Positions 1-64,000 of a stretch of 64,000 nt of DNA are shown here, one piece after another. Numbering within the stretch: the first letter of the stretch is position 1; each line of letters opens with the position of its first letter. Made by a program: the position numbers and the translations under genes. The notes below the pieces were generated by a model, which had not been told where the DNA came from, ran no database searches, and saw nothing but the letters and a program-made list of their open reading frames with translations. Origin of the DNA: a phage. The stretch lies in the sequence record PZ166176.1. One strand, given 5' to 3'.

Positions 1-110
1 ATTAACAAGGAAATAATAAACGATAAAAGATTTCCCGATTGTTACTGTCTTAGTAACCTCTACACGTTTAACACCTTGCATGTATTTTGCCTTACCGGAA
101 TAGAGTAAAA

Positions 111-392
111 TCATTTTGCATTCCTCTTGTTGTTGATAACATCCATAGCAGTATATGGTTTATTAGTGCCATGATACTCCAGAATCATTGGAGAGCCTTC
201 TTGCACTACTTCAAAGATACCATAAACAGAACTTTCAGCAAATACCATTTGCTTCGTGCCTTCATCGTTTACAACGAGAGAAAACTTCTTGCCTGTCCCG
301 TTGAGGATCTCGTATTTCTTGCCAGCAGTGAATAATCCAGAGTACCACTCATTATCTGTTGCTTTTACACACTTCAGAAAAGTCTTTATCAT
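111..392 (-). CDS. hypothetical protein (93 aa)
   Basis: ORF from the six-frame track; GAGGAG-like RBS upstream of the ATG on the minus strand; same orientation as neighbouring leftward genes. The antisense ORF 87-335 is discarded. Confidence 0.5.
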   Translation of the reverse strand: MIKTFLKCVKATDNEWYSGLFTAGKKYEILNGTGKKFSLVVNDEGTKQMVFAESSVYGIFEVVQEGSPMILEYHGTNKPYTAMDVINNKRNAK

Positions 393-742
393 TTCTTTTT
401 GCTCCTCTTTTTAGATTTCTCATACAAACCTAACACAGCCGCTTCTTTTGCACAAGTAGGAACTGAAGTCATTCCTCTTCTTTTTGCTTCTGGAAGATTG
501 AGTGTCCACCATCCGAACCAATAAATTTGGTCTGCCGTGAGTGGTTCAGCCATTGGATCTGCCTCCTGCTCCTCAAGACGTTGCAACGCTTCTTCAATCT
601 TCTCGATTGGTGTGTCAAAGACGAATGCCTCCGTATCAAATTTATCTTTCTTAGGAACTGATTTAGCTACTTTGAGAACCTCGTTTTTCGGTTTCTTAGT
701 AACGTTCTTTGGCTTTGATAACTTCTTCGGTGTTTTCGCCAC
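389..742 (-). CDS. hypothetical protein with lysine-rich N-terminus (117 aa)
   Basis: ORF with GTG start preceded by GGAGG; N-terminal KK/PKK-rich segment suggests nucleic-acid binding (inference only). Confidence 0.45.
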   Translation of the reverse strand: MAKTPKKLSKPKNVTKKPKNEVLKVAKSVPKKDKFDTEAFVFDTPIEKIEEALQRLEEQEADPMAEPLTADQIYWFGWWTLNLPEAKRRGMTSVPTCAKEAAVLGLYEKSKKRSKKK

Positions 743-935
743 TTACTACCTCCATACGATCTAAAAAGTCATTCACAAATCTCCAGTAACGTTGACCTGT
801 TCTAAGATCTTCATAGATAACCACAGGATCAAACACTTTAGATATTCCGGCAGGTTTTGGAAATTCCACTACCGTATATAAACCACCTTTTGCTACACAA
901 GAATAGGTTACGCCTGTAATTGGATAGTTGCTCAT
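696..935 (-). CDS. hypothetical protein (79 aa)
   Basis: ORF with GGAG upstream of ATG; 47-nt overlap with the downstream gene makes the exact ends uncertain. Confidence 0.4.
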   Translation of the reverse strand: MSNYPITGVTYSCVAKGGLYTVVEFPKPAGISKVFDPVVIYEDLRTGQRYWRFVNDFLDRMEVVSGENTEEVIKAKERY

Positions 936-1126
936 TTCTTTACGTACTCCATGATTGGGGTGTGGTCGCCAGTAAGCGTAACACGGCTGTAGGACACATC
1001 TTGTGTCTTCAGTGTATCAATCCACTCTAAGAAGTGTTCTTTCGCTTCTGTGTAGTTCTGTGTGCCTTTAACAACGTGTATACCATCTAGAGTTACACGG
1101 AATACCATTTGAATAACGTCTTTCAT
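932..1126 (-). CDS. hypothetical protein (64 aa)
   Basis: ORF with AAGGAGG RBS six nt upstream of ATG (minus strand). Confidence 0.5.
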   Translation of the reverse strand: MKDVIQMVFRVTLDGIHVVKGTQNYTEAKEHFLEWIDTLKTQDVSYSRVTLTGDHTPIMEYVKK

Positions 1127-1239
1127 TTCTTACCTCCTTTATTGTCAAAATAGCTTACCAGAATATCGTGAACCACACATAAGGCAAAAATCAGAACAAT
1201 TGTTGCCAGGACTGGATTCTCACTAATCAGTGCTATCAT
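1123..1239 (-). CDS. small hydrophobic membrane protein (about 38 aa)
   Basis: Internal Met of track ORF 1123-1320 preceded by GGAGGTGG; product MIALISENPVLATIVLIFALCVVHDILVSYF is a single predicted transmembrane helix. The longer N-terminus overlaps the upstream gene and is probably not translated. Confidence 0.3.
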   Translation of the reverse strand: MIALISENPVLATIVLIFALCVVHDILVSYFDNKGGKK

Positions 1240-1546
1240 CTTTAACCACCTCCAATTGTCTTTCGAGTTTGACCTTGTTTGAGAACTGATAATGACACAA
1301 CTTACATTGCATGTCAACAATCTGATAGTGATTTAACCCTACAATTTTAACTTCCTTTGCACCATCCCACTCCAAATACTCAAAGCCATCCAAATGATTA
1401 CTCTTGTCCAACAGGAATGCTATCTGCTGCCATTCAATCTGAATGTCATTTAAATGATATGCTGCACAGAAGATATCCTCATAGTAAAAGACGATCATTG
1501 TCATTGCTTCGTCCAGCACAACTACCTCTTGTCTTGTAAATCTCAT
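1223..1546 (-). CDS. hypothetical protein (107 aa), first gene of the leftward unit
   Basis: ORF with TAGGAGG RBS upstream of ATG; sits immediately left of the divergent control region. Confidence 0.55.
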   Translation of the reverse strand: MRFTRQEVVVLDEAMTMIVFYYEDIFCAAYHLNDIQIEWQQIAFLLDKSNHLDGFEYLEWDGAKEVKIVGLNHYQIVDMQCKLCHYQFSNKVKLERQLEVVKDDSTD

Positions 1547-1590
1547 TCTAGCCTCCTAAACGCGTCTCTGATGCACTTTTTATATATAAG

Positions 1591-1619
1591 ATGATAAATC
1601 ACCTTACCTAGTAAGTAAA
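1591..1619 (-). promoter_or_regulatory. sigma70-like promoter for the leftward genes (-35 TTTACT, 17-nt spacer, -10 TATCAT on the minus strand)
   Basis: Hexamers read directly on the reverse complement, correctly spaced and positioned upstream of the 1546 start. Confidence 0.4.
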
Positions 1620-1801
1620 CTTGCTCTACGAGCCTCTTATGAAGCTTATGTTATAGGCTATACTATTGCTACCTGTTTAAGCAAGGTTTTTGCACACAGA
1701 AAATAATTTTTAATAAAACTCTTGACTTTTGTGTTCGAAGTATGCTACCCTAGAAATCTATTAACGAGCGCAGCGAGTTAAGGTTTTAGGTTGTTGATGT
1801 A

Positions 1802-1833
1802 GTACTCTGTACTCAAGTACTGTACTCCGTACT
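1802..1833. repeat. array of five GTACT repeats within 32 bp
   Basis: GTACT at 1802, 1809, 1817, 1822 and 1829; further GTAC sites at 1888, 1907, 1911, 1989 and 1994 flank AT-rich tracts. Confidence 0.8.
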
Positions 1834-1835
1834 AG

Positions 1836-1882
1836 ATTAATAATTATTAAATATTAATAATAAATAATTATTAGATCTAACA
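1836..1882. repeat. AT-rich tract with internal palindromes (ttaataattattaa)
   Basis: Nearly pure A/T for about 45 bp between the GTAC clusters; a second AT-rich tract lies at 1921-1965 and a perfect 14-bp palindrome TGATCTATAGATCA at 1968-1981. Confidence 0.8.
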
Positions 1883-1966
1883 AACAGGTACAGTGTATCA
1901 GAACTGGTACGTACAGATCAACTTCTATCAATTAAAAATAAAATAATAAATTATTATAAATAATAC

Positions 1967-1995
1967 TTGATCTATAGATCAGTATGAAGTACAGT
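1967..1995 (+). promoter_or_regulatory. sigma70-like promoter for the rightward genes (-35 TTGATC, 17-nt spacer, -10 TACAGT), overlapping the palindrome TGATCTATAGATCA
   Basis: Hexamers and spacing read directly; AT-rich UP-like region upstream; the palindrome in the spacer looks like an operator. Confidence 0.4.
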
Positions 1996-2027
1996 ACGGA
2001 ACATCTTAACAAGAATGGAGGTGTGCA

Positions 2028-2213
2028 ATGATTAGCGAGAATCCGTGCAAATGGCATCATGTGCCTATTAAAGATTGTATGTCTTGTAATCCACGTTCTA
2101 TTTATAACATTGCATCTTATGATGATGACAATGTGTTAGACGATGATGAAGGCTGGGAGGATTTAGATTGGACTGGTTATGAAACCAAAAAGGATAAAAT
2201 TATTCCTAGTTGA
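2028..2213 (+). CDS. hypothetical acidic protein (61 aa)
   Basis: ORF with strong RBS (AATGGAGGTG) upstream of ATG; Asp/Glu-rich C-terminal half. Confidence 0.5.
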   Translation: MISENPCKWHHVPIKDCMSCNPRSIYNIASYDDDNVLDDDEGWEDLDWTGYETKKDKIIPS

Positions 2214-2286
2214 CTTAAGATATCCTTCGTGCTAAACTAGAAGTGAGGAGATGCCGATCACTCCCCATTTGGGGTTCGAAGGATAT

Positions 2287-2502
2287 ATGCAAAATAGCTT
2301 TTATTTTAGGTGCCGTGCTTGTAATAGGCATTTGACAAACCACTCCAGACGTGATAAAAATGGAGTCATCAAGGAATCAGACCTCTGTTCTATTTGCACA
2401 GGTTTGGCTTTTGATGATAGTCCCGAAAGGGTTTATCAGCATCAATGTATAACAGACGTTCTCGTGTCAAACTTGGTAGAGGACGAACAACTAACAGATT
2501 AG
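2287..2502 (+). CDS. hypothetical Cys-rich protein (possible zinc ribbon)
   Basis: Track ORF 2251-2502; start placed at the internal ATG after GAAGGA; CxxC...CxxC pattern (CRACNRH, CSIC). Confidence 0.4.
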   Translation: MQNSFYFRCRACNRHLTNHSRRDKNGVIKESDLCSICTGLAFDDSPERVYQHQCITDVLVSNLVEDEQLTD

Positions 2503-2510
2503 GAGGAACA

Positions 2511-2759
2511 ATGTCTCTATTAGAAAAACACGTGTTTGAAGATGGTAACGGCAATGCAGTTTTTCTTTTCCATCCAGAAAAATACACATCTGAAAACAAT
2601 GGTACAACTTCTATTGTAATCACTAAAGATGTTAAAGTTATTGATTTCTTGGCTCTGATGCGAGAGATGGATCTTGAAATTAATACTTTTAACGCAGAAG
2701 CTTTGGTTGTTGCTCTTCTGGAAAAGAAAGATAGTGAAGAAGTAGCAGAATATGCTTAA
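2511..2759 (+). CDS. hypothetical protein (82 aa)
   Basis: ATG at 2511 preceded by AGGAGG (2501-2506); the track ORF starting at 2445 is a longer in-frame artefact. Confidence 0.55.
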   Translation: MSLLEKHVFEDGNGNAVFLFHPEKYTSENNGTTSIVITKDVKVIDFLALMREMDLEINTFNAEALVVALLEKKDSEEVAEYA

Positions 2760-2766
2760 ATAACTA

Positions 2767-2796
2767 TTGACAAACGTATCCTTCATATGTTAGGAT
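2767..2796 (+). promoter_or_regulatory. promoter-like site (actattgacaa motif: -35 TTGACA, 18-nt spacer, -10 TAGGAT) with inverted repeat GTATCCT...AGGATAC
   Basis: Consensus -35 hexamer; weak -10; the 7-bp inverted-repeat arms at 2776-2782 and 2793-2799 overlap the -10 region. Confidence 0.4.
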
Positions 2797-3005
2797 ACGT
2801 TCATCAAGTGTGGTAACAGGGTCGTTGACTTTTGTTAAGAGGGGCTTGCACTGCGGTAGTGTTAGAGACTACTTCTTCAGAGGTTAGCTACCAAAGAGGA
2901 AAAGGAATAGTCTCGGCTCAAGAACTTTTACGCTGAAAGTTGGGCTTGGTCTTAGAGAATGTAGCGGTTCTCTACAATCGTCAGCGTCTCTGTTACCACA
3001 TTTAT

Positions 3006-3080
3006 GGCCCTGTAGCTCAATGGGAGAGCTGTCGGCTCATAACCGATAGGTAGCTGGATCGAAACCAGCCAGGGCCACCA
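3006..3080 (+). tRNA. tRNA with anticodon CAT (Met, or Ile2 if lysidine-modified), CCA encoded
   Basis: Cloverleaf folded by hand: acceptor GGCCCTG/CAGGGCC, D-stem GCTC/GAGC, anticodon loop CTCATAA, T-stem GCTGG/CCAGC, discriminator A, CCA. Confidence 0.8.
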
Positions 3081-3082
3081 AC

Positions 3083-3157
3083 GTCTTTATGGTGTAATGG
3101 ATAGCACAGGAGTCTTCTAAACTCTTAGTCAAGGTTCGATTCCTTGTAAAGACACCA
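3083..3157 (+). tRNA. tRNA-Arg (anticodon TCT), CCA encoded
   Basis: Acceptor GTCTTTA/TAAAGAC, anticodon stem GGAGT/ACTCT with loop CTTCTAA, T-stem CAAGG/CCTTG with loop TTCGATT, discriminator A, CCA. Confidence 0.8.
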
Positions 3158-3353
3158 GAACATTTTAACATGAATTAGCTCAAGTGATTTGAACCCACTA
3201 CTGATCATGGTGGCAGAGAATGAGGCAAGTATGTCAGACATTATAAACAAAGGCCACGGTTATATTAGAAGACATAAATGCTCGAAGAGCACCGTTCGTT
3301 GAGAACGGGGGTTGGTGGAGTCACCATTCATGGTAAAATGTTTTAAAAAACTA

Positions 3354-3383
3354 TTGACAACTAACATTATTTTATGTTAGATT
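3354..3383 (+). promoter_or_regulatory. promoter-like site (-35 TTGACA, 18-nt spacer, -10 TAGATT) with palindrome TAACAT...ATGTTA
   Basis: Same actattgacaa motif as at 2767 and 4103; lies just upstream of tRNA-Ser. Confidence 0.4.
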
Positions 3384-3391
3384 ATAAGTAT

Positions 3392-3482
3392 GGAAGGGCA
3401 AATCGACGTGGCGACGAAAACGGTCTTGAAAACCGCCGAGCTTGAAAGAGCCTTGGGAGTTCGACTCTCCCTCCTTCCGCCA
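3392..3482 (+). tRNA. tRNA-Ser (anticodon TGA), long variable arm, CCA encoded
   Basis: Acceptor GGAAGGG/TCCTTCC, anticodon loop CTTGAAA, long variable arm, T-stem GGGAG/CTCCC with loop TTCGACT, discriminator G, CCA; the D-arm is irregular. Confidence 0.7.
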
Positions 3483-3486
3483 GATT

Positions 3487-3572
3487 GGTAGATTGGTGAA
3501 ATGGTAGCCACGACAGTTTGCTAAACTGTAGTCGGAAACGGCGTGTAGGTTCGAGTCCTACATCTACCGCCA
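3487..3572 (+). tRNA. tRNA-Ser (anticodon GCT), long variable arm, CCA encoded
   Basis: Acceptor GGTAGAT/ATCTACC, D-stem GTGA/CCAC (read as in the analysis), anticodon stem ACAGT/ACTGT with loop TTGCTAA, T-stem GTAGG/CCTAC, discriminator G, CCA. Confidence 0.8.
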
Positions 3573-3578
3573 AATTAA

Positions 3579-3664
3579 GATGAGTTGGCTGAATGGTTTA
3601 AGCGGCGGACTGTTAATCCGTGTTCGAAAGAACGATATAGGTTCAAATCCTATACTCATCGCCA
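3579..3664 (+). tRNA. atypical tRNA: serine-like body (long variable arm, discriminator G) with anticodon GTT (Asn codons), CCA encoded
   Basis: Acceptor GATGAGT/ACTCATC (perfect), anticodon stem GCGGA/TCCGT with loop CTGTTAA, variable arm hairpin GTTC-GAAA-GAAC, T-stem ATAGG/CCTAT with loop TTCAAAT, discriminator G, CCA. Isotype cannot be settled by eye. Confidence 0.55.
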
Positions 3665-3671
3665 GAATTAT

Positions 3672-3750
3672 GGACTTGTAGAGTTAAGGTAAACCCCCAG
3701 TCGCCAAGAGGCTTCTGGAATTGCAGGTATCGAATCCTGCCGAGTCCCAG
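3672..3750 (+). pseudogene. degenerate tRNA-like element (no CCA, 8-nt T-loop, no clean anticodon arm)
   Basis: Acceptor GGACTTG/CGAGTCC and T-stem GCAGG/CCTGC are recognisable, but the D and anticodon arms do not fold canonically and CCA is absent. Confidence 0.3.
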
Positions 3751-3754
3751 CTTT

Positions 3755-3829
3755 GCTCCTATAGTATAATGGCTATTACAACGGTTTTGTAATCCGTGGA
3801 TCTCTGTTCGATTCAGAGTGGGAGCACCA
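3755..3829 (+). tRNA. tRNA-Thr (anticodon TGT), CCA encoded
   Basis: Acceptor GCTCCTA/TGGGAGC, anticodon loop TTTGTAA with a U-U loop-closing mismatch, T-stem CTCTG/CAGAG with loop TTCGATT, discriminator A, CCA. Confidence 0.75.
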
Positions 3830-4102
3830 ACACAACATTAAGAGCACTGTGATTGATCGTCGTATCCTGTGCACAAGGTCTGCTCGAAAGACAGTGTTCT
3901 TAGTATTGTGTTGATCACAAAAAGAGTTACCTGAAACTTGACCGGAGTAGGGTTGGATGGGGCAAAAGAAGAAGCGGCTCTCCCATCGACAGCAACGAAG
4001 AATAATATTTGACTTTGGTTTTGTATTATTTTAAGTTAGCTTACCGAACGTAGGGCTAGTCACCCAATGGGATACTCGTCACTGTCCCGCTCAATAAAAC
4101 TA

Positions 4103-4132
4103 TTGACAACCAATAGTAAAATGTAGTATAGT
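4103..4132 (+). promoter_or_regulatory. sigma70-like promoter (-35 TTGACA, 18-nt spacer, -10 TATAGT) with inverted repeat ACTATTG...CAATAGT
   Basis: Good match in both hexamers; lies upstream of tRNA-Gly and restarts transcription inside the tRNA region. Confidence 0.55.
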
Positions 4133-4143
4133 AAAGATGTAGG

Positions 4144-4217
4144 GCGTTCTTGGTGTAGCGGTAGCATTCCGTCCTTCCAAGTCGGCGGCACGAGTTCGAT
4201 CCTCGTAGAACGCTCCA
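4144..4217 (+). tRNA. tRNA-Gly (anticodon TCC), CCA encoded
   Basis: Acceptor GCGTTCT/AGAACGC (perfect), anticodon loop CTTCCAA, T-stem ACGAG/CTCGT with loop TTCGATC, discriminator T, CCA. Confidence 0.75.
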
Positions 4218-4315
4218 AATTATTTAATAAAGGGTTGCCAGAAAACTTTCTCTTTTACTCATGGTTTTCTCCTTCTCTCACACCTCTTCTGGTTGCCCTT
4301 CATTAAATGATTTAT

Positions 4316-4391
4316 TGGTTTGTAGTGTAGTCCGGTAGCACACGACACTTTGACTGTCGTAGGTTTGGTTCAAATCCAGACAGACCAGCCA
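4316..4391 (+). tRNA. tRNA-Gln (anticodon TTG), CCA encoded
   Basis: Acceptor TGGTTTG/CAGACCA, D-stem GTGT/ACAC region, anticodon stem CGACA/TGTCG with loop CTTTGAC, T-stem TTTGG/CCAGA with loop TTCAAAT, discriminator G, CCA. Confidence 0.75.
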
Positions 4392-4396
4392 TATAA

Positions 4397-4473
4397 CGGA
4401 ATTTAGCTCAGTTTGGTAGAGCATACGCTTTGGGAGCGTAGGGTCGCAGGTTCGAATCCTGCAATTCCGACCA
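4397..4473 (+). tRNA. tRNA-Pro (anticodon TGG), CCA encoded
   Basis: Acceptor CGGAATT/AATTCCG (perfect), anticodon stem TACGC/GCGTA with loop TTTGGGA, T-stem GCAGG/CCTGC with loop TTCGAAT, discriminator A, CCA. Confidence 0.85.
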
Positions 4474-4479
4474 ATCAAA

Positions 4480-4553
4480 TGTTTCGTAGTTCAATGGTAG
4501 AACCCACGACTGATAATCGTGAGACACAAGTTCGATTCTTGTCGAAACAACCA
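4480..4553 (+). tRNA. tRNA-Ile (anticodon GAT), CCA encoded
   Basis: Acceptor TGTTTCG/CGAAACA, D-stem GTTC/GAAC, anticodon stem CACGA/TCGTG with loop CTGATAA, T-stem ACAAG/CTTGT with loop TTCGATT, discriminator A, CCA. Confidence 0.85.
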
Positions 4554-4555
4554 GT

Positions 4556-4625
4556 TTCCCGTTAGACTTACAGGATAAGAGTTCCACAGCTTATTGTGAT
4601 GTTGGTTCGAATCCAGCACGGGATA
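4556..4625 (+). pseudogene. degenerate tRNA-like element (no CCA, irregular anticodon arm)
   Basis: T-arm GTTGG-TTCGAAT-CCAGC and an acceptor pairing with a 1:72 mismatch are present, but the anticodon region gives only a 4-bp stem with a 6-nt loop and ACA replaces CCA. Confidence 0.3.
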
Positions 4626-4631
4626 CATAAT

Positions 4632-4710
4632 AGCGGGATAGAGGAGTCTGGTCGTCCTCGCCAGTTTCATATGCTGGAGATCATCGGTTCAAATCCGATT
4701 CCCGCCTCCA
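4632..4710 (+). tRNA. tRNA with anticodon CAT and an A1:C72 mismatch (second Met/Ile2-type tRNA), CCA encoded
   Basis: Acceptor AGCGGGA/TCCCGCC, D-stem GAGG/CCTC with an 11-nt loop, anticodon stem CCAGT/GCTGG with loop TTCATAT, T-stem ATCGG/CCGAT with loop TTCAAAT, discriminator T, CCA. Confidence 0.65.
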
Positions 4711-4825
4711 AATATCGCTTGCCAGCGGTATCTTTGAAGACCTTGCCTGGTTCCTTCTAAGATGGAGGGGTGCGACTCCTTAACGCACAATTATAATAAA
4801 GCATTTCAAATTAACAGTATTTATT

Positions 4826-4848
4826 AGCCTCCTTATTGGAGGCTTTTT
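4826..4848 (+). terminator. rho-independent terminator after the tRNA cluster
   Basis: Hairpin AGCCTCC-TTATT-GGAGGCT followed by TTTT. Confidence 0.75.
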
Positions 4849-4867
4849 GCTATCTATTGAATAAAAC

Positions 4868-4896
4868 TTGACTTATTATTTTTTATATGTTAAGAT
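4868..4896 (+). promoter_or_regulatory. sigma70-like promoter (-35 TTGACT, 17-nt spacer, -10 TAAGAT)
   Basis: Hexamers read directly; followed by AGGAGG and the ATG at 4918. Confidence 0.5.
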
Positions 4897-4917
4897 AAAG
4901 TTTAGGAGGATTTTATT

Positions 4918-5214
4918 ATGCCTAAACTAAAACGTGGTCGTGGAAGACCAACAGCCGAAATGCAACAGATCTACGCAATGGATGCGGCGCAAGCAAGTGT
5001 AAAAGAATTATTTGCAGAGCATTATTTAGAAGCTATGCGATATATTGTTGAACTTGTTAATGATAAGGATGCAGCAAAACCTCTCCGCTTCCAAGCAGCT
5101 AAAGCTATTAAAGAGCAAGTAGAAGAATGGTTAGAAGAACATTATGAAGCTATGGAAGAAGAAACCCCTGCCGTGCAGAATACAGATGACGTTCCTAAAA
5201 AGATCGTAATCTAA
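4918..5214 (+). CDS. hypothetical protein with AT-hook-like KRGRGRP motif (98 aa); small terminase subunit possible
   Basis: Strong RBS; own promoter and two downstream terminators; N-terminal PKLKRGRGRPT motif suggests DNA binding; lies upstream of the large terminase. Confidence 0.5.
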   Translation: MPKLKRGRGRPTAEMQQIYAMDAAQASVKELFAEHYLEAMRYIVELVNDKDAAKPLRFQAAKAIKEQVEEWLEEHYEAMEEETPAVQNTDDVPKKIVI

Positions 5215-5229
5215 TCCCTCTCCTCTCTT

Positions 5230-5260
5230 GGGGCTTTGCCCCTCCTCCTTGTTATTTTTA
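5230..5260 (+). terminator. terminator hairpin GGGGC-TTT-GCCCC followed by a T-rich tract
   Basis: Read directly after the stop codon at 5214. Confidence 0.55.
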
Positions 5261-5263
5261 ACA

Positions 5264-5298
5264 CCCCTCTCCGAAAGGTTAGGGGCTTTTTTATTTTT
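5264..5298 (+). terminator. rho-independent terminator (stem CCCCT...AGGGG followed by CTTTTTTATTTTT)
   Basis: GC stem followed by a long T-run; second of two tandem terminators. Confidence 0.75.
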
Positions 5299-5303
5299 AA
5301 TGC

Positions 5304-5333
5304 TTGCAATTGTATATCATTTTGTGATAAGAT
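5304..5333 (+). promoter_or_regulatory. sigma70-like promoter (-35 TTGCAA, 18-nt spacer, -10 TAAGAT)
   Basis: Same -10 hexamer as the promoter at 4868; followed by GAGGAGGA and the ATG at 5355. Confidence 0.45.
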
Positions 5334-5354
5334 CAGATATGAGGAGGATAAAAT

Positions 5355-5525
5355 ATGCGCAATTTTGTAGTTAAAAATGATTTTAACCGTTCTTCTTATC
5401 ATAAAGATAAAAAGAATGATTACACACGGGTTTGGAACTTGGAGGAAGAACTTTATGATGACAGAGAAGACTTGGAAAGAGATCCTAGCGGAGGCTCAAC
5501 CAATGGAAGTGAAGAAGATAGTTAA
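5355..5525 (+). CDS. small acidic hypothetical protein (56 aa)
   Basis: ATG at 5355 six nt after GAGGAGGA; not in the track (below 60 aa). Track ORF 5377-5592 in another frame is the alternative. Confidence 0.3.
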   Translation: MRNFVVKNDFNRSSYHKDKKNDYTRVWNLEEELYDDREDLERDPSGGSTNGSEEDS

Positions 5526-5575
5526 CAACGCCCCTTCTCTTCCTAAAATAAAATTTTATGAGGAAGTAGAAGATA

Positions 5576-5968
5576 ATGAATCTAAAGACTAAAACTGTAT
5601 TAAGTTTTGTTTTAATTGTTGTTCTTATTCTTGCCGGAATGTTTGCTTATAACAAGATACGTGAGTCTGGCTACAAAGATGGTATTGCCTATCAAACGCA
5701 AGTATATCAAGCAGCCCAAGCAAAAGCAAAACAAGATTTCGATGTTCTTCAAAAAAGAGCGGATGAAGAAAGAGCATTATTAAATACTCAAATAAACAAC
5801 TTGTCTAAAAACAATGCACAATTAAAAGCAGATTTAGAGAAGAAGAAACAAACGATCAATGAGGATACAACGAATTATGCAAAAACTAATTCTGGCAGTA
5901 TGTCTTGCTTTGCCCCTAATGATGACGGGTTGTTCATCATCAACAAAAGTTTCCCCAGTTCTTATTGA
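5576..5968 (+). CDS. putative i-spanin (Rz-like): N-terminal transmembrane helix plus coiled coil
   Basis: GAGGAAG RBS; product begins with TM helix VLSFVLIVVLILAGMFAY followed by a Gln/Ala/Lys-rich coiled-coil region; overlaps a lipoprotein ORF in another frame. Confidence 0.45.
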   Translation: MNLKTKTVLSFVLIVVLILAGMFAYNKIRESGYKDGIAYQTQVYQAAQAKAKQDFDVLQKRADEERALLNTQINNLSKNNAQLKADLEKKKQTINEDTTNYAKTNSGSMSCFAPNDDGLFIINKSFPSSY

Positions 5969-6203
5969 TGAGTGTAAGGCTGTAGCCATAGAAAAGGTTA
6001 AAGGTCCAGATTCGGACTTGATGGATAAAGTATCGACACCTGTGCCATACACTAAAAATCAAATTGCAAAAGGGGTTAGTAGATCTGAAGTTGTTAACAA
6101 CCAAACTCAAAACAATGCTCTTTGGGAGCAAGATAGACGAAAGGTTCTAGGTTTACAAACATATATTAAAACACTGCAAGAAAAAGGTATTATTGCTGAA
6201 TAA
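5859..6203 (+). CDS. putative o-spanin (Rz1-like lipoprotein), overlapping the i-spanin gene
   Basis: Signal peptide ending in lipobox-like LMMTGC (Cys-first mature protein); probable start at the internal ATG at 5877; 110-bp out-of-frame overlap with 5576-5968. Confidence 0.35.
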   Translation: MRIQRIMQKLILAVCLALPLMMTGCSSSTKVSPVLIDECKAVAIEKVKGPDSDLMDKVSTPVPYTKNQIAKGVSRSEVVNNQTQNNALWEQDRRKVLGLQTYIKTLQEKGIIAE

Positions 6204-6212
6204 GGAGGGAAT

Positions 6213-8288
6213 GTGGCAAAGAAAAAGGCAGCAGGTAGTTTAGCTGGAGTAGATATTGAAGTAAAGGCTCAACCAGGTAAACAGACTCTTGCAATGGATT
6301 TAATGCCAGAAGTTATGATTTATGGTGGTGCCGCTGGATGTGTTTCTGCTGAAACAGAATATCTTACAAAAGATGGTTGGAGACAGATTAGTGAATATTC
6401 TGGAGAGGATATTTACCAATACAATCCTAAGAATAAGCGTTTAGAATTGGTAACACCTTATTTTGTAGAATACGATTTAAATGGAGATAACCTATACAGA
6501 ATAACAAATGGTGTAGGATTGTTCCAAGAACTTAGTATGGAACACCGTTTTGTATTCTATAAGAAAAAGAAATCAAAGAAACATTTCGAGATTCTTGTAG
6601 GAGATCTTATTGCATTACAGCAAATAGGAAAACCCCTGCAAGGTTATGTAGAAAATCCATTCGGTAAACGTGTTCCTTTTAACATACCTGGTAAAAAGAG
6701 CACTTACTTAAAAATACACGAGGTTATTTCAACAGATGATAAGAAATATTGTTTTGAGACTCCAAGCAGCTATATTGTCTTTAGACGTGGCGATCACTGC
6801 TTCGTTACTGGGAATAGCGGCAAGTCTCGTCTGCTATTGCTGAAAGCTTTAAAATACGCCTACAAAGACCCTTTGTTTGGTGGAATACTTTTCCGTAAGA
6901 ACACCACTGCTCACCGTAAACCAGGTGGTCTGTTTACAGAAGCAAAACGTTTGTATCTTCCTTTACAACCGCACGTAAAAGAAAGTACAATGGATATCAT
7001 TTTTGAAGCCACTGGTGGTGGAACCCTCAAATTTGACCATTTGGAAAATGATAACGTAACAGCAGAAACAAACCATCAGGGTACACAGTATTCAATGGTA
7101 GGTTTTGACGAGTTAACCCACTTCACACAATATGAAATGCTCTATCTTCTGGGACGTATGCGTTCAGAGTCAGAAACAAGTTTCATGTTGTGCACATGTA
7201 ACCCTGACGCAGATAGTTGGGTTTTGAATTGGGTGTTACCTTATCTTGATGAGGGTGGTTATCCTAGAGAAGATATGTGTGGTAAACAAAAATATTTCAT
7301 CATTGTTAACGATGAACCTGTTTTTGCTGACACACCTGAAGAACTGAAAGAAAAATATCCAGAAAACTGTTTCATGGAAAACCCTAATACAGGGGAGACA
7401 GTTGTTATTGAACCACAAACTTTCGTATTTATTGGTGGGACAATATTTGATAACCCAGAACTCATTAGGCTTAACCCTAATTACTTAGCACAGCTTAAAT
7501 CACAAACAGCGATTAAAAGAGCACAGCTTCTGGACGGTTGTTGGTTTGCACGTATTCAGAAAGAATCTTTCTTTCAACGTGAATGGTTACATAAAATATC
7601 TTATAAAGATGTTCCTAACAATCTTAAACTAATGCGAGCATGGGATAAAGCTGTTTCAGTTCCTACAGAAACTTACCGTTATCCAGACTATACAACATCT
7701 GTCAAAATGGGTAAAGACCAAGATGGTAATATCTACATCTTTGGCGACTATGATTATGATGCTGTGGATGAGAAAAGTAAAATTTTCGGAAGGTTTCGAA
7801 GACTACCTGGGGAAAGGGATAACCTGATTCTAAATCAATGTAAGATTGATGGACCAGAAGTTACAGTAGTGCTTCCTAAAGACCCATCTGGTGCTGGGAC
7901 AATAGAATACACAGAGTCTGCAAAGAAACTTATTCTAGAAGGTTTTGTTGTTAAACCAGATGCTATGCCAGGTAACAAGAAAAAGCTTCAGCGTTTTATG
8001 CCTTTTAGTAGTGCGTGTCAAAACGGTTTTGTTTATATTGTTGAAGATTCTTTCCCTAATGTGGAAACTTTAACCCACTTTTATAAAGAATTGGAATCTT
8101 TCAATGGTGAAAGATCTACAGCCACTATTAAAGATGACATTCCCGATGCTGCTGCCTCTTGTTTTAATACTCTGTCAAAAGAGAATACTTTCAAAGCAGT
8201 AGCTATCCCTACAACAACAAATGCTCCTACAGGATACAGTAGAATGAACAGCGGATTTCACCAACCGTATAGTGTCCGTAAAAGATAA
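6213..8288 (+). CDS. terL: terminase large subunit, interrupted by an intein in the Walker A P-loop
   Basis: Walker A (GGAAG...SGKS) is split by an inserted segment; Walker B-like MVGFDELTHF; size and position upstream of the portal gene. Confidence 0.85.
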   Translation: MAKKKAAGSLAGVDIEVKAQPGKQTLAMDLMPEVMIYGGAAGCVSAETEYLTKDGWRQISEYSGEDIYQYNPKNKRLELVTPYFVEYDLNGDNLYRITNGVGLFQELSMEHRFVFYKKKKSKKHFEILVGDLIALQQIGKPLQGYVENPFGKRVPFNIPGKKSTYLKIHEVISTDDKKYCFETPSSYIVFRRGDHCFVTGNSGKSRLLLLKALKYAYKDPLFGGILFRKNTTAHRKPGGLFTEAKRLYLPLQPHVKESTMDIIFEATGGGTLKFDHLENDNVTAETNHQGTQYSMVGFDELTHFTQYEMLYLLGRMRSESETSFMLCTCNPDADSWVLNWVLPYLDEGGYPREDMCGKQKYFIIVNDEPVFADTPEELKEKYPENCFMENPNTGETVVIEPQTFVFIGGTIFDNPELIRLNPNYLAQLKSQTAIKRAQLLDGCWFARIQKESFFQREWLHKISYKDVPNNLKLMRAWDKAVSVPTETYRYPDYTTSVKMGKDQDGNIYIFGDYDYDAVDEKSKIFGRFRRLPGERDNLILNQCKIDGPEVTVVLPKDPSGAGTIEYTESAKKLILEGFVVKPDAMPGNKKKLQRFMPFSSACQNGFVYIVEDSFPNVETLTHFYKELESFNGERSTATIKDDIPDAAASCFNTLSKENTFKAVAIPTTTNAPTGYSRMNSGFHQPYSVRKR
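6339..6815 (+). mobile_element. mini-intein (about 159 aa) in the terminase P-loop
   Basis: Begins CVSAETEYLTKDGW directly after GGAAG and ends ...DHCFVTGN before SGKS; excision would restore the P-loop GGAAGSGKS. Confidence 0.6.
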
Positions 8289-8291
8289 TTG

Positions 8292-8320
8292 TTGACAAAA
8301 GTCACTTTAAAGTGTATTAT
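8292..8320 (+). promoter_or_regulatory. sigma70-like promoter (-35 TTGACA, 17-nt spacer, -10 TATTAT) upstream of the portal gene
   Basis: Strong consensus match; the palindrome ACTTTAAAGT lies in the spacer. Confidence 0.6.
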
Positions 8321-8389
8321 AACTAGATAGGTGAGGTTGTATATAATACAGCCTTGCCTTAACGATTTTATACCTGACTGGAGGAACAA

Positions 8390-9955
8390 GTGTCAACAGG
8401 AAAAAGAACGTACACTAAAAAGTCAGAATACTGGGACAAAGGTGCTGCAAATAAAGCTGCTCTCTCTCCAACAAAAGAGGCAGAGAAAGAGAAAACGTTA
8501 CTCCTGTCACCTGAAATAGGAACGATCGGATTAAACTCAATCAAAGCATTTACGAATTTCATGCAACCTTATGAGACTCGTTTCCCAGAATGTATTCGCA
8601 CTTTTAAAGAGATGGGTGAAGACCCTGATGTAGCTACTGCTCTTGACGCTACATATATCTTTGTAGATAGAGCATTCTTTGATTTCAAGATAAAATACAA
8701 TGTAAACTCGGCAAAGTCAAGAAAAGCTGCTAAGTTTATTGATTACATGTTGCGCAATATGCAAGCCCCTCTACGTCAATATGTTAGATCACTTTTGACA
8801 TATAAGCAATATGGTTTTGCATTCGCAGAGAAAGTTTATGAGTTGGATGAAGATCCTAAAAGTCCTTACTTTGGGTATTGGCGATTAACCAAACTGGCTT
8901 TTAGACCACAAGACACTCTTCACATGGCTCAACCTTTTACATATTCGGCAGACGGACGTTCTATTCTATCTGTTAACCAGAATATCACCAATACGATGTT
9001 AGCTCCAGGTAATACAACTTTAGAAACGGGTATTAAAGAAATCCCTTTCAGTAAAGTTTTATTTGTTGGTAGCAACATTACAGAGAATAATCCACTAGGA
9101 GTTAGTCCGCTTTTAGCTGTATATCGTAGCTGGCGTGAAAAATCTCTTATTCAGGAATTTGAGGTTATTGGGGTATCTAAAGATTTAGGCGGTATGCCAG
9201 TTCTTAAGGTTCCAAGTGACATTCTAAACAGGGCATCTTTAGATCCTGCTGGGGATGAAGCACAATCTCTTCGAGTTCTCCAAGCCAACATCGCTAACCT
9301 ACACTCTGGTGAACAAGCCTACATGGTATTGCCTTCAGACGTTTATGAAGGCACAGTGATGCGTCAATACGATCTTGTATTCCAAGGTGTTGATGGCACG
9401 GGTAAACAGTTTGACACTCAAGCACTAATCAAACAACGCAAGCTAGATATTTATAACCGCTTTGGTGCGGGTGTGTTGATTATGGGTGATGGTGATGCAG
9501 GAAGTTTTGCGCTTTCTGACAACAAACAAACACTATTGTCTCATTTTATTGAGCGAGATGTAGATATTGTTGTAGAAGCTATAAACTCTCAACTGATCCC
9601 TCAAACACTACGACTAAACAATATCTTCCTTTCTGATGAAGATATGCCTAAGTTTGTCAGTGGTGAAATGGGTGATCCTGATATTGAAGTAAATGCTAAA
9701 GCTATTCAGCAGTTGGTAGCCTCTGGTGCAATACCTTTAACCCCAGAAGTTATTAACGAGTTCCTTGAAAAAATTGGTTTTGAATATCGCATCCCTGATG
9801 ATATTGTTGCCAATAAAGAGAAATTCTTTGAATTCATGGATAACTATATGCCTGACAAAACTTCACGATCAGGAGATGGTTTAGCTACAGCGGGAACTGG
9901 AACGTCTGATACTGTTTCTGCTCTAGATCCTTCAGCACAAAACCTGTCGAATTAA
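8390..9955 (+). CDS. portal protein (521 aa)
   Basis: GTG start after GGAGG; size and position directly after the large terminase; called by synteny. Confidence 0.7.
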   Translation: MSTGKRTYTKKSEYWDKGAANKAALSPTKEAEKEKTLLLSPEIGTIGLNSIKAFTNFMQPYETRFPECIRTFKEMGEDPDVATALDATYIFVDRAFFDFKIKYNVNSAKSRKAAKFIDYMLRNMQAPLRQYVRSLLTYKQYGFAFAEKVYELDEDPKSPYFGYWRLTKLAFRPQDTLHMAQPFTYSADGRSILSVNQNITNTMLAPGNTTLETGIKEIPFSKVLFVGSNITENNPLGVSPLLAVYRSWREKSLIQEFEVIGVSKDLGGMPVLKVPSDILNRASLDPAGDEAQSLRVLQANIANLHSGEQAYMVLPSDVYEGTVMRQYDLVFQGVDGTGKQFDTQALIKQRKLDIYNRFGAGVLIMGDGDAGSFALSDNKQTLLSHFIERDVDIVVEAINSQLIPQTLRLNNIFLSDEDMPKFVSGEMGDPDIEVNAKAIQQLVASGAIPLTPEVINEFLEKIGFEYRIPDDIVANKEKFFEFMDNYMPDKTSRSGDGLATAGTGTSDTVSALDPSAQNLSN

Positions 9956-9983
9956 AAATATTTAATATTTTTTAATTTTTCTA

Positions 9984-10011
9984 TTGACAAAACAACAAAT
10001 ATCCTGTAGAC
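9984..10011 (+). promoter_or_regulatory. promoter-like site (-35 TTGACA, 16-nt spacer, -10 TAGACT) with AT-rich upstream element
   Basis: ctattgacaa motif preceded by about 25 bp of A/T. Confidence 0.45.
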
Positions 10012-10048
10012 TAAGATTTATGGGATATCTGTTTTTAAGAGGTTTCAA

Positions 10049-10528
10049 ATGGAACTCAATAAAGATACACTGTGGGAACTCTTCAAAACCTTCGCTGGTT
10101 TTAAAGAGAATTCTGAATCCCAACAAGATTCTATACCATCTCAAAAACCTGAAACTCTAGTCAAACAAAATAAATTTGATGAAGAAAAGATGCAGGTTAT
10201 TGAGGTCTTGTATTGTCCACCTGAAGAAGACGATCTCCACGGAGAGCGCATGTCTGATTTGGAAATCAGGAAGATGGTTGACAACTTCAATGAGAATATT
10301 ACCAATATTAGCGGTAATCTTGGTCACATGAAGAACACCGATAAGTTTGCTCCAATTAAAGCTTGGGTAAATGAAGTCGATTGTTACATTGGTGACGAAC
10401 TCGTTGTGGAAGGAACTCCCCTCGTTAAAATCCAATTCAACGACCCTGAATTATATCAAGCTCGTAAAGACGGCGTTCTTAAAGGTTTGAGTATAGGCGC
10501 AATGGGCGTTAAAGTCAAGAAGGACTAA
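10049..10528 (+). CDS. head morphogenesis protein, function unknown (159 aa)
   Basis: ORF between the portal and scaffold-like genes. Confidence 0.4.
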   Translation: MELNKDTLWELFKTFAGFKENSESQQDSIPSQKPETLVKQNKFDEEKMQVIEVLYCPPEEDDLHGERMSDLEIRKMVDNFNENITNISGNLGHMKNTDKFAPIKAWVNEVDCYIGDELVVEGTPLVKIQFNDPELYQARKDGVLKGLSIGAMGVKVKKD

Positions 10529-10530
10529 TC

Positions 10531-11646
10531 GTGGCAAATACATATTTAACTAACGTAGACTTTTCTGGAAAAGCTACGGAAGAGTCACTAGGTGCTCATA
10601 TTGCTTACACTTTTGATTTTCAAGGTGGAGCGGCATCTGGTTATAATACCCCCCTTTTATTTAAGTCAGACGGATCTCCAGACATAACTTTTGAAAAGTT
10701 AGAAGCTCTCACTAAAATGGGAGAAGATGTTACAGAGTTACGTAAAAGCTATATTCAACAAGTGATGGATCGCATTTCTGAAAAAGTGCGTGAAAAATTT
10801 GAAGCTGGTTGGGATTGGGTTTACGTTATTGATGCTGACTTCGATGCGAACGTTGCAATTTTCTGTTCAGATAACGGTATGTTCTCTGTTGGCTTTAAAG
10901 TTGACGGACTGAATGTTGAAGTTGAAGAGGTTGCTAAACCTGTTGTTCGTGTTACTGATTATCAAGTTGTTGATGGTGATGTAATGATCTCCATTGATTT
11001 CTTTGAGGACGTTTTAGACGATGCTTTGAGTAATCTCGTTAAGAGTTCCTTGAAACAAAGTCAAGTTAAAGATTATTTAGTGAAAGCTCACGCTAAAGCT
11101 AATACAAACTCTGTGGATGCAGAGGCTAACCCCGCAGGTGATAAATCTGCAAACACAACTGGAATCAATAAAGGAGAAACCCCTTTGGAAAATATCAACA
11201 AAGAAGAATTCCTGAAATCTGCTGAATTCCAAGAACTGATGAAAGCACAGATCGCTGAAGCTGTAGAAAAAGCAGCCGCAGATGCACGTGCAGCCGCAGA
11301 ACTTGAAGCACAGGAAAAAATCGCTAAGGCAGAACAGGAAGCAGAAGAACTTCGTAAAGCTGAACAAGCTCGTATCGAAGAAGAATATACAACTGTTGTT
11401 AAATCCTATTCTTTCGTAGAAGAAGACAAAGTTGAAGCTCTCGTTAAATATCTGGTAGACAATAAAGATATCGCTGAAACTATCGTCAAAGCATTCGAAA
11501 AAGCACGTGCAGAAGTGGACGCAGTTAAGAAAGAATTTGGAACAGAACGTGGTGTTGACGTGATCAATACTCAACCTGTAGCTAAATCTTCTTCTGAACT
11601 GATTAGTCAGAAAGCTGCTGAACTTAAAAAAGCCCAGAAACAATAA
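10531..11646 (+). CDS. putative scaffolding / head core protein (371 aa)
   Basis: GTG start; C-terminal half is Ala/Glu/Lys-rich coiled coil (EAEELRKAEQARIEEE); lies just upstream of the decoration and capsid genes. Confidence 0.45.
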   Translation: MANTYLTNVDFSGKATEESLGAHIAYTFDFQGGAASGYNTPLLFKSDGSPDITFEKLEALTKMGEDVTELRKSYIQQVMDRISEKVREKFEAGWDWVYVIDADFDANVAIFCSDNGMFSVGFKVDGLNVEVEEVAKPVVRVTDYQVVDGDVMISIDFFEDVLDDALSNLVKSSLKQSQVKDYLVKAHAKANTNSVDAEANPAGDKSANTTGINKGETPLENINKEEFLKSAEFQELMKAQIAEAVEKAAADARAAAELEAQEKIAKAEQEAEELRKAEQARIEEEYTTVVKSYSFVEEDKVEALVKYLVDNKDIAETIVKAFEKARAEVDAVKKEFGTERGVDVINTQPVAKSSSELISQKAAELKKAQKQ

Positions 11647-11665
11647 TCTTAGGAGATTAAATTAA

Positions 11666-12064
11666 ATGGCTAAAGGAATTACTTTATCTAACTCTCGCCA
11701 GGAATTCGGACACCTGGTTCTGGGTGGAGTGTTTAGCTCTGACCTTGGACACTGTGTACGTGAAGTTAACCTGGTTAAAACAGCAACCATGAAAATTGGT
11801 TCTATCCTGAAAGCTGACAACACTGAAGCTGCTAAAGCTGAAGCTGCCGATGCTGCTAAAGTTCTGATTTGGACTGATGCTCTGTTCGGTATTGACGATG
11901 TAGCAGTAGGTGACACTTTCACCGCAGTTGTTGGCGTACGTGATCTTACTCTGAACCGCTTTGCAGTATACTACAAAGATGGCTCCCTGGTAGATGACGC
12001 TGGCGTAGCAGCACTGGAAACACATGATCTGAAACTGACCGAAAAAGTCGTTTTCACTTCTTAA
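11666..12064 (+). CDS. putative head decoration protein (132 aa)
   Basis: Small gene directly upstream of the major capsid gene; codon usage typical of highly expressed genes (CTG, CGT, GGT). Confidence 0.45.
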   Translation: MAKGITLSNSRQEFGHLVLGGVFSSDLGHCVREVNLVKTATMKIGSILKADNTEAAKAEAADAAKVLIWTDALFGIDDVAVGDTFTAVVGVRDLTLNRFAVYYKDGSLVDDAGVAALETHDLKLTEKVVFTS

Positions 12065-12085
12065 TTTTAATAGGAGATTAATATA

Positions 12086-13087
12086 ATGCCAGCAGTAATT
12101 TTAGATCAGGTTGTAGATTTCAGCCCTATGATCGAACTTCAGGATTCCCCTGATACACTGATTGCCAGCCTGAATCTGTTCAGTGTTGACTATCATTCAA
12201 CTACCGCTATTGAAATCGGTAAAGAAAAAGCTGAAGATGCTCTGATCTCCGCTCGTGAGCGTGGTGGTGAGCGTAACTTCCTGAGCATGAAAAATCCAGA
12301 ACTGAAAGCGTTCCGCATTCCGTTCTTCCCTCTGGATAAAAACATCAAAGCTCAAGATATCCAATCTTTCCGTAGCTTTGCAATGGCAGGAATCAATGAC
12401 TCTCTGCGCACAGACGCTGAAGTTGTTAACCGCTATATGTCCCAGATTCTACGTGACGTAGCAAAAACCAAAGAGAAAATCTTTGCAGAAGCAGTTATGG
12501 GTCGTGCCTATAACGGCGTAGGTGGTGCAGCTAACTCTGCATACAACTGGTATACCGAATGGGGTGCTACCCAGAAATCTGTTGCTGTAGACTTTGCTTC
12601 TACCACTATTTCTCCAGCAGCCACTATCGAGAAAGAAGCTCGTGCTTACATCATCGATACTAAACAAGATGGCTCTACCGCTACTCGTATCGTAGCTCTG
12701 TGTTCTCGTGAATTTTTCGCATCTCTGGTTAACTCTCCATTTGTTCGCCAGGCGTATCAGTATTTCCAGGGAACTCCTAACCTTCTGCGTGACCGCCTTA
12801 GCGGTAACATGGATGTTCAGGTGTTCGAATGGAACGGTGTAACTTACATTGAAGATATCCACGGTAACATCCCTGCTGGTGAAGCATATGTTCTGCCTAT
12901 GGGTATCGAAGGTATGTTCCAGGCGCACTACGCTCCTGCGGATACTCCAGAACTGGCTAACACCCAGGCTCGTGAACTGTATACCTTCATGATCAGCCAG
13001 CACCGCACTATTCAGCTTCAGTCTGAATTCTCGCTGCTCGCAGTTAACACCCGTCCAGAACTGGTAGTTAAACTGACTACGGCTTAA
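12086..13087 (+). CDS. major capsid protein (333 aa; lambda gpE-like family suggested)
   Basis: Size, position after the decoration gene, strong RBS (AGGAGATTAATATA ATG), high-expression codon usage, and a strong terminator downstream. Confidence 0.7.
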   Translation: MPAVILDQVVDFSPMIELQDSPDTLIASLNLFSVDYHSTTAIEIGKEKAEDALISARERGGERNFLSMKNPELKAFRIPFFPLDKNIKAQDIQSFRSFAMAGINDSLRTDAEVVNRYMSQILRDVAKTKEKIFAEAVMGRAYNGVGGAANSAYNWYTEWGATQKSVAVDFASTTISPAATIEKEARAYIIDTKQDGSTATRIVALCSREFFASLVNSPFVRQAYQYFQGTPNLLRDRLSGNMDVQVFEWNGVTYIEDIHGNIPAGEAYVLPMGIEGMFQAHYAPADTPELANTQARELYTFMISQHRTIQLQSEFSLLAVNTRPELVVKLTTA

Positions 13088-13108
13088 TAGAACTCTGTTA
13101 AGATTAGA

Positions 13109-13141
13109 GGCTCGTCCGTGATGGGCGAGCCTTTTCTGTTT
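13109..13141 (+). terminator. rho-independent terminator after the capsid gene
   Basis: Stem GGCTCGTCC / GGGCGAGCC with loop GTGAT followed by TTTTCTGTTT. Confidence 0.75.
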
Positions 13142-13171
13142 ACAATAAGAGTTTACAACGAGGAGATTGAT

Positions 13172-13516
13172 ATGTCAAACCCAGAATTGAAACGTTACTT
13201 TAGTTATCACGAAATGATTCGTGATTTCGAATCGCTTTCACCACTGATCGATGCTGATAAAACATTAGTATCTGCGCCACCAATGTCTTTCTATCTGAAA
13301 GATGGTCGTATTGCATTAGGTGGAAACTTCATCCACTTCCTCACACGTTTGAGAGAAGAAACAGGTATTCTTGTGCATCCTTTTGCAAGTGAAGAACACA
13401 TGGGTTACTATCTTGTAAGTTACGAAGACTATGCACCTGTAAAAATCAAAGAAGAAGTTTTAAAAGTAGAAGCGGTAGACACTCCAGCTAAAAAACGTTC
13501 CCTTCGTAAAAAATAA
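13172..13516 (+). CDS. hypothetical head-tail joining region protein (114 aa)
   Basis: ATG at 13172 preceded by GAGGAG; the track start at 13118 falls inside the terminator hairpin and is unlikely. Confidence 0.45.
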   Translation: MSNPELKRYFSYHEMIRDFESLSPLIDADKTLVSAPPMSFYLKDGRIALGGNFIHFLTRLREETGILVHPFASEEHMGYYLVSYEDYAPVKIKEEVLKVEAVDTPAKKRSLRKK

Positions 13517-13525
13517 GGTGGGCTT

Positions 13526-14074
13526 ATGCTGAATGCGGTAGAGTTGGCACCACTGATCCGAATTCTTGTTTATAACCCTTCTCAAGAAGTATTGCCAGAT
13601 GCAATGCTGATTCAGATCATCCAAACTTGGATTGATATTATAGGGAATGAAGATAAGGATAAGTGTGCAGTATTGTGGAACAGCTTGATTTCTGTTTTAG
13701 AGTATCTATGGAACAACGATGTTCTTAACAACAGTACTCAAACAGGAGGAGCTATGTCCCGCAGAGAAAAGATGGGTGAAGTCGAAGTTGAAGTTAAATT
13801 TAACAACGGTCAAGTAACTTATAAGTCTCCGTGGGAAGATATCTATCATAACTATTTAAACGGTCTTATGGTCATTCCTGGGTGCACGGCAGGACGAGGA
13901 GCAACCAGTAAAGTTCTTATTGGCGGTGTGGATGCTCGTGAGATTGATCGAGTAAACAGCGATCCTAACTCTGTGAATGGTCTTGGTAATGTTGCAAGTG
14001 TTGATCGTAATACACGTAACGTTAATTATTTGCGAAATTACGGACCTGTTTCTTTTTATCGTAGGGACAAATAA
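13526..14074 (+). CDS. hypothetical head-tail connector region protein (182 aa)
   Basis: AAGGTGG RBS; between the capsid and sheath genes. Confidence 0.45.
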   Translation: MLNAVELAPLIRILVYNPSQEVLPDAMLIQIIQTWIDIIGNEDKDKCAVLWNSLISVLEYLWNNDVLNNSTQTGGAMSRREKMGEVEVEVKFNNGQVTYKSPWEDIYHNYLNGLMVIPGCTAGRGATSKVLIGGVDAREIDRVNSDPNSVNGLGNVASVDRNTRNVNYLRNYGPVSFYRRDK

Positions 14075-14562
14075 TGGAAAGTGAGATCTTACCAGGTGAC
14101 GATACAGATTGGGAAACCATTATCAAAAAGATGATGGATCTTGAACAAGTTCAAATCGAAGCTGGTTTTTTAACAAACAAAAGGCATCCTGAATCAGATC
14201 TCACTATTCCTGCAATAGCAGCTATTCAACAATATGGTAATGAAACAAACAACATACCTGCTCGCCCTTTTATAACAGATGGTGCTGTTATCTCACAGAA
14301 CAATATCGCTAAAAAGATGAAGCAGGTGTTTGCAAATTACTTACTGAATAATGTCGGGTTAGCTGTTTTTGAGCCTATAGCGAGAGCCTCTAGAGAAGGA
14401 ATAGCTCAAGCGATTGCAATGCAACGTTATCGTCCTTTATCTCCTGTGACAATTAAGATACGACAAGATAAAGGCAACTATTCTAATCATATCTTAATAG
14501 ATACGGCACACATGATAAATGCAATCGAAACAAAAATCACAAAAAGCAAGTCTAAAAAATAA
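14074..14562 (+). CDS. hypothetical head completion / tail completion region protein (162 aa)
   Basis: Start overlaps the previous stop (ATAATGG). Confidence 0.45.
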   Translation: MESEILPGDDTDWETIIKKMMDLEQVQIEAGFLTNKRHPESDLTIPAIAAIQQYGNETNNIPARPFITDGAVISQNNIAKKMKQVFANYLLNNVGLAVFEPIARASREGIAQAIAMQRYRPLSPVTIKIRQDKGNYSNHILIDTAHMINAIETKITKSKSKK

Positions 14563-14563
14563 C

Positions 14564-14592
14564 TTGCATAAACTTTGTTTTTGATGTATACT
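14564..14592 (+). promoter_or_regulatory. sigma70-like promoter (-35 TTGCAT, 17-nt spacer, -10 TATACT)
   Basis: Good match in both hexamers; followed by AAGGAG and a GTG at 14608. Confidence 0.5.
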
Positions 14593-14607
14593 AAAAAGGA
14601 GATACAA

Positions 14608-15024
14608 GTGTTACTAGATCAATTTACTCTCCTTGATCTAACTGAATACCAAGGTCGTAGACGAGTCTACAAAGAGGCCGTTGGTTCAGTTATTGCTAAC
14701 TTAGAAAGTAGTGTAGAATATGAACAATTTACTATTGAAGCGGCAAGCTTACAACCGATATCTGGTAAAACACTGAATGCACTACCTGAAGGTTACAGAT
14801 CTAAGGCTCAATATAGTTTCTGGACTAAAACAGAAATGAAGGGGTTACAACAAGGAACAGAACAGTTATCAGATCAGATATTGATAGATGGTAAATGGTA
14901 TTCTGTTTATTCCCTTAAAGATTGGACCAGAACATCTTTCTTAGTCCATCATCACTGTGTTGCGATATTAGACGATCAAAACAACTCCTGGTCTTATGGA
15001 ACAGAAGGAGGAAACTTTGGCTAA
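14608..15024 (+). CDS. hypothetical protein (start uncertain; GTG at 14608 or ATG at 14584)
   Basis: Track ORF 14575-15024; the GTG at 14608 has AAGGAG seven nt upstream, whereas the ATG at 14584 lies inside the predicted promoter. Confidence 0.4.
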   Translation: MLLDQFTLLDLTEYQGRRRVYKEAVGSVIANLESSVEYEQFTIEAASLQPISGKTLNALPEGYRSKAQYSFWTKTEMKGLQQGTEQLSDQILIDGKWYSVYSLKDWTRTSFLVHHHCVAILDDQNNSWSYGTEGGNFG

Positions 15025-15655
15025 TATTTACCAACAAATAGAAGCATACGAAAATGCCATCTACTTAAATATAGGTGGCTTCCTTCAAGAATTAGTGGGG
15101 TTGCCAGTCTATGTTATGGATAAGCCATTCATTAAACCGGATACTCCTTACCTAGCACTACGTATTATCACTTCCAGCGATTCTGGAGGTTGGTCTTACC
15201 GAAGCTCTATTCAAAATGATATGTATTCCTACGAGATGGATAATACCTACGAGATTGAACTTGTAGCCTATCGTGGAAGACCTACCACTTTGATGAGCTA
15301 TGTTCTGGCTGCTCTCCGTGGTGCAGAGGAATTAAAATACAAACATCTCTATTCTAAAGGTCTTGGTTTTTTAGGAGCCTCCAATATAGCTCAAGCCAAT
15401 ACAATTGTAGACGGAGATAAGACTGAATTAAGAGCGCGTATGGTTATGACGTTCAACACTCGTATGAGTATTGAAGATATTGCTACTACACCAATAGAAG
15501 CAATCAACATGCACATCCGTTCATTCAGAGATAGTTACAATGATCCTATCCCTTTAGATTTAATTCTAAACAGGATTTATGCAATTACTTTGGTTCCAGG
15601 CGAATACTCGTCAGTCAATCAAAATGGATCATTATTTAACAACCCTACCGAATAA
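14996..15655 (+). CDS. hypothetical tail-associated protein (219 aa)
   Basis: ORF; GAAGGAGG RBS suggests the in-frame TTG at 15017 may be the true start. Confidence 0.45.
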   Translation: MEQKEETLANIYQQIEAYENAIYLNIGGFLQELVGLPVYVMDKPFIKPDTPYLALRIITSSDSGGWSYRSSIQNDMYSYEMDNTYEIELVAYRGRPTTLMSYVLAALRGAEELKYKHLYSKGLGFLGASNIAQANTIVDGDKTELRARMVMTFNTRMSIEDIATTPIEAINMHIRSFRDSYNDPIPLDLILNRIYAITLVPGEYSSVNQNGSLFNNPTE

Positions 15656-15689
15656 ACTCATTGGAATTAAGTTTCTAACAGGAGCATAA

Positions 15690-17063
15690 ATGGCAACTTT
15701 TCGTGAAAAGGTAGCAACCGTAACTTTACTGTATGGTGCTACATCAATTCGTGAAACCCAGTTCGATATTCCCCTGATCCTTACAGGTCAGAACGTAACT
15801 GGCGAAGCGATTCAATATTACTCTTCTTCCGATGCACTTTTGGAAGCAGGTTATGGATTAAATGATCCAGCGTATATTATGGCAGTCAAACTGTTTAACG
15901 GTTTGTTCCCACCAGATCAAGTTATGGTTGGTAAGCGTGAAGTTACAAACTTTACTCTAACTCCAATCGTAGAAGATAGTGCAACTTACACAATTACCAT
16001 CAAAAATGGTACCAAGAAAAAAGAATTTAAATTCATTGCTGATGACACTGCAACTGCACAAGAGATTGTAGTTGGTCTGACTGAAATGATCAATGCAGAT
16101 CTCGTTTATGGCCCACTGTTTACAGTAGCTAACAACGGCGCCGCAATGACTTTCACTCCAGTAGAAGGTAAGTTTGGTTCTATTGACAGCACAGGTTTCA
16201 CTCAAGAAACTGTCTATGCTAATGCTATTACGGAAGATATTGCTGCTCTGCATGATATTGATAGTAGCTGGTTCTGGACCCTTTCAGATTCCCATGAAAC
16301 AGAAGATGTTCTAGCTTTGGCTGCATGGGTAGAAGAGAATGATAAAGTTTACTTCTTCTCTAGCTCTGAACCTGGAATTAAAACGAAAGCAGAAGATAAC
16401 GTTCTGGAACGACTGAATGACCTCGGTTATAATAACACTTGCTTTGCTTTGTGGATGACCGATGCAGATTCTGTATTCCCAGAAGCAGCAGTTGTTGGTG
16501 CAATCTGTTCTCGTCAACCTGGTTTAACTACTCTTCACGGTAAAACACTGGTAGGCGTAGAGATCGAGAAACTGGATCAGACTTCGGAAAATAATATTGT
16601 TCAACAGAACGGTAACATCTATCGTAAAGAGCATGGAACTCTGTTCTATCGTGATGGATTGATGGTTAGCGGTTTCTTTGTTGATTATGTTGTTCATGCT
16701 TTGTGGTTTAAAGCTCGCACAGAAGAATCACTGTTTACACTGTTTAAACAACAGTCTATGCTGGGTGGCGGTGTTCGTGCTACTTCAAACGGTCTGGCTT
16801 TGATTCGACAAGCTGTTCTGGCTAACCCGATCCAAGTAGGTATCCTCAACGGTTCCATCGCTAATGAAGTTGTTACTTCTGAAGAGACTGGTTTGCGTGT
16901 CGATCTGAAACCTATTGTTTATATTCCTTCTCGTGCCGATATGACTGATGCGCAAATCAATGCTCGTCTGGTCGATGGGATGAAGATTGAATATGTTTAC
17001 GCTGGCTTCTTCCATTACGTTAAAGTTCAGGTCAACGTCCTGACTAACCGTACTGCAAACTAA
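15690..17063 (+). CDS. putative tail sheath protein (457 aa)
   Basis: Large gene followed by a 159-aa gene, two chaperone ORFs and the tape measure; high-expression codon usage; called by synteny only. Confidence 0.5.
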   Translation: MATFREKVATVTLLYGATSIRETQFDIPLILTGQNVTGEAIQYYSSSDALLEAGYGLNDPAYIMAVKLFNGLFPPDQVMVGKREVTNFTLTPIVEDSATYTITIKNGTKKKEFKFIADDTATAQEIVVGLTEMINADLVYGPLFTVANNGAAMTFTPVEGKFGSIDSTGFTQETVYANAITEDIAALHDIDSSWFWTLSDSHETEDVLALAAWVEENDKVYFFSSSEPGIKTKAEDNVLERLNDLGYNNTCFALWMTDADSVFPEAAVVGAICSRQPGLTTLHGKTLVGVEIEKLDQTSENNIVQQNGNIYRKEHGTLFYRDGLMVSGFFVDYVVHALWFKARTEESLFTLFKQQSMLGGGVRATSNGLALIRQAVLANPIQVGILNGSIANEVVTSEETGLRVDLKPIVYIPSRADMTDAQINARLVDGMKIEYVYAGFFHYVKVQVNVLTNRTAN

Positions 17064-17065
17064 TA

Positions 17066-17090
17066 CGGCGGGGGTTAAGCCCCCGTTATC
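17066..17090 (+). terminator. hairpin CGGGGG-TTAA-GCCCCCG after the sheath gene (weak T-run; attenuator-like)
   Basis: GC-rich stem-loop read directly; only a short U tract follows. Confidence 0.4.
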
Positions 17091-17109
17091 AAAATAAAGA
17101 GGATCTATA

Positions 17110-17589
17110 ATGGATAAAATGCTTACTGGCGTAATGGCCTACGACCCATCTCAAGTTATCCTTTCATTAGGTGGTTGGGAACCGTGGGGTTTTGCGGCTG
17201 ATACTAAAATCGTTATTGCTAAATCTAACGATATTATCAACCCTTATTCAGGGACTGATGGCGACGTTTCTCTAGCTTTGAGTCGTAACCGTTTGGGAAC
17301 ACTCACAATGTCTTTGCAACGCACATCTCCAGCTAACGAAGTACTTGCAACATATGCACAAACAATGTATTCTACTCGTCAAGTAGCGTTCAGTGTTTAC
17401 TTGGAAGACCCACGTGGCTATTACATTAGCACGATTGGATGGATTCAAAGTCAGCCTGAAGATACTATTGGTGAAATGATTACAGAGAACCAATGGGTTA
17501 TTGGTCTTAAAGATGCAAGCCTTCTGCGTAATGAAGTTGGTGTAGGTTTGAGCACCCTTAACTCAATCTCTGCTCTGACAATTCAATAA
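17110..17589 (+). CDS. putative tail tube protein (159 aa)
   Basis: Position after the sheath gene, size, strong terminator downstream; called by synteny. Confidence 0.5.
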   Translation: MDKMLTGVMAYDPSQVILSLGGWEPWGFAADTKIVIAKSNDIINPYSGTDGDVSLALSRNRLGTLTMSLQRTSPANEVLATYAQTMYSTRQVAFSVYLEDPRGYYISTIGWIQSQPEDTIGEMITENQWVIGLKDASLLRNEVGVGLSTLNSISALTIQ

Positions 17590-17594
17590 TAAAT

Positions 17595-17616
17595 AAAGGG
17601 CAGAAATGCCCTTTTT
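17595..17616 (+). terminator. rho-independent terminator after the tube gene
   Basis: Hairpin AAAGGGCA-GAAA-TGCCCTTT followed by TTTTT. Confidence 0.75.
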
Positions 17617-17634
17617 ATCATTAGAGAGGAAAAT

Positions 17635-18117
17635 ATGTCACAAGAACAAGATAACACAATTCAAAAATATGCTCGACCAGAAGAAGTAGTTGAGATTCCG
17701 TTAGATGGAAACAGATCTGTTACTTTCCGTATTATGAAGTGGAGTCCATCTAAAGTGTTTGACAGGATTCCAGAATTGGGTAGTGTTCTGGTTGTTCCTA
17801 TGACTATGTATAGCACAGCAACAATGTCCGCAGACGAAGACCTTGAGTCACGTATTGCTATGGCACTGATCCAACTTTTTTCAGGTTTGGAAGAAAAGAA
17901 TTTAACTGTCTTTTTGCGTAAAATTTTAGATGAGGTTTATACCCAAGACGGTTATAACGTTGCAGAAAATTTTGATGAATTATTTATGGCTCACCCAGAA
18001 CTAGTGTTAGATCTTACTGCTAAAGTTCTGGAGGTAAACTACGGCCCTTTTTTCAAACGAGGTTTCGGAAAACTGTTCACACAGCTTCAGGCGATGACGA
18101 GTTTAGCAGCAAATTAA
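17635..18117 (+). CDS. tail assembly chaperone (G-like, 160 aa)
   Basis: Located directly before the tape measure gene; contains a slippery heptamer near its 3' end and an overlapping -1 frame ORF. Confidence 0.5.
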   Translation: MSQEQDNTIQKYARPEEVVEIPLDGNRSVTFRIMKWSPSKVFDRIPELGSVLVVPMTMYSTATMSADEDLESRIAMALIQLFSGLEEKNLTVFLRKILDEVYTQDGYNVAENFDELFMAHPELVLDLTAKVLEVNYGPFFKRGFGKLFTQLQAMTSLAAN

Positions 18118-18383
18118 CACCTGCGATTGAACATGCTATCGACACAGCAACGAAAACCCTTACTTTGAAGTGGTATGAGGTTATTCTTTGCAAAGTCGTT
18201 AAAGATACCTCGGAAACACTGAAAACATTAGATAACTACGGTGTAGATTATCTTTTAAAACTATATGAGTATTTAACATACGAAGAGTATGTTGAAGCCA
18301 TGTATGTTAAAGACACTTCAATAAAGAGAAAACATCAAAACCAGACAAATAAAATGTCAGATTTGTTTAAGAAACTTGTTTAA
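18048..18383 (+). CDS. -1 frameshift extension of the tail assembly chaperone (GT-like fusion product)
   Basis: Heptamer T TTT TTC at 18048-18054 in the zero frame of 17635-18117; the -1 frame is open from 18024 to 18383 (track ORF 18165-18383 is in this frame). Confidence 0.45.
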   Translation, partial: FFQTRFRKTVHTASGDDEFSSKLTPAIEHAIDTATKTLTLKWYEVILCKVVKDTSETLKTLDNYGVDYLLKLYEYLTYEEYVEAMYVKDTSIKRKHQNQTNKMSDLFKKLV

Positions 18384-18403
18384 TCCAACACGAGGAACAT
18401 ACT

Positions 18404-20392
18404 TTGTTAGAAATTAACGCCTCCAAAATTAGTAACGTGGTTACGTTTAAGGTGGACAAGAACAGTCTCAAGGAAGCAAAAGATGCCGTGTTGAGTGTTC
18501 AGAAGTTTGCAAATAAAATGCAACCCACTATGAACATGACCAAGTTTAGACAACAAATGAAAGAGATTGAGCGTGAACTTAAGAAAGCTCAAACTCAAAG
18601 TCAAAAGCCTATGCGAGCACCTACTCCCGCTGGAGCGGGTGCTCCTGTAGGTGGTTCTGGTAGACCTAGAACTCCTAAAACGCCGCAAGGAAGAGAAGAA
18701 GAAAAAGCTCGTAAAGCTGCTGAACGCGAAGCTAAAGCAGCAGCACGTAGGGAAGACTTAGGTAATCTTCGTTTGCAGAACTTTAACTACCGAGCAAGAG
18801 CATTTAGTAAAGCAAGCCCTGGTGCTATGCAAGAAGCTAGAGACGTTATGGGTAAAGCCGTAGAGCAATACAAAAAGGGTGAAATAACTCTTCAACGTAT
18901 GAACCAAGCTCTTGCTCACCAGTTAGATGCTTTACGCAGATCTCATCGTGAAAAGAATGCTGAAATAGAAGACGAGGTTCGAGGTCGTCGCCGTATTCGT
19001 AGAGAGCTAGAAGCAGAAGCTAAAATGCGTATACGTATGCGAAATCGTGAACTTAGAGATATAGAACGCAACCGTAAGCGTGAATTAGCTCAACAGAAAC
19101 GTGATCGTGATCGTCGATATGGACAATTAAAAGAAGGTGCAGCAGGTCTTAATCCACGCATGATTGCATCCTCTTTGATTGGTGCTGGGCTGTTTGCAGG
19201 TGGTTCTGTAGTTGGTAACACGTTGATGAATACTAACGAAAGAATTAAACTTGTAAGCCGTGGTGCTGAAAACGTTCAGACAAACGCCAACGCTATTTTG
19301 GCAATGACAGCTTGGGGTGAACAGAACGGTGTAGACTCTGCAAATATTATTAAATCAATAGATAATATTAAAGACGTTCGTGAACGTCTTGGTAATACAG
19401 TTTTAGCTGCAAAGTGGAATGAGAAAGAAGGGAAGTGGAAAGGCGGTGATAATGGCATAACTGACATTATGAACTTGTTTGGATGGAATCCAGAACAGCT
19501 TAAACCTTTACAGAACGATCCTTTAGCTTTTATTCAGGCTACTGTTAATGAAGGTGAGCGTCGAGGTATGAACTCTGCTCAAATCGGGCGACTTCTTGAA
19601 AACCTTGGTGATGACCTTATGCACTACCAACGTATGTTTAGTAAAAACGGCGAAGGGTATAATGAAGTATTGAAGATGCTTCAAAGAACAGGTGCAACAT
19701 TAACTCAAGAACAAATAGATGCTTCTAAAGAGTTTACTCGTTTTGCTGCAACAGTTCAGCTTGTAGGTCAAGGTATGCAGAACCATTTCTTAGAAGGTTT
19801 TGTAAAAGCTTTACCTAAAGATGATTCTTGGTTGGATAACGTTAAAGTGCTAGATCAGTTCGCCAAAGATTTAGGTGAAGAACTCGGTAAGACAACAGTT
19901 CAATTAGGAGGTTTTGCTAAAGAATTGGGAGATGGTTTCGGATCTTTTACCAATTGGCTTAAAGAAACATTCCCAGATACATTCGGAGACAACACAGATC
20001 CTAATAAATCTATAGCACAAAAAGCATACGAGGCAACGCAAAGTGGAGACAGCAATCCTGTAGCAGATTGGTTGTACAATTTAACAGGTATTGATACACA
20101 AGATATTGGTCGTATGTGGAGAGGAGAACAAACAAGAACACGTGCTTTTGGATTTGGTAATCCTCTTGAAGATTTACGTGAATCAGCCTATACACCTAAC
20201 GTAAGTTTGGCTCGTAATCAACCTGTTGTTGAGAATACGGTAGCAATACCAAGTGATCTTATCAAAGTTACGATCAGCCCTTCTTCAGAGTTTGGAAATA
20301 TTCTTGATGCAAGAATTCAAAATAGCGGAAATAGCATTTTCCAACGTTTGTCTCTTTCAACTCTAAGTGGACAATCTAACACTGGTGGTTAA
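18404..20392 (+). CDS. tail tape measure protein (662 aa)
   Basis: TTG start after GAGGAACA; Arg/Lys/Glu-rich coiled-coil middle region; position after the chaperone pair. Confidence 0.65.
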   Translation: MLEINASKISNVVTFKVDKNSLKEAKDAVLSVQKFANKMQPTMNMTKFRQQMKEIERELKKAQTQSQKPMRAPTPAGAGAPVGGSGRPRTPKTPQGREEEKARKAAEREAKAAARREDLGNLRLQNFNYRARAFSKASPGAMQEARDVMGKAVEQYKKGEITLQRMNQALAHQLDALRRSHREKNAEIEDEVRGRRRIRRELEAEAKMRIRMRNRELRDIERNRKRELAQQKRDRDRRYGQLKEGAAGLNPRMIASSLIGAGLFAGGSVVGNTLMNTNERIKLVSRGAENVQTNANAILAMTAWGEQNGVDSANIIKSIDNIKDVRERLGNTVLAAKWNEKEGKWKGGDNGITDIMNLFGWNPEQLKPLQNDPLAFIQATVNEGERRGMNSAQIGRLLENLGDDLMHYQRMFSKNGEGYNEVLKMLQRTGATLTQEQIDASKEFTRFAATVQLVGQGMQNHFLEGFVKALPKDDSWLDNVKVLDQFAKDLGEELGKTTVQLGGFAKELGDGFGSFTNWLKETFPDTFGDNTDPNKSIAQKAYEATQSGDSNPVADWLYNLTGIDTQDIGRMWRGEQTRTRAFGFGNPLEDLRESAYTPNVSLARNQPVVENTVAIPSDLIKVTISPSSEFGNILDARIQNSGNSIFQRLSLSTLSGQSNTGG

Positions 20393-20399
20393 TAAAATA

Positions 20400-20422
20400 C
20401 CTCGCTTCGGCGGGGTTTTTTC
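20400..20422 (+). terminator. rho-independent terminator (CCTCGC-TTCG-GCGGGG plus TTTTTT)
   Basis: UUCG tetraloop hairpin followed by a T-run directly after the tape measure stop. Confidence 0.8.
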
Positions 20423-20429
20423 GTTTCCC

Positions 20430-20459
20430 TTGACACGAAGTTTCTATATGTGTTACAAT
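20430..20459 (+). promoter_or_regulatory. sigma70-like promoter (-35 TTGACA, 18-nt spacer, -10 TACAAT) for the baseplate genes
   Basis: Consensus hexamers immediately after the terminator. Confidence 0.55.
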
Positions 20460-20518
20460 AATCAATATGGGAAGATCTTGCATCTTCCTTTTGGCATTAT
20501 CATTACTACGAGGTTATC

Positions 20519-21220
20519 ATGGCAGCAATGACTCCACAACAGTCGGTGAGAGCCGTCTATAAGGCAGAACAGGAAATCAACTCTACCGAGAATAAAAATA
20601 CCTCGGCATCTACTGTAAAAGGTGATAATGGTTTCTGCATTTTAGCAAGTGTTTATAATAGTTCAAGTGATCAATACATTCAAAACTTTAAAGCAATTAC
20701 TTTCGATTCAGTCCCTGAAATAGGTGTAACTCGTGAGGCAGATGTTACAAGTTTTCCAGTAGAATCAGGATCAGATGTAAGTGACCACGTTCAAATAAAA
20801 AACAACAGATTTAAACTTTCAGGTATAATTACCGAAACACCAATTCGGCTTATGCGAGATCAATTATACAGTGCAGGTGTAAATGGAGCAAGGATTTCTC
20901 AAGCAATAGAATACCTAGATCAAATATTTGAGTCAAGACAACCAATAGTTCTTTTGACAGAACATAGAACTTTTGAAAATGTTATTCTCAAAGGTTATTC
21001 CTATGATTATAAATCTGAATTTGCTATGCAATTTGATTTAGAGTTTGAACAAATCCGTCTTGTTTCTAAGGCCACTACTAACGCTATTGCTGTAAAAACA
21101 GCACCAAATAAGTCAACTGGTGGTGATGTGAAAGGTCAAGTTGCTTCGAATGGTCCTAAGTCAGATATTACAGTAAGAACTGCTGAAGCTACTAATACCC
21201 CAACAAACAACGGAGGTTAA
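20519..21220 (+). CDS. tail / baseplate structural protein (233 aa)
   Basis: ORF in the post-tape-measure baseplate block. Confidence 0.45.
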   Translation: MAAMTPQQSVRAVYKAEQEINSTENKNTSASTVKGDNGFCILASVYNSSSDQYIQNFKAITFDSVPEIGVTREADVTSFPVESGSDVSDHVQIKNNRFKLSGIITETPIRLMRDQLYSAGVNGARISQAIEYLDQIFESRQPIVLLTEHRTFENVILKGYSYDYKSEFAMQFDLEFEQIRLVSKATTNAIAVKTAPNKSTGGDVKGQVASNGPKSDITVRTAEATNTPTNNGG

Positions 21221-21222
21221 TA

Positions 21223-21636
21223 GTGACAACTTATTCTAAAACAACAAGGTCTACAAGTAATACAGGCTACAGTGCAGTTTATCTGGAGGACCATTCTACT
21301 TATTTTGCATGGTATCTGAAAACTGAAGAGTACCCTGATCAAACATATACAGTTACATTGGATGGAGTTGATTATGACATTCGTTTAAGGTGGAACACTA
21401 GGGACGAGTCTTGGCAATGTCAGATGGGATTATCTGGAGATGATCCAAGTATAAGTTTCAAAGTTACAAATGGTTTAGATCTTCTTAAACCTTATAAATA
21501 TCTTGAAAGTGTTCCAGATGGTCAATTGTATATAGTAGATACAGTTAAGATTAATGGTCGTCCTGGGTATACAACTACAGGTCGAGATAAACGTTTTGTA
21601 TTGGTTTATATTGATAACAAACCTAATCAGGCGTAA
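21223..21636 (+). CDS. tail / baseplate structural protein (137 aa)
   Basis: ORF tightly packed with its neighbours. Confidence 0.45.
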   Translation: MTTYSKTTRSTSNTGYSAVYLEDHSTYFAWYLKTEEYPDQTYTVTLDGVDYDIRLRWNTRDESWQCQMGLSGDDPSISFKVTNGLDLLKPYKYLESVPDGQLYIVDTVKINGRPGYTTTGRDKRFVLVYIDNKPNQA

Positions 21637-21645
21637 GGAGATAAT

Positions 21646-22656
21646 ATGGCAGAAAGAGAGTATACAAAAGCTCCTGCCCCTAATTTAAACAGGGCATACA
21701 AATTATTAATTGGTTCTGCCACAAACACAATACAGAAGAGAACTAAGAACTCGGCATTTAAATCTACAGTAGATTTGGATACCAAGTTAGGGACAACAGA
21801 AAAATCCTCTTCTAATTTGTATTTGTTGCAAGACCATCAAATAACCTTCAGCATTAAGAAAGATAATAACAAAGATCCTAACCAAGCAGAGATTGTAGTT
21901 TATAACCTTTCGGATGATACTGTTAATTATATAAACCGTGGTATCCGAAATAACTTGGCTGTTGCTTTAGCGGTAGGATACGAAGGTGAAGAGTTGGTTA
22001 TGATCTTCAAAGGAACTATCCAATGGGTTAGTGATACTTTTGACTCGGTAGACAGGAAAACCACTTTACACTGTTTGGATGGCGGTATTAACATTGCAGA
22101 AGCAAGAACAAGCCGCAGTTATCCAAAAGGAACTAAAATCAAACGTGTTGTGACAGATTTGGTAAAGGATTTAGGAACTACAGAAGGTAATATACACGTA
22201 GATAATGATCAAACCTTATCTTCAGCAACAGCTATGTGTGGAAACACTTCACATTACCTAGAACATATTTGTAAAAGTATTGATCACAATGTGTCAATAC
22301 AAGATGGATCTGTTTATGTTACTCCTCGTTCACAAATGTCTAGTGCACGTAGCGCCTATATTAGCCCTGAAACTGGTCTGATAGGAAGTCCAGAACCATT
22401 CCACAACGATATAAAACCTACTAAAAAAGTTACCAAGTCCTCTAAGAAGGCAAAGAAACCTACAGATGGTGTTAAATTCAAATGCCAAATGAATGGTGCA
22501 ATATTACCAGAAAAAACAATCTGGTTAAAAAGCCGAGATTATGACGGTCCATTTAAAGTTGTTTCTGTTTCTCACAATGGTGATAAAGAGGGTAAAGAGT
22601 GGGTTACTGAAGTGGAGTGTGTATCCGTGTCTGAAATAATGACTAAGGAGAAATAA
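21646..22656 (+). CDS. putative baseplate hub protein (336 aa)
   Basis: Position after the tape measure; function not verifiable by motif. Confidence 0.4.
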   Translation: MAEREYTKAPAPNLNRAYKLLIGSATNTIQKRTKNSAFKSTVDLDTKLGTTEKSSSNLYLLQDHQITFSIKKDNNKDPNQAEIVVYNLSDDTVNYINRGIRNNLAVALAVGYEGEELVMIFKGTIQWVSDTFDSVDRKTTLHCLDGGINIAEARTSRSYPKGTKIKRVVTDLVKDLGTTEGNIHVDNDQTLSSATAMCGNTSHYLEHICKSIDHNVSIQDGSVYVTPRSQMSSARSAYISPETGLIGSPEPFHNDIKPTKKVTKSSKKAKKPTDGVKFKCQMNGAILPEKTIWLKSRDYDGPFKVVSVSHNGDKEGKEWVTEVECVSVSEIMTKEK

Positions 22657-23390
22657 TGGATGCATTGAATTTTGTCACAGCAATGCGTGGCTTAATGACA
22701 GAACAATTAGCAGAAGTCCATACAGCCTTGCCAGTCCGTGTGACTGGTGTTAATTATGGTGCTAAAACTGTCACTTTAGAATCTATTGTTAAAAACACAC
22801 GATCTAGTGAAGATGAAATAGATTATCCAACTTTCGAAGATGTTCCTTTCATGGTTAATGGTGGTGGGACAGGAAGAATCTCATTCCCTATTAAAGCTGG
22901 CGATTTAGGAACTGTTATATTTTCTGAAAGAGATCCTTCTAATGCACTGCAAACTAGTGGGGAAACCTCTTCATCATCCACTTTTATGCAGCCTTGTGGA
23001 TTATACCCTATTTGTTTTATTCCCAAAATAGCTACAGGAACAGATTCAACAGAAGCTGTAGATTCTGAAAAGGTAGTTATTTCTAATAACAAAAACACGT
23101 ACGCTTCTTTCGACCCTACAGGTAATATTTCAATATGGAATAGTCAAGGGATGAAAATAGATATTACTACCTCCGGTATTACTATTACAGATGGCACAGG
23201 AACTTTGGATCTAAAAGGTGGTAATTTAACTTTCAAAGGCGGCGTGGCAGATATCAATGGTCTTAAAATAGACCAGAACGGTTTGATGACAGATGGTAAT
23301 GGCATCGGATTCCATACTCACACGCACACGGTTCGTAACATTCAGAGCGGTAACTCAAGTGCCGAGTCCTTAAAACCAACAGGAGCCTAA
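22656..23390 (+). CDS. putative baseplate central spike protein (244 aa)
   Basis: Position immediately upstream of the baseplate wedge-like gene; start overlaps the previous stop. Confidence 0.35.
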   Translation: MDALNFVTAMRGLMTEQLAEVHTALPVRVTGVNYGAKTVTLESIVKNTRSSEDEIDYPTFEDVPFMVNGGGTGRISFPIKAGDLGTVIFSERDPSNALQTSGETSSSSTFMQPCGLYPICFIPKIATGTDSTEAVDSEKVVISNNKNTYASFDPTGNISIWNSQGMKIDITTSGITITDGTGTLDLKGGNLTFKGGVADINGLKIDQNGLMTDGNGIGFHTHTHTVRNIQSGNSSAESLKPTGA

Positions 23391-23391
23391 C

Positions 23392-24015
23392 ATGGGAATC
23401 CCTTTTGACTTAAAGCTTGGACCAAACAACGACCTCATCATGGACGATGGGGATTTGGTCCTCACCACAACCAGAACAGAAATTGCAGCACAAACTCTTG
23501 GGATAACTCTGAACACGTATCGTGGAGAGTGGTTTTTAAATACTAACTTCGGTGTTCCTTACTTACAAGAGATTATTGGTGTTGCTAGAAAGAAAGATAT
23601 TGTAGACAGAATATTTTTAGCGGAGATTGCCAAAAACGTTTACATAGATACAATAAACAGTTATAAATCTGCTTACGACATGGACCAACGTTATTACTCA
23701 ATGACAGTTATGGTGACAGTTGGAGCAGATACAGTAACATCCATATTCAATACTCAACCTTCTGAAGAGTTTATTTACCCTGAAGCTGGTGAAGACAATG
23801 CAGCGATCATTTGTGAAGCTTACAGTATTGTTGAGAATTCGAATAGACTTTATCGCTTTATCAACTTTGTTGGTTTGCCACGTGATACCTACTCTACTTG
23901 GTGGAATGAATGGTCTACAGAGTCAGCAGGGGAAAGAATCATGGTTAACGAAAAAGGTGATGCATTAGCTACAAACAATAATTTCGGTATAACAGCTATG
24001 ACAGGAGTAGAATAA
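23392..24015 (+). CDS. putative baseplate wedge protein (gp25 / GPW-like)
   Basis: N-terminal region MGIPFDLKLGPNNDLIMDDGDLVL resembles the gp25-like baseplate wedge family; position fits. Confidence 0.4.
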   Translation: MGIPFDLKLGPNNDLIMDDGDLVLTTTRTEIAAQTLGITLNTYRGEWFLNTNFGVPYLQEIIGVARKKDIVDRIFLAEIAKNVYIDTINSYKSAYDMDQRYYSMTVMVTVGADTVTSIFNTQPSEEFIYPEAGEDNAAIICEAYSIVENSNRLYRFINFVGLPRDTYSTWWNEWSTESAGERIMVNEKGDALATNNNFGITAMTGVE

Positions 24016-24488
24016 TGGCAGATTTAACTACGATCAAAGTTTCTGATCTTACACAAACAACCTCTGTATCTGATACAGATTTCTTTGTAACAGATCAGGC
24101 TGGAATAACAAAGAAGACTTCTTTGAAAGTGCTGTTGAGTGGTGCAGGGGTAACTAGAAACCGTTTAAATGCACGTGGAACAGTAACTAGCACCTTGGCA
24201 TTAGATATTAGTTCAGCAGAATATTTTTCGGCAACTTTATCTTCTGCAACATGCACAATTAGTTTTACTAATATTCCAGTAGCAACGAATGCAGTTTTAA
24301 ACTTTACTTTAGCTTTGCGTCAAGGAAGTGGCGCAAATAAAGTCGTATGGCCTTCTTCTGTAAAATGGAGTTTTGGTCGTTCCCCAGTTTTGAGTTATCG
24401 TCAAGGTGCAACAGACACTTTTGAGTTTATCAGTTATGATAATGGTGCAACTTGGACAGGTAGCTTAGTTTTAGCAGGAGTTATTTAA
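24015..24488 (+). CDS. baseplate-associated hypothetical protein (157 aa)
   Basis: ORF; ATGGCAG start overlaps the previous stop. Confidence 0.45.
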   Translation: MADLTTIKVSDLTQTTSVSDTDFFVTDQAGITKKTSLKVLLSGAGVTRNRLNARGTVTSTLALDISSAEYFSATLSSATCTISFTNIPVATNAVLNFTLALRQGSGANKVVWPSSVKWSFGRSPVLSYRQGATDTFEFISYDNGATWTGSLVLAGVI

Positions 24489-27364
24489 TGTCAAGAGTTA
24501 AGCACAATATTGACAACACGTTTCAGTTGATTGAAGGGTTGGTTCAGTTTTTGGAAAGAAATACTGGGCTTACCATAGATCCTACGGTTCAGCATTACAT
24601 TATCAACCCACAAAACGTATTGGCGAACAACAGACACTTTATTAACTGGACAGCGCAGGAAGGGCAACCAAACGGTGACGCTACTACCGAAGGTCAATCT
24701 GTGCTTATCACTGGTTTTGCTTATGCATATTTGGCTACAGGGGATAAAAAATATCTTGAATCTGCCGAGAAGTATTGGCAAGCCTATATAGATCACTTCT
24801 TCGGGGGCCAACCTATTCCTGATCCTCCGGCTAAGTATCGTCCCAACTGGATCATCAATGGTAAAGAACCACGTTTAGCACATTACCCTCTCACAGATGA
24901 TGGGTATCCTACGCACGGTGGGTTCAAAGGTAGCATGATGACTTGGATTAACGGAAGGACTGTTATTCCTAAAGGTGCACCGCATTGGGGGGAATACTTA
25001 GATAAAGCTTGGTTTGCTTTCAATGGCAATCTTGGTTGGAACTCCGTTAACGCAACAGTTTATGCAACTAATCCAGATGGTTCAACCAACTGGAAAGAAT
25101 ATGGAGATCAGTGGGACGTTGAATGGATTATAGATCGTCTAGGACGTAAAGTTGATTGGGATGGTAACATTTTATCTACAGATCACAGCTTCGCAGAATA
25201 TGGAACAGTGCAACTTAAAAATGCTTCTGTGAACGGTGATTATAAATTCAACTACGCTACATGCAACCCTGTAGAACACGGTGGATATCTGCTTAAGCGT
25301 AATGAGATGTGGCATAACCGTCCTGTAAACGTTCCGGTAGAGTTAGGTTATCAAGATAATGCTTCCGATGCTGAAACGTGGTGGTGTGATGCAAACTACT
25401 TGATGTATCAGATCACAGGAGAGAGAAAATACTGGCTTTGCTGGCAATCTTCTTTATTGTTGTGTCAAGACTACTCAAACATCGATATGTTTGATAAATT
25501 CTTCCGTAGATCTACGACAGCAATAATTCCTTTTACAGATGGTATCTCGTATGATTACTCATACCCATCTACAGCAATACCTAAATATTCTCGTGACGAA
25601 TTAGGATACACAGTAATTCGCCAAGATGTTTCAGCACAAACAACTCTAGAACAACAGGCAGTTTGGTTCAGAGTAGATCAGAATTCAAAACTGCGTATTG
25701 AGTTTCAAGGTGTAGATGATGCAGGGGAAGGTGTTCTTTTCCGTCCAGAGCTAGAATTAAGCAAAACTAAGAGTGAAACAGACACAGTGACATATCGTTG
25801 TGGCTTACCTCTTGGTGCAGCTAATATGACTAAGATGGATATACCTTTATCTAGTTTTATGCGCACCGAACCTCCTGGAGGTGGTGTATATATTATTGCT
25901 GAACCCAGAATTATTGTTGACTGGGGAAGCAATACTGTGATACAATATAAATATGCAACTGGTATTGCTGGGACAAATAGTGATCAGATAGTTTCTGCTA
26001 ATATGGATTCAGATGGTGGTTTTACTGTTGGGTTTTGGTTAACACCAACTAAAACAGCCAATTTAAAATCTATTACATATCGTTCATACGCAGATGATTT
26101 TAACATCACTATTACGGATTCCGCAGGTTGGAGATGGTGGGCCATGTTAGAAAAAACAAATTCTGCATGGGTTACTAAAGCTTTAAGTCCTGCTGATTTC
26201 AAATTAAGCACTTGGCAACCCAATCATAACGACACAGAGACAAAACCTTCGTCAATAAACCTGACTGCTGTTGATCAGATCAACATTGCATTGGATTCTG
26301 AACCTGCAAATGGCTTGACAGGGGCAATCGATTTTTATTGTGTTAACGATATCCCATCTTTGTATTCTTCAGCCGCTGGTGATGATTACACAATGTATTT
26401 CAGGGTTACAGTTTCATCTGAAAATCCTTATACAGCAAAACTTGGAGATTGTACAATACTGGACTATAAACTTGACAGTTTGAATTATACTCCAGGAATC
26501 ATTCCATTTTCCAATATTAGTGATCCTAACACAGCATTATATGACGGTTGGCGTGGTATTCCTTACCCAGGTTATCAATACCCATCCTTATATTGTTTTA
26601 AAGGGAGAGATATTGACTGGGTTCGTATGAACAACAGTATAGACTTTTTATATGATTCACAAATGTGGTTTTATAATAAGTTTGCCCCTGTAATGCCTGG
26701 GCCAATGGCACAAGCTTATGTTTGGGATCGTTGGGATGCTCATAAATATGGAAACAAAAATGAGTTCACAATGTATCATTGGAACGATAAAGCTTGGGAT
26801 GGTTATGAAGCACGAGCATTCTTCTGTGCGTGTCATACGGTATACGAACTAAAGCGACGAGGAGCCGAAGTTCCTGAAAAACTTTTAACAGTTTGTAAAA
26901 ACTGGATCAACTACCTGAAGTGGTTCCAAGATAACAACGAAGGAAGAACACCAACAATATTTTATCCCAACGGAGAAGTGGCTGCGCCTGTAGATGACTT
27001 TACAAGTCACATGTCTGCGCTCTTTATGGCGGGATGTGCTATAATGGGGATGGCTGGATATGATTCAGAAATTCCTAACATTAAAATAGTAGCAGACCGC
27101 TGTTTTGAACTTATTCAGGAAAACTATATTGTTCTTGGTCCTAATCACGTTATGAATGGTTGTTGGAGTGCTGCTCCTAGACCAGACAGTGATAACGGAG
27201 TCTTCTTTGGCTTCCACGCTGGAGAGTTGTTACGTGGTTTTGGGTTGTATGCTTTATACAAAAAACTTAATCCCCAAAATGCATTACCTGTTTTGGATTC
27301 GAGCAATATTCCTGCACTTACTGTTTTGACAATGGCAAACATTAGTGTGGACGTTACCGAGTAA
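24488..27364 (+). CDS. large tail / baseplate structural protein (958 aa)
   Basis: Long ORF within the baseplate block; no recognisable catalytic motif. Confidence 0.5.
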   Translation: MSRVKHNIDNTFQLIEGLVQFLERNTGLTIDPTVQHYIINPQNVLANNRHFINWTAQEGQPNGDATTEGQSVLITGFAYAYLATGDKKYLESAEKYWQAYIDHFFGGQPIPDPPAKYRPNWIINGKEPRLAHYPLTDDGYPTHGGFKGSMMTWINGRTVIPKGAPHWGEYLDKAWFAFNGNLGWNSVNATVYATNPDGSTNWKEYGDQWDVEWIIDRLGRKVDWDGNILSTDHSFAEYGTVQLKNASVNGDYKFNYATCNPVEHGGYLLKRNEMWHNRPVNVPVELGYQDNASDAETWWCDANYLMYQITGERKYWLCWQSSLLLCQDYSNIDMFDKFFRRSTTAIIPFTDGISYDYSYPSTAIPKYSRDELGYTVIRQDVSAQTTLEQQAVWFRVDQNSKLRIEFQGVDDAGEGVLFRPELELSKTKSETDTVTYRCGLPLGAANMTKMDIPLSSFMRTEPPGGGVYIIAEPRIIVDWGSNTVIQYKYATGIAGTNSDQIVSANMDSDGGFTVGFWLTPTKTANLKSITYRSYADDFNITITDSAGWRWWAMLEKTNSAWVTKALSPADFKLSTWQPNHNDTETKPSSINLTAVDQINIALDSEPANGLTGAIDFYCVNDIPSLYSSAAGDDYTMYFRVTVSSENPYTAKLGDCTILDYKLDSLNYTPGIIPFSNISDPNTALYDGWRGIPYPGYQYPSLYCFKGRDIDWVRMNNSIDFLYDSQMWFYNKFAPVMPGPMAQAYVWDRWDAHKYGNKNEFTMYHWNDKAWDGYEARAFFCACHTVYELKRRGAEVPEKLLTVCKNWINYLKWFQDNNEGRTPTIFYPNGEVAAPVDDFTSHMSALFMAGCAIMGMAGYDSEIPNIKIVADRCFELIQENYIVLGPNHVMNGCWSAAPRPDSDNGVFFGFHAGELLRGFGLYALYKKLNPQNALPVLDSSNIPALTVLTMANISVDVTE

Positions 27365-27372
27365 GGGGTAAA

Positions 27373-29526
27373 ATGAAACAAGCTATATTTACTGTCACGC
27401 GAGACAAGAGAGTAAATGCGAGTTCATTTAACTACACGACTGTTGACGGAACAGCAGTCGCTGGTAGAGATTATATTGCAAAATCGGGAACACTTGTGTT
27501 CCCTGATGATGCGGATTCTGCTACTATTGTGGTTGAAGTATTTGAACGACCAAAGAACTCAATAGATCTTAACTTCTCCCTCCAAGTTTCAGGGATTAGT
27601 CAAAATAACATGATGGTTGAAACGACCATTAATTGTATTATAACTACTATCCAAGAAAATACTACTCCAATAACTTGGACTACAAAAGACGTTAAAATGT
27701 TCTCTCCTATGTATTGGACAATAGATTCTCAAGCAACGGAAAGTTGTTCTATTGTATCTCATGGAGACTCTTTTACTGCAAGATTTGTAAACAGAACAAC
27801 AGCAGGTTTGGCAGGGGTTATCTGGAGCACAGTTGACAAATATGACCATAAAGGTGTTGGGTATTTGCCTCACACAGATTTAAGTTCAGAGAAACTTTGG
27901 TTTAAAATGGAAATTAGTCAAAACATGCCAGGTTTTAAAGAAGAACCTTTGGTGCCGACTTTGACTGTAACTCTCCTGGATAAAAGTGTTCATTATGTCA
28001 GTTTAGGATTCTACGCTTCAGATATTTCAGAAGATGGTAAAACAGCCACAATAAAGTTAGATTTTGGTAATATCTTTTCTGGCCCTAATAATGATATTCC
28101 TTTGGATATGAGTGCTGTAGATAATATTTTCTTCTCTTTGATTACAGCAAGGTATGAAGAAATAGAAGAGATTATACCTATTGCCAGTCAAGAGGCTTGG
28201 TTTACTTTCACTCTTCTTGAACCTACTTCTGGTTACAGTATGATGAAAGTCAGCAACCTTGTCCAGCCTGAACATGATATTCGCATGTGCACATCTTATG
28301 ATGATATGTATAACCTGACTCCAGAGAGAGTTATTTATAATACATATGCACTAGGTTATCGTGGAATGATTAACCATTACAACGGAATGTCTCACTATTA
28401 TGAGTTCTCATGGAACGGAACATCTTGGGCTTTAAATAGATCTGTTTTCCTGAATCCGGCTACAGAAGCTTGGCTTAACAGTTTCCATTCTATAGCTAAT
28501 GAAAATGGCTACACAATAATGAACTCTTTGAGTTTTGAGTTGATGAGCACAGTTTGTCCTGTTGAATGGGTCCAGCATGATTGGAACGATGCTCTTGCAG
28601 CAACAGGGTATAAGCCTCCTAGTTACGTGTTGTCTCCAACTATTGACGAAGGCATGGAATATTTGCAAAATGTTATTAACAAAATAGCATCTATTTCTCA
28701 AGCTAATAACATTCCAGTCGTAATTCAAATTGGTGAACCTTGGTGGTGGTATAATACAGCAAGTAAAATGCCTTGTATATATGATTACACTACCAAACTG
28801 GCATTCAATACAGAAACAGGCTTATTTGCACAAGACGCAGGAACAATAGATAATTATAAAACAGGAACACCATTTGACGAATACTATGCATTTTTGTCTC
28901 GTAAACTAGGGTTAAGAGTTACAAAGTTTGCAACAGACACCAGAGCAACTTATCCTGGAGCTAAAGTAACATTGCTTCCGTTCTTACCGTCAATTATTGG
29001 CAACGGTTTGATGGAGAAAGTTAACTTCCCGTCTGATTACTACATTCCTGAAGCTTTTGATTTTTACTGTTCAGAGTGTTACGACTGGCTTCTGGAAGGT
29101 AAAATGATGAAAGCATTCGATGCAATTACCATACCACATGAAAAATTAGGTTTTGAATATTCTGATATTCACTATCTTTCGGGTTTTGTTCCAGATGCTA
29201 CTCTTGCACCTTTGTATGGCTTCGATCCTGAATCAAACTACCGCACGTATCTTTGGAAAATGATTATAGGTAATATAGTGTTGAACGCCAATAAGTTCAA
29301 TGGGCTTACACAATATATATGGGCCTATCCTCAAATAATGCATGATTCCATCACGGTAGTTAATTCTCAATCCCAAGTTTTCTATATGGGTAATGTGCCT
29401 TTGAATTGTTATTTGCAAGATATCACTCTTAAACAAGCAAATGTTGAGATTGCTACCATAAGTGGAATTACATTAGCTACTAAATCTGGAGAAGATTTAG
29501 TAACAACACAAAAATTTTATATATAG
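27373..29526 (+). CDS. large tail-associated protein (717 aa)
   Basis: Long ORF following the 958-aa gene. Confidence 0.5.
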   Translation: MKQAIFTVTRDKRVNASSFNYTTVDGTAVAGRDYIAKSGTLVFPDDADSATIVVEVFERPKNSIDLNFSLQVSGISQNNMMVETTINCIITTIQENTTPITWTTKDVKMFSPMYWTIDSQATESCSIVSHGDSFTARFVNRTTAGLAGVIWSTVDKYDHKGVGYLPHTDLSSEKLWFKMEISQNMPGFKEEPLVPTLTVTLLDKSVHYVSLGFYASDISEDGKTATIKLDFGNIFSGPNNDIPLDMSAVDNIFFSLITARYEEIEEIIPIASQEAWFTFTLLEPTSGYSMMKVSNLVQPEHDIRMCTSYDDMYNLTPERVIYNTYALGYRGMINHYNGMSHYYEFSWNGTSWALNRSVFLNPATEAWLNSFHSIANENGYTIMNSLSFELMSTVCPVEWVQHDWNDALAATGYKPPSYVLSPTIDEGMEYLQNVINKIASISQANNIPVVIQIGEPWWWYNTASKMPCIYDYTTKLAFNTETGLFAQDAGTIDNYKTGTPFDEYYAFLSRKLGLRVTKFATDTRATYPGAKVTLLPFLPSIIGNGLMEKVNFPSDYYIPEAFDFYCSECYDWLLEGKMMKAFDAITIPHEKLGFEYSDIHYLSGFVPDATLAPLYGFDPESNYRTYLWKMIIGNIVLNANKFNGLTQYIWAYPQIMHDSITVVNSQSQVFYMGNVPLNCYLQDITLKQANVEIATISGITLATKSGEDLVTTQKFYI

Positions 29527-29534
29527 GAGTAAAA

Positions 29535-31481
29535 ATGTCAACTACAATTACTAATTTACCCGAAACATCAAAAGTTAATGGTTCTGATTACCTAGTTTTA
29601 GACCAATCTGATAAGACCGTTAAAAGCACAGTTTCTAACTTTCTTGCTGACACTGGGGTGGTTTTAGCCACCCAGTTGAAAGATACAAATGGAGCAGATT
29701 TAATACAATCCTCAAATGGTAATACTGTTCAGGAAGAGTTGAATAACAATCTTCTTAATGATCGTGAACAGTGGTGTCGTAGTCTTGCTGAGGCAGGGTT
29801 AACCCTTGTCAACGGTAGCTTTGAAGAAGGCGCTACATTAAATAATAAGACCGATGCTGTTTGGTATATTGCAGGCGGTCAGTGTTATTCATGGGATGGT
29901 GCACTACCTAAAGAAGTTCCAAATGGCTCAACTCCAGAAACATCTGGTGGTGTTGGTCTGGGTGCGTGGGTTAGTGTTGGTGATGCATCGTTGCGCACTG
30001 AACTTTCCTCTTTATCAGGGGCTAATCTTGTTGGGTATAGCGTTTCCATGAGATATAATGAAGAGACTGTTGGGTGGATGTTAGAAAATCTCACCGACAG
30101 AGCTTTATCATCAAGTGATTTCCCTGGAGACGATGCCGGAGAACAAATAAATAACGGTCTTGATTTTTTACGCTCCCAGAATGAGAAATATAGACAAGGG
30201 GGAACATTAAACCTACCCAGAGAAACACTGAATGTATCGACACCGATTACACTCGACAGAACTCCAAGCGGTGCGCCAGATGAAAATGATGAATATACAA
30301 TATCTGGCTCTGGAAAAGGAGGGACAGTACTGATAGCGGGTAATAGCTTCCCACCAGATAAAGCGGTTTTAACAACTAACTCTGCTAATGGTAATGCGGT
30401 TCAAGGTTTTAAATTAAAAGACTTTTCCATCAGGGGTGGCAAAAACGGACTTCGTATTGAAACCGCATCAAGAAGTATAATAGACAGCATCAAAGTTTCG
30501 GGATCAGGTTCGGACGGTATTTATGTAGGTAATAGCTGGGTCAATCTTTATAGTCAGGTGCTTGTAGATTCAAGCGGTGGTAATGGAATTACGTTCGATA
30601 ATAGTCTACAAAAAACAAGCACAACAGTACTTTCAGGATACCAGTTAAAAAACAAGGGGTCAGGTTGGGATTTTGGTTTTATGAACTATTCAGTGGCAAT
30701 TGCCACTGCTTCAGATCAGAACTCACAACATGGCTATAAAATATCAAGGTCGGAAGGATTTGTTCTTATATCTCCGGGAGCGGAAAGCAACGGGGGTGCT
30801 GGTATATTAGCTGAGGCATCAACATCTTTAGGGGAAAACAAGAGCGTCCTAATTCAAGGAGCTTTTTGCCACAATAATAATAAGATAGGTACTTACGCGA
30901 ATCTTTTATATGCGGTGAGTACTGCTAACACAATAAACCGTGTAAAAATAACAGATAGCACAGCACATTCCAGCCCTGTAGGTTCTCCAGATGTTGTTGC
31001 TGATGGGAACGAATGCGTTGTCACAATAGATAACTGCGTACTACCTAACGGCTGGGAATCCAGAAATGGTGGATATATTGACTGGGTTCATCATACCCTA
31101 TATGTACAGAAACCAGGAATCACAGGGGCAACAGCCATATGCAACTTAAGAGGAACTCAGGGGCACGGTAGAAATGAAGCTTCTGCTTCTGATAGTTTTG
31201 CTGGGGAAGTAACCATAGTAGCAAGTCCATTAGCGCCTTCAACAGCGACAAGACGACTTGCTATCTATAAACTTTTTATTTGCGTAGCAGCGGATACCGG
31301 CGTTCAATGCGAAGTGATAAAACAATTGGGTTACGTATCTGGAAATGTTCCAGGTTCGCCAAGTTTCACATGGAGCATCGGTTCATCTCATGAATTGATA
31401 GCAACCCCAATAGGGTCTACAGCCGGAACGTTCTATTTTGAAATCACAACGGATTCGCAAGTTGTAGCCCTCAAAAGATAA
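29535..31481 (+). CDS. putative tail spike / fibre protein (648 aa)
   Basis: Long ORF; Gly/Ser/Asn/Thr-rich middle region consistent with a beta-helix receptor-binding protein (inference). Confidence 0.45.
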   Translation: MSTTITNLPETSKVNGSDYLVLDQSDKTVKSTVSNFLADTGVVLATQLKDTNGADLIQSSNGNTVQEELNNNLLNDREQWCRSLAEAGLTLVNGSFEEGATLNNKTDAVWYIAGGQCYSWDGALPKEVPNGSTPETSGGVGLGAWVSVGDASLRTELSSLSGANLVGYSVSMRYNEETVGWMLENLTDRALSSSDFPGDDAGEQINNGLDFLRSQNEKYRQGGTLNLPRETLNVSTPITLDRTPSGAPDENDEYTISGSGKGGTVLIAGNSFPPDKAVLTTNSANGNAVQGFKLKDFSIRGGKNGLRIETASRSIIDSIKVSGSGSDGIYVGNSWVNLYSQVLVDSSGGNGITFDNSLQKTSTTVLSGYQLKNKGSGWDFGFMNYSVAIATASDQNSQHGYKISRSEGFVLISPGAESNGGAGILAEASTSLGENKSVLIQGAFCHNNNKIGTYANLLYAVSTANTINRVKITDSTAHSSPVGSPDVVADGNECVVTIDNCVLPNGWESRNGGYIDWVHHTLYVQKPGITGATAICNLRGTQGHGRNEASASDSFAGEVTIVASPLAPSTATRRLAIYKLFICVAADTGVQCEVIKQLGYVSGNVPGSPSFTWSIGSSHELIATPIGSTAGTFYFEITTDSQVVALKR

Positions 31482-31487
31482 AAACAA

Positions 31488-31510
31488 CCCCGCTTCGGCG
31501 GGGGGTTCTT
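31488..31510 (+). terminator. terminator-like hairpin CCCCGC-TTCG-GCGGGG (same module as at 20400)
   Basis: Identical stem-loop motif to the tape-measure terminator; downstream T tract is weak. Confidence 0.5.
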
Positions 31511-31530
31511 AGAAAAACAAAGAGGTACTT

Positions 31531-31842
31531 ATGAACGAGATGTTCTCACAAGGTGGTAAAGGTTCAACTGGAATCTTAACCAATAAACAAGCAGTAGCCC
31601 GTCACTTTGGAGTTAAACAATCTGAGGTTGTTTACTTCTCAGTTGGTGCACTGCTTGATGGGTACAAAGTTATCTATGATAAGGAGACGCAAAGGGCGTA
31701 TTCCCTACCTGCTGATATTGCCCCAGGTACTATTGCCATTAGTCTTAGTGCTGCCGGAGTATTAGTTCACTCTGCGGGTAATGTGGACCTTGGGGAATTA
31801 GCTGTATCTCGTGATTTAAAAAGTAATGAGAACGCACTATGA
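31531..31842 (+). CDS. hypothetical protein (103 aa)
   Basis: ORF with RBS AGAGG; sits between fibre-like genes. Confidence 0.45.
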   Translation: MNEMFSQGGKGSTGILTNKQAVARHFGVKQSEVVYFSVGALLDGYKVIYDKETQRAYSLPADIAPGTIAISLSAAGVLVHSAGNVDLGELAVSRDLKSNENAL

Positions 31843-32081
31843 GAAAATTTTTAATAGGTATGTTCTGTACATATCCTGATAATAAAGTCAGTTCTACGAA
31901 AGTCTGGAACGCTGTAGGCATGTCGGTTATGACAGGCATGTTTATCTTTTTAGGAATAGAAAAAGAAATTCCTGAATGGATGGGTTGGGCTTTTGTTTTC
32001 ATGATAACTCCTTCTCGCCTCATGAAAAATCTTATTGATTTACGCTGGGGCAGATCACAATCTACCAAAGAGGATGACTAA
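31839..32081 (+). CDS. small membrane protein with two predicted TM helices (holin-like topology)
   Basis: 80 aa; hydrophobic segments VWNAVGMSVMTGMFIFLGI and WMGWAFVFMITP followed by a charged C-terminus. Confidence 0.35.
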   Translation: MRKFLIGMFCTYPDNKVSSTKVWNAVGMSVMTGMFIFLGIEKEIPEWMGWAFVFMITPSRLMKNLIDLRWGRSQSTKEDD

Positions 32082-33568
32082 TGGACGAATATGGTTTGAC
32101 AGATGCGGGATTTGTAATCCCGACTTTTGACGATGTTTTAAACAACTACATGACAGCAGTAAAAAACACATTTGGTGCAGATGCAGCCACTTCGGAAGAT
32201 ACTGTGATCGGACAACTGTTTAGAATAATTGCATACACAGATTACACATTGTGGGAAGGTATGCAAGGTGTTTACAATACTCAAACACTGGATGGTGCAG
32301 AAGGTATTTATCTTGATGAAATCTTTTCTAAACGCGGTTTCTATCGAGCAGGGGCAGCAGCAAGTACAGGTTATGCATATGTTAAGAGTAATAACAAAGC
32401 AGCTTGGACTTATGAGCTAGGCACGGATATTTACTTCAACTCTGATAGTGATATGAACTACTATGTTAGCACACCAACTATGTTGAATGCTAAGATTGCA
32501 GCTTATCAAATCTCTCGTGCTAATGCAACTGCTACAGGTGTTCCAAATATTACTTTTTATGCACAAAGTGCGGTGGATGGAGGACTAAACAGTAAAACAC
32601 TTGCACCTGGTTCTTCTACATTTATAACCGATCTTGAAACTTTTATCAAGGCGAATTTAACAGAAGCTGATCGTAGTCTTGTATTTTCTGATTCAGGTAA
32701 CTTATCAATTGGTTTTACTTCTTTAACCAGCGATACTCCAGTGGGACTAGTAACTCCTATCAAATTTTATGCCAGTGTTCCAGTTGGAACCAAATGGAGT
32801 GAAATTCCAGTAGTTGCAGCAGAGAAAGGATACAATCCTGTTGGTGTGGAGTCTATTACAGGGATATCTTCTACCTTTACAGGTTATCTTGACAGTGGTA
32901 ACTTTTATTCATTTTCTCCTGGTCGGGATGTTGAGACAGATGCAGAATTCCGCTCTCGTTTCAATGACAACGTTGATGAAGCTAACGCAGGGACACGAGC
33001 AGCTATTGTGAAAGCTCTGTTACTTACAGATGGTGTTACTAAGGTGAAGATTTATGATAACCCTACGTTACATGATCAAGAACACGCTCCAGCTATGACT
33101 TTCCAGACTATAGTTTATGGTGGCAGTGCAGAAGAAATTGCAAATGTTATCTATAAAACCAAACCAATCAACACTTTGACACACGGAACAACTAACATAA
33201 CAGTTACAACAGAAGATGGAGGACAAGAAATTATTCGCTTCTCTCCTGGTGCTTCTGCTATGTATTCCGTAAAACTTGTTTATCAAACTGTCAACGGAAC
33301 AACTTTAAGTGGAACAGAAAAACAAAACATCGTAGAAGCTTTACAAAACCTGCAAGCTTACTTTGAGTTAGGTTCTTCAGTAACGAACGATCAAATCAAA
33401 GGTGTTATTTATGCAGCACTTGCTTTTGGACGCTTGACTTCTCTTCGTGTTTATGTTAAACTTAATACTGAGGATGACAGTAAATATACAGAGAATAATA
33501 TAGTTCCTGCTTATAATGTTGTCCCTTCTTTTGACCTTGATAACATTTCTTACGAGTATGGAGTGTAA
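32081..33568 (+). CDS. putative baseplate J-like protein (495 aa)
   Basis: Size and position (followed by a roughly 200-aa gene and a fibre gene, as in P2-type baseplate modules). Confidence 0.4.
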   Translation: MDEYGLTDAGFVIPTFDDVLNNYMTAVKNTFGADAATSEDTVIGQLFRIIAYTDYTLWEGMQGVYNTQTLDGAEGIYLDEIFSKRGFYRAGAAASTGYAYVKSNNKAAWTYELGTDIYFNSDSDMNYYVSTPTMLNAKIAAYQISRANATATGVPNITFYAQSAVDGGLNSKTLAPGSSTFITDLETFIKANLTEADRSLVFSDSGNLSIGFTSLTSDTPVGLVTPIKFYASVPVGTKWSEIPVVAAEKGYNPVGVESITGISSTFTGYLDSGNFYSFSPGRDVETDAEFRSRFNDNVDEANAGTRAAIVKALLLTDGVTKVKIYDNPTLHDQEHAPAMTFQTIVYGGSAEEIANVIYKTKPINTLTHGTTNITVTTEDGGQEIIRFSPGASAMYSVKLVYQTVNGTTLSGTEKQNIVEALQNLQAYFELGSSVTNDQIKGVIYAALAFGRLTSLRVYVKLNTEDDSKYTENNIVPAYNVVPSFDLDNISYEYGV

Positions 33569-33570
33569 AA

Positions 33571-34200
33571 ATGGCAGTGAGTGTTGACCATGTAACAACT
33601 TGGGCCAGTATCAATGAAGATGTTAAAAACCTTCTGATTGAAGATTTTAAATCTTCTCCTAACATTGTCAAGCTCCTCTACATCGTATCCAGTGAAAAGC
33701 AAAAGATAGATCAGGCAATGATCTATCTTGCTAAACACCGCTTGATCTCTACAGCCACAGGCAAATACCTAGATATTCTAGGGGAAGAAATGGGGATCGA
33801 ACGTAATGGCTCTGATGATGAAGAGTATAGAACAATATTAAAAATCAGGGCTTACCGCGTAGCCTCATCGGGGACTCGTGGTGACATAATTGATATCTTC
33901 GCCCGTTTCACAGGAACAGAGCGTGAAACGCTTAATACTTACGTAGGTTTGAATAAAACCTTTGATGTGTTTTTCTACAACCTGTGTCTTCAATCTGATC
34001 AAGCTTTAGAGCAGTTGCTAAGTGTTTTCCCTATTATTAGTAGCTACCGTCTTGGAGCAAAAGCAGGATCAGCTTTTGGTTTTAGTTCTTATTATGCTAC
34101 CAAACCGCCTCATGGTATTGGTGGTTTAGGTTCCCTGTACATGGAATCTACTGGGGATGAAACAGGACGCATGTGTACGCTTCTCAAGCAAATAGATTAA
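33571..34200 (+). CDS. putative baseplate protein (gpI-like position, 209 aa)
   Basis: Synteny: between the J-like and fibre genes. Confidence 0.35.
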   Translation: MAVSVDHVTTWASINEDVKNLLIEDFKSSPNIVKLLYIVSSEKQKIDQAMIYLAKHRLISTATGKYLDILGEEMGIERNGSDDEEYRTILKIRAYRVASSGTRGDIIDIFARFTGTERETLNTYVGLNKTFDVFFYNLCLQSDQALEQLLSVFPIISSYRLGAKAGSAFGFSSYYATKPPHGIGGLGSLYMESTGDETGRMCTLLKQID

Positions 34201-34209
34201 GGAGTTTAA

Positions 34210-35271
34210 ATGGCGAAGCCAATATATTATCCTGACTGGGCTACACAAACTGTAACGCTCCCAGGAACTTTAAACACAAACAAAATTAGACCTAAAGAAA
34301 CCATCCGCACAGTTGGTATGGATTATGGTCAAATCATGACTTGCGAAGAAATGAACTGGATTCTTAATAATATCGGTTTATGGATTCGCTATTTGGTGGA
34401 TGACTTTCTTCCAACTTTGCCTGATACTTACTTGCCTTTAGTGGGAACTAAGATTACAATGGCTGGTGACGCTACTGGTGAGGCTACTTGGAATGGTAAC
34501 AAAGAAGTTACTTTATCTATCCAGGTTCAAGATAACAGTCATAATCACTTGTCGGCAAACATTACAGATGCCACTAGTTCAACAGTAACACCAAACGTGC
34601 TGGTAAAACGTGATGCGGGTGGTGCTATTTATGGTGGCGATGTTTATGTTAACGGTACTTCCACAACAGATCCTGCAACACTGTTCTTCAAAAACTTTGC
34701 AGGACAAACAAATGGTGAGATTTCTGCCGAGTATCAAAGCGGAGGTCAGCTTTATATTTATCGTAGAAATCCTAGCACAGGTAGTGTATCGGCAGGTGTT
34801 CGTTTATATGATGCAGGTTATGTTCTAATAGATAATCCAAGATCAAACAGTGGACAAGATACTTCTAACGGAAATGCTTTAGTTCGTTTAGATTATCTGA
34901 ACTCTCGTTTGACTTCCCTTCAGAACACATTGCAGACGAATATTAACACTGTTCAAAATAACTTGAATAATGTTAACAGCAACCTTTCTTCCCGTATAAA
35001 CAATGTAGAAAGTAATCATCAAAGTCAGATTACAAATAACTACAATTATGCTAACGGAACCTTTGTAAGAGATATTCGTTATACTAGCCAAGGTGTGTAT
35101 TATCCACCAGGGAACGAGGTTTCTTGGACTTATATCTGTTCTTCTGGTTATGTTCTTTCTGGTATTATCGTACAGGAAACAGGACGTAGTTCTGCGGATA
35201 ACATCGGTGGGGTTTATTTCAAACGCCTCCAGCGCAACGTTAACGGAAACTGGTACGATATCGGAGGCTAG
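34210..35271 (+). CDS. tail fibre protein (353 aa)
   Basis: Asn/Ser/Thr/Gln-rich repetitive C-terminal region; followed by a chaperone-sized gene. Confidence 0.5.
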   Translation: MAKPIYYPDWATQTVTLPGTLNTNKIRPKETIRTVGMDYGQIMTCEEMNWILNNIGLWIRYLVDDFLPTLPDTYLPLVGTKITMAGDATGEATWNGNKEVTLSIQVQDNSHNHLSANITDATSSTVTPNVLVKRDAGGAIYGGDVYVNGTSTTDPATLFFKNFAGQTNGEISAEYQSGGQLYIYRRNPSTGSVSAGVRLYDAGYVLIDNPRSNSGQDTSNGNALVRLDYLNSRLTSLQNTLQTNINTVQNNLNNVNSNLSSRINNVESNHQSQITNNYNYANGTFVRDIRYTSQGVYYPPGNEVSWTYICSSGYVLSGIIVQETGRSSADNIGGVYFKRLQRNVNGNWYDIGG

Positions 35272-35272
35272 A

Positions 35273-35818
35273 ATGAGATTTACAAATTTTAAAAGATATA
35301 TTCCCGAAGATCCCGAACTAAAAGAATTGGTAGAAGTAGAGAACATTCTTTTTCTTCGTTGCGATCAAGGTTACGATTGGTATGATTTACGTAGCACAGA
35401 ATTCAATAACGATAAAATGAAAGTCGTTTTTGACGATCAAAATCGTATTGTGTTTTGGAATACTGATCCTACACTACTTTGCCCTGAAGATCTTTCTATA
35501 GCACAAGTAGACTTTAATATAGATACTTTTGAGGATATTAGGAACAAGGTTCTGGATTTAGAAACCTTAACTCTTAAGGATAAAGAGTATTCCCGTGAAG
35601 AGTTGATGACACAAGCTAGTGCAAAAATTCGCTCTTTACAAGAAACAGCGGTAGCACTTATAACACCTTTACAGTATGCTAAAGATTTAGAAATGGCTAC
35701 TGAAGACGAATTAGCTTATCTTAAAAATCTTCAAGTTTATGTAGTTAAACTAAATCGTGTTCCGCTTCAAAAAGACTATCCTTACGCTATAGATTGGCCT
35801 ACATTACCGACAGAATAA
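35273..35818 (+). CDS. putative tail fibre assembly protein (181 aa)
   Basis: ATG at 35273 preceded by GGAGG and directly after the fibre stop; the track ORF starting at 35093 overlaps the fibre gene and is unlikely. Confidence 0.4.
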   Translation: MRFTNFKRYIPEDPELKELVEVENILFLRCDQGYDWYDLRSTEFNNDKMKVVFDDQNRIVFWNTDPTLLCPEDLSIAQVDFNIDTFEDIRNKVLDLETLTLKDKEYSREELMTQASAKIRSLQETAVALITPLQYAKDLEMATEDELAYLKNLQVYVVKLNRVPLQKDYPYAIDWPTLPTE

Positions 35819-35827
35819 GGGATCACT

Positions 35828-36163
35828 ATGGAATTTCAAGAAGCATGGGGACTTGCAAAGGATGCAATAATCCCTTTAATCGGAGTCATCTGGTTCTTTT
35901 TCAAACAAAAAATGGATAAATTCGGCTCTGATCTTGAGGAAATGGAGGAGAAAAGTCGAGAGCTAGAGAAGAAGTTGGTCTTTGTTGAATCAACTTATGC
36001 AACTAAAGCCGAACTTACCCAGATGCTAAATCAAATTAACTCTACATTAATGGCAAATAATAACACCCTTGAGCAAAAAATTGAAAAGATTATGGACCTC
36101 AAGAATGCGACTATCCAAATGATGCTAGATGACATAGTTAAACGTACACAGAATAAGGGGTAA
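35828..36163 (+). CDS. small protein with N-terminal TM helix and coiled coil (111 aa)
   Basis: Hydrophobic AIIPLIGVIWFFF followed by a heptad-like EEMEEKSRELEKKL region. Confidence 0.45.
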   Translation: MEFQEAWGLAKDAIIPLIGVIWFFFKQKMDKFGSDLEEMEEKSRELEKKLVFVESTYATKAELTQMLNQINSTLMANNNTLEQKIEKIMDLKNATIQMMLDDIVKRTQNKG

Positions 36164-36166
36164 TTA

Positions 36167-39100
36167 ATGGCAACATTCCCAACATATCCAGCAACGTCTC
36201 TCGAACAGGGCGTAGACCTGGTTATTTTCTCATCTAACCAACTCCATGATGTTATTAATGGAAGTGCTACAGAGAGTATTGAAACAGAATCAGGGTTGAT
36301 ACCAACCCTGAGAAAAGCCCTTGTTGACAACTTTTTCTTTAAAAGCCCATTGGATTGGGCGCAAGGCACAAACGAAACAGTTTTTAACCAACTTCGTTAT
36401 TTCCAGAATGGAGTATTGAGCGGTTATTACTATGCCCCTAACGCTACATTGGTTAACCCAATCCCTATGCAAGGGACTCCAGTAGGAGATAACAACTGGG
36501 TATTGTGGGGACTGAAGACAGAACAATTGGCAACAGAAGTCACCCCTTGGGTATATTCTGGTGCAACTGGTTATGAAACAGTAATTAGTCCTCCTTACAT
36601 CTTTGATAGTGCTATTGTTACGATCAATGGTGTTATTCAGGTTCTGGGGGAAGCTTTCCGTATAGAAGACAGTAAGATCATCTTATCTGAACCTTTGGGA
36701 CACGATCCTGCAACAGGACTGCCAAACAAGCTTTTTGCTTATATTGGTAAAATCGTAGCTTCAGCAGATACAGATCCTAATCTAGAGAACCGTCTTGTTA
36801 GTTTAGAAACAAAAACGGAAGAACTAACAGAAAGCATGGATAAAGTCCCTCTGCAAGCTATTGCTCGTAAGTATGGTTTGTTAGATGATGAGGTGGCTTA
36901 CGCAACAGCAGGTCAATCGTTAACAGGGATTAAAGCTCTGTATGATCCGGTAGCACAGTCTTCCTACACATTACCTCCTAACATCACAGGAACTTTAACA
37001 TCCTTATCTGTTTCTGGAGTAATGACTTATTCTGGAGGATCTGTAGACCTTTCTGCACTGGCTGTTGAGCGTGGACAGTTTGTTCATTTGCCTACAAGCT
37101 TTGGTAATAACGTAACTCTGACAGCTAAAAATCAGACGATTGGACGTGGTGCTGGTCGTTATCGTTGGGCTGGAAGTTTACCAAAAAGTATTTTGGCCTC
37201 TGATACATTGGAGACAAGCGGAGGATTAGGTCCAAATGCATGGGTTCTGACTAATACAGAAGGACTGTTAACCCCTCGTGGTGGAACATACAACGATCTA
37301 TTCGATGTTGTCTACTTGTCAGAATTTGCTAACAATACAACTACCTATACCACACCAGAAGCAGCTTTCCAGGCGGCACTGTTAGCAGCAAAAGCTTCGA
37401 AAAGCAAGATTCTCGATGCTTACGGTTGCGACATGACTTTCACGACAAGCTCTTTTGATATTCAAGATATCACTTTGCGTGGTGGTGTGTTCCGTGGTCA
37501 ACGCGACTATCGTGTGCAGAATGCTACAGTAGAAGGCACAACTTTCCGTAACTCTCGTGTTATGTATTGGGGTGGTGCTGTGCGCATGTTCGATTGTTTG
37601 TGGGACGGTGCTCCTCGCGCAGGTCAAGTTGGTAGCTTGGTATTCCAAGGCAACCCAATATCAGGTACTTTTGAAATTGATAATTGTACTTTTAAAAACG
37701 GGTTATATGGCATTCTTCAACAAGGAACAGGGGAACCAGTAACACGCGGTGTCTTCCGTAACCTTACCTTCATGGACATGCAAGGTGATGCAATAGAACT
37801 GAACGTCATCAATAAACATTATGACGATGGTTGTGTGATTGAGAATATTTACCTGTCTAATATCGATGGGACTAACGCTCCTATTCCTCTGTCCAACTGG
37901 GGTATCGGTATCGGTGTAGCTGGTAAAGGACCATATGGTTACGGAATCCCTGATGATCAATATTGTAAGAACATTACAATTCGTAACGTTTTTGCAAAAC
38001 GTTGTCGTCAGATTGTCCACGTAGAAGTTGGTCGTAATATCTCTATCGAAAACATTCATGGCGATCCAGATCAAACCGTATCTGTTGGGACAGGTTTGGC
38101 AACTGGCGCAGTTGTAATGTATGGAAGTAAAGACTTTACGATTGATGGTGTTTATGGAGAGCCTAAAACAGACGGTAGCACACTTGCAAGTAATATCCGT
38201 ATGATTTACTTGGAGTGGGGAACTAACGCAGTTCTGGATGAAGAGGGTAATCCGGTAGTTCCGGCACAGGGCAGACCTTCAAACCCATGCTTTAACTATT
38301 CTGTTCGTAACATTCACACCAAAACTGGGCGTGTTTTTGCGGGAGTTTCCGCTGGGCCAGGTTATGAAAACAGAGTTAGCTTTGAAAATATTCGTTGCGC
38401 TGCCTTGCAGTTGTTCGGTATAGCTTCTTGGCTTTCAATGTCTAACATCACCTGTAATATCTTCGATTGTGTTGGTCAACCTGAATCTGGTCCAGGGACA
38501 TTTTATGATGGATTCTTCCGTAGAGAAAAATCTGTTCTTGAAATGGTTAACGTAAACTGTTACCCAGATGGCAAGACGATGGTTACTGGTCGTCCACAGT
38601 GGAGCCGTTGCCGTTACTCGGATATTCATCGTGTCAACTGTAATGTTGAAGCTAATATGTATACCAATATCGCAGGTGGTATTGGAGCTATTGTAGGGAC
38701 AACGGGCAAAGTTTATTACTTAGAGCCTAATCCTAGTCGAAACATTGATGGAATGCATTTCCCAACAGGGAAAGAGTTTGACAAAGGGGATATGATAGTC
38801 AAGGCGGATAATACGTTCTTCCTTGTAACAACAAGTGGGGCATATATTCCAGATATCCCAGCTTTCGGTATTCGAGCTACACAGGCAGGAGATACCTTCC
38901 TGACACAGAACTTGACTCCTAACGGGACAGCAACAAATGCTTCTTGGTTGTATCATTACCCTCTGTCAGCAGGGACACGTATCCGTATTCCTGGCGCTGG
39001 TGTAGGTGGAGCAGATTTGGACACAGTTATTACTCGTGCACCTTATCAAGATAATGATACGTGGACTAACCCAGTTAAAATAGACATTGCAGATCCAATT

Positions 39101-39220
39101 GTAACGCCTACAAGTGCTGGAGTTAGAATTAAAACCATACCTAATGATTCCAGTAATGTTTCTGTAGGTAATACTGCGGTTATTCGCCCAACGCCAGTAG
39201 TAGATGTGCCAACAACCTAA
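36167..39220 (+). CDS. large tail spike / fibre protein (1017 aa)
   Basis: Long ORF; Gly/Asn/Thr-rich repetitive middle region consistent with a beta-helix fold (inference). Confidence 0.5.
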   Translation: MATFPTYPATSLEQGVDLVIFSSNQLHDVINGSATESIETESGLIPTLRKALVDNFFFKSPLDWAQGTNETVFNQLRYFQNGVLSGYYYAPNATLVNPIPMQGTPVGDNNWVLWGLKTEQLATEVTPWVYSGATGYETVISPPYIFDSAIVTINGVIQVLGEAFRIEDSKIILSEPLGHDPATGLPNKLFAYIGKIVASADTDPNLENRLVSLETKTEELTESMDKVPLQAIARKYGLLDDEVAYATAGQSLTGIKALYDPVAQSSYTLPPNITGTLTSLSVSGVMTYSGGSVDLSALAVERGQFVHLPTSFGNNVTLTAKNQTIGRGAGRYRWAGSLPKSILASDTLETSGGLGPNAWVLTNTEGLLTPRGGTYNDLFDVVYLSEFANNTTTYTTPEAAFQAALLAAKASKSKILDAYGCDMTFTTSSFDIQDITLRGGVFRGQRDYRVQNATVEGTTFRNSRVMYWGGAVRMFDCLWDGAPRAGQVGSLVFQGNPISGTFEIDNCTFKNGLYGILQQGTGEPVTRGVFRNLTFMDMQGDAIELNVINKHYDDGCVIENIYLSNIDGTNAPIPLSNWGIGIGVAGKGPYGYGIPDDQYCKNITIRNVFAKRCRQIVHVEVGRNISIENIHGDPDQTVSVGTGLATGAVVMYGSKDFTIDGVYGEPKTDGSTLASNIRMIYLEWGTNAVLDEEGNPVVPAQGRPSNPCFNYSVRNIHTKTGRVFAGVSAGPGYENRVSFENIRCAALQLFGIASWLSMSNITCNIFDCVGQPESGPGTFYDGFFRREKSVLEMVNVNCYPDGKTMVTGRPQWSRCRYSDIHRVNCNVEANMYTNIAGGIGAIVGTTGKVYYLEPNPSRNIDGMHFPTGKEFDKGDMIVKADNTFFLVTTSGAYIPDIPAFGIRATQAGDTFLTQNLTPNGTATNASWLYHYPLSAGTRIRIPGAGVGGADLDTVITRAPYQDNDTWTNPVKIDIADPIVTPTSAGVRIKTIPNDSSNVSVGNTAVIRPTPVVDVPTT

Positions 39221-39281
39221 TGGAATAGAGGGGGATTCCCCCTCTTCTTCCAATAGAATGGTCTAATGATAGGAGAGATAA

Positions 39282-41306
39282 ATGAATTTAACAAGACCTA
39301 ATAGTGCGATAGCCGATCTGGTAGAAGCTACTTATCGAAAACGTCGCAGCTTTGAGGCAGGTTTTACATTACGTAATTCCCGTGAAGTTTTGCTGTTAGC
39401 AGCAGAAGGGAATTATTACCAATGGAAAGGAACTTTTCCTAAAGTTGTTCCAGCAAACTCTACGCCAGCCACCACAGGTGGTATTTCTTCCCTTGCATGG
39501 CAAAGTGTTGGGACCGCTGATGATATAGCAATTATCAATGCCAAGTTTACGGCAATGCAGCAACAGATTGATGATCTGTCGGAAACAATACCTGAAGCTG
39601 GTAAATCGGCTTATCAGATCGCACTTGATAATGGTTTTGTTGGAACAGAAGCACAATGGCTTGCTTCTTTGAAAGGGGATACTGGTGCTCAACTTAATAT
39701 TAAAGGATCATTAGCAAACACTAGTGAACTACCATCCACAGGTAACGTTGCAGGGGATGGTTATATCGTAGGTGATGTAATCTACGCTTGGGATGGTTCT
39801 GTTTGGAAACTTATTTCTTCTCTTGGGCCAGAAGGTAAATCAGCTTACGAGGTATGGTTGGCAGATGGTAATACAGGATCTGTTTATGATTTTCTTACCT
39901 CTATAAAAGGTGATAAAGGTGATGTTGGTCCTACAGGGCCACAGGGAGCACCTGGTGTTAACGCCAACGGTTTTGATTATCGTGGGGATTTGCCTTCTAC
40001 AAGTAACTTACCACAACCAAACTCTGAAAACGTAAGTCAAGCTTATTCTATCAATGGTAATCTTTATGTCTCTAATGGGACAGCTTGGGTCAACATGGGT
40101 AATATTGTTGGTCCTCAAGGTCCACAAGGTGAGGCAGGTAAAGACGGTCTTGATGGAACAGATGGAGATGAAGGGAAGTCTGCATATCAAAGTTGGCTGG
40201 ATGCTGGTAATGAAGGGACAGAAGTAGATTTTATTGCCTCACTTAAAGGTCCAAAAGGAGACAAAGGTGATCAAGGAGAGCGAGGTCCACAAGGTGAACT
40301 AGGTCCACAAGGACCAGTGGGTGCAACAGGATCAGGCTTAGATATTATCGGGGTTCTGAACAGTGAAGCTGAACTTCCTCCTACCGGAGAAGTAGGTGAT
40401 GCATATAAAATTAATAATGATTTATATGTTTGGGTTCAAGATGCTACGGAATGGATGAATGTTGGCAGTCTTGGAGGAACATCAATTACAGCTAAAGGTC
40501 ATGTTCCGAACAGTGAAGCTCTCCCTGTTTATAATAACTATGGCGATGCCTACTTAACTGAAGACACTAGTAATCTTTACATCTATACCTACGATCAAGA
40601 CACCAATTCCGCATCTTTTGTTGACATGGGAAGTATTAAAGGCGACAAAGGTGAAAAAGGGGATAAAGGAGATAAGGGTGATCCTGGAACAAACGGAACC
40701 AACGGTACTGATGGGACCAACGGTAAGGACGGCGCACAGTGGTTTGTAGCAACAACTAATCCAGTCGCAGGAGACGGTGTTATCAATGATTACGCCTTCA
40801 ATACTACCACTGGAGCAGTGTTCAAGAAAACAGATTCTTCTACTTGGACACTTATAGGAACTCTTCCTAGTATACCAGAAGCACCTCAAGACGGCTTGAC
40901 GTATGGTCGTTCTGATGGGAACTGGATTGAAATATCAGGATCAGATCCTACGGAAGCTATAACACCAACTAGAGTTACAGCAGGTTTCATGGAACTTGAA
41001 ACAACTACTGCCAACTCTGGAGCATCTTGGACCCCTTCTGGAACTTCCAATATGTATGTTGTTACAGTAACTGACGCTCTGACAGTTGGAGCATGGCCTG
41101 GTGTCACTGGCTCTACAAAGCCTAAAGCGTTTTCAGCAATGATTTATTTGATTCAAGATACAACGGGACACACGGTTACACTAGATGCGTCTTATGGAGC
41201 ACTGAATGATACAGAAATAGCAACTACTGCTAACGCAGTAACAATTTTGCAATTAACGTATCCTGGTGTGGGTAATGTCGTGGACATGGTTGTTGTAACA
41301 CGATAA
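39282..41306 (+). CDS. collagen-like tail fibre protein (674 aa)
   Basis: Several Gly-X-Y runs (GDKGDVGPTGPQGAPG, GPQGPQGEAGKDGLDGTDGDEG, GDKGEKGDKGDKGDPGTNGTNGTDGTNGKDG) and a threefold repeat GKSAYxxWLxxGNxGxxxDFxxSLKGxKGD. Confidence 0.6.
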   Translation: MNLTRPNSAIADLVEATYRKRRSFEAGFTLRNSREVLLLAAEGNYYQWKGTFPKVVPANSTPATTGGISSLAWQSVGTADDIAIINAKFTAMQQQIDDLSETIPEAGKSAYQIALDNGFVGTEAQWLASLKGDTGAQLNIKGSLANTSELPSTGNVAGDGYIVGDVIYAWDGSVWKLISSLGPEGKSAYEVWLADGNTGSVYDFLTSIKGDKGDVGPTGPQGAPGVNANGFDYRGDLPSTSNLPQPNSENVSQAYSINGNLYVSNGTAWVNMGNIVGPQGPQGEAGKDGLDGTDGDEGKSAYQSWLDAGNEGTEVDFIASLKGPKGDKGDQGERGPQGELGPQGPVGATGSGLDIIGVLNSEAELPPTGEVGDAYKINNDLYVWVQDATEWMNVGSLGGTSITAKGHVPNSEALPVYNNYGDAYLTEDTSNLYIYTYDQDTNSASFVDMGSIKGDKGEKGDKGDKGDPGTNGTNGTDGTNGKDGAQWFVATTNPVAGDGVINDYAFNTTTGAVFKKTDSSTWTLIGTLPSIPEAPQDGLTYGRSDGNWIEISGSDPTEAITPTRVTAGFMELETTTANSGASWTPSGTSNMYVVTVTDALTVGAWPGVTGSTKPKAFSAMIYLIQDTTGHTVTLDASYGALNDTEIATTANAVTILQLTYPGVGNVVDMVVVTR

Positions 41307-41311
41307 CAGAA

Positions 41312-41337
41312 GCCCCGAAAGGGGCTTTCTTTTTATG
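41312..41337 (+). terminator. rho-independent terminator (AGCCCC-GAAA-GGGGCT plus TTCTTTTTAT)
   Basis: GNRA-type tetraloop hairpin followed by a T-run. Confidence 0.8.
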
Positions 41338-41347
41338 GAGGGTTTAA

Positions 41348-44020
41348 ATGTTTCCAATTCCAATATTTACTATTATGACCAGCACTGGTGTCGTTCCTCT
41401 GCCAGCAGGTATTGTTAAAAAAGTAATTACTTTAGATTACCCAGATAATGCTGGTAATTCTAACAGCAGTTTAGCAATTTTGCTTAATGATGGTAGATTG
41501 TTTACTCAAGGCGCAAACCTCTTTGGTGAGATTGCAGATGGAACTCGTAGTGCACGATTCAATAATTTCCACTTAGCTTCTACTGTAGTAGCGGATGTGT
41601 TTACCGCAGATCGTTGTTTTGTTATTAAAACTAACAGTGGGGGATGGCAATATTCAGGATTGACAGCAGGGTTAGTAGGATCTATAGCAGCAGGTGGTAC
41701 GGATGCATGTGTAACTACTTGGACCAGCTTTCCATCTGTAATAACAGGGACTATCTCTTTAGCCAATCTTAAAGAGGTTAAGGGAGGATATAACAACACT
41801 CTCTGGTTAATGAATAGTGGTGTTCTTTATGGATCGGGTCAAAACACAGTAGGTAGTTTAGGTGCAAGCACTACTAACGAAGTTTCTACTCCTCGTCAGA
41901 TAACAAGTTCAGCAGTTGCTTTTGATGCAGGTTACAACCAATGCTCTTATGTCAACAATGTGGGAACCTTGCGTGTTTGTGGAGCTAGTAAAGGTTTAGC
42001 AGGTAATAATAACACAACAACAGCTTTTGTCAATGCCAAGATATCCGCTACTGAAACAGTGTATGTCAAAGATTACATCAATACAGTTTCCCAGACAATA
42101 GTTGTAGGAGATACCTCCGGTGGCACGGGTACAGTAAACTACTTATATGTCAGGTCTAATACAGAAACAACCTACACTAAACTGGATACCTTTGCAGCAG
42201 GTTTCTCAACATGGAAATTTCCACCAAGCCGCCACTCTTTTTTCGTTGGGATCAACAATTCCTTGTGGGCTATTGGTAAGAACTACACTGCAAACTTAGG
42301 TTTGGGGTATGATTCTGCGAGCGGAGATCCACTCCAAGTGGGAAAACCAGTTAAACCTGAAGGAGTGGGTTCTTGGGATATAAACAAGCTCACAAGCGTT
42401 CATACGCTGAATATGGATATTACTAACCAATTAGGTTATCAAGGAACCTTTTTCGTTTATAACGGGGATATGTATTATTCCGGTATTTGGAAAGATGGGA
42501 AAGCCTCGTATCTGTTCAACAGTGGTCTAAATTATAATAAATTCACACCGATAGCAAGCTCTGTGATTACGGGTGATATTCTGGCAACTGGTTTAACTAC
42601 AGATTCTTTAGGAATTTGTATTGTAGGTGGAACTAAACAGTTGACACATTCTGTTAGCCCAGAAGGAGGTAAACTTTTCAATATTAAATACACTTCTTCT
42701 GCCCCTGCAAACATGACAATATCATCCACTGGTTTAATGACTTTCCATGCAGAAGGTGGTTTTGATGCAGGTATGACAGCCTTAAACGCTGAAGGAACAA
42801 CTTTATCAGATACCTCTGGAGGATATGCTTCAACATTGAGTGTTTACACCCCTAGCTTATCTGCGATGGATGTAGGAACAACACAAACAATGGTAGCAGA
42901 AATAACGCCAACAGGAGCAGCAAGCTTACCTGGTATGGTTGTTGAGTATACAACTACAGATCCTAATGTTGCTACAGTAGATCCTACAACTGGTGTAATA
43001 ACTGGTGTTGGTGATGGTGGTTGTAGAATTGGTTGCACAGCTACGTATCAAGGTGTTGTTACCGCTTCTGATAGTTCTTATTTAACGGTGAACGCTGTTG
43101 CGGGAAAGGAGTTAGCTCCATCTCCGAGTAGTAGTTTAACGGTTCTAAACGGATATTTCAACCACTCGGCAGATGGGGCAATTACGTTCCCAATTTTATC
43201 GGGTACTGTCACACCAGCTAACTTTGTAGTTAAGGTGGATGACGTTGTAATACCTTCAAATAAAGTAATATTTAGAAATAAAGCTTTCTCTACAGTGGAT
43301 AGTTATCCAGCAGGAGAATATAGACTGGCTATTGAATTTGCAAGTGCTTCAGTAGTGAATAGTGTTGATGTGTCTATGGAAGCAAATCCAGATCTTTTAG
43401 AATTATGGGGCGGCAACAGAATTGGTTATTCTACAAGCCCAGCCTCACAATTCTTAAAAGGTTGTGCTAACTTAAGACGAATAACTTCTGATTGTTTTAG
43501 TAACACATCTTACACCGGAACATCTATAAGTGGTATCTTCTCTGGCTGTACAAGTTTGACAGCTATCCCTGAAGGATTATTCAGTGATGCTTTATTTCCT
43601 TCAATGACAACAATGTCAAGCACGTTTGAAGGTTGTACATCTTTAACATCTATTCCTTCAGATTTATTTAAGAATCTATCAAAAGTTACAAGATATTCTT
43701 ACACCTTTAAAGATTGCACCTCTCTTGCAGAAGTTCCAGCAGGAATGTTTGATAATATTCCAACGAAAGTGACCTCTTTAACAGCTACATTCCAAGGTTG
43801 TTTAGCACTTACAGATTTTAATAAAATCTTTAATGACAACCCAGGGTTAACGGTTTGTGGTCAACGTGGAGCATTATCTTCTTTCTTTAGTGGATGCACA
43901 AATCTTACAGGAACAGGAGTAACATTAACAAGCACATTAGGTGGAGCAGCTAATAGTTACCTATTCAGGTATTGCACAAAACTTTCTGATTATAACAATA
44001 TTCCTTCGGGTTATAAATAA
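41348..44020 (+). CDS. tail fibre / adhesin with Ig-like domain and C-terminal leucine-rich repeats (890 aa)
   Basis: Ig-like segment (TTTDPNVATVDPTTGVITGVGDGG) and repeated CTSLTxIPxxLF units resembling BspA-type leucine-rich repeats. Confidence 0.5.
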   Translation: MFPIPIFTIMTSTGVVPLPAGIVKKVITLDYPDNAGNSNSSLAILLNDGRLFTQGANLFGEIADGTRSARFNNFHLASTVVADVFTADRCFVIKTNSGGWQYSGLTAGLVGSIAAGGTDACVTTWTSFPSVITGTISLANLKEVKGGYNNTLWLMNSGVLYGSGQNTVGSLGASTTNEVSTPRQITSSAVAFDAGYNQCSYVNNVGTLRVCGASKGLAGNNNTTTAFVNAKISATETVYVKDYINTVSQTIVVGDTSGGTGTVNYLYVRSNTETTYTKLDTFAAGFSTWKFPPSRHSFFVGINNSLWAIGKNYTANLGLGYDSASGDPLQVGKPVKPEGVGSWDINKLTSVHTLNMDITNQLGYQGTFFVYNGDMYYSGIWKDGKASYLFNSGLNYNKFTPIASSVITGDILATGLTTDSLGICIVGGTKQLTHSVSPEGGKLFNIKYTSSAPANMTISSTGLMTFHAEGGFDAGMTALNAEGTTLSDTSGGYASTLSVYTPSLSAMDVGTTQTMVAEITPTGAASLPGMVVEYTTTDPNVATVDPTTGVITGVGDGGCRIGCTATYQGVVTASDSSYLTVNAVAGKELAPSPSSSLTVLNGYFNHSADGAITFPILSGTVTPANFVVKVDDVVIPSNKVIFRNKAFSTVDSYPAGEYRLAIEFASASVVNSVDVSMEANPDLLELWGGNRIGYSTSPASQFLKGCANLRRITSDCFSNTSYTGTSISGIFSGCTSLTAIPEGLFSDALFPSMTTMSSTFEGCTSLTSIPSDLFKNLSKVTRYSYTFKDCTSLAEVPAGMFDNIPTKVTSLTATFQGCLALTDFNKIFNDNPGLTVCGQRGALSSFFSGCTNLTGTGVTLTSTLGGAANSYLFRYCTKLSDYNNIPSGYK

Positions 44021-44022
44021 GA

Positions 44023-44052
44023 AAAGGAGCCAAATGGCTCCTTTCTTTTATT
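44023..44052. terminator. bidirectional rho-independent terminator between the convergent plus and minus modules
   Basis: Hairpin AAAAGGAGCC-AAAT-GGCTCCTTT with A-run upstream and T-run downstream, so a U tract follows the stem on either strand. Confidence 0.8.
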
Positions 44053-44542
44053 CAGCGTTCAACCCTTCCCCATGTTCTTGATGCCAAGCTTCATGGTGCA
44101 GAGGACACAGCCATAGAACATCTAACGGTTTATCATAATCACAATGATGAGCATGAACATCAACAGACCCACACACTTGGCAAGGTTGTTTTACTAACTT
44201 TCCATCTCGGAGTGCGTTACCTACAGCTATATGAGCAGAACGTTTTTTCGGATTCTTTTCGATGTAACGTTTCTTAGCTTCATTAGCCTTATCTTTACCT
44301 TTCCCTTTTGCGTAAGCCTCTTTCAAAGCTTTGCGCTCTGGGGTCTGATCTCTGCTTTTATCATACTCTTTGTAATATTCAGATTTATCTTTACGATTCT
44401 GTTTAACATCTTTCTTATTACATTCCTTGCATTTATTGACGTGACCGTCAGCCATAGCTTTATGTTTGTAAAATTCAGTGAGGGGCTTTAACACCCCACA
44501 CTTGAAACAAACCTTAGAAGCAATGCAGGAAGTTTCGACCAT
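44048..44542 (-). CDS. HNH homing endonuclease (free-standing)
   Basis: C-terminal HNH signature (VHAHHCDYDKPLDVLWLCPLHHEAWH) and upstream Cys cluster (CFKCG...CKEC); start placed at the Met of MVETSC; the longer track ORF to 44740 is out of context. Confidence 0.6.
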   Translation of the reverse strand: MVETSCIASKVCFKCGVLKPLTEFYKHKAMADGHVNKCKECNKKDVKQNRKDKSEYYKEYDKSRDQTPERKALKEAYAKGKGKDKANEAKKRYIEKNPKKRSAHIAVGNALRDGKLVKQPCQVCGSVDVHAHHCDYDKPLDVLWLCPLHHEAWHQEHGEGLNAE

Positions 44543-45446
44543 ATTGCAGTCCAATAGGGGCAAATGGAATATCATCATCGAAGTCCATTGGAGGTTCTTC
44601 TTGATTACTTGGAGTTGGTTCTGGTTGTGGTTCAGGCTTCTTAACTTCTTTCTTCTCTTCTTTCTTAGGTTGTTCTGCGGAACCACGGATGGCAGCAGCA
44701 ACTTTATCAGACAGAGCCAGAACTTTACGAGCAGAGTCAATCAGATCTTCTACAGATACAGTCTTAATGGTATGGTCTTTACAAGCATTGAGGATAGCGT
44801 GACCAACAGATGCCCCAAGATCATAATCATTAATATCAACGCCACGAGATTCAGCAATTTCCGATTTCAGTGTGACAGTTGCAGATTGAACAACCCCAGC
44901 GATATCGAAAGCATCGCCTTTAACACCATTACGAATCAGTTCCAGTGCACCATTTACTGCGTGACCAGTTTCCAGACCTACAGTATCACGTTTTTTATAG
45001 GATTGCTTAGGAGCAGCATCGTTGGAACCTTTATTGCCAGAAGATTTGTTAGACTTCTGAACACCATCGGTAGACAATACTGTAATACGAGATTTTTTAG
45101 TATTGTAGTAAGTTTTACCGCCTTTATTATCAACGCGATCAATATCAATACTTACTTCTACACCTTTTTCAATAGTGATCCAATTATCACCTTCTTTGAC
45201 TTGCAGGTTTTCATAACCTTCTTTCAGTTCAATGTCACCAAGAGAAATCCAAACACCTTTCTCATCTGGTTTAGCACCTTTCTCTTTCAGAACAAGAGAA
45301 GCTCGGTGAGTTGAAACAATCGTTTTTCCTTCCCAATGAAAAGTTTTAGGTTCAGCGAATTTATCCAGTTTAACGTAGTCTACGATACCAGTTGCATAAG
45401 TTACGGTTTTGCCTTTACGATCAGTTTCAGTATTAATTACGGACAT
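44514..45446 (-). CDS. ssb: single-stranded DNA-binding protein with internal DFDDDIPF acidic tip and a 15-aa C-terminal extension
   Basis: Sequence PPMDFDDDIPF matches the conserved SSB C-terminal tip, preceded by a Gly/Ser/Asn/Lys-rich linker; the ORF continues APIGLQYGRNFLHCF past the usual end. Confidence 0.6.
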   Translation of the reverse strand: MSVINTETDRKGKTVTYATGIVDYVKLDKFAEPKTFHWEGKTIVSTHRASLVLKEKGAKPDEKGVWISLGDIELKEGYENLQVKEGDNWITIEKGVEVSIDIDRVDNKGGKTYYNTKKSRITVLSTDGVQKSNKSSGNKGSNDAAPKQSYKKRDTVGLETGHAVNGALELIRNGVKGDAFDIAGVVQSATVTLKSEIAESRGVDINDYDLGASVGHAILNACKDHTIKTVSVEDLIDSARKVLALSDKVAAAIRGSAEQPKKEEKKEVKKPEPQPEPTPSNQEEPPMDFDDDIPFAPIGLQYGRNFLHCF

Positions 45447-45462
45447 TATTATCTCCTCTACA

Positions 45463-45855
45463 TTACATTAATTTTGCACAGAAAGAGCGGAGTCTTTCCA
45501 TATCATCTTGCTCTAACAGGTATTTACCTTTACCTATTCCAACTCCAATTTCACCATTAGGGAAATGAACTATTTGCACTGGAAAACCTCCGAGTTTAAT
45601 TGTGGCAGCTTTGCCTTCTTCGTCTATAACGTTTCGGATTGTATCTTGCAGTGAAATGAATTCTTTGTTTGTAACAGTGGTTTCAATTATTTCAGATGTT
45701 TCAACACGAGCAGTTAGCTTCTTGTTTCCACCTTGAATAACCAAAATTTGAAAATAAAAAGAGTTGTCAAGACCTATAACATTTTTCTCAACTAGTGTCA
45801 AACTGGTATAGTTTCCATAAACAGTTTCAACAGCTATCTTAGAACGTTCAGTCAT
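45463..45855 (-). CDS. hypothetical protein (130 aa)
   Basis: ORF in the replication module. Confidence 0.5.
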   Translation of the reverse strand: MTERSKIAVETVYGNYTSLTLVEKNVIGLDNSFYFQILVIQGGNKKLTARVETSEIIETTVTNKEFISLQDTIRNVIDEEGKAATIKLGGFPVQIVHFPNGEIGVGIGKGKYLLEQDDMERLRSFCAKLM

Positions 45856-45900
45856 TGAATGCTATCCTATCATAAAATGTTTAATATTGTCAAGCTTTAA

Positions 45901-46494
45901 TTACCAAGGAATATCATCTTCTTCCAATCTGGCATCTACTTTAGGTGGACGTGGAACCTTAACCTCTTTCACAAAACGAAGATATGGGAAACGTGTAGCA
46001 ATTTTAATAACATGTTTGGCATCTTCTCTAACATCTTTGTGCAAGAAGCAGATCCCTGTTTCCAAGGTTGTTTCAAAATCTTTAGAATAATAACAGTCCT
46101 TCCCATCAAATGCAGCCTGGCAGATGGACAGATCGAACTCATTTAGAAAGGTTGTCATTACGCTTGGTTCCATAATCATAAGGTTGCAAAGCTGACCATC
46201 ACGTTCAAACTCAAAAACGTGTTTAAGACCAGTAACACCTTCATAATTGTCAGAAGCCTCTTTGTTTCCTAGTTTACGAATATTGGTTCCCATTAAAGCA
46301 GATGCAATTAATCCTTGTATTTGTTCTTCAGTCTGATGTGCAGGAAGGGATGTATAGAAATCCAGATCACGTCCAGCAATATCAAGAATACGCCAATCAC
46401 GAACAGCACCGCCAGCCAAGACAGAATTAGGATCAGCGATCTTTAATACGGTAAGAATCTCTTTGGCAATATTGATTTGTTTTGATTTAGTCAT
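45901..46494 (-). CDS. nucleotidyltransferase with CCA-adding-enzyme-like head motif and SSB-tail-like C-terminus
   Basis: LAGGAVRDWRILDIAGRDLDF matches the GGAVRD...DxD signature of tRNA nucleotidyltransferase / poly(A) polymerase head domains; C-terminus EEDDIPW resembles the SSB tip. Confidence 0.5.
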   Translation of the reverse strand: MTKSKQINIAKEILTVLKIADPNSVLAGGAVRDWRILDIAGRDLDFYTSLPAHQTEEQIQGLIASALMGTNIRKLGNKEASDNYEGVTGLKHVFEFERDGQLCNLMIMEPSVMTTFLNEFDLSICQAAFDGKDCYYSKDFETTLETGICFLHKDVREDAKHVIKIATRFPYLRFVKEVKVPRPPKVDARLEEDDIPW

Positions 46495-46705
46495 TGATAC
46501 GCTCCACAGTTACTTTTACAACATCGTCCATATTAATCTCATCCCCCAAGACCTCAATAACACCTTCCTCATAAAGTCGAGCACATTCTTCCCACACTTC
46601 AGCTTCCGTCATTCCACCTGCAATCTTATTTGCAAGACCTTTAATAACATCTTCATTTTGTTCATCAACAAGAATTGAAACATTAAAGCTCACTAATTTA
46701 CGCAT
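46487..46705 (-). CDS. hypothetical protein (72 aa)
   Basis: ORF; acidic. Confidence 0.45.
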   Translation of the reverse strand: MRKLVSFNVSILVDEQNEDVIKGLANKIAGGMTEAEVWEECARLYEEGVIEVLGDEINMDDVVKVTVERIND

Positions 46706-46882
46706 TGTTTTCTCCTTATACTTCTAAACGGAAAGTTTCTTTAGATACAAAATCGTATCCACCTTTTTCAAGCCAGTTATTGTAAACCTCATCGGCTTGA
46801 GACTCTATCATAAAATACCGAGTGGTAACTTCGTCTCCGACAATACGCACAATTTTATAGCAAATCATGATACCATTTCCCA

Positions 46883-47074
46883 TTAATCTTCCTCCAGATC
46901 AATTTCATTGTAACAATGTATGCAGAAACCATCATTGTGCATATGTTGTTCATAAGACATATCTTTACCACAAGACCAACAACGGATATCCCCATCGTCC
47001 CATTCACGTTCTTCTTCACCTTCAAATTCATCTGGTAGGTAAGGCATACCAAGACAATCTAAATCGTAATGCAT
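46883..47074 (-). CDS. small zinc-ribbon-like protein (63 aa)
   Basis: CxxC...CxxC pattern (CWSCGKD...CIHC); GGAGGAG RBS upstream. Confidence 0.5.
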   Translation of the reverse strand: MHYDLDCLGMPYLPDEFEGEEEREWDDGDIRCWSCGKDMSYEQHMHNDGFCIHCYNEIDLEED

Positions 47075-47086
47075 ATCTCCTCCTAT

Positions 47087-47106
47087 AAAGGGGCAGAAGC
47101 CCCTTA
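47087..47106 (-). terminator. hairpin AGGGGC-(4-nt loop)-GCCCCT between the polymerase and downstream genes (weak terminator or stability element)
   Basis: Stem-loop read directly; on the minus strand it is followed by TTTAT and then the RBS of the next gene. Confidence 0.4.
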
Positions 47107-47122
47107 TAAAACAATGAGTTAA

Positions 47123-50100
47123 CTAGTGACAGGACGCCCAGGAATTACCCACATCATACCCAGCAGTAAGCTGAACATTAAGATTGTAAAATTCTCCAGC
47201 CTTAGTAACAGCTAAAGCAGCAAGTTCACCTGCCCGACTATAAGCTGTAAACCATCCACCTTTGGGAGATTCATGAATGTTAGCCCAAATTTGCCCTGTC
47301 TCTTTTTCCTTATTATGCTTCCATTCTTCGACTTTAGCAAGGCATTCTTTATCAATTTTCTTTTGTTCTTCAGGATCGTCTACTTTCTTCCAACCTAATG
47401 ATTCAGGTGAAAACCATTTAAATTCTACAAGGTTACGAGAAACTTCAAGCTGGGCTTCATCGTGATATGCAATCATTTGTTGCACGAAATCTTTATTCTT
47501 CCAGTCATCTTTAAAGAAGTCAACACTTAGCCCTTCTTCTTCGATCATGTCATCATAAATAACCATTGCACGTTTAGCACAGATAACCCCACCGCTTTGG
47601 AACAGAGAGTTAAGAATCGCGTGAGCAGAACGAGTAGGAACCTTACGACCGTCAATACCCAAAACATATTGTTTACCAGTCTTAACCCAGAAATCGTTTA
47701 AACGTTCTTTAAGACGCGCCAATGGGAATGCAGCTTCCCAGAAAGCATCGAACACCAATTGCCCTGTAAACTTGTCGCTACCAATTGTTTTAGCAACCTT
47801 GTCGGCTTGTGCACCATAGGTAATACCATACTTAACAGATTTAGCAGGACTACGTTCAAATTTACGTCCAATAGTTTCAGTGATACGTTTTGCCATCATT
47901 GTGTGAACATCATTAGGTTTCTCTAACAACAGAGCGTTACAATATTCGTGTGGCTCCGGCTCGTACCGCCAACAGTTTCCTGTGATGGTAATGCAGTCTT
48001 TCTGACGCATGACCCACGTACCAAGTTCTGTTTGTGGACACCAAACATCCTCTACACCCCACTCTTCAATAGTCAAACTTTGAACAGGAATGTGAGAGCG
48101 GTTAGTCAATGTTGCCACTTTTACTTTCTGCTCTTTTGTATTGAAAGCTACAGAGATATTGCCTCCATGCACCAGGTACGAGGCAGTTAAAGCTGCTTCA
48201 AAAAGTTCACCTGGGTTCTGCGCCCAACGCCAAACAGGTTTTTGTTTATGTTCGTGCCAGTAACCATCTGCAATCAAGAAACCTTCCAAGAAAGCTACAC
48301 GCTCGGCATGAGACATATTAACTACACGTTCTACCCACGGAACATCCCATTTACCTTGTTGAACAGAAGTTAAACTATTTACCTGATCTTGTTCCATGTT
48401 AAATGGAGCATTACAAATAATGTTATCTCCTGTGCAAAGCTCGGCAGTTGTTCTGACTTTAGGCACATAAGTATTCCCTTTACTACGGGTATTAACATAC
48501 CAACGGTGATCTGCTGTTGCACGGTAAGTGTGTGATTTCCCTTTAATCTCAAACGTCTTACTATTTTTATAGAAGACCTTACCTTTTACTTTAGTCCATT
48601 CTTTCAGACCTGTTTCAGCATTGTACCCTAAAATCTCATCCCCTTCCTTCAGGTCGTGATATCCTACCCAACCTTTACGAGTCAAAGCTTGAGCATCCAT
48701 CGGCACACAGTAATGCGATTCAATTTTTGCTTCCAAAGAGTCGAAGTCGTAGCCAATCTGGAAGTATTTAGGAACTTCTACACCAAACAAGTTACGCATC
48801 TCCCATCCAAACAAAGATGTGACACGAGGAATATTAGCTACAGATCTATGCTTCATACGAGAGGTTGCAGCATCACATGTAGCGGCTGGGGTAGGAATAC
48901 GCCCATCCGCCCTTACTGCGGCTAAGAAACCTTTATCGTATTCTTGATCTTCTTCATCTTCTTCCCAATCGGCACCGCCACCTAAAATAGAGTTCCTACG
49001 ATGCTTATACGTTAAGTATTCTACAATCTGTGTAGCATAAGGAAACTTCTCACCCAAAGCTTGCAGGTTAGGACAAATTTCTTTTTCCTGACCTTTGGTA
49101 AAACACGGGTTAGTCAATACTTTAAGACCGCGACCTTTACCTTTTGCTATACGCTCTTGAATCTTCCTTTCCAGGGTTTCCGGTGTGCACTCCAGATGAT
49201 CACAACGATCCTGACAAAAATTAGAAGATAGGGTTTGCTCAACGTAAGCTCGAATACCTTTCTGAAGTTCTTCCTCGCTCTTTTTAATTTTGGTGCCAGA
49301 TTTAAGCGTCAAGTCTTTATCTTTATATTCAGACGGTACCCAACCTAATCCTACGAGCCAGTTTTTAATATGGGTTGTATCGTTCAATGTTGCAGGGATG
49401 TTAGGATCACATAGAGGCTCATCTGCTGCAACTGGTAGTTTCCACTCTTTCCCCAACATAACTAACCACCAATCGCCATCCCTCTCTTCCAAATGACCAT
49501 CATGTTTCTTAGCAAAATTGATCATATGGTTAGTTGGCTCTAAGTTCTTTTTAATTTGCAACTTAGGTGGAATAAAAGCCTTAAGATAACCTTTTGTTGC
49601 TGGTTTAGGTGGCAAAATAGGCTCAACGAGTAAACGAAGACGCTCCATTTCTGCATCCAAAAAAGCAAGGTTCTCTTCTGCTTGCTTCATGTTAAAAGCA
49701 AACCCACGGTGTTCCTGGCGTGTAATAATGTCTGCTACACGTTGTTCAAGTTCAAACGGACCTTCCCATTTATCATAATCACCCCATTCTTCCATAAGGT
49801 AATTATATACGCTCGTATTGGCTTTGTTGTCATAGATACAGTAATAAAGCATGTCCGCAGCAAAAGTCTTAAATCGATCCTCTTCTGGAATCTCTTTACG
49901 GAAATCTATTTTTACATCACCACCTGCCTTTCGAGAAAGTGCTGCCAAACTATGTCCTGATTTGCCCTCAATCTTTCGATCTGGGTTTAACACTTTACTC
50001 AAAATCAAGGAGTCAATAAGTTTTACCTTATTTTTGCCCCACGTGTTATATTTAACACTGTAATCTAAGCCATAAAACAGTTTTGTAGCCAACCAGTCGT

Positions 50101-50455
50101 AGTTGATACCGTTGTGAGCCACAGCCATTTCAACCAGATATTCAGGCTTATCTTTAAAATAACCTTCATGATTAATAAAGTCTGGGAAATCTTTTAGTTG
50201 AAAATGTGTGTAATCTTGCGCCACATACTCTTTAAGAACATATGTGTATTTGCCATCTGACTCTTCATAAGGACGCCCATCAAAGATGTATTTAGGACCA
50301 TCGTGGAAAGCTACTATTTCTCCTGTTTCATGGTTCTCTAAGACAATACAGTGCATTTGAAATGTGTCTTTGAGACGATAAGGACTAGCTAAATAATCAA
50401 TAGTGTCATTATTCAACAATCCGTTTGCTTCAATATCCCATGTAAACTTACTCAC
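47123..50455 (-). CDS. family A DNA polymerase with 3'-5' exonuclease domain, interrupted by an intein
   Basis: Exo motif DIEANGL; motif A region GYDFDSLEAKIESHY; motif B ERSPAKSVKYGITYG; motif C HDEAQLEV; a 245-aa insertion separates motifs A and B. Confidence 0.85.
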   Translation of the reverse strand: MSKFTWDIEANGLLNNDTIDYLASPYRLKDTFQMHCIVLENHETGEIVAFHDGPKYIFDGRPYEESDGKYTYVLKEYVAQDYTHFQLKDFPDFINHEGYFKDKPEYLVEMAVAHNGINYDWLATKLFYGLDYSVKYNTWGKNKVKLIDSLILSKVLNPDRKIEGKSGHSLAALSRKAGGDVKIDFRKEIPEEDRFKTFAADMLYYCIYDNKANTSVYNYLMEEWGDYDKWEGPFELEQRVADIITRQEHRGFAFNMKQAEENLAFLDAEMERLRLLVEPILPPKPATKGYLKAFIPPKLQIKKNLEPTNHMINFAKKHDGHLEERDGDWWLVMLGKEWKLPVAADEPLCDPNIPATLNDTTHIKNWLVGLGWVPSEYKDKDLTLKSGTKIKKSEEELQKGIRAYVEQTLSSNFCQDRCDHLECTPETLERKIQERIAKGKGRGLKVLTNPCFTKGQEKEICPNLQALGEKFPYATQIVEYLTYKHRRNSILGGGADWEEDEEDQEYDKGFLAAVRADGRIPTPAATCDAATSRMKHRSVANIPRVTSLFGWEMRNLFGVEVPKYFQIGYDFDSLEAKIESHYCVPMDAQALTRKGWVGYHDLKEGDEILGYNAETGLKEWTKVKGKVFYKNSKTFEIKGKSHTYRATADHRWYVNTRSKGNTYVPKVRTTAELCTGDNIICNAPFNMEQDQVNSLTSVQQGKWDVPWVERVVNMSHAERVAFLEGFLIADGYWHEHKQKPVWRWAQNPGELFEAALTASYLVHGGNISVAFNTKEQKVKVATLTNRSHIPVQSLTIEEWGVEDVWCPQTELGTWVMRQKDCITITGNCWRYEPEPHEYCNALLLEKPNDVHTMMAKRITETIGRKFERSPAKSVKYGITYGAQADKVAKTIGSDKFTGQLVFDAFWEAAFPLARLKERLNDFWVKTGKQYVLGIDGRKVPTRSAHAILNSLFQSGGVICAKRAMVIYDDMIEEEGLSVDFFKDDWKNKDFVQQMIAYHDEAQLEVSRNLVEFKWFSPESLGWKKVDDPEEQKKIDKECLAKVEEWKHNKEKETGQIWANIHESPKGGWFTAYSRAGELAALAVTKAGEFYNLNVQLTAGYDVGNSWASCH
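47975..48709 (-). mobile_element. intein (about 245 aa) with LAGLIDADG-like motif, inserted after polymerase motif A
   Basis: Starts CVPMDAQALTRKGW, contains ERVAFLEGFLIADGYW, ends ...DCITITGN followed by Cys; the termini resemble those of the terminase intein. Confidence 0.6.
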
Positions 50456-51249
50456 TATTCCTCCTTTCTAATGTTCTCCAGAACCCACTGAAGTTCTTTT
50501 AAACTTAAACTTCTTACTCCCGCAGTTTTACTAGCTTCAGCTTTAAGTAACGGGTAAGCCTCAATGATACGCGTTTTAAGATCAGAAGTCAAGGCTTTTA
50601 AAAAATAGGTAGATGCTTCAGATAAAGAATCTTCTTCTGATAACACTTTACCTGCACTTGCTCCCGCTCTCCTAACAGCTATATCGTAGTCTTTACTGTT
50701 ACCTAATACGAACAGTCGATTCTCTCCTAAAACAACGGGAGAACGCTTCTCGTTGCGTTTAATCCATACTTGGAATACACAAGGAACATCCCAAGGTTCT
50801 CCATGAAGAATAAAAGATCCTTTTGGACATTCTTCTTCGTAAAGAAGATGCATATGGGGATTTAGTTTGTGTGCAAAAAAGATTTTTTGAAATGTGCGAG
50901 GCAAGATAAAACAAATACCACCTTCGTTATCCAGCATTTCAGCACAATGGTTAAAGAATTTAATGGCAAGACTAGCATTTTTTCCAAATGGAGGATTACC
51001 GACAAAAGCAGTTACACTACCAACAGACTCAACAGATTGAGCTAAAAAATCTGCCTCAATACAATCTTCAAACTTAGGGTCAATATCAAAAGAAGTTATG
51101 TTTTTAAAACAAGAAGAGAAAGCTCCTTCTCCCGCAGATGGTTCTACGTAGTTAGCTTCCTCTCCAAAAATTTCTTTGATCTTATCACATAAGAACCCCG
51201 CATAAGCGGGGTTAGTGTAATATTGATCAAGTGTGTTCAACTTGCTCAA
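50455..51249 (-). CDS. DNA methyltransferase (amino-methyltransferase, NPPF motif), no cognate nuclease seen
   Basis: SAM-binding motif EPSAGEGAF and catalytic motif VGNPPFG; upstream DQYYTNP motif. Confidence 0.6.
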   Translation of the reverse strand: MSKLNTLDQYYTNPAYAGFLCDKIKEIFGEEANYVEPSAGEGAFSSCFKNITSFDIDPKFEDCIEADFLAQSVESVGSVTAFVGNPPFGKNASLAIKFFNHCAEMLDNEGGICFILPRTFQKIFFAHKLNPHMHLLYEEECPKGSFILHGEPWDVPCVFQVWIKRNEKRSPVVLGENRLFVLGNSKDYDIAVRRAGASAGKVLSEEDSLSEASTYFLKALTSDLKTRIIEAYPLLKAEASKTAGVRSLSLKELQWVLENIRKEE

Positions 51250-51258
51250 TAGTCCTCC

Positions 51259-51690
51259 TTAGTTGTTAGCGAACTCAATAGTGAGGTCAACTTTACCATC
51301 ATCAGAAATAACCATGTTTTTAGTATTTTTAAAGATGATATCTACTTTACCTTCACTTACACGACAAAATGCAACACCATCTGCAACTTTATCGATATAA
51401 TATTTGTAAGAAAGAATACCCACTTTACTACGACCAGCACCTTTTGTGAAAGAAGGGCTTACATCGAAACGGAAACCTTTAGAAGAAACAACACGGTAAG
51501 AACGTCCAGTTGGGATATGTTCAATAACAGAAACATTGTTCTCAACAACTTTTACAGCAAACTCTTCAGGATGATCCTCAACAATCATATGTGGGATGGC
51601 AAATGCCAACGCTTGTTTGTGTTTAATAACACCAGCACCCAGAGCACCAGCAGCTTTAACTTTTGCATTCAGATCGATTGTCATACGCAT
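51259..51690 (-). CDS. hypothetical protein (143 aa)
   Basis: ORF with RBS; between the primase-helicase and methyltransferase genes. Confidence 0.5.
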   Translation of the reverse strand: MRMTIDLNAKVKAAGALGAGVIKHKQALAFAIPHMIVEDHPEEFAVKVVENNVSVIEHIPTGRSYRVVSSKGFRFDVSPSFTKGAGRSKVGILSYKYYIDKVADGVAFCRVSEGKVDIIFKNTKNMVISDDGKVDLTIEFANN

Positions 51691-51760
51691 TTTTACTTCT
51701 CCTCTTGTTTGGTTGATGAGACAAGTATAAGTCCCTTCCGCAAAGTTGTCAACAGGTATT

Positions 51761-51784
51761 TTTAATAAAAGGGCCGAAGCCCTT
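51761..51784 (-). terminator. rho-independent terminator at the 3' end of the primase-helicase gene (minus strand)
   Basis: Hairpin AAGGGC-TTCG-GCCCTT followed by TTTATTAAAAAT on the minus strand; overlaps the stop codon. Confidence 0.6.
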
Positions 51785-53561
51785 AATAGTTGCTATCCGT
51801 AGGCAAATTAGCAGGATTGTTGAAATACTGCTCTTTGTCATGCAGAGTTGCAGTTCTAATGTCATAGTAAAACTGCCCTGCCGGACCAGTTTCCGAGAAC
51901 TCACGGTTTTTTAGGATAAAGCAATGAGTCGTATTGCGTTCTACAGGGTCTTCAGCGGCTTTATCTCGTTCCAAAGCCAAGGTAATACCAGCACCTTTAG
52001 CCAAGAAACTACTACCCATTGCATCGTCCTCTGTTAAGTGTTCATTGCCACCATTAGCCGATTTCTTAACGTGTGAGATGACGATAATAGTTATAGCATA
52101 CTCTTTCATGATGCGCTTCAACCATGTTGCTAACTCTTCCTGGGCTTGAACATCCATACCAGAAAGCAAATCAGAATAAGGGTCGATAACAAGAATTGTT
52201 ACTCCAAAATAGATGATCATCTCCAAAACTTTTTCTTTGATAGACTCCACATCTGCTCCACGATCATCACACACATAAAAACGTGGTGATCCATCTTCTC
52301 TTTCGTAAAAATCTAGGATTTTTTCTTTATTCTCTTCCAAGATTTGAAATTTCTCTTCCGGTGTTTTCCTGTGCAGAGGAATATGCAGGAACGAGGACAA
52401 CAGGTTACGAGAGTATTTCTTATAAGTTGCTTCCAAGGACAGAATGCCGAGGGTATGTTCTGGGTGCGCAACAATAATATGTTTTGTGATCTCGTTCACC
52501 ATCAAAGTTTTACCGATACTGGTCTTTGCTAGGATGACTGTAATCTCTTCCTCTACTAAACCACCACCCAGCATATTTGCAGCAACACGCATAAAAGGGG
52601 GCAAGGTAATCATCTTGGATTCCAAGCATTCTAATGCAGCTTCATACAAGACATTAGAAGCATAAACACCTGCTGGGGTGTATAGACGAGCACTCCAAAA
52701 AGCCTTTACGAAATCCTTTGCACGACCTTCTTCCAGATACTGATTGGCATCCTTAAGATCCATCTGCATACGGTAGACTTTGTTACGAGGTAGCACCTTA
52801 ACAATATTTTCAAATGCCTCATTACCTGCTTTGTCATTATCCATGCAAACAATAATCTTCTTAAATTTTTCAAAGAAAGGATATTGTGCCTGAACTTGTT
52901 TATACATACTGGTTTCACCAGTTGTGCCACTAACTACTGCTGGAAGTTCATATTTGTTGTCCAAGTTTTCAGACAGCATTTGATAAGCTGCCAGAGCATC
53001 GTGTTCACCACCTGTAATTACCACAGTATGAGAACGGTCTGCAAAACGAATTTGTCCAAAAAGATCTACATCTTTACCTACTTGACCAATAGGTTTACTG
53101 AAATCTTTAGGATGAATACGACGCTTAAAACCAACCAATTCTTTACCGATGGTAGTTGGATATAAACAACTTTCTACTACCATCTGATCCCCTTCCTGAC
53201 GGTATTCATAACGAACACCATAGAAAGATGAAACTTTTTCTTTAATGCCTCGATAACCACGTGGGTTGGCTGATGTTTCTTGAACAATTTTACGATGAAT
53301 CTGTTTATTAAATTCCGAACCCACAATCTCCTCCTCTTCTTCTAAAACTTCACCATTTTCTCGTAACCATTCTACGCTAGGAATAGTGTATTCACACGCA
53401 AAGCACTTAGCACCTTTATGCTCTCCATTAGAATCTAATCCATAAACCATCAGGTTATTACGAGAGCGATCCTTGCCATTTTTCATGCAGCGCGGACAAC
53501 CTGTATGCCCTTCCTTGCTAAGATCAACATCAAATCCATATTTAGTTATAATGTGCGACAC
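51783..53561 (-). CDS. bifunctional DNA primase-helicase (T7 gp4-like)
   Basis: N-terminal zinc finger (CPRC...CFAC), Toprim region (VVITGGEHD, IIVCMDNDKAG), helicase Walker A (AKTSIGKT) and Walker B (LVIDPYSDL). Confidence 0.8.
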   Translation of the reverse strand: MSHIITKYGFDVDLSKEGHTGCPRCMKNGKDRSRNNLMVYGLDSNGEHKGAKCFACEYTIPSVEWLRENGEVLEEEEEIVGSEFNKQIHRKIVQETSANPRGYRGIKEKVSSFYGVRYEYRQEGDQMVVESCLYPTTIGKELVGFKRRIHPKDFSKPIGQVGKDVDLFGQIRFADRSHTVVITGGEHDALAAYQMLSENLDNKYELPAVVSGTTGETSMYKQVQAQYPFFEKFKKIIVCMDNDKAGNEAFENIVKVLPRNKVYRMQMDLKDANQYLEEGRAKDFVKAFWSARLYTPAGVYASNVLYEAALECLESKMITLPPFMRVAANMLGGGLVEEEITVILAKTSIGKTLMVNEITKHIIVAHPEHTLGILSLEATYKKYSRNLLSSFLHIPLHRKTPEEKFQILEENKEKILDFYEREDGSPRFYVCDDRGADVESIKEKVLEMIIYFGVTILVIDPYSDLLSGMDVQAQEELATWLKRIMKEYAITIIVISHVKKSANGGNEHLTEDDAMGSSFLAKGAGITLALERDKAAEDPVERNTTHCFILKNREFSETGPAGQFYYDIRTATLHDKEQYFNNPANLPTDSNY

Positions 53562-53573
53562 TTTGTTCTCCTG

Positions 53574-53852
53574 TTAAAATGGTTCGTTAGTCTCCATCAT
53601 ATATTCTGCTTCTAGTTCTTCCATATGCTTTCTAAATTGGAAAGCAATTTCTGCTACAGTTACATTTAAATCTTTTTCAAAAACTTCTGTAGAGCCTTCA
53701 TAAAAACGAATACCGTCAATTAAAAGCCCTCCGTGGTAATCCCAATCACTTTCACGAGAAAGCGGGTTAGGCTCTTCATAATAGTAATCCACCTCCACAA
53801 CTAAGGCTTTCCCGTTACGAGTGGTGTATTCAAAATCAAAAGTGTTAATCAT
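53574..53852 (-). CDS. hypothetical protein (92 aa)
   Basis: ORF; acidic. Confidence 0.45.
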   Translation of the reverse strand: MINTFDFEYTTRNGKALVVEVDYYYEEPNPLSRESDWDYHGGLLIDGIRFYEGSTEVFEKDLNVTVAEIAFQFRKHMEELEAEYMMETNEPF

Positions 53853-54796
53853 TATAGCTCCTCAAATAAAAGTCTACGACGCTCATTCAACACATCAATG
53901 TGATAATGAGTCCTGACATACTTAGCTAATGCTAATCCTTTCTCCATGCAAACATCGGGAGCACTTAATAAGTATTCCGTAATATCTTTCCACTCGGAAG
54001 GTGTTTCAGCAAAGAATAACAAATCTTTAAACTCTTGTGTATGATAATTCTCACGAGGAGAACAGATCAAAGGTAAACCCTTAGCACCTGCCTCAAGAAT
54101 TTTAAGATTGCTTTTTGCATTATTAAACACGTTATCAATCAATGGCGCAAGACTGATTTGATGACCATCGTAAGATTCCATGTAGTTGGCATATGGTCTT
54201 ACACCTTCATAAACACAAGTTGGTGCTACATTTTCTCTGATTACAGACCATTCACGACTACTTAAAACTTCAGAATCCCTACGAAAACCACATATTGTAA
54301 GATCTTTACCAAAATCGGGCAAGATAGCCAAATCTTGTTTATGTGTTTCACTTCCAGCCCAGACTAATGGAGTTTTGGAGTAGCGATCACGGGTCAACAC
54401 AAATTGACCTTCATCATAAGGAAGTCCATTAGGGATTATGTGCACATTATCATTGTATTGTGAAAGTTCAACTTGCAAGGCAGGTGTCGTAGTTGTAACA
54501 AGATCACTGTGCTCTAAAAACCATTTTAAATGTTCACGAATACCTGATTCAAAAATACCTTCTAACATGTGTCCTTTTGGAATAACTAAAGAGTCATCCA
54601 AATCCATAACCATTTTAAAGCCTAGGTTTTTAAGGGCTAAAAAGCCCTCTTTACCTTTTGTTGGCACTCCGTTAAAAACGAAAACGTTGTATTTAGGTTG
54701 TGAAGAGAACTGCCTTGAGTAAGGCAGCACTACCCTATGGAAATCGCAGACACTATAATTGATTCCGTTACGATTGTCAAGAATTATTTGTCCCAT
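53852..54796 (-). CDS. glycosyltransferase-like protein (paralog 1)
   Basis: Paralogous to 54804-55751 (shared blocks VWAG, KSNLKILEAGAKGxPxxCS, VRTHY); the blocks resemble nucleotide-sugar-binding GT-B enzymes (inference). Confidence 0.4.
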   Translation of the reverse strand: MGQIILDNRNGINYSVCDFHRVVLPYSRQFSSQPKYNVFVFNGVPTKGKEGFLALKNLGFKMVMDLDDSLVIPKGHMLEGIFESGIREHLKWFLEHSDLVTTTTPALQVELSQYNDNVHIIPNGLPYDEGQFVLTRDRYSKTPLVWAGSETHKQDLAILPDFGKDLTICGFRRDSEVLSSREWSVIRENVAPTCVYEGVRPYANYMESYDGHQISLAPLIDNVFNNAKSNLKILEAGAKGLPLICSPRENYHTQEFKDLLFFAETPSEWKDITEYLLSAPDVCMEKGLALAKYVRTHYHIDVLNERRRLLFEEL

Positions 54797-54803
54797 ACTT
54801 CAC

Positions 54804-55751
54804 CTACAAACTTTCAATAACCTGGCGTCGCAACTCATTTGCATCTGCCAGATTATAATGTGTTCGAACATGTTCAGCCAAGAACAAGCCACGATCTTCC
54901 CGATAGTTTGGATTGCGAAGAAGCTTAACAATTTCGTAATGCCATTCTGCTTTGTTCTCTGCGTAAGCAACAGCACGAGCATCTACAGGGTTAAAATAAG
55001 GTAATACCTTAGAACAAACAATCGGAATACCCTTTGCTCCAGCTTCTAGGATTTTGAGATTACTTTTACAATTATTAAAATCATTATCTACCAAAGGAGC
55101 TATAGCAATAGCATGACTTTCGTAAACACTCATGTAATTATCTAAATCTTTTACAGCAGCTTTATATTTAGCATTTGGTAAATTTCTGCGAATCTTAATC
55201 CACTCTTGTCCCGTGATGCTCTGCGATGCTTCATATCCCGCAATAGTAAGAAGTTCATCATCGAAAGTATTAGAGACTAGTCGTAAATCGGGTTCGTGAC
55301 TAGCACCGCCAGCCCATACAACAGGGGTACCGGATGAACGATCATTTGACAAAGTGAATTGTCCACTATCAAAAGGAAGTGCATTTCGGATCACAACAAC
55401 ATTCCTATTTAAGTGACGGATCTTATATGCCAAGTATTCCGTAGTCACAATAACCACATCAGCAAGCTTAACCATAGCCACAATAGCATGAGTGTTTGAC
55501 TCGTATAAACTTGCTAAATAATGCTCTGGATTAAGTTGGTAAAAATCATCTAAATCTACAACAACCTTAACACCTTGACGTTTCAAAGATAAAACGTATT
55601 CTGCACCTTTAGAGTGGATACGGTTAAACACAACAATATCTTTCTTAGGTTGAAAATTATTGTTGTTAAATGGCATAACAATACGATGATAGTCACAACC
55701 GCTATGAGGTTTTGCATCAATTTTTAGTTTAGACCATTTTTTATTTGACAT
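54804..55751 (-). CDS. glycosyltransferase-like protein (paralog 2)
   Basis: Tandem paralog of 53852-54796 with the same conserved blocks. Confidence 0.4.
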   Translation of the reverse strand: MSNKKWSKLKIDAKPHSGCDYHRIVMPFNNNNFQPKKDIVVFNRIHSKGAEYVLSLKRQGVKVVVDLDDFYQLNPEHYLASLYESNTHAIVAMVKLADVVIVTTEYLAYKIRHLNRNVVVIRNALPFDSGQFTLSNDRSSGTPVVWAGGASHEPDLRLVSNTFDDELLTIAGYEASQSITGQEWIKIRRNLPNAKYKAAVKDLDNYMSVYESHAIAIAPLVDNDFNNCKSNLKILEAGAKGIPIVCSKVLPYFNPVDARAVAYAENKAEWHYEIVKLLRNPNYREDRGLFLAEHVRTHYNLADANELRRQVIESL

Positions 55752-56424
55752 GTGCTAGTGCCTCCTCATAGGAAATTCGGATTTTCCCATTTTTAATATC
55801 CTCTAAAGATGCTTTATATTCTTCCCAGTTAATCCCGATAGCAGCTTCTTTCTCTTCTTTTGTCAGATTAGCAAAAGGCATAGGGTTGTTTCCAAAAACA
55901 TCGTCTGGGTGGATATAAGCCATGATACGAAGTGGACAAGGTGTTGCCTGAATACCATGATTCAAACCAGCAGCTTTCAAACGGTGTCCCCATTCGGCAT
56001 CTTCAAAACCATAACCGTGAGTGTAAGGGCGGAAATAACCCATCTTCTCAACAACGGCACGAGAATACATTGCAAATTGACACATTGCAAGTTCCCAGAG
56101 AATAACTTCTCCTTTGCTTCCAACAACTTTATCTTTGAAGTACTCCGGCATACCAAAGAAATCCCATCCTCCAGAAACAGCTTGATCTACAAAGTATGTT
56201 TCCCATCCTTCCATGACTGGGTAGCAATCGTCGTCAAAAATAAACCAATAATCATAACCTTCTTCATAAAACTGGTGCATAAGTTCATTCCTGGCATAAG
56301 CTACACCTTTACGGTCTGGATCGTTGAATACTCGAAAATCTGCACGTGGATCTGTTACAAGGTAGTCTTTAAGTGGGCGGACACCTACAGTGATAACACC
56401 CACTCCGATTTTAATATTTTCCAT
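55741..56424 (-). CDS. putative GT-A-type glycosyltransferase (DxD motif)
   Basis: Motifs GVAYARNELM and WFIFDDDCYP are typical of family-2-like GT-A folds. Confidence 0.4.
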   Translation of the reverse strand: MENIKIGVGVITVGVRPLKDYLVTDPRADFRVFNDPDRKGVAYARNELMHQFYEEGYDYWFIFDDDCYPVMEGWETYFVDQAVSGGWDFFGMPEYFKDKVVGSKGEVILWELAMCQFAMYSRAVVEKMGYFRPYTHGYGFEDAEWGHRLKAAGLNHGIQATPCPLRIMAYIHPDDVFGNNPMPFANLTKEEKEAAIGINWEEYKASLEDIKNGKIRISYEEALAHVK

Positions 56425-56432
56425 TTTCTCTC

Positions 56433-56996
56433 CTAAATAGTTTTACTGTGATCGTGACAGTGTAATAAATGATGTATAGACCGTTGAGGATTTGTTTGAC
56501 CTAATCTGTAAATGTGAAACAGATACATTCCCCGCATCAATCCTAACCTCTTTCCTTTTTCATGTAAAGTGCGAGAGAAAATTAAGTCGAATTGGATAGA
56601 TTTTTCTTCGAAATGAATTTCATTCCACAATGATTTTCTAAAAAGCAAAAAGAAACCTGCCAAAGGTGTTCCGAAAGGAACTTCTTCAACACTCACTTTA
56701 TGATATTCTCTTGCAATCTTAGCATATTCTATATGGTTTAGAATATCTGGATCATCGTTAATTTGGTTAGAGAAAAGCTGATAACCACTGCCTAACCTGT
56801 TACAAGTTGCACCTATTACATCAAAAGGCGGGTTTGACATAACAAGCTCTTCAAGCATAGATGGTTGATCAGGTAGGAGGAACATTGTATCGGTATCTCT
56901 TAAACACACCCAACTATCATCTGGAAGAACGGCAATGGCTTCATTGATAGCCTTGCCGATATTTCCTGTCAGATAGGGAGTAATATAATAAATCAT
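56433..56996 (-). CDS. putative glycosyltransferase-like protein (weak)
   Basis: Acidic DTD motif (CLRDTDTMF) in an N-terminal Rossmann-like region; clustered with three other GT-like genes. Confidence 0.3.
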   Translation of the reverse strand: MIYYITPYLTGNIGKAINEAIAVLPDDSWVCLRDTDTMFLLPDQPSMLEELVMSNPPFDVIGATCNRLGSGYQLFSNQINDDPDILNHIEYAKIAREYHKVSVEEVPFGTPLAGFFLLFRKSLWNEIHFEEKSIQFDLIFSRTLHEKGKRLGLMRGMYLFHIYRLGQTNPQRSIHHLLHCHDHSKTI

Positions 56997-57012
56997 TCTC
57001 CCCTCCGTTATA

Positions 57013-57204
57013 TTAACTGTCGGCTACAATCCCGCGTTTAATCATTTCCTGTTGGATTTGGATGACACGATCTCGTGCTTCCATGTATTCTTTAAAAGAT
57101 TCTTGAAGATGGTCACGAGCTACGTCTCGTAGCTTAATCAGCTTGTCGTTTGTCACTTCTTGAAGAGAGATTTCGCCAGTTTCATTGGTCCCAAGCGTTT
57201 TCAT
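57013..57204 (-). CDS. hypothetical protein (63 aa)
   Basis: ORF. Confidence 0.4.
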   Translation of the reverse strand: MKTLGTNETGEISLQEVTNDKLIKLRDVARDHLQESFKEYMEARDRVIQIQQEMIKRGIVADS

Positions 57205-57412
57205 TTACAACCTCCTTAATAGCTACTGCACAGTTCTTACAAATACATTGACCTTTGTTCTTAGAAATTTCAATGTAAGGTTCATTTTCGTTTTCTCCGC
57301 GTCGTGAGTCGTATATTACTGTATTGAAGCAGACAACGCAAATGTTTTTAATAACGACATATTTTTGCACTTTCTGTTTAGTGCGAAAATTGACTTCAAT
57401 GACTTCTCCCAT
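57182..57412 (-). CDS. small Cys-rich protein (zinc-binding?)
   Basis: Track ORF 57182-57460; start placed at the internal Met; CVVC...CICKNC pattern. Confidence 0.4.
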   Translation of the reverse strand: MGEVIEVNFRTKQKVQKYVVIKNICVVCFNTVIYDSRRGENENEPYIEISKNKGQCICKNCAVAIKEVVNENAWDQ

Positions 57413-57696
57413 CAGTGAATCTCCCCTAAAATATTGTTTTGAGACATTACTGCGGAGCATTCTACAGCATCATGAGTCCTTGCAAAACGCTCCCACAACA
57501 CAGCATCTACTTTAAGAACCATACAAGGATAAATACTGTCGTTGATCATGTCAATGCTATATTTATCTACATCCTTTTCATCTTCCATAAACAAAGTAGC
57601 GTATGCTTCTAAATGCTTACGGGTGTAGTATACATCCTCTTCAGTAAGACCGACAACCAGGTAACTTGCTACAACAACAGTATTATCTTCTTGCAT
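57412..57696 (-). CDS. hypothetical protein (94 aa)
   Basis: Track ORF 57412-57759; start placed at the internal Met (MQEDNTVVV) to avoid overlap with the upstream gene. Confidence 0.4.
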   Translation of the reverse strand: MQEDNTVVVASYLVVGLTEEDVYYTRKHLEAYATLFMEDEKDVDKYSIDMINDSIYPCMVLKVDAVLWERFARTHDAVECSAVMSQNNILGEIH

Positions 57697-57697
57697 T

Positions 57698-58219
57698 TTA
57701 ACTCCCCTTTGGTAGATAGAAACCATGCACTTTATCTCGATAAACAAGACGCATATCACGTTCCCAGTGTGTCCTTATATTCCGTTTCTTGAAGTATAGA
57801 GCACCTTTAGTAACATCTAAAACAGACCGCAATTCAGGAAAATGTTTCTCTAAATAAAGTAAACGCTCCGCTATTGCTTTTGCTTCCTGCCACTTATCTT
57901 TCTCTGTTACGTTAAAAGTTTTCGCATATGAGAATTGTCCTTTCTGGAACAAGACTCCTCTGACTGTGTTAGGGAAGTAGGTATCATTTCTTCTGTTGAT
58001 TACCACGTTCCCAACGGCATTCATTCCTTTTTTACCCAGACCGCGACCTTCTGCGTAAATTGCACAAGCTAATAGAATTTTATCATTATATTGCTTTGTA
58101 CATTTGTGAACTACTTTAGCGGTTTTTACGTTTGCAGCTTCGGCTTTCGCCACAACAGGTGTAAATGTAAAAGCAGTTAAGGATAGTAACGCAACTGTTA
58201 CAAAGTTTTTTATCAGCAA
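57698..58219 (-). CDS. secreted cell-wall hydrolase (SleB-like), candidate endolysin
   Basis: N-terminal signal-peptide-like segment (VTVALLSLTAFTFTPVVAKA) and motifs LACAIYAEGRG...GMNAVGNVVINR...VLFQKGQFS. Confidence 0.55.
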   Translation of the reverse strand: MLIKNFVTVALLSLTAFTFTPVVAKAEAANVKTAKVVHKCTKQYNDKILLACAIYAEGRGLGKKGMNAVGNVVINRRNDTYFPNTVRGVLFQKGQFSYAKTFNVTEKDKWQEAKAIAERLLYLEKHFPELRSVLDVTKGALYFKKRNIRTHWERDMRLVYRDKVHGFYLPKGS

Positions 58220-58318
58220 ATTTTGCCTCCTTTTTAAGTTAACGAATTTCTAGTATAGCACGATAGAGGCTTTATTGCAAGAGGGGTATTTCTCCCCCTC
58301 AAAATCATTTGTTAATTA

Positions 58319-58921
58319 TTATGGACATTCATACCATTCTTTTTTACCACCGAAGGCCATCACCACATCACAAATATCCAGACCAGCTTTACCTACACCA
58401 TATGCTTTCAGCTTCCATTCCCCATCTTCACGGACCAAGGAAGCCACGTGGCAGATTGTGTTGCCAGCTACTTCAGGAGCCAGGAAGTCAAAATCCAGAA
58501 TTTCCACATTGCGCTCGGAGTCGAAGATTTTAAGCATACCTTCAGAAGCATGACCAAAACGTTTCAGACCTGTATCATCATCAATGGTCAGAACAAAGGC
58601 AATCTCTTGTGCATCAGGAGAGATTTTAGCTAGAGTAATATCAATCTGCTCCATGCTGCCAGTTCCATCACGAACATCGTCACCAGCGAAGGTAGAACGT
58701 TCAGGATCAAACTTGTTAGCATAGCAAACCAGATGACGTGCAGACAGCATTTCAGGATTGCCAGCGGCATTGTGACGACAAACCAGTGCACTTACATCCA
58801 GATCCAGTTTAGAATCAGATTTCCAAGAGAATTCAAGGCGCAGTTCTTTCAGAGCCGGAGCAACTTTCTTCAGGGAAATTTTTTCGCTAGAGCCTTTTTT
58901 CAGGGAAATTTTATCAGTCAT
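58319..58921 (-). CDS. TerD-domain protein
   Basis: N-terminal KISLKKG repeats, DLDVSAL and later acidic segments characteristic of TerD-family proteins; 200 aa. Confidence 0.6.
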   Translation of the reverse strand: MTDKISLKKGSSEKISLKKVAPALKELRLEFSWKSDSKLDLDVSALVCRHNAAGNPEMLSARHLVCYANKFDPERSTFAGDDVRDGTGSMEQIDITLAKISPDAQEIAFVLTIDDDTGLKRFGHASEGMLKIFDSERNVEILDFDFLAPEVAGNTICHVASLVREDGEWKLKAYGVGKAGLDICDVVMAFGGKKEWYECP

Positions 58922-58936
58922 CTTTTGTCTCCTCTA

Positions 58937-59206
58937 TTATTTAAGTGTAATACCAGTTACAGTCAATTCTACTTCCAAAAGCTTAGATGTGTTTTGGATT
59001 GATACTAATTGTGCATGATGGTTTAGTTCTACAGCAGAACAATCATTTTCCCCATCATCTACTTTTAAATAAACAATGATTTCACTAAGGTCTAAACCAT
59101 TTTCGTCAAATGCATTTTCATAGACGAAAGTATCTCCTACATCCAAATCTTTAATGGTAAGGCATCGTTTATTTACTTTTTGCTCATCAATTTCGAAGTT
59201 TAACAC
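58937..59206 (-). CDS. small protein, paralog of 60228-60572
   Basis: Shares DLDVGxTF...NGLD...LEVELTVTGITLK blocks with the 114-aa protein on the other side of the vWA gene. Confidence 0.45.
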   Translation of the reverse strand: MLNFEIDEQKVNKRCLTIKDLDVGDTFVYENAFDENGLDLSEIIVYLKVDDGENDCSAVELNHHAQLVSIQNTSKLLEVELTVTGITLK

Positions 59207-59435
59207 TTCTTCCTCCTAATGTTATCTCCGGTTTGTATATACGAAGAATTATAGCATTTTCATTTTCTTTGTCAACCCATTCTTCATAATCGGGCCATAC
59301 ATGAATCTCTACTCTACTTACAATATCTTCCATTCGCACAGTCCCAATGAAATACTCTTTGAGACTGCGCATAATGAAAGCTTCTCTCTCGCGCCAATAA
59401 TTTTCTATGACTTGAGAGGCAAGCTCGTCGATCAT
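59187..59435 (-). CDS. hypothetical protein (82 aa)
   Basis: ORF between the TerD and vWA genes. Confidence 0.4.
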   Translation of the reverse strand: MIDELASQVIENYWREREAFIMRSLKEYFIGTVRMEDIVSRVEIHVWPDYEEWVDKENENAIILRIYKPEITLGGRSVKLRN

Positions 59436-60226
59436 TTTTTAGCACCTACTTTAACAACCCACTCTCCGAACTCTTCAGATAAGAGTTTGTCATAAAGCTC
59501 TGAATCTGTCAAGTCTAAATCTTTAATGCCAATAAAACCAACATTATCATAAGCATTTGCCAGTTCTTTCAGGAAGCCGAACTTCTCATTACCAACGCCA
59601 ACCATGAACCAATAAATAGGTTTATTCTTATTCTCTTCGATAAGACGACGAACAGCACTAGGATCACCATTCTCACCATCCGTCTGGAAGAATACAACAC
59701 CAGGGGTAACGTCAGCACCTGGTTCAGATACAGCTACAACTTTTTCACGCTCTACAGACACTGTTTCAGTTTTACCAAGCAGACGATTAAAGAAGCCTTT
59801 CTTTGGAGCCTCCTCTTGTACCACTTGTTTAGTGGTAATATATTTAGTAACAGTGCCAAAATACTCATCGTAGATATCCGCCATTACAGGGGCGTAATTT
59901 GTTCCACCTCCGATACGAACATTACGCATACATTTGCCAACATAGTCATCGTAAACATCTGCTGTTGCTGGAGTAAGCTCTTGGGAACTCGTATTGAAGG
60001 CCCACATATCAATTTGTTGATTATCGTCGAACAGCATACCAAAAGGAAGCAGTTTACCTACAAAATCACTCACTACCCCACTAGAATATAGACCATGCAT
60101 ACTACCAGAAATATCTAGAGCACATGCTACACGAAGAACAATCTTACCTTCATTCAGGTTCTTATTCTTTTTCAGAGAGAAAGCAAGGTTTTCTTGACGT
60201 TTTTTCAGGCTGATTTTCTCGGACAT
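59432..60226 (-). CDS. von Willebrand factor A domain protein (TerY-like)
   Basis: MIDAS motif ALDISGSM with downstream acidic residues; N-terminal KISLKK segment shared with the TerD gene. Confidence 0.55.
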   Translation of the reverse strand: MSEKISLKKRQENLAFSLKKNKNLNEGKIVLRVACALDISGSMHGLYSSGVVSDFVGKLLPFGMLFDDNQQIDMWAFNTSSQELTPATADVYDDYVGKCMRNVRIGGGTNYAPVMADIYDEYFGTVTKYITTKQVVQEEAPKKGFFNRLLGKTETVSVEREKVVAVSEPGADVTPGVVFFQTDGENGDPSAVRRLIEENKNKPIYWFMVGVGNEKFGFLKELANAYDNVGFIGIKDLDLTDSELYDKLLSEEFGEWVVKVGAKK

Positions 60227-60227
60227 A

Positions 60228-60572
60228 TTATTTCTCCTTCTTAAGTGTAATATTGGTAACTTCTAAATCTACTTCCACCATATTTGTATCTGGTGGGATG
60301 CAATGAGTATAGCCTCGTTGTGCTAGTGATCCATTAATACAAATCGCACTGTTTGTGGAATTTTTAATGAACACCAAGTTACGGTAGGTATCCAACCCTG
60401 CGTCTTCATAGGCATCATAATACATGAATGTGGCCCCTACGTCAAGATCTTCGAAAGCAATAGGTAAATCCTGACTTTTTTCTTCTTGAATATTGAATCT
60501 AAACACGCATACCTCCTCTACCAATTTTGAAGCCCAAATCGTAAGCTTCCTTAGTGATCTTTTGTAACTCAC
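60228..60572 (-). CDS. small protein, paralog of 58937-59206
   Basis: Shared blocks DLDVGATF, GLD, VEVDLEVTNITLKK. Confidence 0.45.
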   Translation of the reverse strand: MSYKRSLRKLTIWASKLVEEVCVFRFNIQEEKSQDLPIAFEDLDVGATFMYYDAYEDAGLDTYRNLVFIKNSTNSAICINGSLAQRGYTHCIPPDTNMVEVDLEVTNITLKKEK

Positions 60573-61062
60573 TTATAGGAAGTGTTACAAGAGGATCATC
60601 TTCTTCAATTTCCATCTTGTCATCTTCTGTTTCAATGAGAGTATTATGCACTTTGTGATAAGGGTTGTCAACACGTTTAAACTTATTCTTTTCTGTGCTG
60701 AAAAAACAATCTGGATCTTCTTCACCATCACCCCAACCTTGGTTAGGATCTCCGTCAGATTGTTCTGTAGGGATTTCACCTGTAAAGTACTCTTCCAGCA
60801 CCATAGCAATACCGTCCCTTGGATTTGAGGAATGCATTAAATCACAAACCTTACCCCAATCCATAGCCCATTCGAACCGTTCACGAACGCCATTTTCATC
60901 CTCCTTTCCAGAGAAAACACAACCATAACTATCATAGTTGCCATACATCTCTTCAATAACAACACCGTCCTTCAAAAGAAAGAGGTAGCAAGGTGATCCG
61001 TCGAAAGAAGTAGAAAGGGCAGCTTTGCCCGATTCTTTGCACAAAAAGCTAAAACAACCCAT
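60499..61062 (-). CDS. hypothetical acidic protein (187 aa)
   Basis: ORF; 3' end overlaps the downstream paralog gene by 74 nt. Confidence 0.4.
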   Translation of the reverse strand: MGCFSFLCKESGKAALSTSFDGSPCYLFLLKDGVVIEEMYGNYDSYGCVFSGKEDENGVRERFEWAMDWGKVCDLMHSSNPRDGIAMVLEEYFTGEIPTEQSDGDPNQGWGDGEEDPDCFFSTEKNKFKRVDNPYHKVHNTLIETEDDKMEIEEDDPLVTLPISELQKITKEAYDLGFKIGRGGMRV

Positions 61063-61265
61063 TACAAACCCTCCTTCAGATTATCAAGAGCTACAGTGGT
61101 TTCACAAGAGTCTCCATAAGTTTTATGATGTTCCAGAAAAGCTTCGGGTCCACCCCAGTCATTATCTTGTGTATTCCAGCCATCAATAAAAGCATCTTCA
61201 ATGATTGTGATCAGTTCTTGTCGGGTTAACTGGATAATATTAGGATCGTTATCGTAGTTAAACAT
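61062..61265 (-). CDS. hypothetical protein (67 aa)
   Basis: ORF with RBS. Confidence 0.4.
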   Translation of the reverse strand: MFNYDNDPNIIQLTRQELITIIEDAFIDGWNTQDNDWGGPEAFLEHHKTYGDSCETTVALDNLKEGL

Positions 61266-61430
61266 CTTCTTCCTCCTCTAAAATATGGAACCCGTAATTA
61301 CAATAATCCTGAAAGGTTTCGTGCGCAAGATCTTCTATATCCTCTTGAGACATATCATCTTCAATTTCGATATCCACAACCTCATTGCATCCACACCAAG
61401 CAGTTTCAATATTCACTCGTAATGTTTTCA

Positions 61431-61628
61431 TTACTCCTCCTCCTCATTGAAGTCAATATCTGCAAGGAGTTCGAATTTACGGAAGTTACGACAACCTTCA
61501 TAAATATAACAATCACGACAAACTGCTAGAACACTTGCGGGATATATACCTCCCATCGGTGCGAATCGTTTTTCGTCATCATAACGGACACCAATGTCTT
61601 CATCAATTATATAGATACGGATTCTCAT
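61431..61628 (-). CDS. hypothetical protein (65 aa)
   Basis: ORF; contains Cys residues; overlaps the upstream stop by 4 nt. Confidence 0.4.
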   Translation of the reverse strand: MRIRIYIIDEDIGVRYDDEKRFAPMGGIYPASVLAVCRDCYIYEGCRNFRKFELLADIDFNEEEE

Positions 61629-62737
61629 TTACCAAGCCCTCGTTTCACAGCAGCTACCATCCCGTCTTCCAGAGATTGAACTTCATTAATATAATCAACA
61701 CGAGCAGCACGGGCTTCCGTATTGATGCGGTTAGTTTCTTCCAACATCTTAACCAAGTTTTCCTGATCGTGACGCAGAGTTTCAATATCCAACACTTGAC
61801 GGTTAGCCAGTGCTGCTGCTTCGATCTGATTCTGTGTGGCAAGATCGCTACCCAGTTTAATTGCCAGGTTAAATTCATCAAGAACGTTATTCTGCGTCTC
61901 TGCTGCTTTCATTTGACGTAAGCTCTCGATATACATTGAGAAGTTAGCAGAGTAAGCAGGAATAACATTATTTACTATGTTACGCGCAGATCGCATTAAG
62001 CTTGCAGAAACTTTTTGCATACCTTGTACACGCGGTCCCATTTGGACACACAGTAGGCGCAATGCTTTTAAATCTGCAATACGAATCTCCAGAAGATCCA
62101 AAGTATCTCGGATCACTTGTCGCTGTTCTACTGCATCTTCTGGAAGAGCAGCCAAAGCTTGTTCTTCTTTTTCATAGGTTGCTGTTAGAAGCTGCATATC
62201 TCGGTTCAAACTTGCAGCATATTGTCCAATAGCTTGATGCAGCTTTTCAAGATATACCAAGGAATCTTCTTCTTTGCGAATATCCATTTGAAGGTTCTTT
62301 ACCAACTCTTCAATACGGTTATTAACATTATCAAACTCCCCGAACAGGTCTTCTTTCATACCCATAACTTTTTTAATGAGTTTAGTAATACCCTTGCTTT
62401 GTTTAATAGAGTTTGGATCAAGTTGTTTTGCCTGTTTAATCAAAGCTGTGAGTCGTTCACTCATCTGATCGCCTTGATTACTACGTTGATGTTTTAACAC
62501 CTCGGCATTCAAGGAACGCAAGGTTGTTCCTGCCTCTGCCCCAATCTCTTCAATCTCTTGTCGGGTCATAGAAGGCAAAACTGGAACTTCTTGCGGTGCC
62601 GCTGGTGCATAAACAGGACTGGCATCTAACACGCTTGGAGCGAATACAGATTTACTTGCATCTGTTGTTGCAGCGAATACACTCATTTCAGACTTCTTCT
62701 GACCACCAGTAGCTGCTTTTAAAAATGGACTTGTCAT
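61625..62737 (-). CDS. coiled-coil protein, possibly TelA-family (toxic anion resistance-like)
   Basis: 370-aa, largely helical, Gln/Leu/Glu-rich; size and architecture fit TelA-like proteins but no diagnostic motif could be verified by eye. Confidence 0.3.
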   Translation of the reverse strand: MTSPFLKAATGGQKKSEMSVFAATTDASKSVFAPSVLDASPVYAPAAPQEVPVLPSMTRQEIEEIGAEAGTTLRSLNAEVLKHQRSNQGDQMSERLTALIKQAKQLDPNSIKQSKGITKLIKKVMGMKEDLFGEFDNVNNRIEELVKNLQMDIRKEEDSLVYLEKLHQAIGQYAASLNRDMQLLTATYEKEEQALAALPEDAVEQRQVIRDTLDLLEIRIADLKALRLLCVQMGPRVQGMQKVSASLMRSARNIVNNVIPAYSANFSMYIESLRQMKAAETQNNVLDEFNLAIKLGSDLATQNQIEAAALANRQVLDIETLRHDQENLVKMLEETNRINTEARAARVDYINEVQSLEDGMVAAVKRGLGK

Positions 62738-63324
62738 TCTTCATTCTCCTCTTCTGCATCTCTTATATATGGTGAAACACCGTACTCTTTAGCTACTTTA
62801 ACCCAATCATCCCATTTATACAACCATAATTTTCCTTCAGTTCCTTCTTTATCTGATTTCAACCACATGTTAGGTTGCTTGCCTGGGTACATGCGATTAG
62901 GTTTACGATTATAACCTCTAACACATCTTGTCGCAAACCTATCTACCAGAACAAGAACATATTTATATTCGTGGTTCAACGGCTCTTTGGAAGTGGCTTT
63001 AGGATTAGCCCCTAACTCTGCTGCCAGTTTTTGCCAATGAGCACCGTGTCTACTAAACTTACCCATACAACCATCAATAGCATGAGCAATTTCGTGCTTC
63101 ATTGTATCCACGATCATATCTCTTGTGGAGTTCTTATGCAAGTGCCAATTTACAACAACAATTTTATCTCGGTAGTTGCACCAACCGAAAGAGTTATTCA
63201 CTTTGTTTCTAACACAAGCTTTATATCCTGCTTCACGTAACATGTTGTAGTAAACAGGAAAATCTTCTTTTATTTCCTGCATCACTTCCCACCACAAGAG
63301 TTGCAAGTCTCTCTCGGTATGCAT
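62734..63324 (-). CDS. SprT-like zinc metallopeptidase
   Basis: HExxH motif (MKHEIAHAI) followed by HGAHW, as in SprT-family proteases. Confidence 0.5.
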   Translation of the reverse strand: MHTERDLQLLWWEVMQEIKEDFPVYYNMLREAGYKACVRNKVNNSFGWCNYRDKIVVVNWHLHKNSTRDMIVDTMKHEIAHAIDGCMGKFSRHGAHWQKLAAELGANPKATSKEPLNHEYKYVLVLVDRFATRCVRGYNRKPNRMYPGKQPNMWLKSDKEGTEGKLWLYKWDDWVKVAKEYGVSPYIRDAEEENEE

Positions 63325-63327
63325 AAC

Positions 63328-63921
63328 TTACACCTTAAAAGCGAAATGCGTGGTCGTGGCTTCAAAATCAGGGCCAGATAAACTTGCACTGAAATCTGAA
63401 ATATTTGTAATTAAAAAGCTTTTATGCATACCTAACACAGCCACGCTTTCAATATCTTCTACTAACATTTCAATCATGTTAGAAACATGGCTGAACGTAT
63501 AGTTTTGTTTTTTGATGGTGTAGAAAGAAAGACTCCCACCTGCTGTATAAGATACCTCTTCAAAATCTTTAATCGTATATTGTGTGCCATCAGTAAAGAA
63601 AATGGTAGCTTTATTAGTAGCACGTTTCTTGTTTTTTGGTCCTTTTTTACGTTTACTGCGAGTAGGCAAACCGTTTGGAAATACTGTAGCTACAAATTCT
63701 TCAGGAGAAACCTCCTTACCGAAATCATAACCGTAAGAAACAGCGTCTATAAACTCGTCGTCTTCATTTTTAAAATAATGAAAATAGGGCCAATTTGAGA
63801 GATTATCGAGCATCTTATGCTCATCCACAGCAGAGAACGTATCCCTCAAAGCACGTGTGATTTGCAAAGCATTAGGCAAACTTTTAACACCTGTAATGGA
63901 AGTACGAATAGAAATTGTCAT
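63328..63921 (-). CDS. hypothetical protein (197 aa)
   Basis: ORF; basic patch KRKKGPKNKKR. Confidence 0.45.
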   Translation of the reverse strand: MTISIRTSITGVKSLPNALQITRALRDTFSAVDEHKMLDNLSNWPYFHYFKNEDDEFIDAVSYGYDFGKEVSPEEFVATVFPNGLPTRSKRKKGPKNKKRATNKATIFFTDGTQYTIKDFEEVSYTAGGSLSFYTIKKQNYTFSHVSNMIEMLVEDIESVAVLGMHKSFLITNISDFSASLSGPDFEATTTHFAFKV

Positions 63922-64000
63922 TGTTTTTCTCCTTATTAACGTCGCTTGCTACGAGATGAACTCTTTTTACTTAAAGGGCTATTGTAAGATTTACGAGTTG

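What the first reader, a model, noticed from the sequence alone, without database searches (positions are those of the whole stretch)
3158..3391. Unexplained 230-nt spacer between tRNA-Arg and tRNA-Ser with hairpins and long-range pairing
This spacer lacks a tRNA fold on either strand but contains a perfect hairpin CCGTTC-GTTGA-GAACGG and long-range complementarity (CATGAAT at 3178-3184 with ATTCATG at 3325-3331). The track ORF 3382-3573 on the minus strand overlaps tRNAs and is not credible. A structured RNA or a decayed tRNA is possible.
Basis: seen in the sequence. Interest (0 to 1): 0.35.

Follow-up and report, generated by a model that had tools for sequence, protein, structure and literature searches.

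The report
tRNA-derived structured RNA in phage tRNA array
The "spacer" is a conserved, about 186-base structured RNA gene that evolved from a tRNA (its 5' half from tRNA-Ile), followed by a promoter-like site for the next tRNAs; no RNA library holds it and its function is unknown.

Summary
The window is a phAPEC8-like coliphage (Phapecoctavirus). The 234-nt spacer has two parts.

(1) Element B, 3158-3343 (+), is closed by an 18-bp stem and holds four inner helices.
- It is near-identical in most Phapecoctavirus records, about 81% identical in phiWec-type phages and about 70% in Seunavirus.
- It always lies on the tRNA strand inside tRNA arrays.
- Over 13 distinct sequences, 98% of pair cells form pairs, against 38-50% in slid controls. 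Fifteen pairs show compensatory changes, against 2-3.
- No ORF is conserved, and there is no Rfam hit at E<=10.
- Its 5' half is a recognisable tRNA-Ile(GAU) D/anticodon region. The anticodon-type loop CUGAUCA never varies. A37->C makes UGAUCA a palindrome.
- Its 3' half is collinear with a tRNA from the D-stem 3' strand to the T stem, and the T loop is cut to 4 nt.
- The acceptor end is sealed and no free CCA end is encoded.

(2) 3354-3383 is a sigma-70 promoter-like site placed just before tRNA-Ser(UGA) at 3392-3482.

Best reading: a stable tRNA-like small RNA released from the tRNA operon. It is a positional analogue of T4 RNAC/RNAD but not a homologue. Acting as a mimic of the tRNA-Ile anticodon arm is inference only.

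The parts
2767..2796 (+). Context: sigma-70 promoter-like site (TTGACA-18-TAGGAT with TG) predicted to drive the unit element A, tRNA-Met/Ile2(CAU), tRNA-Arg(UCU), element B
   Evidence: Consensus scan, 10 of 12 matches. It shares the motif AACTATTGACAA with the sites at 3354 and 4103. Function was not tested.
3083..3157 (+). Context: tRNA-Arg(UCU) with encoded CCA; it ends 1 nt before element B
   Evidence: ARAGORN and Rfam (66.3 bits)
3158..3343 (+). Element B: conserved tRNA-derived structured RNA of about 186 nt with five helices, P1 to P5
   Evidence: The covariance model scores 197.8 bits here and finds a single copy in the window. Homologues score 184-229 bits in Phapecoctavirus and Seunavirus. 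98.3% of pair cells are paired and 15 pairs have compensatory changes.
3158..3175 (+). P1 5' strand. The inner 7 nt, CAUGAAU (3169-3175), occupy the acceptor-stem position. The outer 10 nt extend the stem.
   Evidence: Inverted repeat I1. Helices 1 and 2 are 100% paired, with 4 pairs changed on both sides.
3176..3224 (+). J1/2 (UAG) plus P2, a long irregular hairpin: CUCA/UGAG (3179-3182/3221-3224), UUUG/CAGA (3188-3191/3214-3217) and an apical anticodon-type arm. The stretch 3176-3213 is homologous to U8 through the anticodon arm of tRNA-Ile(GAU).
   Evidence: RNAalifold consensus. Local alignment to the phage's own and to E. coli tRNA-Ile(GAU) scores 38-39 against 25-27 for the best other tRNA (z 5.1).
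3195..3213 (+). Anticodon-type arm: 6-bp stem CCACUA/UGGUGG and an invariant 7-nt loop CUGAUCA (3201-3207). This reads C32 U33 G34 A35 U36 C37 A38, and UGAUCA is a palindrome.
   Evidence: 4 of 6 stem pairs change on both sides while the loop is invariant in 13 distinct sequences. Palindrome I11.
3225..3281 (+). P3: a variable domain. GCA/UGC (3225-3227/3279-3281) encloses a hairpin at 3242-3246/3260-3264.
   Evidence: Only 47-51% sequence identity between clades, yet 5 of its 8 pairs show compensatory changes.
3282..3313 (+). J3/4 (UCGAA) plus P4. The core hairpin is CCGUUC-GUUGA-GAACGG (3292-3308), with a flanking GAGC that matches a tRNA D-stem 3' strand. P4 sits where a tRNA anticodon arm would be.
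Evidence: Compensatory changes are C-G to U-A in GAP31-type and G-C to U-A in SSE121. In the Seunavirus copies UAGAGCGC and GAGGUCGGUGG are 15 nt apart, the same spacing as in E. coli tRNA-Ile (read from the sequences).
3314..3325 (+). P5: GGUG-GAGU-CACC, invariant; a remnant T arm with a 4-nt loop
   Evidence: Invariant in all 13 sequences. It aligns with the GGUGG UUCAAGU CCAC T arm of tRNA-Ile, with 4 loop bases missing.
3326..3343 (+). P1 3' strand (AUUCAUGGUAAAAUGUUU)
3344..3391 (+). A/T-rich linker and sigma-70 promoter-like site: -35 TTGACA at 3354-3359, TG at 3375-3376, -10 TAGATT at 3378-3383. The predicted start lies 1-3 nt before the next tRNA.
   Evidence: Consensus scan, 10 of 12 matches with TG. 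The stretch is conserved at about 83% in Justusliebigvirus, which lacks element B. Function was not tested.
3392..3482 (+). Context: tRNA-Ser(UGA), first gene of the next unit
   Evidence: tRNAscan annotation in ASO2A, ARAGORN in phiWec188, and a sub-threshold Rfam tRNA-Sec hit here

Best explanation
3158-3343 is a self-contained gene for a structured, tRNA-derived small RNA (element B). 3344-3391 is the promoter region of the next tRNA unit.

B descends from tRNA sequence. Its 5' half is a tRNA-Ile(GAU) D/anticodon region. Its 3' half runs from a D-stem 3' strand through a second anticodon-position hairpin (P4) and a variable loop to a shrunken T arm. The D-loop GG and the 7-nt T loop that form the tRNA elbow are lost. 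The acceptor end is sealed into an 18-bp stem and no free CCA end is encoded.

Proposed working (inferred): B is transcribed with tRNA-Met/Ile2 and tRNA-Arg from the promoter-like site at 2767-2796. Its ends are set by the nucleases that mature its neighbours: 3' trimming of the upstream tRNA, RNase P at the downstream tRNA in Seunavirus, and possibly RNase III in P1. P1 then protects it as a stable RNA of about 170-190 nt.

It would act in trans through its invariant anticodon-type hairpin. That hairpin shows a tRNA-Ile-like bottom half that cannot be charged and, per the cited t6A rule, should not be t6A-modified. It would serve as a mimic or decoy for a factor that reads that half, such as an anticodon nuclease, or as a pairing or dimerisation loop.

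My probabilities: structured functional RNA about 0.8; tRNA origin about 0.8; stable trans-acting RNA about 0.55; decoy or pairing mechanism about 0.15-0.2.
For: Conservation:
- Near-identical in 65 Phapecoctavirus records, about 81% in phiWec-type and about 70% in Seunavirus.
- The Seunavirus match spans exactly 3162-3344, which is the stem-closed unit.

Structure:
- 98.3% of 650 pair cells are paired, against 38-50% with partners slid.
- 15 pairs have changes on both sides, against 2-3 in the slid controls; 0 of 500 shuffles reach the observed values.
- 68 of the 650 cells are G-U pairs, which would be A-C on the other strand, so the folded strand is the tRNA strand.

Selection:
- The core domains are 94-95% identical between phAPEC8-type and phiWec-type phages, like the flanking tRNAs (95-100%).
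- P3 is only 51% identical but still pairs.
- Loops and junctions are invariant.

tRNA origin:
- The window's 5' half scores 38-39 against tRNA-Ile(GAU), against 25-27 for any other of 143 tRNAs (z 5.1, 0 of 200 shuffles).
- The Seunavirus 3' half is tRNA-like (z 4.3).
- UAGAGCGC and GAGGUCGGUGG have the same 15-nt spacing as in E. coli tRNA-Ile (read from the sequences).

Position:
- B sits 1-2 nt after a tRNA or tRNA-like CCA end. In Seunavirus it sits 2 nt before tRNA-Leu(UAA), so it occupies a tRNA slot although the neighbours differ.

Exclusions:
- No conserved ORF and no Rfam hit at E<=10 or E<=1.

Precedent and context:
- T4 encodes the stable RNAs RNAD and RNAC directly after its tRNA-Arg. 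Their roles are unknown (PMC3014915, PMC9697503).
- Anticodon nucleases can recognise only the D and anticodon arms, as studied on tRNA-Ile(GAU) (PMC11724271).
- Phage tRNA-Ile(GAU) genes in related genera carry C33 or other loop changes. This fits pressure on that loop (concept: PMC10264068).
Against: - No expression data exist. Transcription, processing and stability are all inferred.
- The promoter sites are consensus matches only, and their count in the region equals the shuffled expectation (6 found, 5.6 expected).
- Sequence diversity is thin: 13 distinct sequences in three clades. Several helices never vary (P2 base, P5) and are therefore untested.
- A tRNA-like D stem (GCUC with GAAC) is only 71% paired. 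Alternative partners for GCUC (UGAG at 3221, GAGC at 3287) cannot be told apart.
- Isotype assignment of the 3' half is not unique; tRNA-Pro scores as well as tRNA-Ile.
- The window's 3' half and the Seunavirus 5' half are not individually significant against tRNAs.
- Every other long spacer in this array is also closed by a long stem. P1 could therefore reflect a general processing or insulation need and not an RNA gene.
- Nothing links B to any defence system or partner.
- The family is absent from sister genera that carry similar arrays, so it is dispensable for the array as such.
Confidence: 0.6

Rival explanations
1. B is a cis-acting processing, insulation or stability module of the tRNA operon. 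The long closing stem would be an RNase III-type site, or a fold that keeps spacer RNA from interfering with tRNA folding and protects transcript ends. The excised RNA itself would have no role.
For: - Every long spacer of the array is closed by a long stem: A at 2806-3003 (z -5.8), C1 at 3830-3911 (about 20 bp), D at 4218-4312 (about 24 bp, z -5.7).
- B abuts tRNA ends within 1-2 nt.
- In the window B ends a predicted transcription unit and is followed by UUUU.
Against: - A stem alone does not need an invariant 7-nt loop, invariant junctions and a 12-nt invariant hairpin kept across two genera.
- The inner core domains are 94-96% identical within the genus and 71-86% across genera. P1 is less conserved (89% and 64%), although its pairing is kept by compensation.
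- The other stem-closed spacers are not detectably conserved outside Phapecoctavirus, whereas B is.
- B keeps its own P1 while its neighbours differ completely between genera.
- In Seunavirus B sits 2 nt upstream of tRNA-Leu, so it cannot be an efficient terminator there.
- The scan found no terminator-like site on the + strand in 3158-3391.
Confidence: 0.2
2. B is a non-functional remnant: one or two tRNA pseudogenes decaying in the array.
For: - It has clear tRNA ancestry but no detectable tRNA fold.
- The array holds other tRNA-like remnants, at 3672-3749 and 4554-4631.
- Arrays gain and lose units quickly, for example the tRNA-Tyr unit missing from this window.
- Sister genera lack B.
Against: - Compensatory changes keep 15 pairs.
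- Core identity equals that of working tRNAs, while P3 drifts freely.
- B persists in two subfamilies that share no other long spacer tested.
- The derived features (C37, the 4-nt T loop, extended P1) are fixed in every member.
Confidence: 0.07
3. The region encodes a small protein: the 37-aa ORF at 3189-3302, of which the ATG-started 32 codons are annotated as a hypothetical protein in phage WPEC4.
For: An ORF is present in phAPEC8-type genomes and is annotated in WPEC4 and related records.
Against: - In phiWec-type phages indels change the reading frame and the ORF becomes an unrelated 25-aa product.
- In Seunavirus the only ORFs are in another frame with unrelated sequence.
- Conservation falls in blocks that ignore codon position, and substitutions are pairwise compensatory.
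Confidence: 0.02
4. B is a DNA-level element: a small mobile element with terminal inverted repeats, a cruciform or origin-type site, or a homing-endonuclease target.
For: - It has 17-bp terminal inverted repeats.
- tRNA arrays of related phages carry endonuclease insertions (an HNH gene in Hena1; an ORF inserted next to B in SSE121 and PVP-SE1).
- Both strands fold about equally well in silico.
Against: - There is one copy per genome and none elsewhere in the window.
- There are none in E. coli genomes and no match in the one-scan motif search of other cellular genomes.
- 68 of 650 pair cells are G-U and pair only on the tRNA strand.
- The interior is tRNA-derived and collinear with tRNA.
Confidence: 0.03

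Closest known systems
Phage T4 stable RNAs RNAC (species 1, 139 nt) and RNAD (species 2, 119 nt) of the T4 tRNA cluster
   Same: - They are small non-coding RNAs encoded on the tRNA strand inside a phage tRNA cluster.
- They lie directly after tRNA-Arg, as B lies directly after tRNA-Arg(UCU) here.
- RNAC carries a tRNA-type T arm.
- Their biological role is unknown (PMC3014915, PMC9697503).
   Different: - No sequence or structure homology. The B covariance model finds nothing in the T4 region even with filters off.
- Local alignment of RNAC and RNAD to B is at chance level (z about 2 and below 0).
- B has a sealed 18-bp terminal stem, an intact anticodon-type arm and a truncated T loop.
- The annotated T4 RNAD ends in CACC and is followed by A in the genome, giving an encoded CACCA.
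- Accumulation of B as a stable RNA has not been shown.
tRNA-Ile(GAU), both host E. coli and the phage's own copy at 4480-4553
   Same: - The 5' half of B keeps U8, A9, GCUC, a D-loop start, GAAC, C26 and the anticodon arm with C32 U33 G34 A35 U36. A38. That is 30 of 35 aligned bases identical to the phage tRNA-Ile.
- In Seunavirus B the 3' half keeps UAGAGCGC and GAGGUCGGUGG at the tRNA spacing.
   Different: - It is not a tRNA: no ARAGORN or Rfam call.
- The D-loop GG is lost, the T loop is 4 nt, the D stem is degraded (71% paired), and A37 has become C.
- About 70 nt of extra RNA (P3) and a second anticodon-position hairpin lie between the halves.
- The acceptor is extended to 18 bp, with no encoded discriminator or CCA.
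ROOL and GOLLD RNAs
   Same: They are structured RNAs of unknown function encoded by phages and prophages, often near tRNA islands. They assemble through kissing loops (PMC12286853). B also lies in a phage tRNA island and has a palindromic apical loop that could make a loop-loop dimer.
   Different: - They are far larger than B (many GOLLD members exceed 800 nt; ROOL residues are numbered beyond 460) and have unrelated folds.
- Rfam release 15 returned no match of any kind in this region.
- Oligomerisation of B is only a possibility read from the loop sequence.
tRNA-mimic domains of other small RNAs (tmRNA tRNA-like domain; bacterial Y RNA YrlA)
   Same: The 5' and 3' ends pair into an acceptor-like stem, and part of the molecule copies tRNA.
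   Different: - By my own knowledge, those RNAs copy the acceptor/T-arm/elbow half of tRNA. B keeps the opposite half (D and anticodon arms) and has lost the elbow.
- ARAGORN finds no tmRNA. The only YrlA hit in the region is a chance overlap with tRNAs at 4418-4537 (22.8 bits against a cut-off of 69).

Membership tests
tRNA (Rfam RF00005 / ARAGORN) | Detected as a cloverleaf by tRNA-specific models | tested here: not met
   ARAGORN makes no call in 3158-3391 on either strand. Rfam has no tRNA-clan hit there even at E<=10, nor in the phiWec181 or GAP31 copies at E<=1.
tRNA (Rfam RF00005 / ARAGORN) | 7-nt anticodon loop with U33 on a 5-bp or longer stem | tested here: met
   The loop CUGAUCA is invariant, and 4 of the 6 stem pairs covary. 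Position 37 is C, where tRNA-Ile has A.
tRNA (Rfam RF00005 / ARAGORN) | Elbow elements: G18 G19 in the D loop and a 7-nt T loop on a 5-bp stem | tested here: not met
   The D-loop equivalent reads AAGUGAUUU or AGAUUAUUU, with no GG at the aligned positions. The T-arm equivalent is GGUG-GAGU-CACC, a 4-nt loop.
tRNA (Rfam RF00005 / ARAGORN) | 7-bp acceptor stem with a free discriminator and CCA 3' end | tested here: not met
   The acceptor-position pairs continue into an 18-bp stem, and no CCA follows the 3' strand.
T4-type tRNA-cluster stable RNAs (RNAC/RNAD) | Encoded on the tRNA strand within a phage tRNA cluster, next to tRNA genes | tested here: met
   B starts 1 nt after tRNA-Arg(UCU). In Seunavirus it lies between a tRNA-like gene and tRNA-Leu with 2-nt linkers. 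For the T4 layout.
T4-type tRNA-cluster stable RNAs (RNAC/RNAD) | Sequence or structure homology to RNAC or RNAD | tested here: not met
   The covariance-model search of the T4 tRNA region with filters off gives nothing above chance. Pairwise local alignments are at shuffle level.
T4-type tRNA-cluster stable RNAs (RNAC/RNAD) | Accumulates as a discrete stable RNA processed from the tRNA precursor | not testable with these tools
   No transcript data are available. This needs a Northern blot or RNA-seq of infected cells.
Any curated RNA family (Rfam 15: 6S, tmRNA, Y RNA, RNase P, T-box, riboswitches, ribozymes, ROOL, GOLLD and others) | Match to the family covariance model | tested here: not met
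   There is no hit overlapping the B structure core at the gathering threshold or at E<=10. The only overlap is a 14-bit RT-6 hit on the minus strand at 3324-3361 with E 9.6. There is none in two divergent copies.
Intrinsic (rho-independent) terminator | Short G+C-rich hairpin immediately followed by a U run on the transcribed strand | tested here: not met
   The scan finds no + strand site in 3158-3391; the only site there is on the minus strand at 3293-3277. In Seunavirus a tRNA gene follows B after 2 nt.
Sigma-70 promoter (for 3354-3383) | -35 and -10 hexamers at 16-18 nt spacing | tested here: met
   TTGACA-18-TAGATT, 10 of 12 matches, with TG before the -10. This is a consensus match only, and the number of such sites in the region equals the shuffle expectation. 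Activity was not tested.
Protein-coding gene | Reading frame conserved among homologues | tested here: not met
   The ORFs differ in frame and sequence among the three clades.
Small mobile element with terminal inverted repeats | Multiple dispersed copies | tested here: not met
   There is a single copy in the 64-kb window, one per related genome segment searched, and none in E. coli genomes.

The most novel reading that the evidence does not exclude
B is a phage-made anti-tRNA or tRNA decoy. It shows a tRNA-Ile(GAU) anticodon arm on a scaffold that cannot be charged, has no tRNA elbow and has a sealed end.

The single fixed A37->C change has three consequences. By the published 36-UAA-38 rule it should block t6A modification. 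It makes the loop the palindrome UGAUCA. It also makes the loop complementary to U33-G34-A35-U36 of host tRNA-Ile.

B could therefore do one of three things:
- soak up or inhibit a host nuclease that reads the bottom half of tRNA-Ile;
- pair with host tRNA-Ile itself;
- self-associate through a kissing loop.

The unusual C33 loops of tRNA-Ile(GAU) genes in related phages would belong to the same conflict.
Probability: 0.12. Interest if true: 0.75.

Novelty: new variant of a known kind. Interest (0 to 1): 0.5.

Why it matters
Phage tRNA arrays are now read as counter-measures to host nucleases that cut tRNAs. The non-tRNA RNAs that sit in these arrays are still unexplained: T4 RNAC/RNAD for fifty years, ROOL and GOLLD more recently.

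Element B is a compact case that can be worked on.
- It is about 186 nt, lies in easily grown coliphages and Salmonella/Cronobacter phages, and has a fold supported by covariation.
- It has a clear origin from tRNA, its 5' half from tRNA-Ile(GAU).
- One fixed base change in an otherwise tRNA-Ile anticodon loop offers an obvious mutational handle.

If it proves to be a decoy or a pairing partner for tRNA-Ile, it would be an RNA-level anti-defence or translation-control device made by remodelling a tRNA. If it proves to be only a processing module, it would still show how these long arrays are cut into units.

It also corrects annotation. Several GenBank records call a 32-aa protein here, and most leave the region blank.

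Tried and rejected
- **Rfam.** I searched at gathering and at permissive thresholds on the window and on two divergent copies. Nothing overlaps the B structure core.
- **Protein coding.** Rejected, because the reading frame is not conserved.
- **T4 RNAC/RNAD homology.** Rejected by a covariance-model search with filters off and by pairwise alignment.
- **Wider homologues.**
  - Four motif scans of IMG/VR return the same four contigs.
  - A 14-mer scan gave only chance hits.
  - One metagenome scan found 4 true members, all close to known clades.
  - One scan of 185,579 cellular genomes found no member.
  - E. coli genomes gave no match.
  - tRNA arrays of Justusliebigvirus VEcB, Vequintavirinae A7_1, Henunavirus Hena1 and Certrevirus CR9 hold none.
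- **Salmonella phage 19.** Its copy scores only 57 bits, but the record is unverified and full of indels, so I did not use it.
- **tRNA-style D stem for the 5' half.** It is 71% paired and one pair never forms, so it is not better than the RNAalifold pairing.
- **Extra helices or pseudoknots.** A scan of all column pairs found only invariant candidates: loop ACUGAUC with GGUYGGU, AUUAG with CUGAU, and GCUC with GAGC. None can be confirmed.
- **Strand choice by folding energy.** Not informative (z -4.2 against -4.5). G-U pairs in the alignment decide it.
- **Retron-like, T-box-like, 6S-like and RNase P-like readings.** I considered these from memory and dropped them. I saw no reverse transcriptase annotated in the 36 kb around the array in ASO2A, there are no Rfam matches, and the architecture differs.
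- **Literature.** Searches for this RNA, or for transcript data on Phapecoctavirus, found nothing.
Full report
**Context.** The window is a phAPEC8-like myovirus (genus Phapecoctavirus, Stephanstirmvirinae). Positions 2700-4400 match dozens of such genomes at 99%. In the annotated relative ASO2A the region is the tRNA array that lies between leftward DNA-metabolism genes and the rightward terminase and head genes. ARAGORN and Rfam find ten tRNAs on the + strand at 3006-4710.

**Checking the observation.** The spacer is real.
- tRNA-Arg(UCU) ends at 3157, and no tRNA model matches 3158-3391 on either strand.
ARAGORN misses it here, and Rfam scores it only as a sub-threshold tRNA-Sec (37.4 bits). 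tRNAscan calls it in ASO2A, and ARAGORN calls it in phiWec188.
- The hairpin CCGTTC-GTTGA-GAACGG is at 3292-3308, as stated.
- CATGAAT is at 3169-3175, not 3178-3184. ATTCATG is at 3326-3332.
- The interval folds better than every one of 200 dinucleotide shuffles (z -4.1). So does 3158-3343 alone (z -4.2).

**The spacer has two parts.**
- Bases 3158-3343 form a unit closed by that 18-bp stem. I call it element B.
- Bases 3344-3391 are A/T-rich and hold a sigma-70 promoter-like site, TTGACA-18-TAGATT, with TG before the -10 (3354-3383). Its predicted start falls 1-3 nt before tRNA-Ser(UGA).
- Two more sites share the motif AACTATTGACAA, at 2767-2796 and 4103-4132. Each lies a few bases upstream of a structural RNA (element A at 2806; tRNA-Gly at 4144).
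- The array therefore looks like three transcription units, with B as the last gene of the first unit.
- These are consensus matches only. The scan finds no more sites than in shuffled sequence (6 against 5.6).

**Element B is a conserved structured RNA.**
- BLAST finds the 251-nt query at 95% identity or more in 65 Phapecoctavirus records and at about 81% in phiWec-type members of the genus. It is about 70% identical in Seunavirus (PVP-SE1, GAP31, SSE121, 4MG, Cronobacter and Enterobacter phages; subfamily Vequintavirinae).
- The Seunavirus match covers window 3162-3344, which is exactly the stem-closed unit.
- RNAalifold on eight sequences predicts five helices.
- A covariance model built from them scores 184-229 bits on every family member and finds a single copy in the window.
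- On 13 distinct sequences, 98.3% of 650 pair cells form standard pairs, against 38-50% when partners are slid by 1-3 columns. Fifteen pairs change on both sides, against 2-3 in the slid controls. No shuffle in 500 reaches the observed values.
- P1, the apical part of P2, P3 and P4 all carry compensatory changes. The base of P2 and all of P5 never vary, so they are untested.
- Sixty-eight pair cells are G-U. These pair only on the + strand, so the folded strand is the tRNA strand. Folding energy cannot tell the strands apart.

**B is under selection and does not code for protein.**
- Between phAPEC8-type and phiWec-type phages, J1/2+P2 is 94% identical and J3/4+P4+P5 is 95.5% identical. That matches the flanking tRNAs (95-100%).
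- The P3 domain is 51% identical yet still forms its hairpin.
- The 37-aa ORF at 3189-3302 is annotated from its ATG as a 32-aa protein in WPEC4. It is not conserved. Indels give an unrelated 25-aa ORF in phiWec181, and the Seunavirus ORFs are in another frame.

**B is derived from tRNA.**
- After the inner 7 bp of P1, the sequence reads UA GCUC AAGUGAUUU GAAC C CACUA CUGAUCA UGGUG.
- The phage's own tRNA-Ile(GAU) at 4480-4553 reads UA GUUC AAUGGUA GAAC C CACGA CUGAUAA UCGUG.
- Against 143 tRNAs (142 from these phages plus E. coli tRNA-Ile, whose sequence I verified), the window's 5' half scores 38-39 with tRNA-Ile(GAU) and at most 27 with any other tRNA (z 5.1; 0 of 200 shuffles).
- The 3' half of the Seunavirus copies reads GUAGAGCGC CGUUCGCGGAGAACG GAGGUCGGUGG AGUC ACC. 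It is tRNA-like (z 4.3) and collinear with E. coli tRNA-Ile, UUAGAGCGC ACCCCUGAUAAGGGU GAGGUCGGUGG UUCAAGUCCAC. The same 15 nt separate the two conserved blocks.
- P4 therefore sits at an anticodon-arm position, and P5 is a T arm that has lost four loop bases.
- The isotype of the 3' half is not unique, because a tRNA-Pro scores as well.
- The window's 3' half and the Seunavirus 5' half are too diverged to be significant alone. They are tied to the other clade's halves by the family alignment.
- The simplest history is a fusion or internal duplication of tRNA sequence in which the inner junction became the free-drifting P3 domain. This step is inference.
- Features that make a tRNA work are gone: the D-loop GG, the 7-nt T loop and a free CCA end. 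A tRNA-style D stem is only 71% paired.
- What remains intact and invariant is the anticodon-type arm with loop C32 U33 G34 A35 U36 C37 A38. The single difference from tRNA-Ile, A37 to C, is fixed in all members and turns U33-A38 into the palindrome UGAUCA.

**Distribution.**
- The family is narrow. Beyond the GenBank records there are four IMG/VR contigs and four metagenome contigs, all close to the known clades.
- There are none in E. coli genomes, and the one motif scan of 185,579 cellular genomes found no member.
- The tRNA arrays of Justusliebigvirus (same subfamily as the window), an unclassified Vequintavirinae phage, Henunavirus, Certrevirus and T4 hold none.
- Its neighbours differ between the two genera. 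In Phapecoctavirus the order is tRNA-Arg(UCU), B, promoter-like site, tRNA-Ser. In Seunavirus B follows an odd tRNA-like gene and precedes tRNA-Leu(UAA).
- In both genera B sits 1-2 nt after an encoded CCA end. In Seunavirus it sits 2 nt before the next tRNA. It therefore behaves as a portable, self-contained gene occupying a tRNA slot.

**How it most likely works.**
- Shown: a conserved fold on the tRNA strand, tRNA ancestry, single copy, a tRNA-slot position, and no coding capacity.
- Inferred, step 1: B is co-transcribed with the tRNAs.
- Inferred, step 2: its ends come from the enzymes that mature its neighbours. RNase III may cut the 18-bp P1, as it cuts the long stems that flank rRNAs (my own knowledge).
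- Inferred, step 3: P1 shields the ends, so B accumulates, like T4 RNAC and RNAD. Those lie directly after T4 tRNA-Arg and still have no known role (PMC3014915; PMC9697503).
- Most speculative step: B acts through its anticodon-type hairpin.
  - C37 removes the 36-UAA-38 signal required for t6A (abstract of PMC13276492).
  - The loop is self-complementary, and its A35-U36-C37-A38 is complementary to U33-G34-A35-U36 of tRNA-Ile(GAU).
  - At least one E. coli anticodon nuclease binds only the D and anticodon arms and was characterised on tRNA-Ile(GAU), cutting between C32 and U33 (PMC11724271).
  - The tRNA-Ile(GAU) genes of related phages carry C33 or other odd loops. This fits the published idea that phage tRNAs change their anticodon loops to escape such nucleases (PMC10264068).
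- A decoy, an anti-tRNA or a dimerising RNA are therefore all plausible, and none is tested.

**Rivals.**
- The strongest rival is that B is only a processing or insulation module. Every long spacer in the array is closed by a 20-24-bp stem. Against it, B alone is conserved across genera, and its loops and junctions are invariant. Its core sequence is also better conserved than its closing stem.
- A dead pseudogene, a small protein gene and a DNA-level element are each contradicted by specific tests.

**Comparison with known systems and novelty.**
- B works like, and is placed like, the T4 tRNA-cluster stable RNAs, but it fails the homology test for that family.
- It is derived from tRNA but fails four of five tRNA membership features.
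- It shares the phage tRNA-island setting of ROOL and GOLLD but not their size or fold (PMC12286853).
- No Rfam family matches it, and no paper I could search describes it.
- I rate it a new variant of a known kind: tRNA-like small RNAs of phage tRNA clusters.
- It is of moderate interest. The object is solidly real and easy to test, but its function is open.

Noticed in passing
window 3392-3482 (+): tRNA-Ser(UGA) is missed by ARAGORN in this window and falls below Rfam's gathering score (it scores as tRNA-Sec, 37.4 bits). tRNAscan calls it in ASO2A and ARAGORN calls it in phiWec188.
   Followed up: partly
window 2806-3003 (+): Element A is a second unannotated structured RNA candidate, lying between the first promoter-like site and tRNA-Met/Ile2(CAU). 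It has a ~22-bp closing stem and folds at z -5.8. Eight pairs show compensatory changes between the window and phiWec181. It has no Rfam hit and no tRNA similarity, and BLAST finds it only in Phapecoctavirus.
   Followed up: partly
window 3830-3911 and 4218-4312 (+): Two more spacers in the array are closed by long stems (about 20 bp and about 24 bp; z -5.7 for the second). Long closing stems look like a general feature of the non-tRNA spacers here, possibly RNase III-type processing sites.
   Followed up: no
window 3672-3749 and 4554-4631 (+): Two tRNA-like remnants with recognisable T arms and acceptor pairing are not called by ARAGORN or Rfam. Their local similarity to tRNAs is z about 3.7 and 2.9.
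   Followed up: no
window 3579-3664 (+); L136 4722-4803: The gene called tRNA-Asn(GUU) is 86 nt long with a long variable arm, a class II shape that is unusual for Asn, and has discriminator G. The same form is conserved in Justusliebigvirus VEcB next to tRNA-Tyr. One paper reports that class II tRNAs resist an anticodon nuclease (PMC11724271).
   Followed up: partly
window 3572-3579, compared with L001 2374-2597: This window lacks a block of about 219 bp (a spacer plus tRNA-Tyr(GUA)) that ASO2A, WPEC4 and other close relatives carry between tRNA-Ser(GCU) and tRNA-Asn. ASO2A also has about 90 extra bases between tRNA-Gln and tRNA-Pro.
   Followed up: no
L136 6579-6654; L137 2533-2609; L141 2228-2304; L143 1276-1350; L164 1618-1694; L165 4951-5026; L006 222-297; L008 109-184: tRNA-Ile(GAU) genes of five related genera have C instead of the near-universal U at position 33 (loops CC-GAU-AA or UC-GAU-AA). 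PVP-SE1 and SSE121 have AA-GAU-UC. Only the window's copy (4480-4553) has the canonical CU-GAU-AA.
   Followed up: partly
L007 (Cronobacter phage GAP31) 484-594: An unannotated tRNA-like gene lies directly upstream of element B in Seunavirus. It has a 7-bp acceptor, a D arm, the loop CAUCCAG (A at position 33), a ~38-nt variable arm, the T loop UUAGAUU and an encoded CCA. Rfam gives only a weak tRNA-Sec hit (23.7 bits).
   Followed up: no
L006 (PVP-SE1) 786-1271; L008 (SSE121) 490-972: In PVP-SE1 and SSE121 about 480 nt are inserted between element B and tRNA-Leu(UAA); in SSE121 the insert includes a 164-aa ORF. The first bases of the tRNA are repeated right after B. This looks like an endonuclease-type insertion.
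   Followed up: no
L158 (ASO2A) 11048-12533, about 5 kb upstream of the array and outside the window: An Rnl1-type RNA ligase and a metallophosphatase are adjacent on the opposite strand. Together they could form a tRNA-repair pair, which fits a phage under attack by tRNA nucleases.
   Followed up: no

Follow-up and report, generated by a model that had tools for sequence, protein, structure and literature searches.

Gene structure and genomic setting

The window, that is, the whole stretch of 64,000 nucleotides that was analysed (PZ166176.1), derives from a phAPEC8-like coliphage and carries at 3579..3664 on the plus strand a genuine phage tRNA gene of 86 nt, encoded CCA included, with the anticodon GUU in a register that is not in doubt. 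ARAGORN calls the gene tRNA-Asn (gtt), as do the GenBank records of relatives, and the match to RF00005 of Rfam reaches 62 bits (E = 2.3e-12) against a gathering score of 29, which makes it a member of the tRNA family. The acceptor stem GAUGAGU/ACUCAUC (3579..3585 with 3654-3660) consists of seven Watson-Crick pairs, beginning with G1-C72, A2-U71 and U3-A70, and is followed at 3661..3664 by the discriminator G73 (3661) and the encoded CCA (3662-3664). The D arm (3588..3603), with G9 directly on its 5' side, has a type-II-like core, in which a stem of three pairs (G10-C25, C11-G24 and U12-A23) is accompanied by an unpaired G13.A22. The anticodon arm GCGGA-CUGUUAA-UCCGU (3605..3621) presents GUU (GTT, 3612-3614) in a loop of seven nucleotides, and the T arm AUAGG-UUCAAAU-CCUAU (3637..3653), recognized from the sequence and by Rfam, completes a 7/5 acceptor/T architecture. 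Between these two arms lies a variable arm of 15 nt (3622..3636), where the stem GUUC (3622-3625)/GAAC (3630-3633) is capped by the GNRA loop GAAA (3626-3629) and followed by an unpaired 3' tail GAU (3634-3636). In canonical type-I tRNA-Asn, by comparison, the variable loop measures 4-5 nt and the D stem has four pairs, C13-G22 among them. The Infernal/Rfam alignment inserts the extra nucleotides in the variable region and leaves CUGUUAA as the anticodon loop, and the five-armed cloverleaf is the minimum-energy structure in RNAfold; ARAGORN, Infernal and RNAfold are concordant, and no alternative register of the anticodon loop was found with them. The anatomy given in the preliminary description, namely a perfect acceptor stem, CCA, G73, a GTTC-GAAA-GAAC arm and a loop CTGTTAA presenting GTT, is thus borne out.

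The gene is part of a tRNA cluster, for some members of which GenBank records give a pseudo flag from tRNAscan. Upstream lies a tRNA-Ser(GCU) gene (3487-3572) that is called by the tools, preceded by an element with a Ser anticodon (UGA; 3392-3482) that has an aberrant D arm, is missed by ARAGORN and finds its best Rfam match in tRNA-Sec at a sub-threshold 37.4 bits (gathering score 47). The preliminary description counted two bona fide tRNA-Ser genes upstream, of which only Ser(GCU) is called by the tools. In relatives, a tRNA-Tyr gene and a spacer of ~130 nt separate Ser(GCU) from the tRNA-Asn gene, with the tRNA-Tyr directly upstream of the latter, indicating that the adjacency of Ser(GCU) and tRNA-Asn in the window results from a deletion. 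Directly 3' of the tRNA-Asn gene, at 3672..3750 on the plus strand, is a tRNA-like element homologous to T5 'rna3'. When aligned with its counterparts from T5 and Bas33 (alignment A2), this conserved neighbour has 55 invariant columns, and in these phages it invariably sits 3' of the tRNA-Asn gene. A promoter-like site (TTGACA, 18 nt, TG-TAGATT; 3354..3383, plus strand; 10/12 matches in a consensus scan) precedes a sub-cluster made up of the Ser(UGA)-like element, Ser(GCU), Asn, the tRNA-like element and Thr, which would probably be expressed from this putative promoter.

Conservation and distribution of the long-arm class

Among Phapecoctavirus genomes the gene is 96-100% conserved, and in more distant homologues compensatory change conserves the extra arm. 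In an alignment of homologues (A1), 91% of the cells are paired (100% for the T arm) and the observed score was reached by none of 500 shuffles. Changes on both sides of the helix are seen for all four pairs of the variable-arm stem and for all seven pairs of the acceptor stem. Within the class formed by such long-arm tRNA(GUU) genes, GNRA loops cap 43 of 84 arms, where 0.7 would be expected from shuffles, and stems of at least 4 bp occur in 46 of the 84 (14.7 expected). It is hence highly probable that the extra arm is under selection. The arm does not come alone: G9 and G13.A22, both type-II core features, co-occur with it in the class, position 13-22 being G.A in 43/94 long tRNA-Asn, as opposed to C-G in 76/105 short tRNA-Asn.

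A search of viral contigs for the long-arm pattern matched at least 120 contigs and yielded at least 99 ARAGORN-confirmed genes with at least 74 distinct sequences. When viral tRNA-Asn loci were collected neutrally, by a scan for the anticodon arm, the long form was present at ~12 of roughly 110-120 loci (about one in ten). By contrast, 185,579 cellular species genomes contained 17 long-arm tRNA(GUU) genes, 12 of which lie within arrays with a density of 7-36 tRNA genes per 8 kb. This large class is thus frequent in viral contigs, whereas cellular genomes hardly contain it. It is also well represented among cultured phages, with 747 records matching the tRNA at 3579-3664, 226 of them over at least 80% of its length, and hundreds of sequenced coliphage, Salmonella phage and Klebsiella phage genomes carry the tRNA under the plain annotation 'tRNA-Asn'. 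In T5-like phages one and the same locus is occupied by a short Asn allele (134 records) or a long one (48 records). Now and then, long arms are also found on tRNAs for Cys, Glu and Trp, which are not known as nuclease targets, a point that counts against the explanation proposed below.

Amino acid identity and origin

A BLAST search with the tRNA as query against 5,426 E. coli genomes returned only a spurious 34-nt match in yobD, and the comparison with asnT was made directly. Positions 25-43, which include the whole anticodon stem-loop, are identical to E. coli asnT over 19 nt, so that the two tRNAs have the anticodon stem, the loop CUGUUAA and GUU in common, along with G73 and the 7/5 acceptor/T architecture. 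They differ in the variable region, which comprises 15 nt with a hairpin in the phage tRNA, but 5 nt in asnT. Compared with canonical tRNA-Asn, the phage tRNA has a 3-bp D stem, G13.A22, G9 and G1-C72 in place of 4 bp, C13-G22, A9 and U1-A72. The E. coli AsnRS requires G34, U35 and U36 together with the discriminator G73 (PMC9976931, citing Li et al., 1993). Since all four are present (3612-3614 and 3661), charging with asparagine is most likely, and from its sequence the tRNA probably has Asn identity.

The wider class points in the same direction. Among 94 long-arm tRNAs, 52 carry U1-A72 and 81 carry G73, and the distributions at 2-71 and 3-70 are those of short tRNA-Asn, whereas U1-A72 was found in none of the 114 tRNA-Ser sampled. 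In the samples of tRNA-Tyr and tRNA-Leu the discriminator is A73, and tRNA-Tyr has G1-C72 in 58 of 70 cases. Judged by these nucleotides, the class combines an Asn-like acceptor stem and discriminator with a type-II-like core. U1-A72 is an amidotransferase determinant that is typical of bacterial tRNA-Asn, and it is not known to be required in organisms such as E. coli, in which AsnRS itself does the charging; the copy at 3579-3664 has G1-C72 at this position. This copy also carries G73 and GUU where tRNA-Tyr would have A73 and GUA (with U35 and A36), and G73 acts as an antideterminant for both TyrRS and LeuRS (PMC9976931).

SerRS pays no attention to the anticodon and recognizes chiefly the variable arm and G73, and bacterial tRNA-Ser genes have G1-C72 and G2-C71 as conserved pairs (PMC9976931). 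Of 114 sampled tRNA-Ser, 93 have G1-C72, 98 G2-C71 and 91 A3-U70. Five determinants of E. coli tRNA-Ser are situated in the acceptor stem, the D stem and the discriminator, namely G1-C72, G2-C71, A3-U70, C11-G24 and G73, of which A3-U70 and C11-G24 were reportedly established by Normanly in 1992. The phage tRNA possesses three of the five (G1-C72, C11-G24 and G73) in addition to the long arm. G2-C71 and A3-U70 are replaced by A2-U71 and U3-A70, and both pairs vary freely among close homologues. G73 does not discriminate between the two amino acids, as it is common to Ser and Asn. Furthermore, the 4-bp stem and 3-nt 3' tail give the arm the geometry of tRNA-Tyr (3-4 bp stem, 3-nt 3' tail), and not the size and orientation of the sampled tRNA-Ser arms, which have stems of 4-7 bp and mostly a 1-nt tail. 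Lacking G2-C71 and A3-U70 and bearing a short Tyr-like arm, the tRNA would be a disfavoured substrate for SerRS. The proposal of the preliminary description that a serine-type body is charged by SerRS is thus unsupported, and its fallback, an unusual tRNA-Asn, is the favoured reading.

A naive-Bayes score of the tRNA body, with the anticodon and the arm excluded, gives Ser 8.1, Cys 6.2 and Asn -1.4 bits for the sequence at 3579-3664, a crude measure, and across the long-arm class the same score favours Asn in 59 of 94, which is indicative only. Where the phage terminase gene has AAY codons, distant homologues carry Asn and not Ser: among the conserved columns at these codons 8/14 are Asn and 0/14 Ser, and of all residues aligned to AAY Asn accounts for 36%, with Ser outside the six commonest. 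These alignments suggest that AAY codons may well be read as asparagine.

As to the origin of the gene, the model put forward in the preliminary description, in which a neighbouring tRNA-Ser was duplicated and the copy then changed its anticodon, was rejected. Identity to Ser(GCU) amounts to 71%, which is little above background, the best-matching co-resident tRNA of any isotype reaching 55-74%; the anticodon arm of Ser(GCU) is unrelated to that of the tRNA-Asn; and the adjacency taken as a sign of duplication goes back to the deletion described above. Across 59 loci the best match among co-resident tRNAs falls on various isotypes (Tyr 12, Lys 10, Leu 8, and others), and no donor isotype stands out among the co-resident tRNAs of these loci. 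Taken together, the interpretation of the preliminary description is partly supported.

The extra arm and tRNA-cleaving defence systems

The PARIS nuclease AriB cuts host tRNA-Asn between positions 40 and 41 (PMC12409363), and E. coli tRNA-Asn is among the tRNAs that were assayed for the kinetics of cleavage by P2 OLD, with a paired CNG motif in the anticodon stem (PMC12445682). The tRNA at 3579-3664 is an isoacceptor of this defence-nuclease target, tRNA-Asn(GUU) of E. coli, and in this it resembles the nuclease-resistant phage tRNAs that replace cleaved host isoacceptors, namely T5 tRNA-Lys, tRNA-Thr and tRNA-Asn in the case of AriB and the phage tRNA-Thr(UGU) in the case of P2 OLD. T5 tRNA-Asn moreover stands in a similar tRNA cluster beside the same rna3-like RNA. 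The published resistance of phage tRNAs is based on substitutions that lie in the D loop and in the anticodon arm (PMC12409363). By contrast, the anticodon arm of the present tRNA is unchanged from asnT, without substitutions near the cleavage site, and the divergence lies in the core and the variable arm. Since the AriB site U36AAUC/C41 and the paired CNG motif are both retained, any resistance, which is putative here, must come from outside the anticodon arm.

Rescue of PARIS toxicity by T5 tRNA-Asn was considered as functional evidence and rejected, because T5 tRNA-Asn is a 78-nt type-I tRNA with a divergent anticodon stem and therefore not a direct test of the long form. Indeed, a long arm is not needed for rescue, since the type-I phage tRNAs T4 Thr and T5 Asn rescue too. 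In the case of PARIS, T5 tRNA-Lys alone rescues Bas33, and T7 needs tRNA-Thr as well (PMC12409363). Bas34 has its own tRNA-Asn, yet still needs that of T5 for rescue from PARIS (PMC12409363); Bas34 (SelmaRatti) is absent from all 48 Bas33-type records and from the 60 listed of the 134 T5-type records. Bas33 itself carries an 86-nt tRNA-Asn and an 87-nt tRNA-Thr(UGU), both with the same type-II-like core, and its tRNA-Thr(UGU) strongly rescues phages from OLD. Together with the rescue of Bas33 by T5 tRNA-Lys alone and with the short and long Asn alleles that share one locus in T5-like phages, the Bas33 tRNAs lend indirect support to the view that such non-canonical long arms may be functional and compatible with nuclease escape.

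The explanation that we find somewhat more convincing than not, when taken as a whole, is that of a working phage tRNA that would decode AAC/AAU as asparagine and is built on a type-II scaffold (long arm, 3-bp D stem, G13.A22 and G9). The extra arm would alter the shape of the tRNA core beside the 3' strand of the anticodon stem, such that host factors directed at tRNAs, above all nucleases of the anticodon stem like PARIS AriB or P2 OLD, reject the tRNA, while the synthetase and the ribosome would still accept it. The phage would therefore keep its supply of tRNA-Asn when that of the host is destroyed. The particular step in which the arm serves to evade nucleases is speculative and, although we favour it over other roles for the arm, less likely than not. 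More speculative, and on balance unlikely, is the extension to a general phage counter-defence that has so far gone unrecognized, namely the conversion of type-I into type-II tRNAs by a short GNRA-capped arm and a matching D-stem core. Such a conversion would concern tRNAs that are recognized by their synthetases through nothing but anticodon and discriminator (Asn above all, Thr(UGU) and others); nucleases of the anticodon stem, for instance AriB or P2 OLD, could not dock on these replacement tRNAs, which would remain fully decodable, and the anticodon arm would be spared mutation.

Among the competing explanations, the one with most to recommend it, though we regard it as unlikely, is an ordinary supplementary tRNA-Asn that increases the capacity to decode the AAY-rich genes of the phage and in which the arm has no special role and the scaffold is a historical accident, for example by descent from tRNA-Tyr through GUA to GUU and A73 to G73, after which the core would have become dependent on the arm. 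AAT and AAC make up ~6% of the codons in the window (39% GC), the Tyr and Asn anticodon loops are one base apart, a tRNA-Tyr is the immediate upstream neighbour in relatives, the arm has Tyr-like geometry, and G9 and G13.A22 travel with it. However, the acceptor stems of the class have U1-A72 and not the G1-C72 prevailing in tRNA-Tyr, the loci reveal no consistent donor isotype, and viruses and mobile tRNA arrays show a strong enrichment of the class. This enrichment, together with short and long alleles alternating at one locus in close relatives, looks like ongoing selection rather than accident. E. coli has four tRNA-Asn genes, so that extra supply alone would be a weak motive. A non-translational role, in which the tRNA serves as a decoy for, or competitive inhibitor of, a nuclease, a modification enzyme or some other host factor that binds tRNA, is clearly improbable. 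A host-identical anticodon arm would be good bait, the unexplained tRNA-like RNA is always found 3' of the gene, and overexpressed viral tRNAs have been suggested to competitively inhibit AriB (PMC12409363). On the other hand, the perfect acceptor stem, CCA, G73 and the canonical T- and D-loop elements are features of translating tRNAs, and against OLD the phage tRNA-Thr supplemented the pool and the enzyme was not inhibited.

Very improbable is a charging by SerRS through the long arm and G73, by which AAC/AAU would be read partly as serine, in deliberate mistranslation or with a dual Ser/Asn identity. The indifference of SerRS to the anticodon (PMC9976931), the presence of G1-C72, C11-G24 and G73, and the body score, weak evidence that ranks Ser first for this sequence, would all fit, and precedents exist in the allo-tRNAs (PMC5389517) and the nematode V-arm tRNAs. 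Nevertheless, the missing G2-C71 and A3-U70 are positions without constraint in homologues, the short arm has the wrong tail, the majority of the class carries a first pair never seen in the tRNA-Ser sample, AAY codons fall at conserved Asn but never at conserved Ser positions, and the anticodon arm is exactly the one that AsnRS reads in the host. Finally, the idea that the gene is a pseudogene in decay, or a fold that resembles a tRNA by chance, as could be surmised from the pseudo flags on neighbouring genes, is effectively refuted by the covariation, that is, by the compensatory changes in distant homologues, and fits neither the perfect stems and the Rfam score nor the conservation across Phapecoctavirus.

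With tRNA-Tyr the phage tRNA shares the geometry of the arm (a stem of 3-4 bp flanked by 0-1 nt 5' and 3 nt 3'), but G73, GUU and the acceptor stems of the class are not Tyr-like. With tRNA-Ser it shares the long variable arm, G73, G1-C72, C11-G24, G9 and a non-Watson-Crick 13-22, but it has no Ser anticodon, no G2-C71/A3-U70, a shorter arm and a 3-nt instead of a 1-nt 3' tail. The wider class resembles canonical tRNA-Asn in U1-A72 and in its preferences at 2-71 and 3-70. Like the present class, the allo-tRNAs (Mukai et al., 2017; PMC5389517) and the nematode V-arm tRNAs reported by Hamashima in 2012 and 2016 combine a long arm with an anticodon outside Ser, Leu and Tyr, and some of these tRNAs come from phages and metagenomes. 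They are reportedly charged by their bodies (Ser, Ala or Leu) and have 8/4 or 9/3 structures, as in the allo-tRNAs, or Leu-type bodies. The present tRNA, in contrast, is 7/5, and the features of the class outside the arm point to asparagine, the amino acid of the anticodon.

Reviews state that a long variable arm occurs only in Ser, Leu, bacterial Tyr and Sec tRNAs (PMC7609411; PMC9976931), a rule that is broken by this large class of tRNA-Asn, found mostly in viruses and mobile arrays. No description of a long-arm tRNA-Asn was found in the literature searched, and the PARIS, OLD and eLife phage-tRNA papers do not discuss the variable arm. The class also calls for caution in the annotation of phage tRNAs and in isotype scoring. 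Charging of the long-arm tRNAs by AsnRS, if it takes place, would mean that a class IIb synthetase tolerates a type-II tRNA, with consequences for identity rules and for how orthogonal tRNAs are designed. Should the arm block tRNA-cleaving defence, it would help to explain published results with BASEL phages, in which the long-arm tRNAs were not commented on, and phages would have, beside substitutions in the anticodon arm, a second and structure-based route of escape.

A tRNA-Asn gene with a long variable arm

The tRNA gene at window 3579-3664 (+) is 86 nt long and is called by ARAGORN as tRNA-Asn with anticodon gtt. The Rfam tRNA model matches the same interval with 62 bits (E = 2.3e-12), aligns CUGUUAA as the anticodon loop and assigns the surplus nucleotides to the variable region, and the five-armed cloverleaf is also the minimum-energy structure in RNAfold. 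In the sequence (+ strand), the acceptor stem GAUGAGU/ACUCAUC is followed by U8 and G9, a D stem with the pairs G10-C25, C11-G24 and U12-A23 and an unpaired G13.A22, the anticodon arm GCGGA-CUGUUAA-UCCGU, a 15-nt variable region made up of GUUC-GAAA-GAAC and then GAU, the T arm AUAGG-UUCAAAU-CCUAU, and a 3' end with discriminator G73 and encoded CCA. An alternative anticodon register is proposed by none of ARAGORN, the Rfam model and RNAfold. The anatomy given in the preliminary description, a long-armed body presenting GTT, is therefore correct, since the three tool calls and the direct sequence reading concur with it.

The existence of the gene is already known from routine annotation: the tRNA cluster of the window is 98-99% identical to that of phAPEC8-like Escherichia myophages (Phapecoctavirus, Stephanstirmvirinae), whose GenBank records label the gene tRNA-Asn. 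In phAPEC8 and Mt1B1_P17 a tRNA-Tyr(GUA) and a spacer of ~130 nt lie between tRNA-Ser(GCU) and tRNA-Asn. This segment is missing at window 3572-3579 (compared with L002 2174-2390 and L001 2174-2397, the records of these two relatives), so that the Ser(GCU) and Asn genes are just 6 nt apart. The tRNA-Tyr gene itself is unlike between the two relatives and is marked pseudo in one. A promoter-like site upstream of the sub-cluster (3354-3383) and a terminator-like hairpin after the last tRNA of the cluster (4826-4844) are compatible with predicted co-transcription. The hairpin is overlapped by a sub-threshold RyhB match in Rfam (4797-4851 (+); 29.4 bits, gathering score 55), which is probably due to chance.

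Two further elements of the cluster are unusual. A 91-nt tRNA-like gene (3392-3482 (+)), identical in phAPEC8 and Mt1B1_P17, combines the Ser anticodon UGA with a long variable arm, and its acceptor/T branch is 7/5. The D arm is tRNA-Sec-like and by eye forms a stem of 6 bp that has an A.A mismatch and a loop of 3 nt, while RNAfold gives just 3 bp around a 4-nt loop. ARAGORN makes no call here, and tRNA-Sec, the top-scoring Rfam family, reaches 37.4 bits, short of its gathering score of 47. A CAU-anticodon tRNA (4632-4710 (+)), whose first acceptor pair is mismatched and whose D loop is long, is tRNA-Met according to ARAGORN and "tRNA-Pseudo-CAT" in GenBank relatives, and could be Ile2-type or initiator-like.

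Directly 3' of tRNA-Asn lies a tRNA-like element (3672-3750 (+)) homologous to the T5 "rna3, putative tRNA-like RNA" (T5 record L295, 13878-13950 (-)) and to a Bas33 element (record L297, about 9082-9180), with 55 invariant columns in the alignment. It comes after tRNA-Asn in T5 and Bas33 too, so that two phage families retain the pairing, with either type of tRNA-Asn. Close to the T5 tRNA region, a small protein, T5.081 (L295 21618-22052), is annotated "tRNA amidotransferase".

Asparagine tRNA or mutated serine tRNA

An origin from the neighbouring tRNA-Ser by duplication and anticodon change, as initially proposed, was not borne out. Positions 25-43 of the window tRNA-Asn, including the whole anticodon stem-loop, are an exact 19-nt match to E. 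coli asnT, and the anticodon arm of the adjoining Ser(GCU) is wholly unlike it. The 71% global identity to Ser(GCU) falls within the 55-74% found at 59 loci for whichever co-resident tRNA matches best, regardless of isotype, and no donor isotype stands out among these loci.

The determinants of serine identity in E. coli include five in the acceptor and D-stem regions, G1-C72, G2-C71, A3-U70, C11-G24 and G73. The window tRNA-Asn has G1-C72, C11-G24 and G73 and is without G2-C71 and A3-U70, which occur in 98/114 and 91/114, respectively, of the tRNA-Ser sampled from the same loci. Among its close homologues pair 2-71 varies freely (A-U, G-C or U-A), and 3-70 varies as well and is never A-U. Conserved features of bacterial tRNA-Ser include G1-C72 and G2-C71, and SerRS recognizes the tertiary shape set by the variable arm (PMC9976931). 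In the window tRNA-Asn the stem of this arm is 4 bp long, and three nucleotides on its 3' side are unpaired; in the sampled loci, stems of 4-7 bp with mostly a single unpaired 3' nucleotide are seen in tRNA-Ser, and stems of 3 bp with three such nucleotides in tRNA-Tyr. G73 is an antideterminant for TyrRS and LeuRS, and AsnRS requires only G34, U35, U36 and G73 (PMC9976931), 4/4 of which are present. A codon check with the terminase gene (window 6213-8288), aligned with 97 homologues of at most 55% identity each, assigned 8 of 14 AAC/AAU codons at conserved columns to Asn and none to Ser; among all residues aligned to these codons Asn came first (36%), and Ser was outside the six commonest. 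A crude, position-by-position naive-Bayes body score, which leaves out the anticodon and arm, favours Ser for this one sequence (8.1 bits; Cys 6.2, Asn -1.4); the acceptor stem together with the discriminator accounts for nearly all of the Ser lead (7.5 bits). Some serylation may occur, but on the sequence evidence the window tRNA-Asn is not a mutated serine tRNA, and it is probably charged with Asn.

A type-II tRNA-Asn class

The window tRNA-Asn is a type-II tRNA-Asn and belongs to a class whose members occur mainly in viruses and mobile elements. The literature searched yielded no description of a long variable arm for tRNA-Asn, or for a phage tRNA other than Ser/Leu/Tyr. Nematode V-arm tRNAs are one of the nearest precedents, charged by the body, not the anticodon, and of another architecture. 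Allo-tRNAs (PMC5389517) are a second one, also charged by the body and of another architecture. In reviews of tRNA identity and of non-canonical tRNAs, class II is limited to Ser, Leu, Tyr and Sec-like molecules (PMC9976931, PMC7609411).

Sequence comparison indicates that the variable arm is under selection. Among the cells of an alignment of 24 sequences 91% are paired, changes on both sides occur in 4/4 variable-stem pairs, and the observed covariation was reached by 0/500 shuffles; GNRA tetraloops cap 43/84 arms (0.7 expected from shuffling), and stems of at least 4 bp are found in 46/84 (14.7 expected). Class members are Asn-like in acceptor stem and discriminator (U1-A72 in 52/94, G73 in 81/94, pairs 2-71 and 3-70 distributed like those of short tRNA-Asn) and type-II-like in the core, with G13.A22 in 43/94 and G9 in 38/94, compared with C13-G22 in 76/105 and A9 in 93/105 short tRNA-Asn. 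The naive-Bayes body score places Asn top for 59 of the 94 long-arm members. The class is best read as tRNA-Asn remodelled on a type-II scaffold, not as serine tRNAs with a new anticodon.

A pattern scan of 2.9 million viral contigs (Asn anticodon arm, then GGTTC 17-24 nt on) gave at least 120 matches; among the matches listed, 99 are long tRNA(GUU) genes according to ARAGORN, 74 of them distinct, with acceptor and D arms very unlike one another. A neutral scan with the anticodon arm only found ~12 long forms in roughly 110-120 loci. Across one genome per species for 185,579 bacterial and archaeal species, the long-arm pattern occurred in only 60 stretches, and 17 were confirmed as long tRNA-Asn. 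Twelve of these 17 lie inside arrays of 7-36 tRNA genes per 8 kb, as is characteristic of tRNA arrays that are mobile or derive from phages. On actinomycete chromosomes (Verrucosispora/Micromonospora; loci L239, L240, L249, L286), 23-36 tRNA genes are packed into 8 kb, a long-arm tRNA-Asn of 89-90 nt among them, and these arrays look mobile or phage-derived. Among cultured phages, 747 records match the window tRNA-Asn, 226 nearly full length, from Phapecoctavirus, rV5-like, T5-like and T4-like phages of Escherichia, Salmonella, Klebsiella, Enterobacter and other hosts, and the label is nearly always tRNA-Asn. GNRA-capped long arms also occur now and then on other isotypes in viral contigs (Thr(UGU) 5/60, Cys 7/52, Glu 4/62, Trp 3/57, and also Ile, Gly, Met and Pro; loci L015, L096, L051, L053, L054, L078, L081, L017, L058 and others).

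A possible role against host tRNA nucleases

The PARIS effector AriB is known to cut E. coli tRNA-Asn(GUU), with the break falling between positions 40 and 41 (PMC12409363). The same host tRNA was included in cleavage assays with the P2 defence nuclease OLD, which cuts at paired CNG motifs of the anticodon stem (PMC12445682). The AriB site and a paired CNG motif are kept in the window tRNA-Asn because its anticodon arm is that of the host, and any resistance would therefore come from the altered core and variable arm. Both emerge immediately alongside the anticodon stem's 3' strand.

Data from the T5-like BASEL phage Bas33 (HildyBeyeler) indirectly favour such a nuclease-escape role. Bas33 has an 86-nt tRNA-Asn homologous to that of the window and an 87-nt tRNA-Thr(UGU) (L297 14220-14306) that has the same D arm and a GUAA-capped variable arm. 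This long-arm tRNA-Thr has already been used in published rescue experiments, and is reported to rescue phages strongly from OLD (2026 preprint). T5 tRNA-Lys alone rescues Bas33 from PARIS, and T7 also needs tRNA-Thr (Belukhina et al., PMC12409363); neither this study nor the OLD preprint remarks on the variable arm. Against a nuclease-escape role of the arm, type-I phage tRNAs rescue too, Bas34 has its own tRNA-Asn (short or long) but needs that of T5, and long arms are also found on Cys, Glu and Trp tRNAs. T5 carries, at the same locus and adjoining the same rna3-like RNA, a short tRNA-Asn with a mutated anticodon stem, and among T5-like phages the short and long alleles are represented by 134 and 48 records, respectively. 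These co-circulating alleles resemble two alternative solutions to one pressure.
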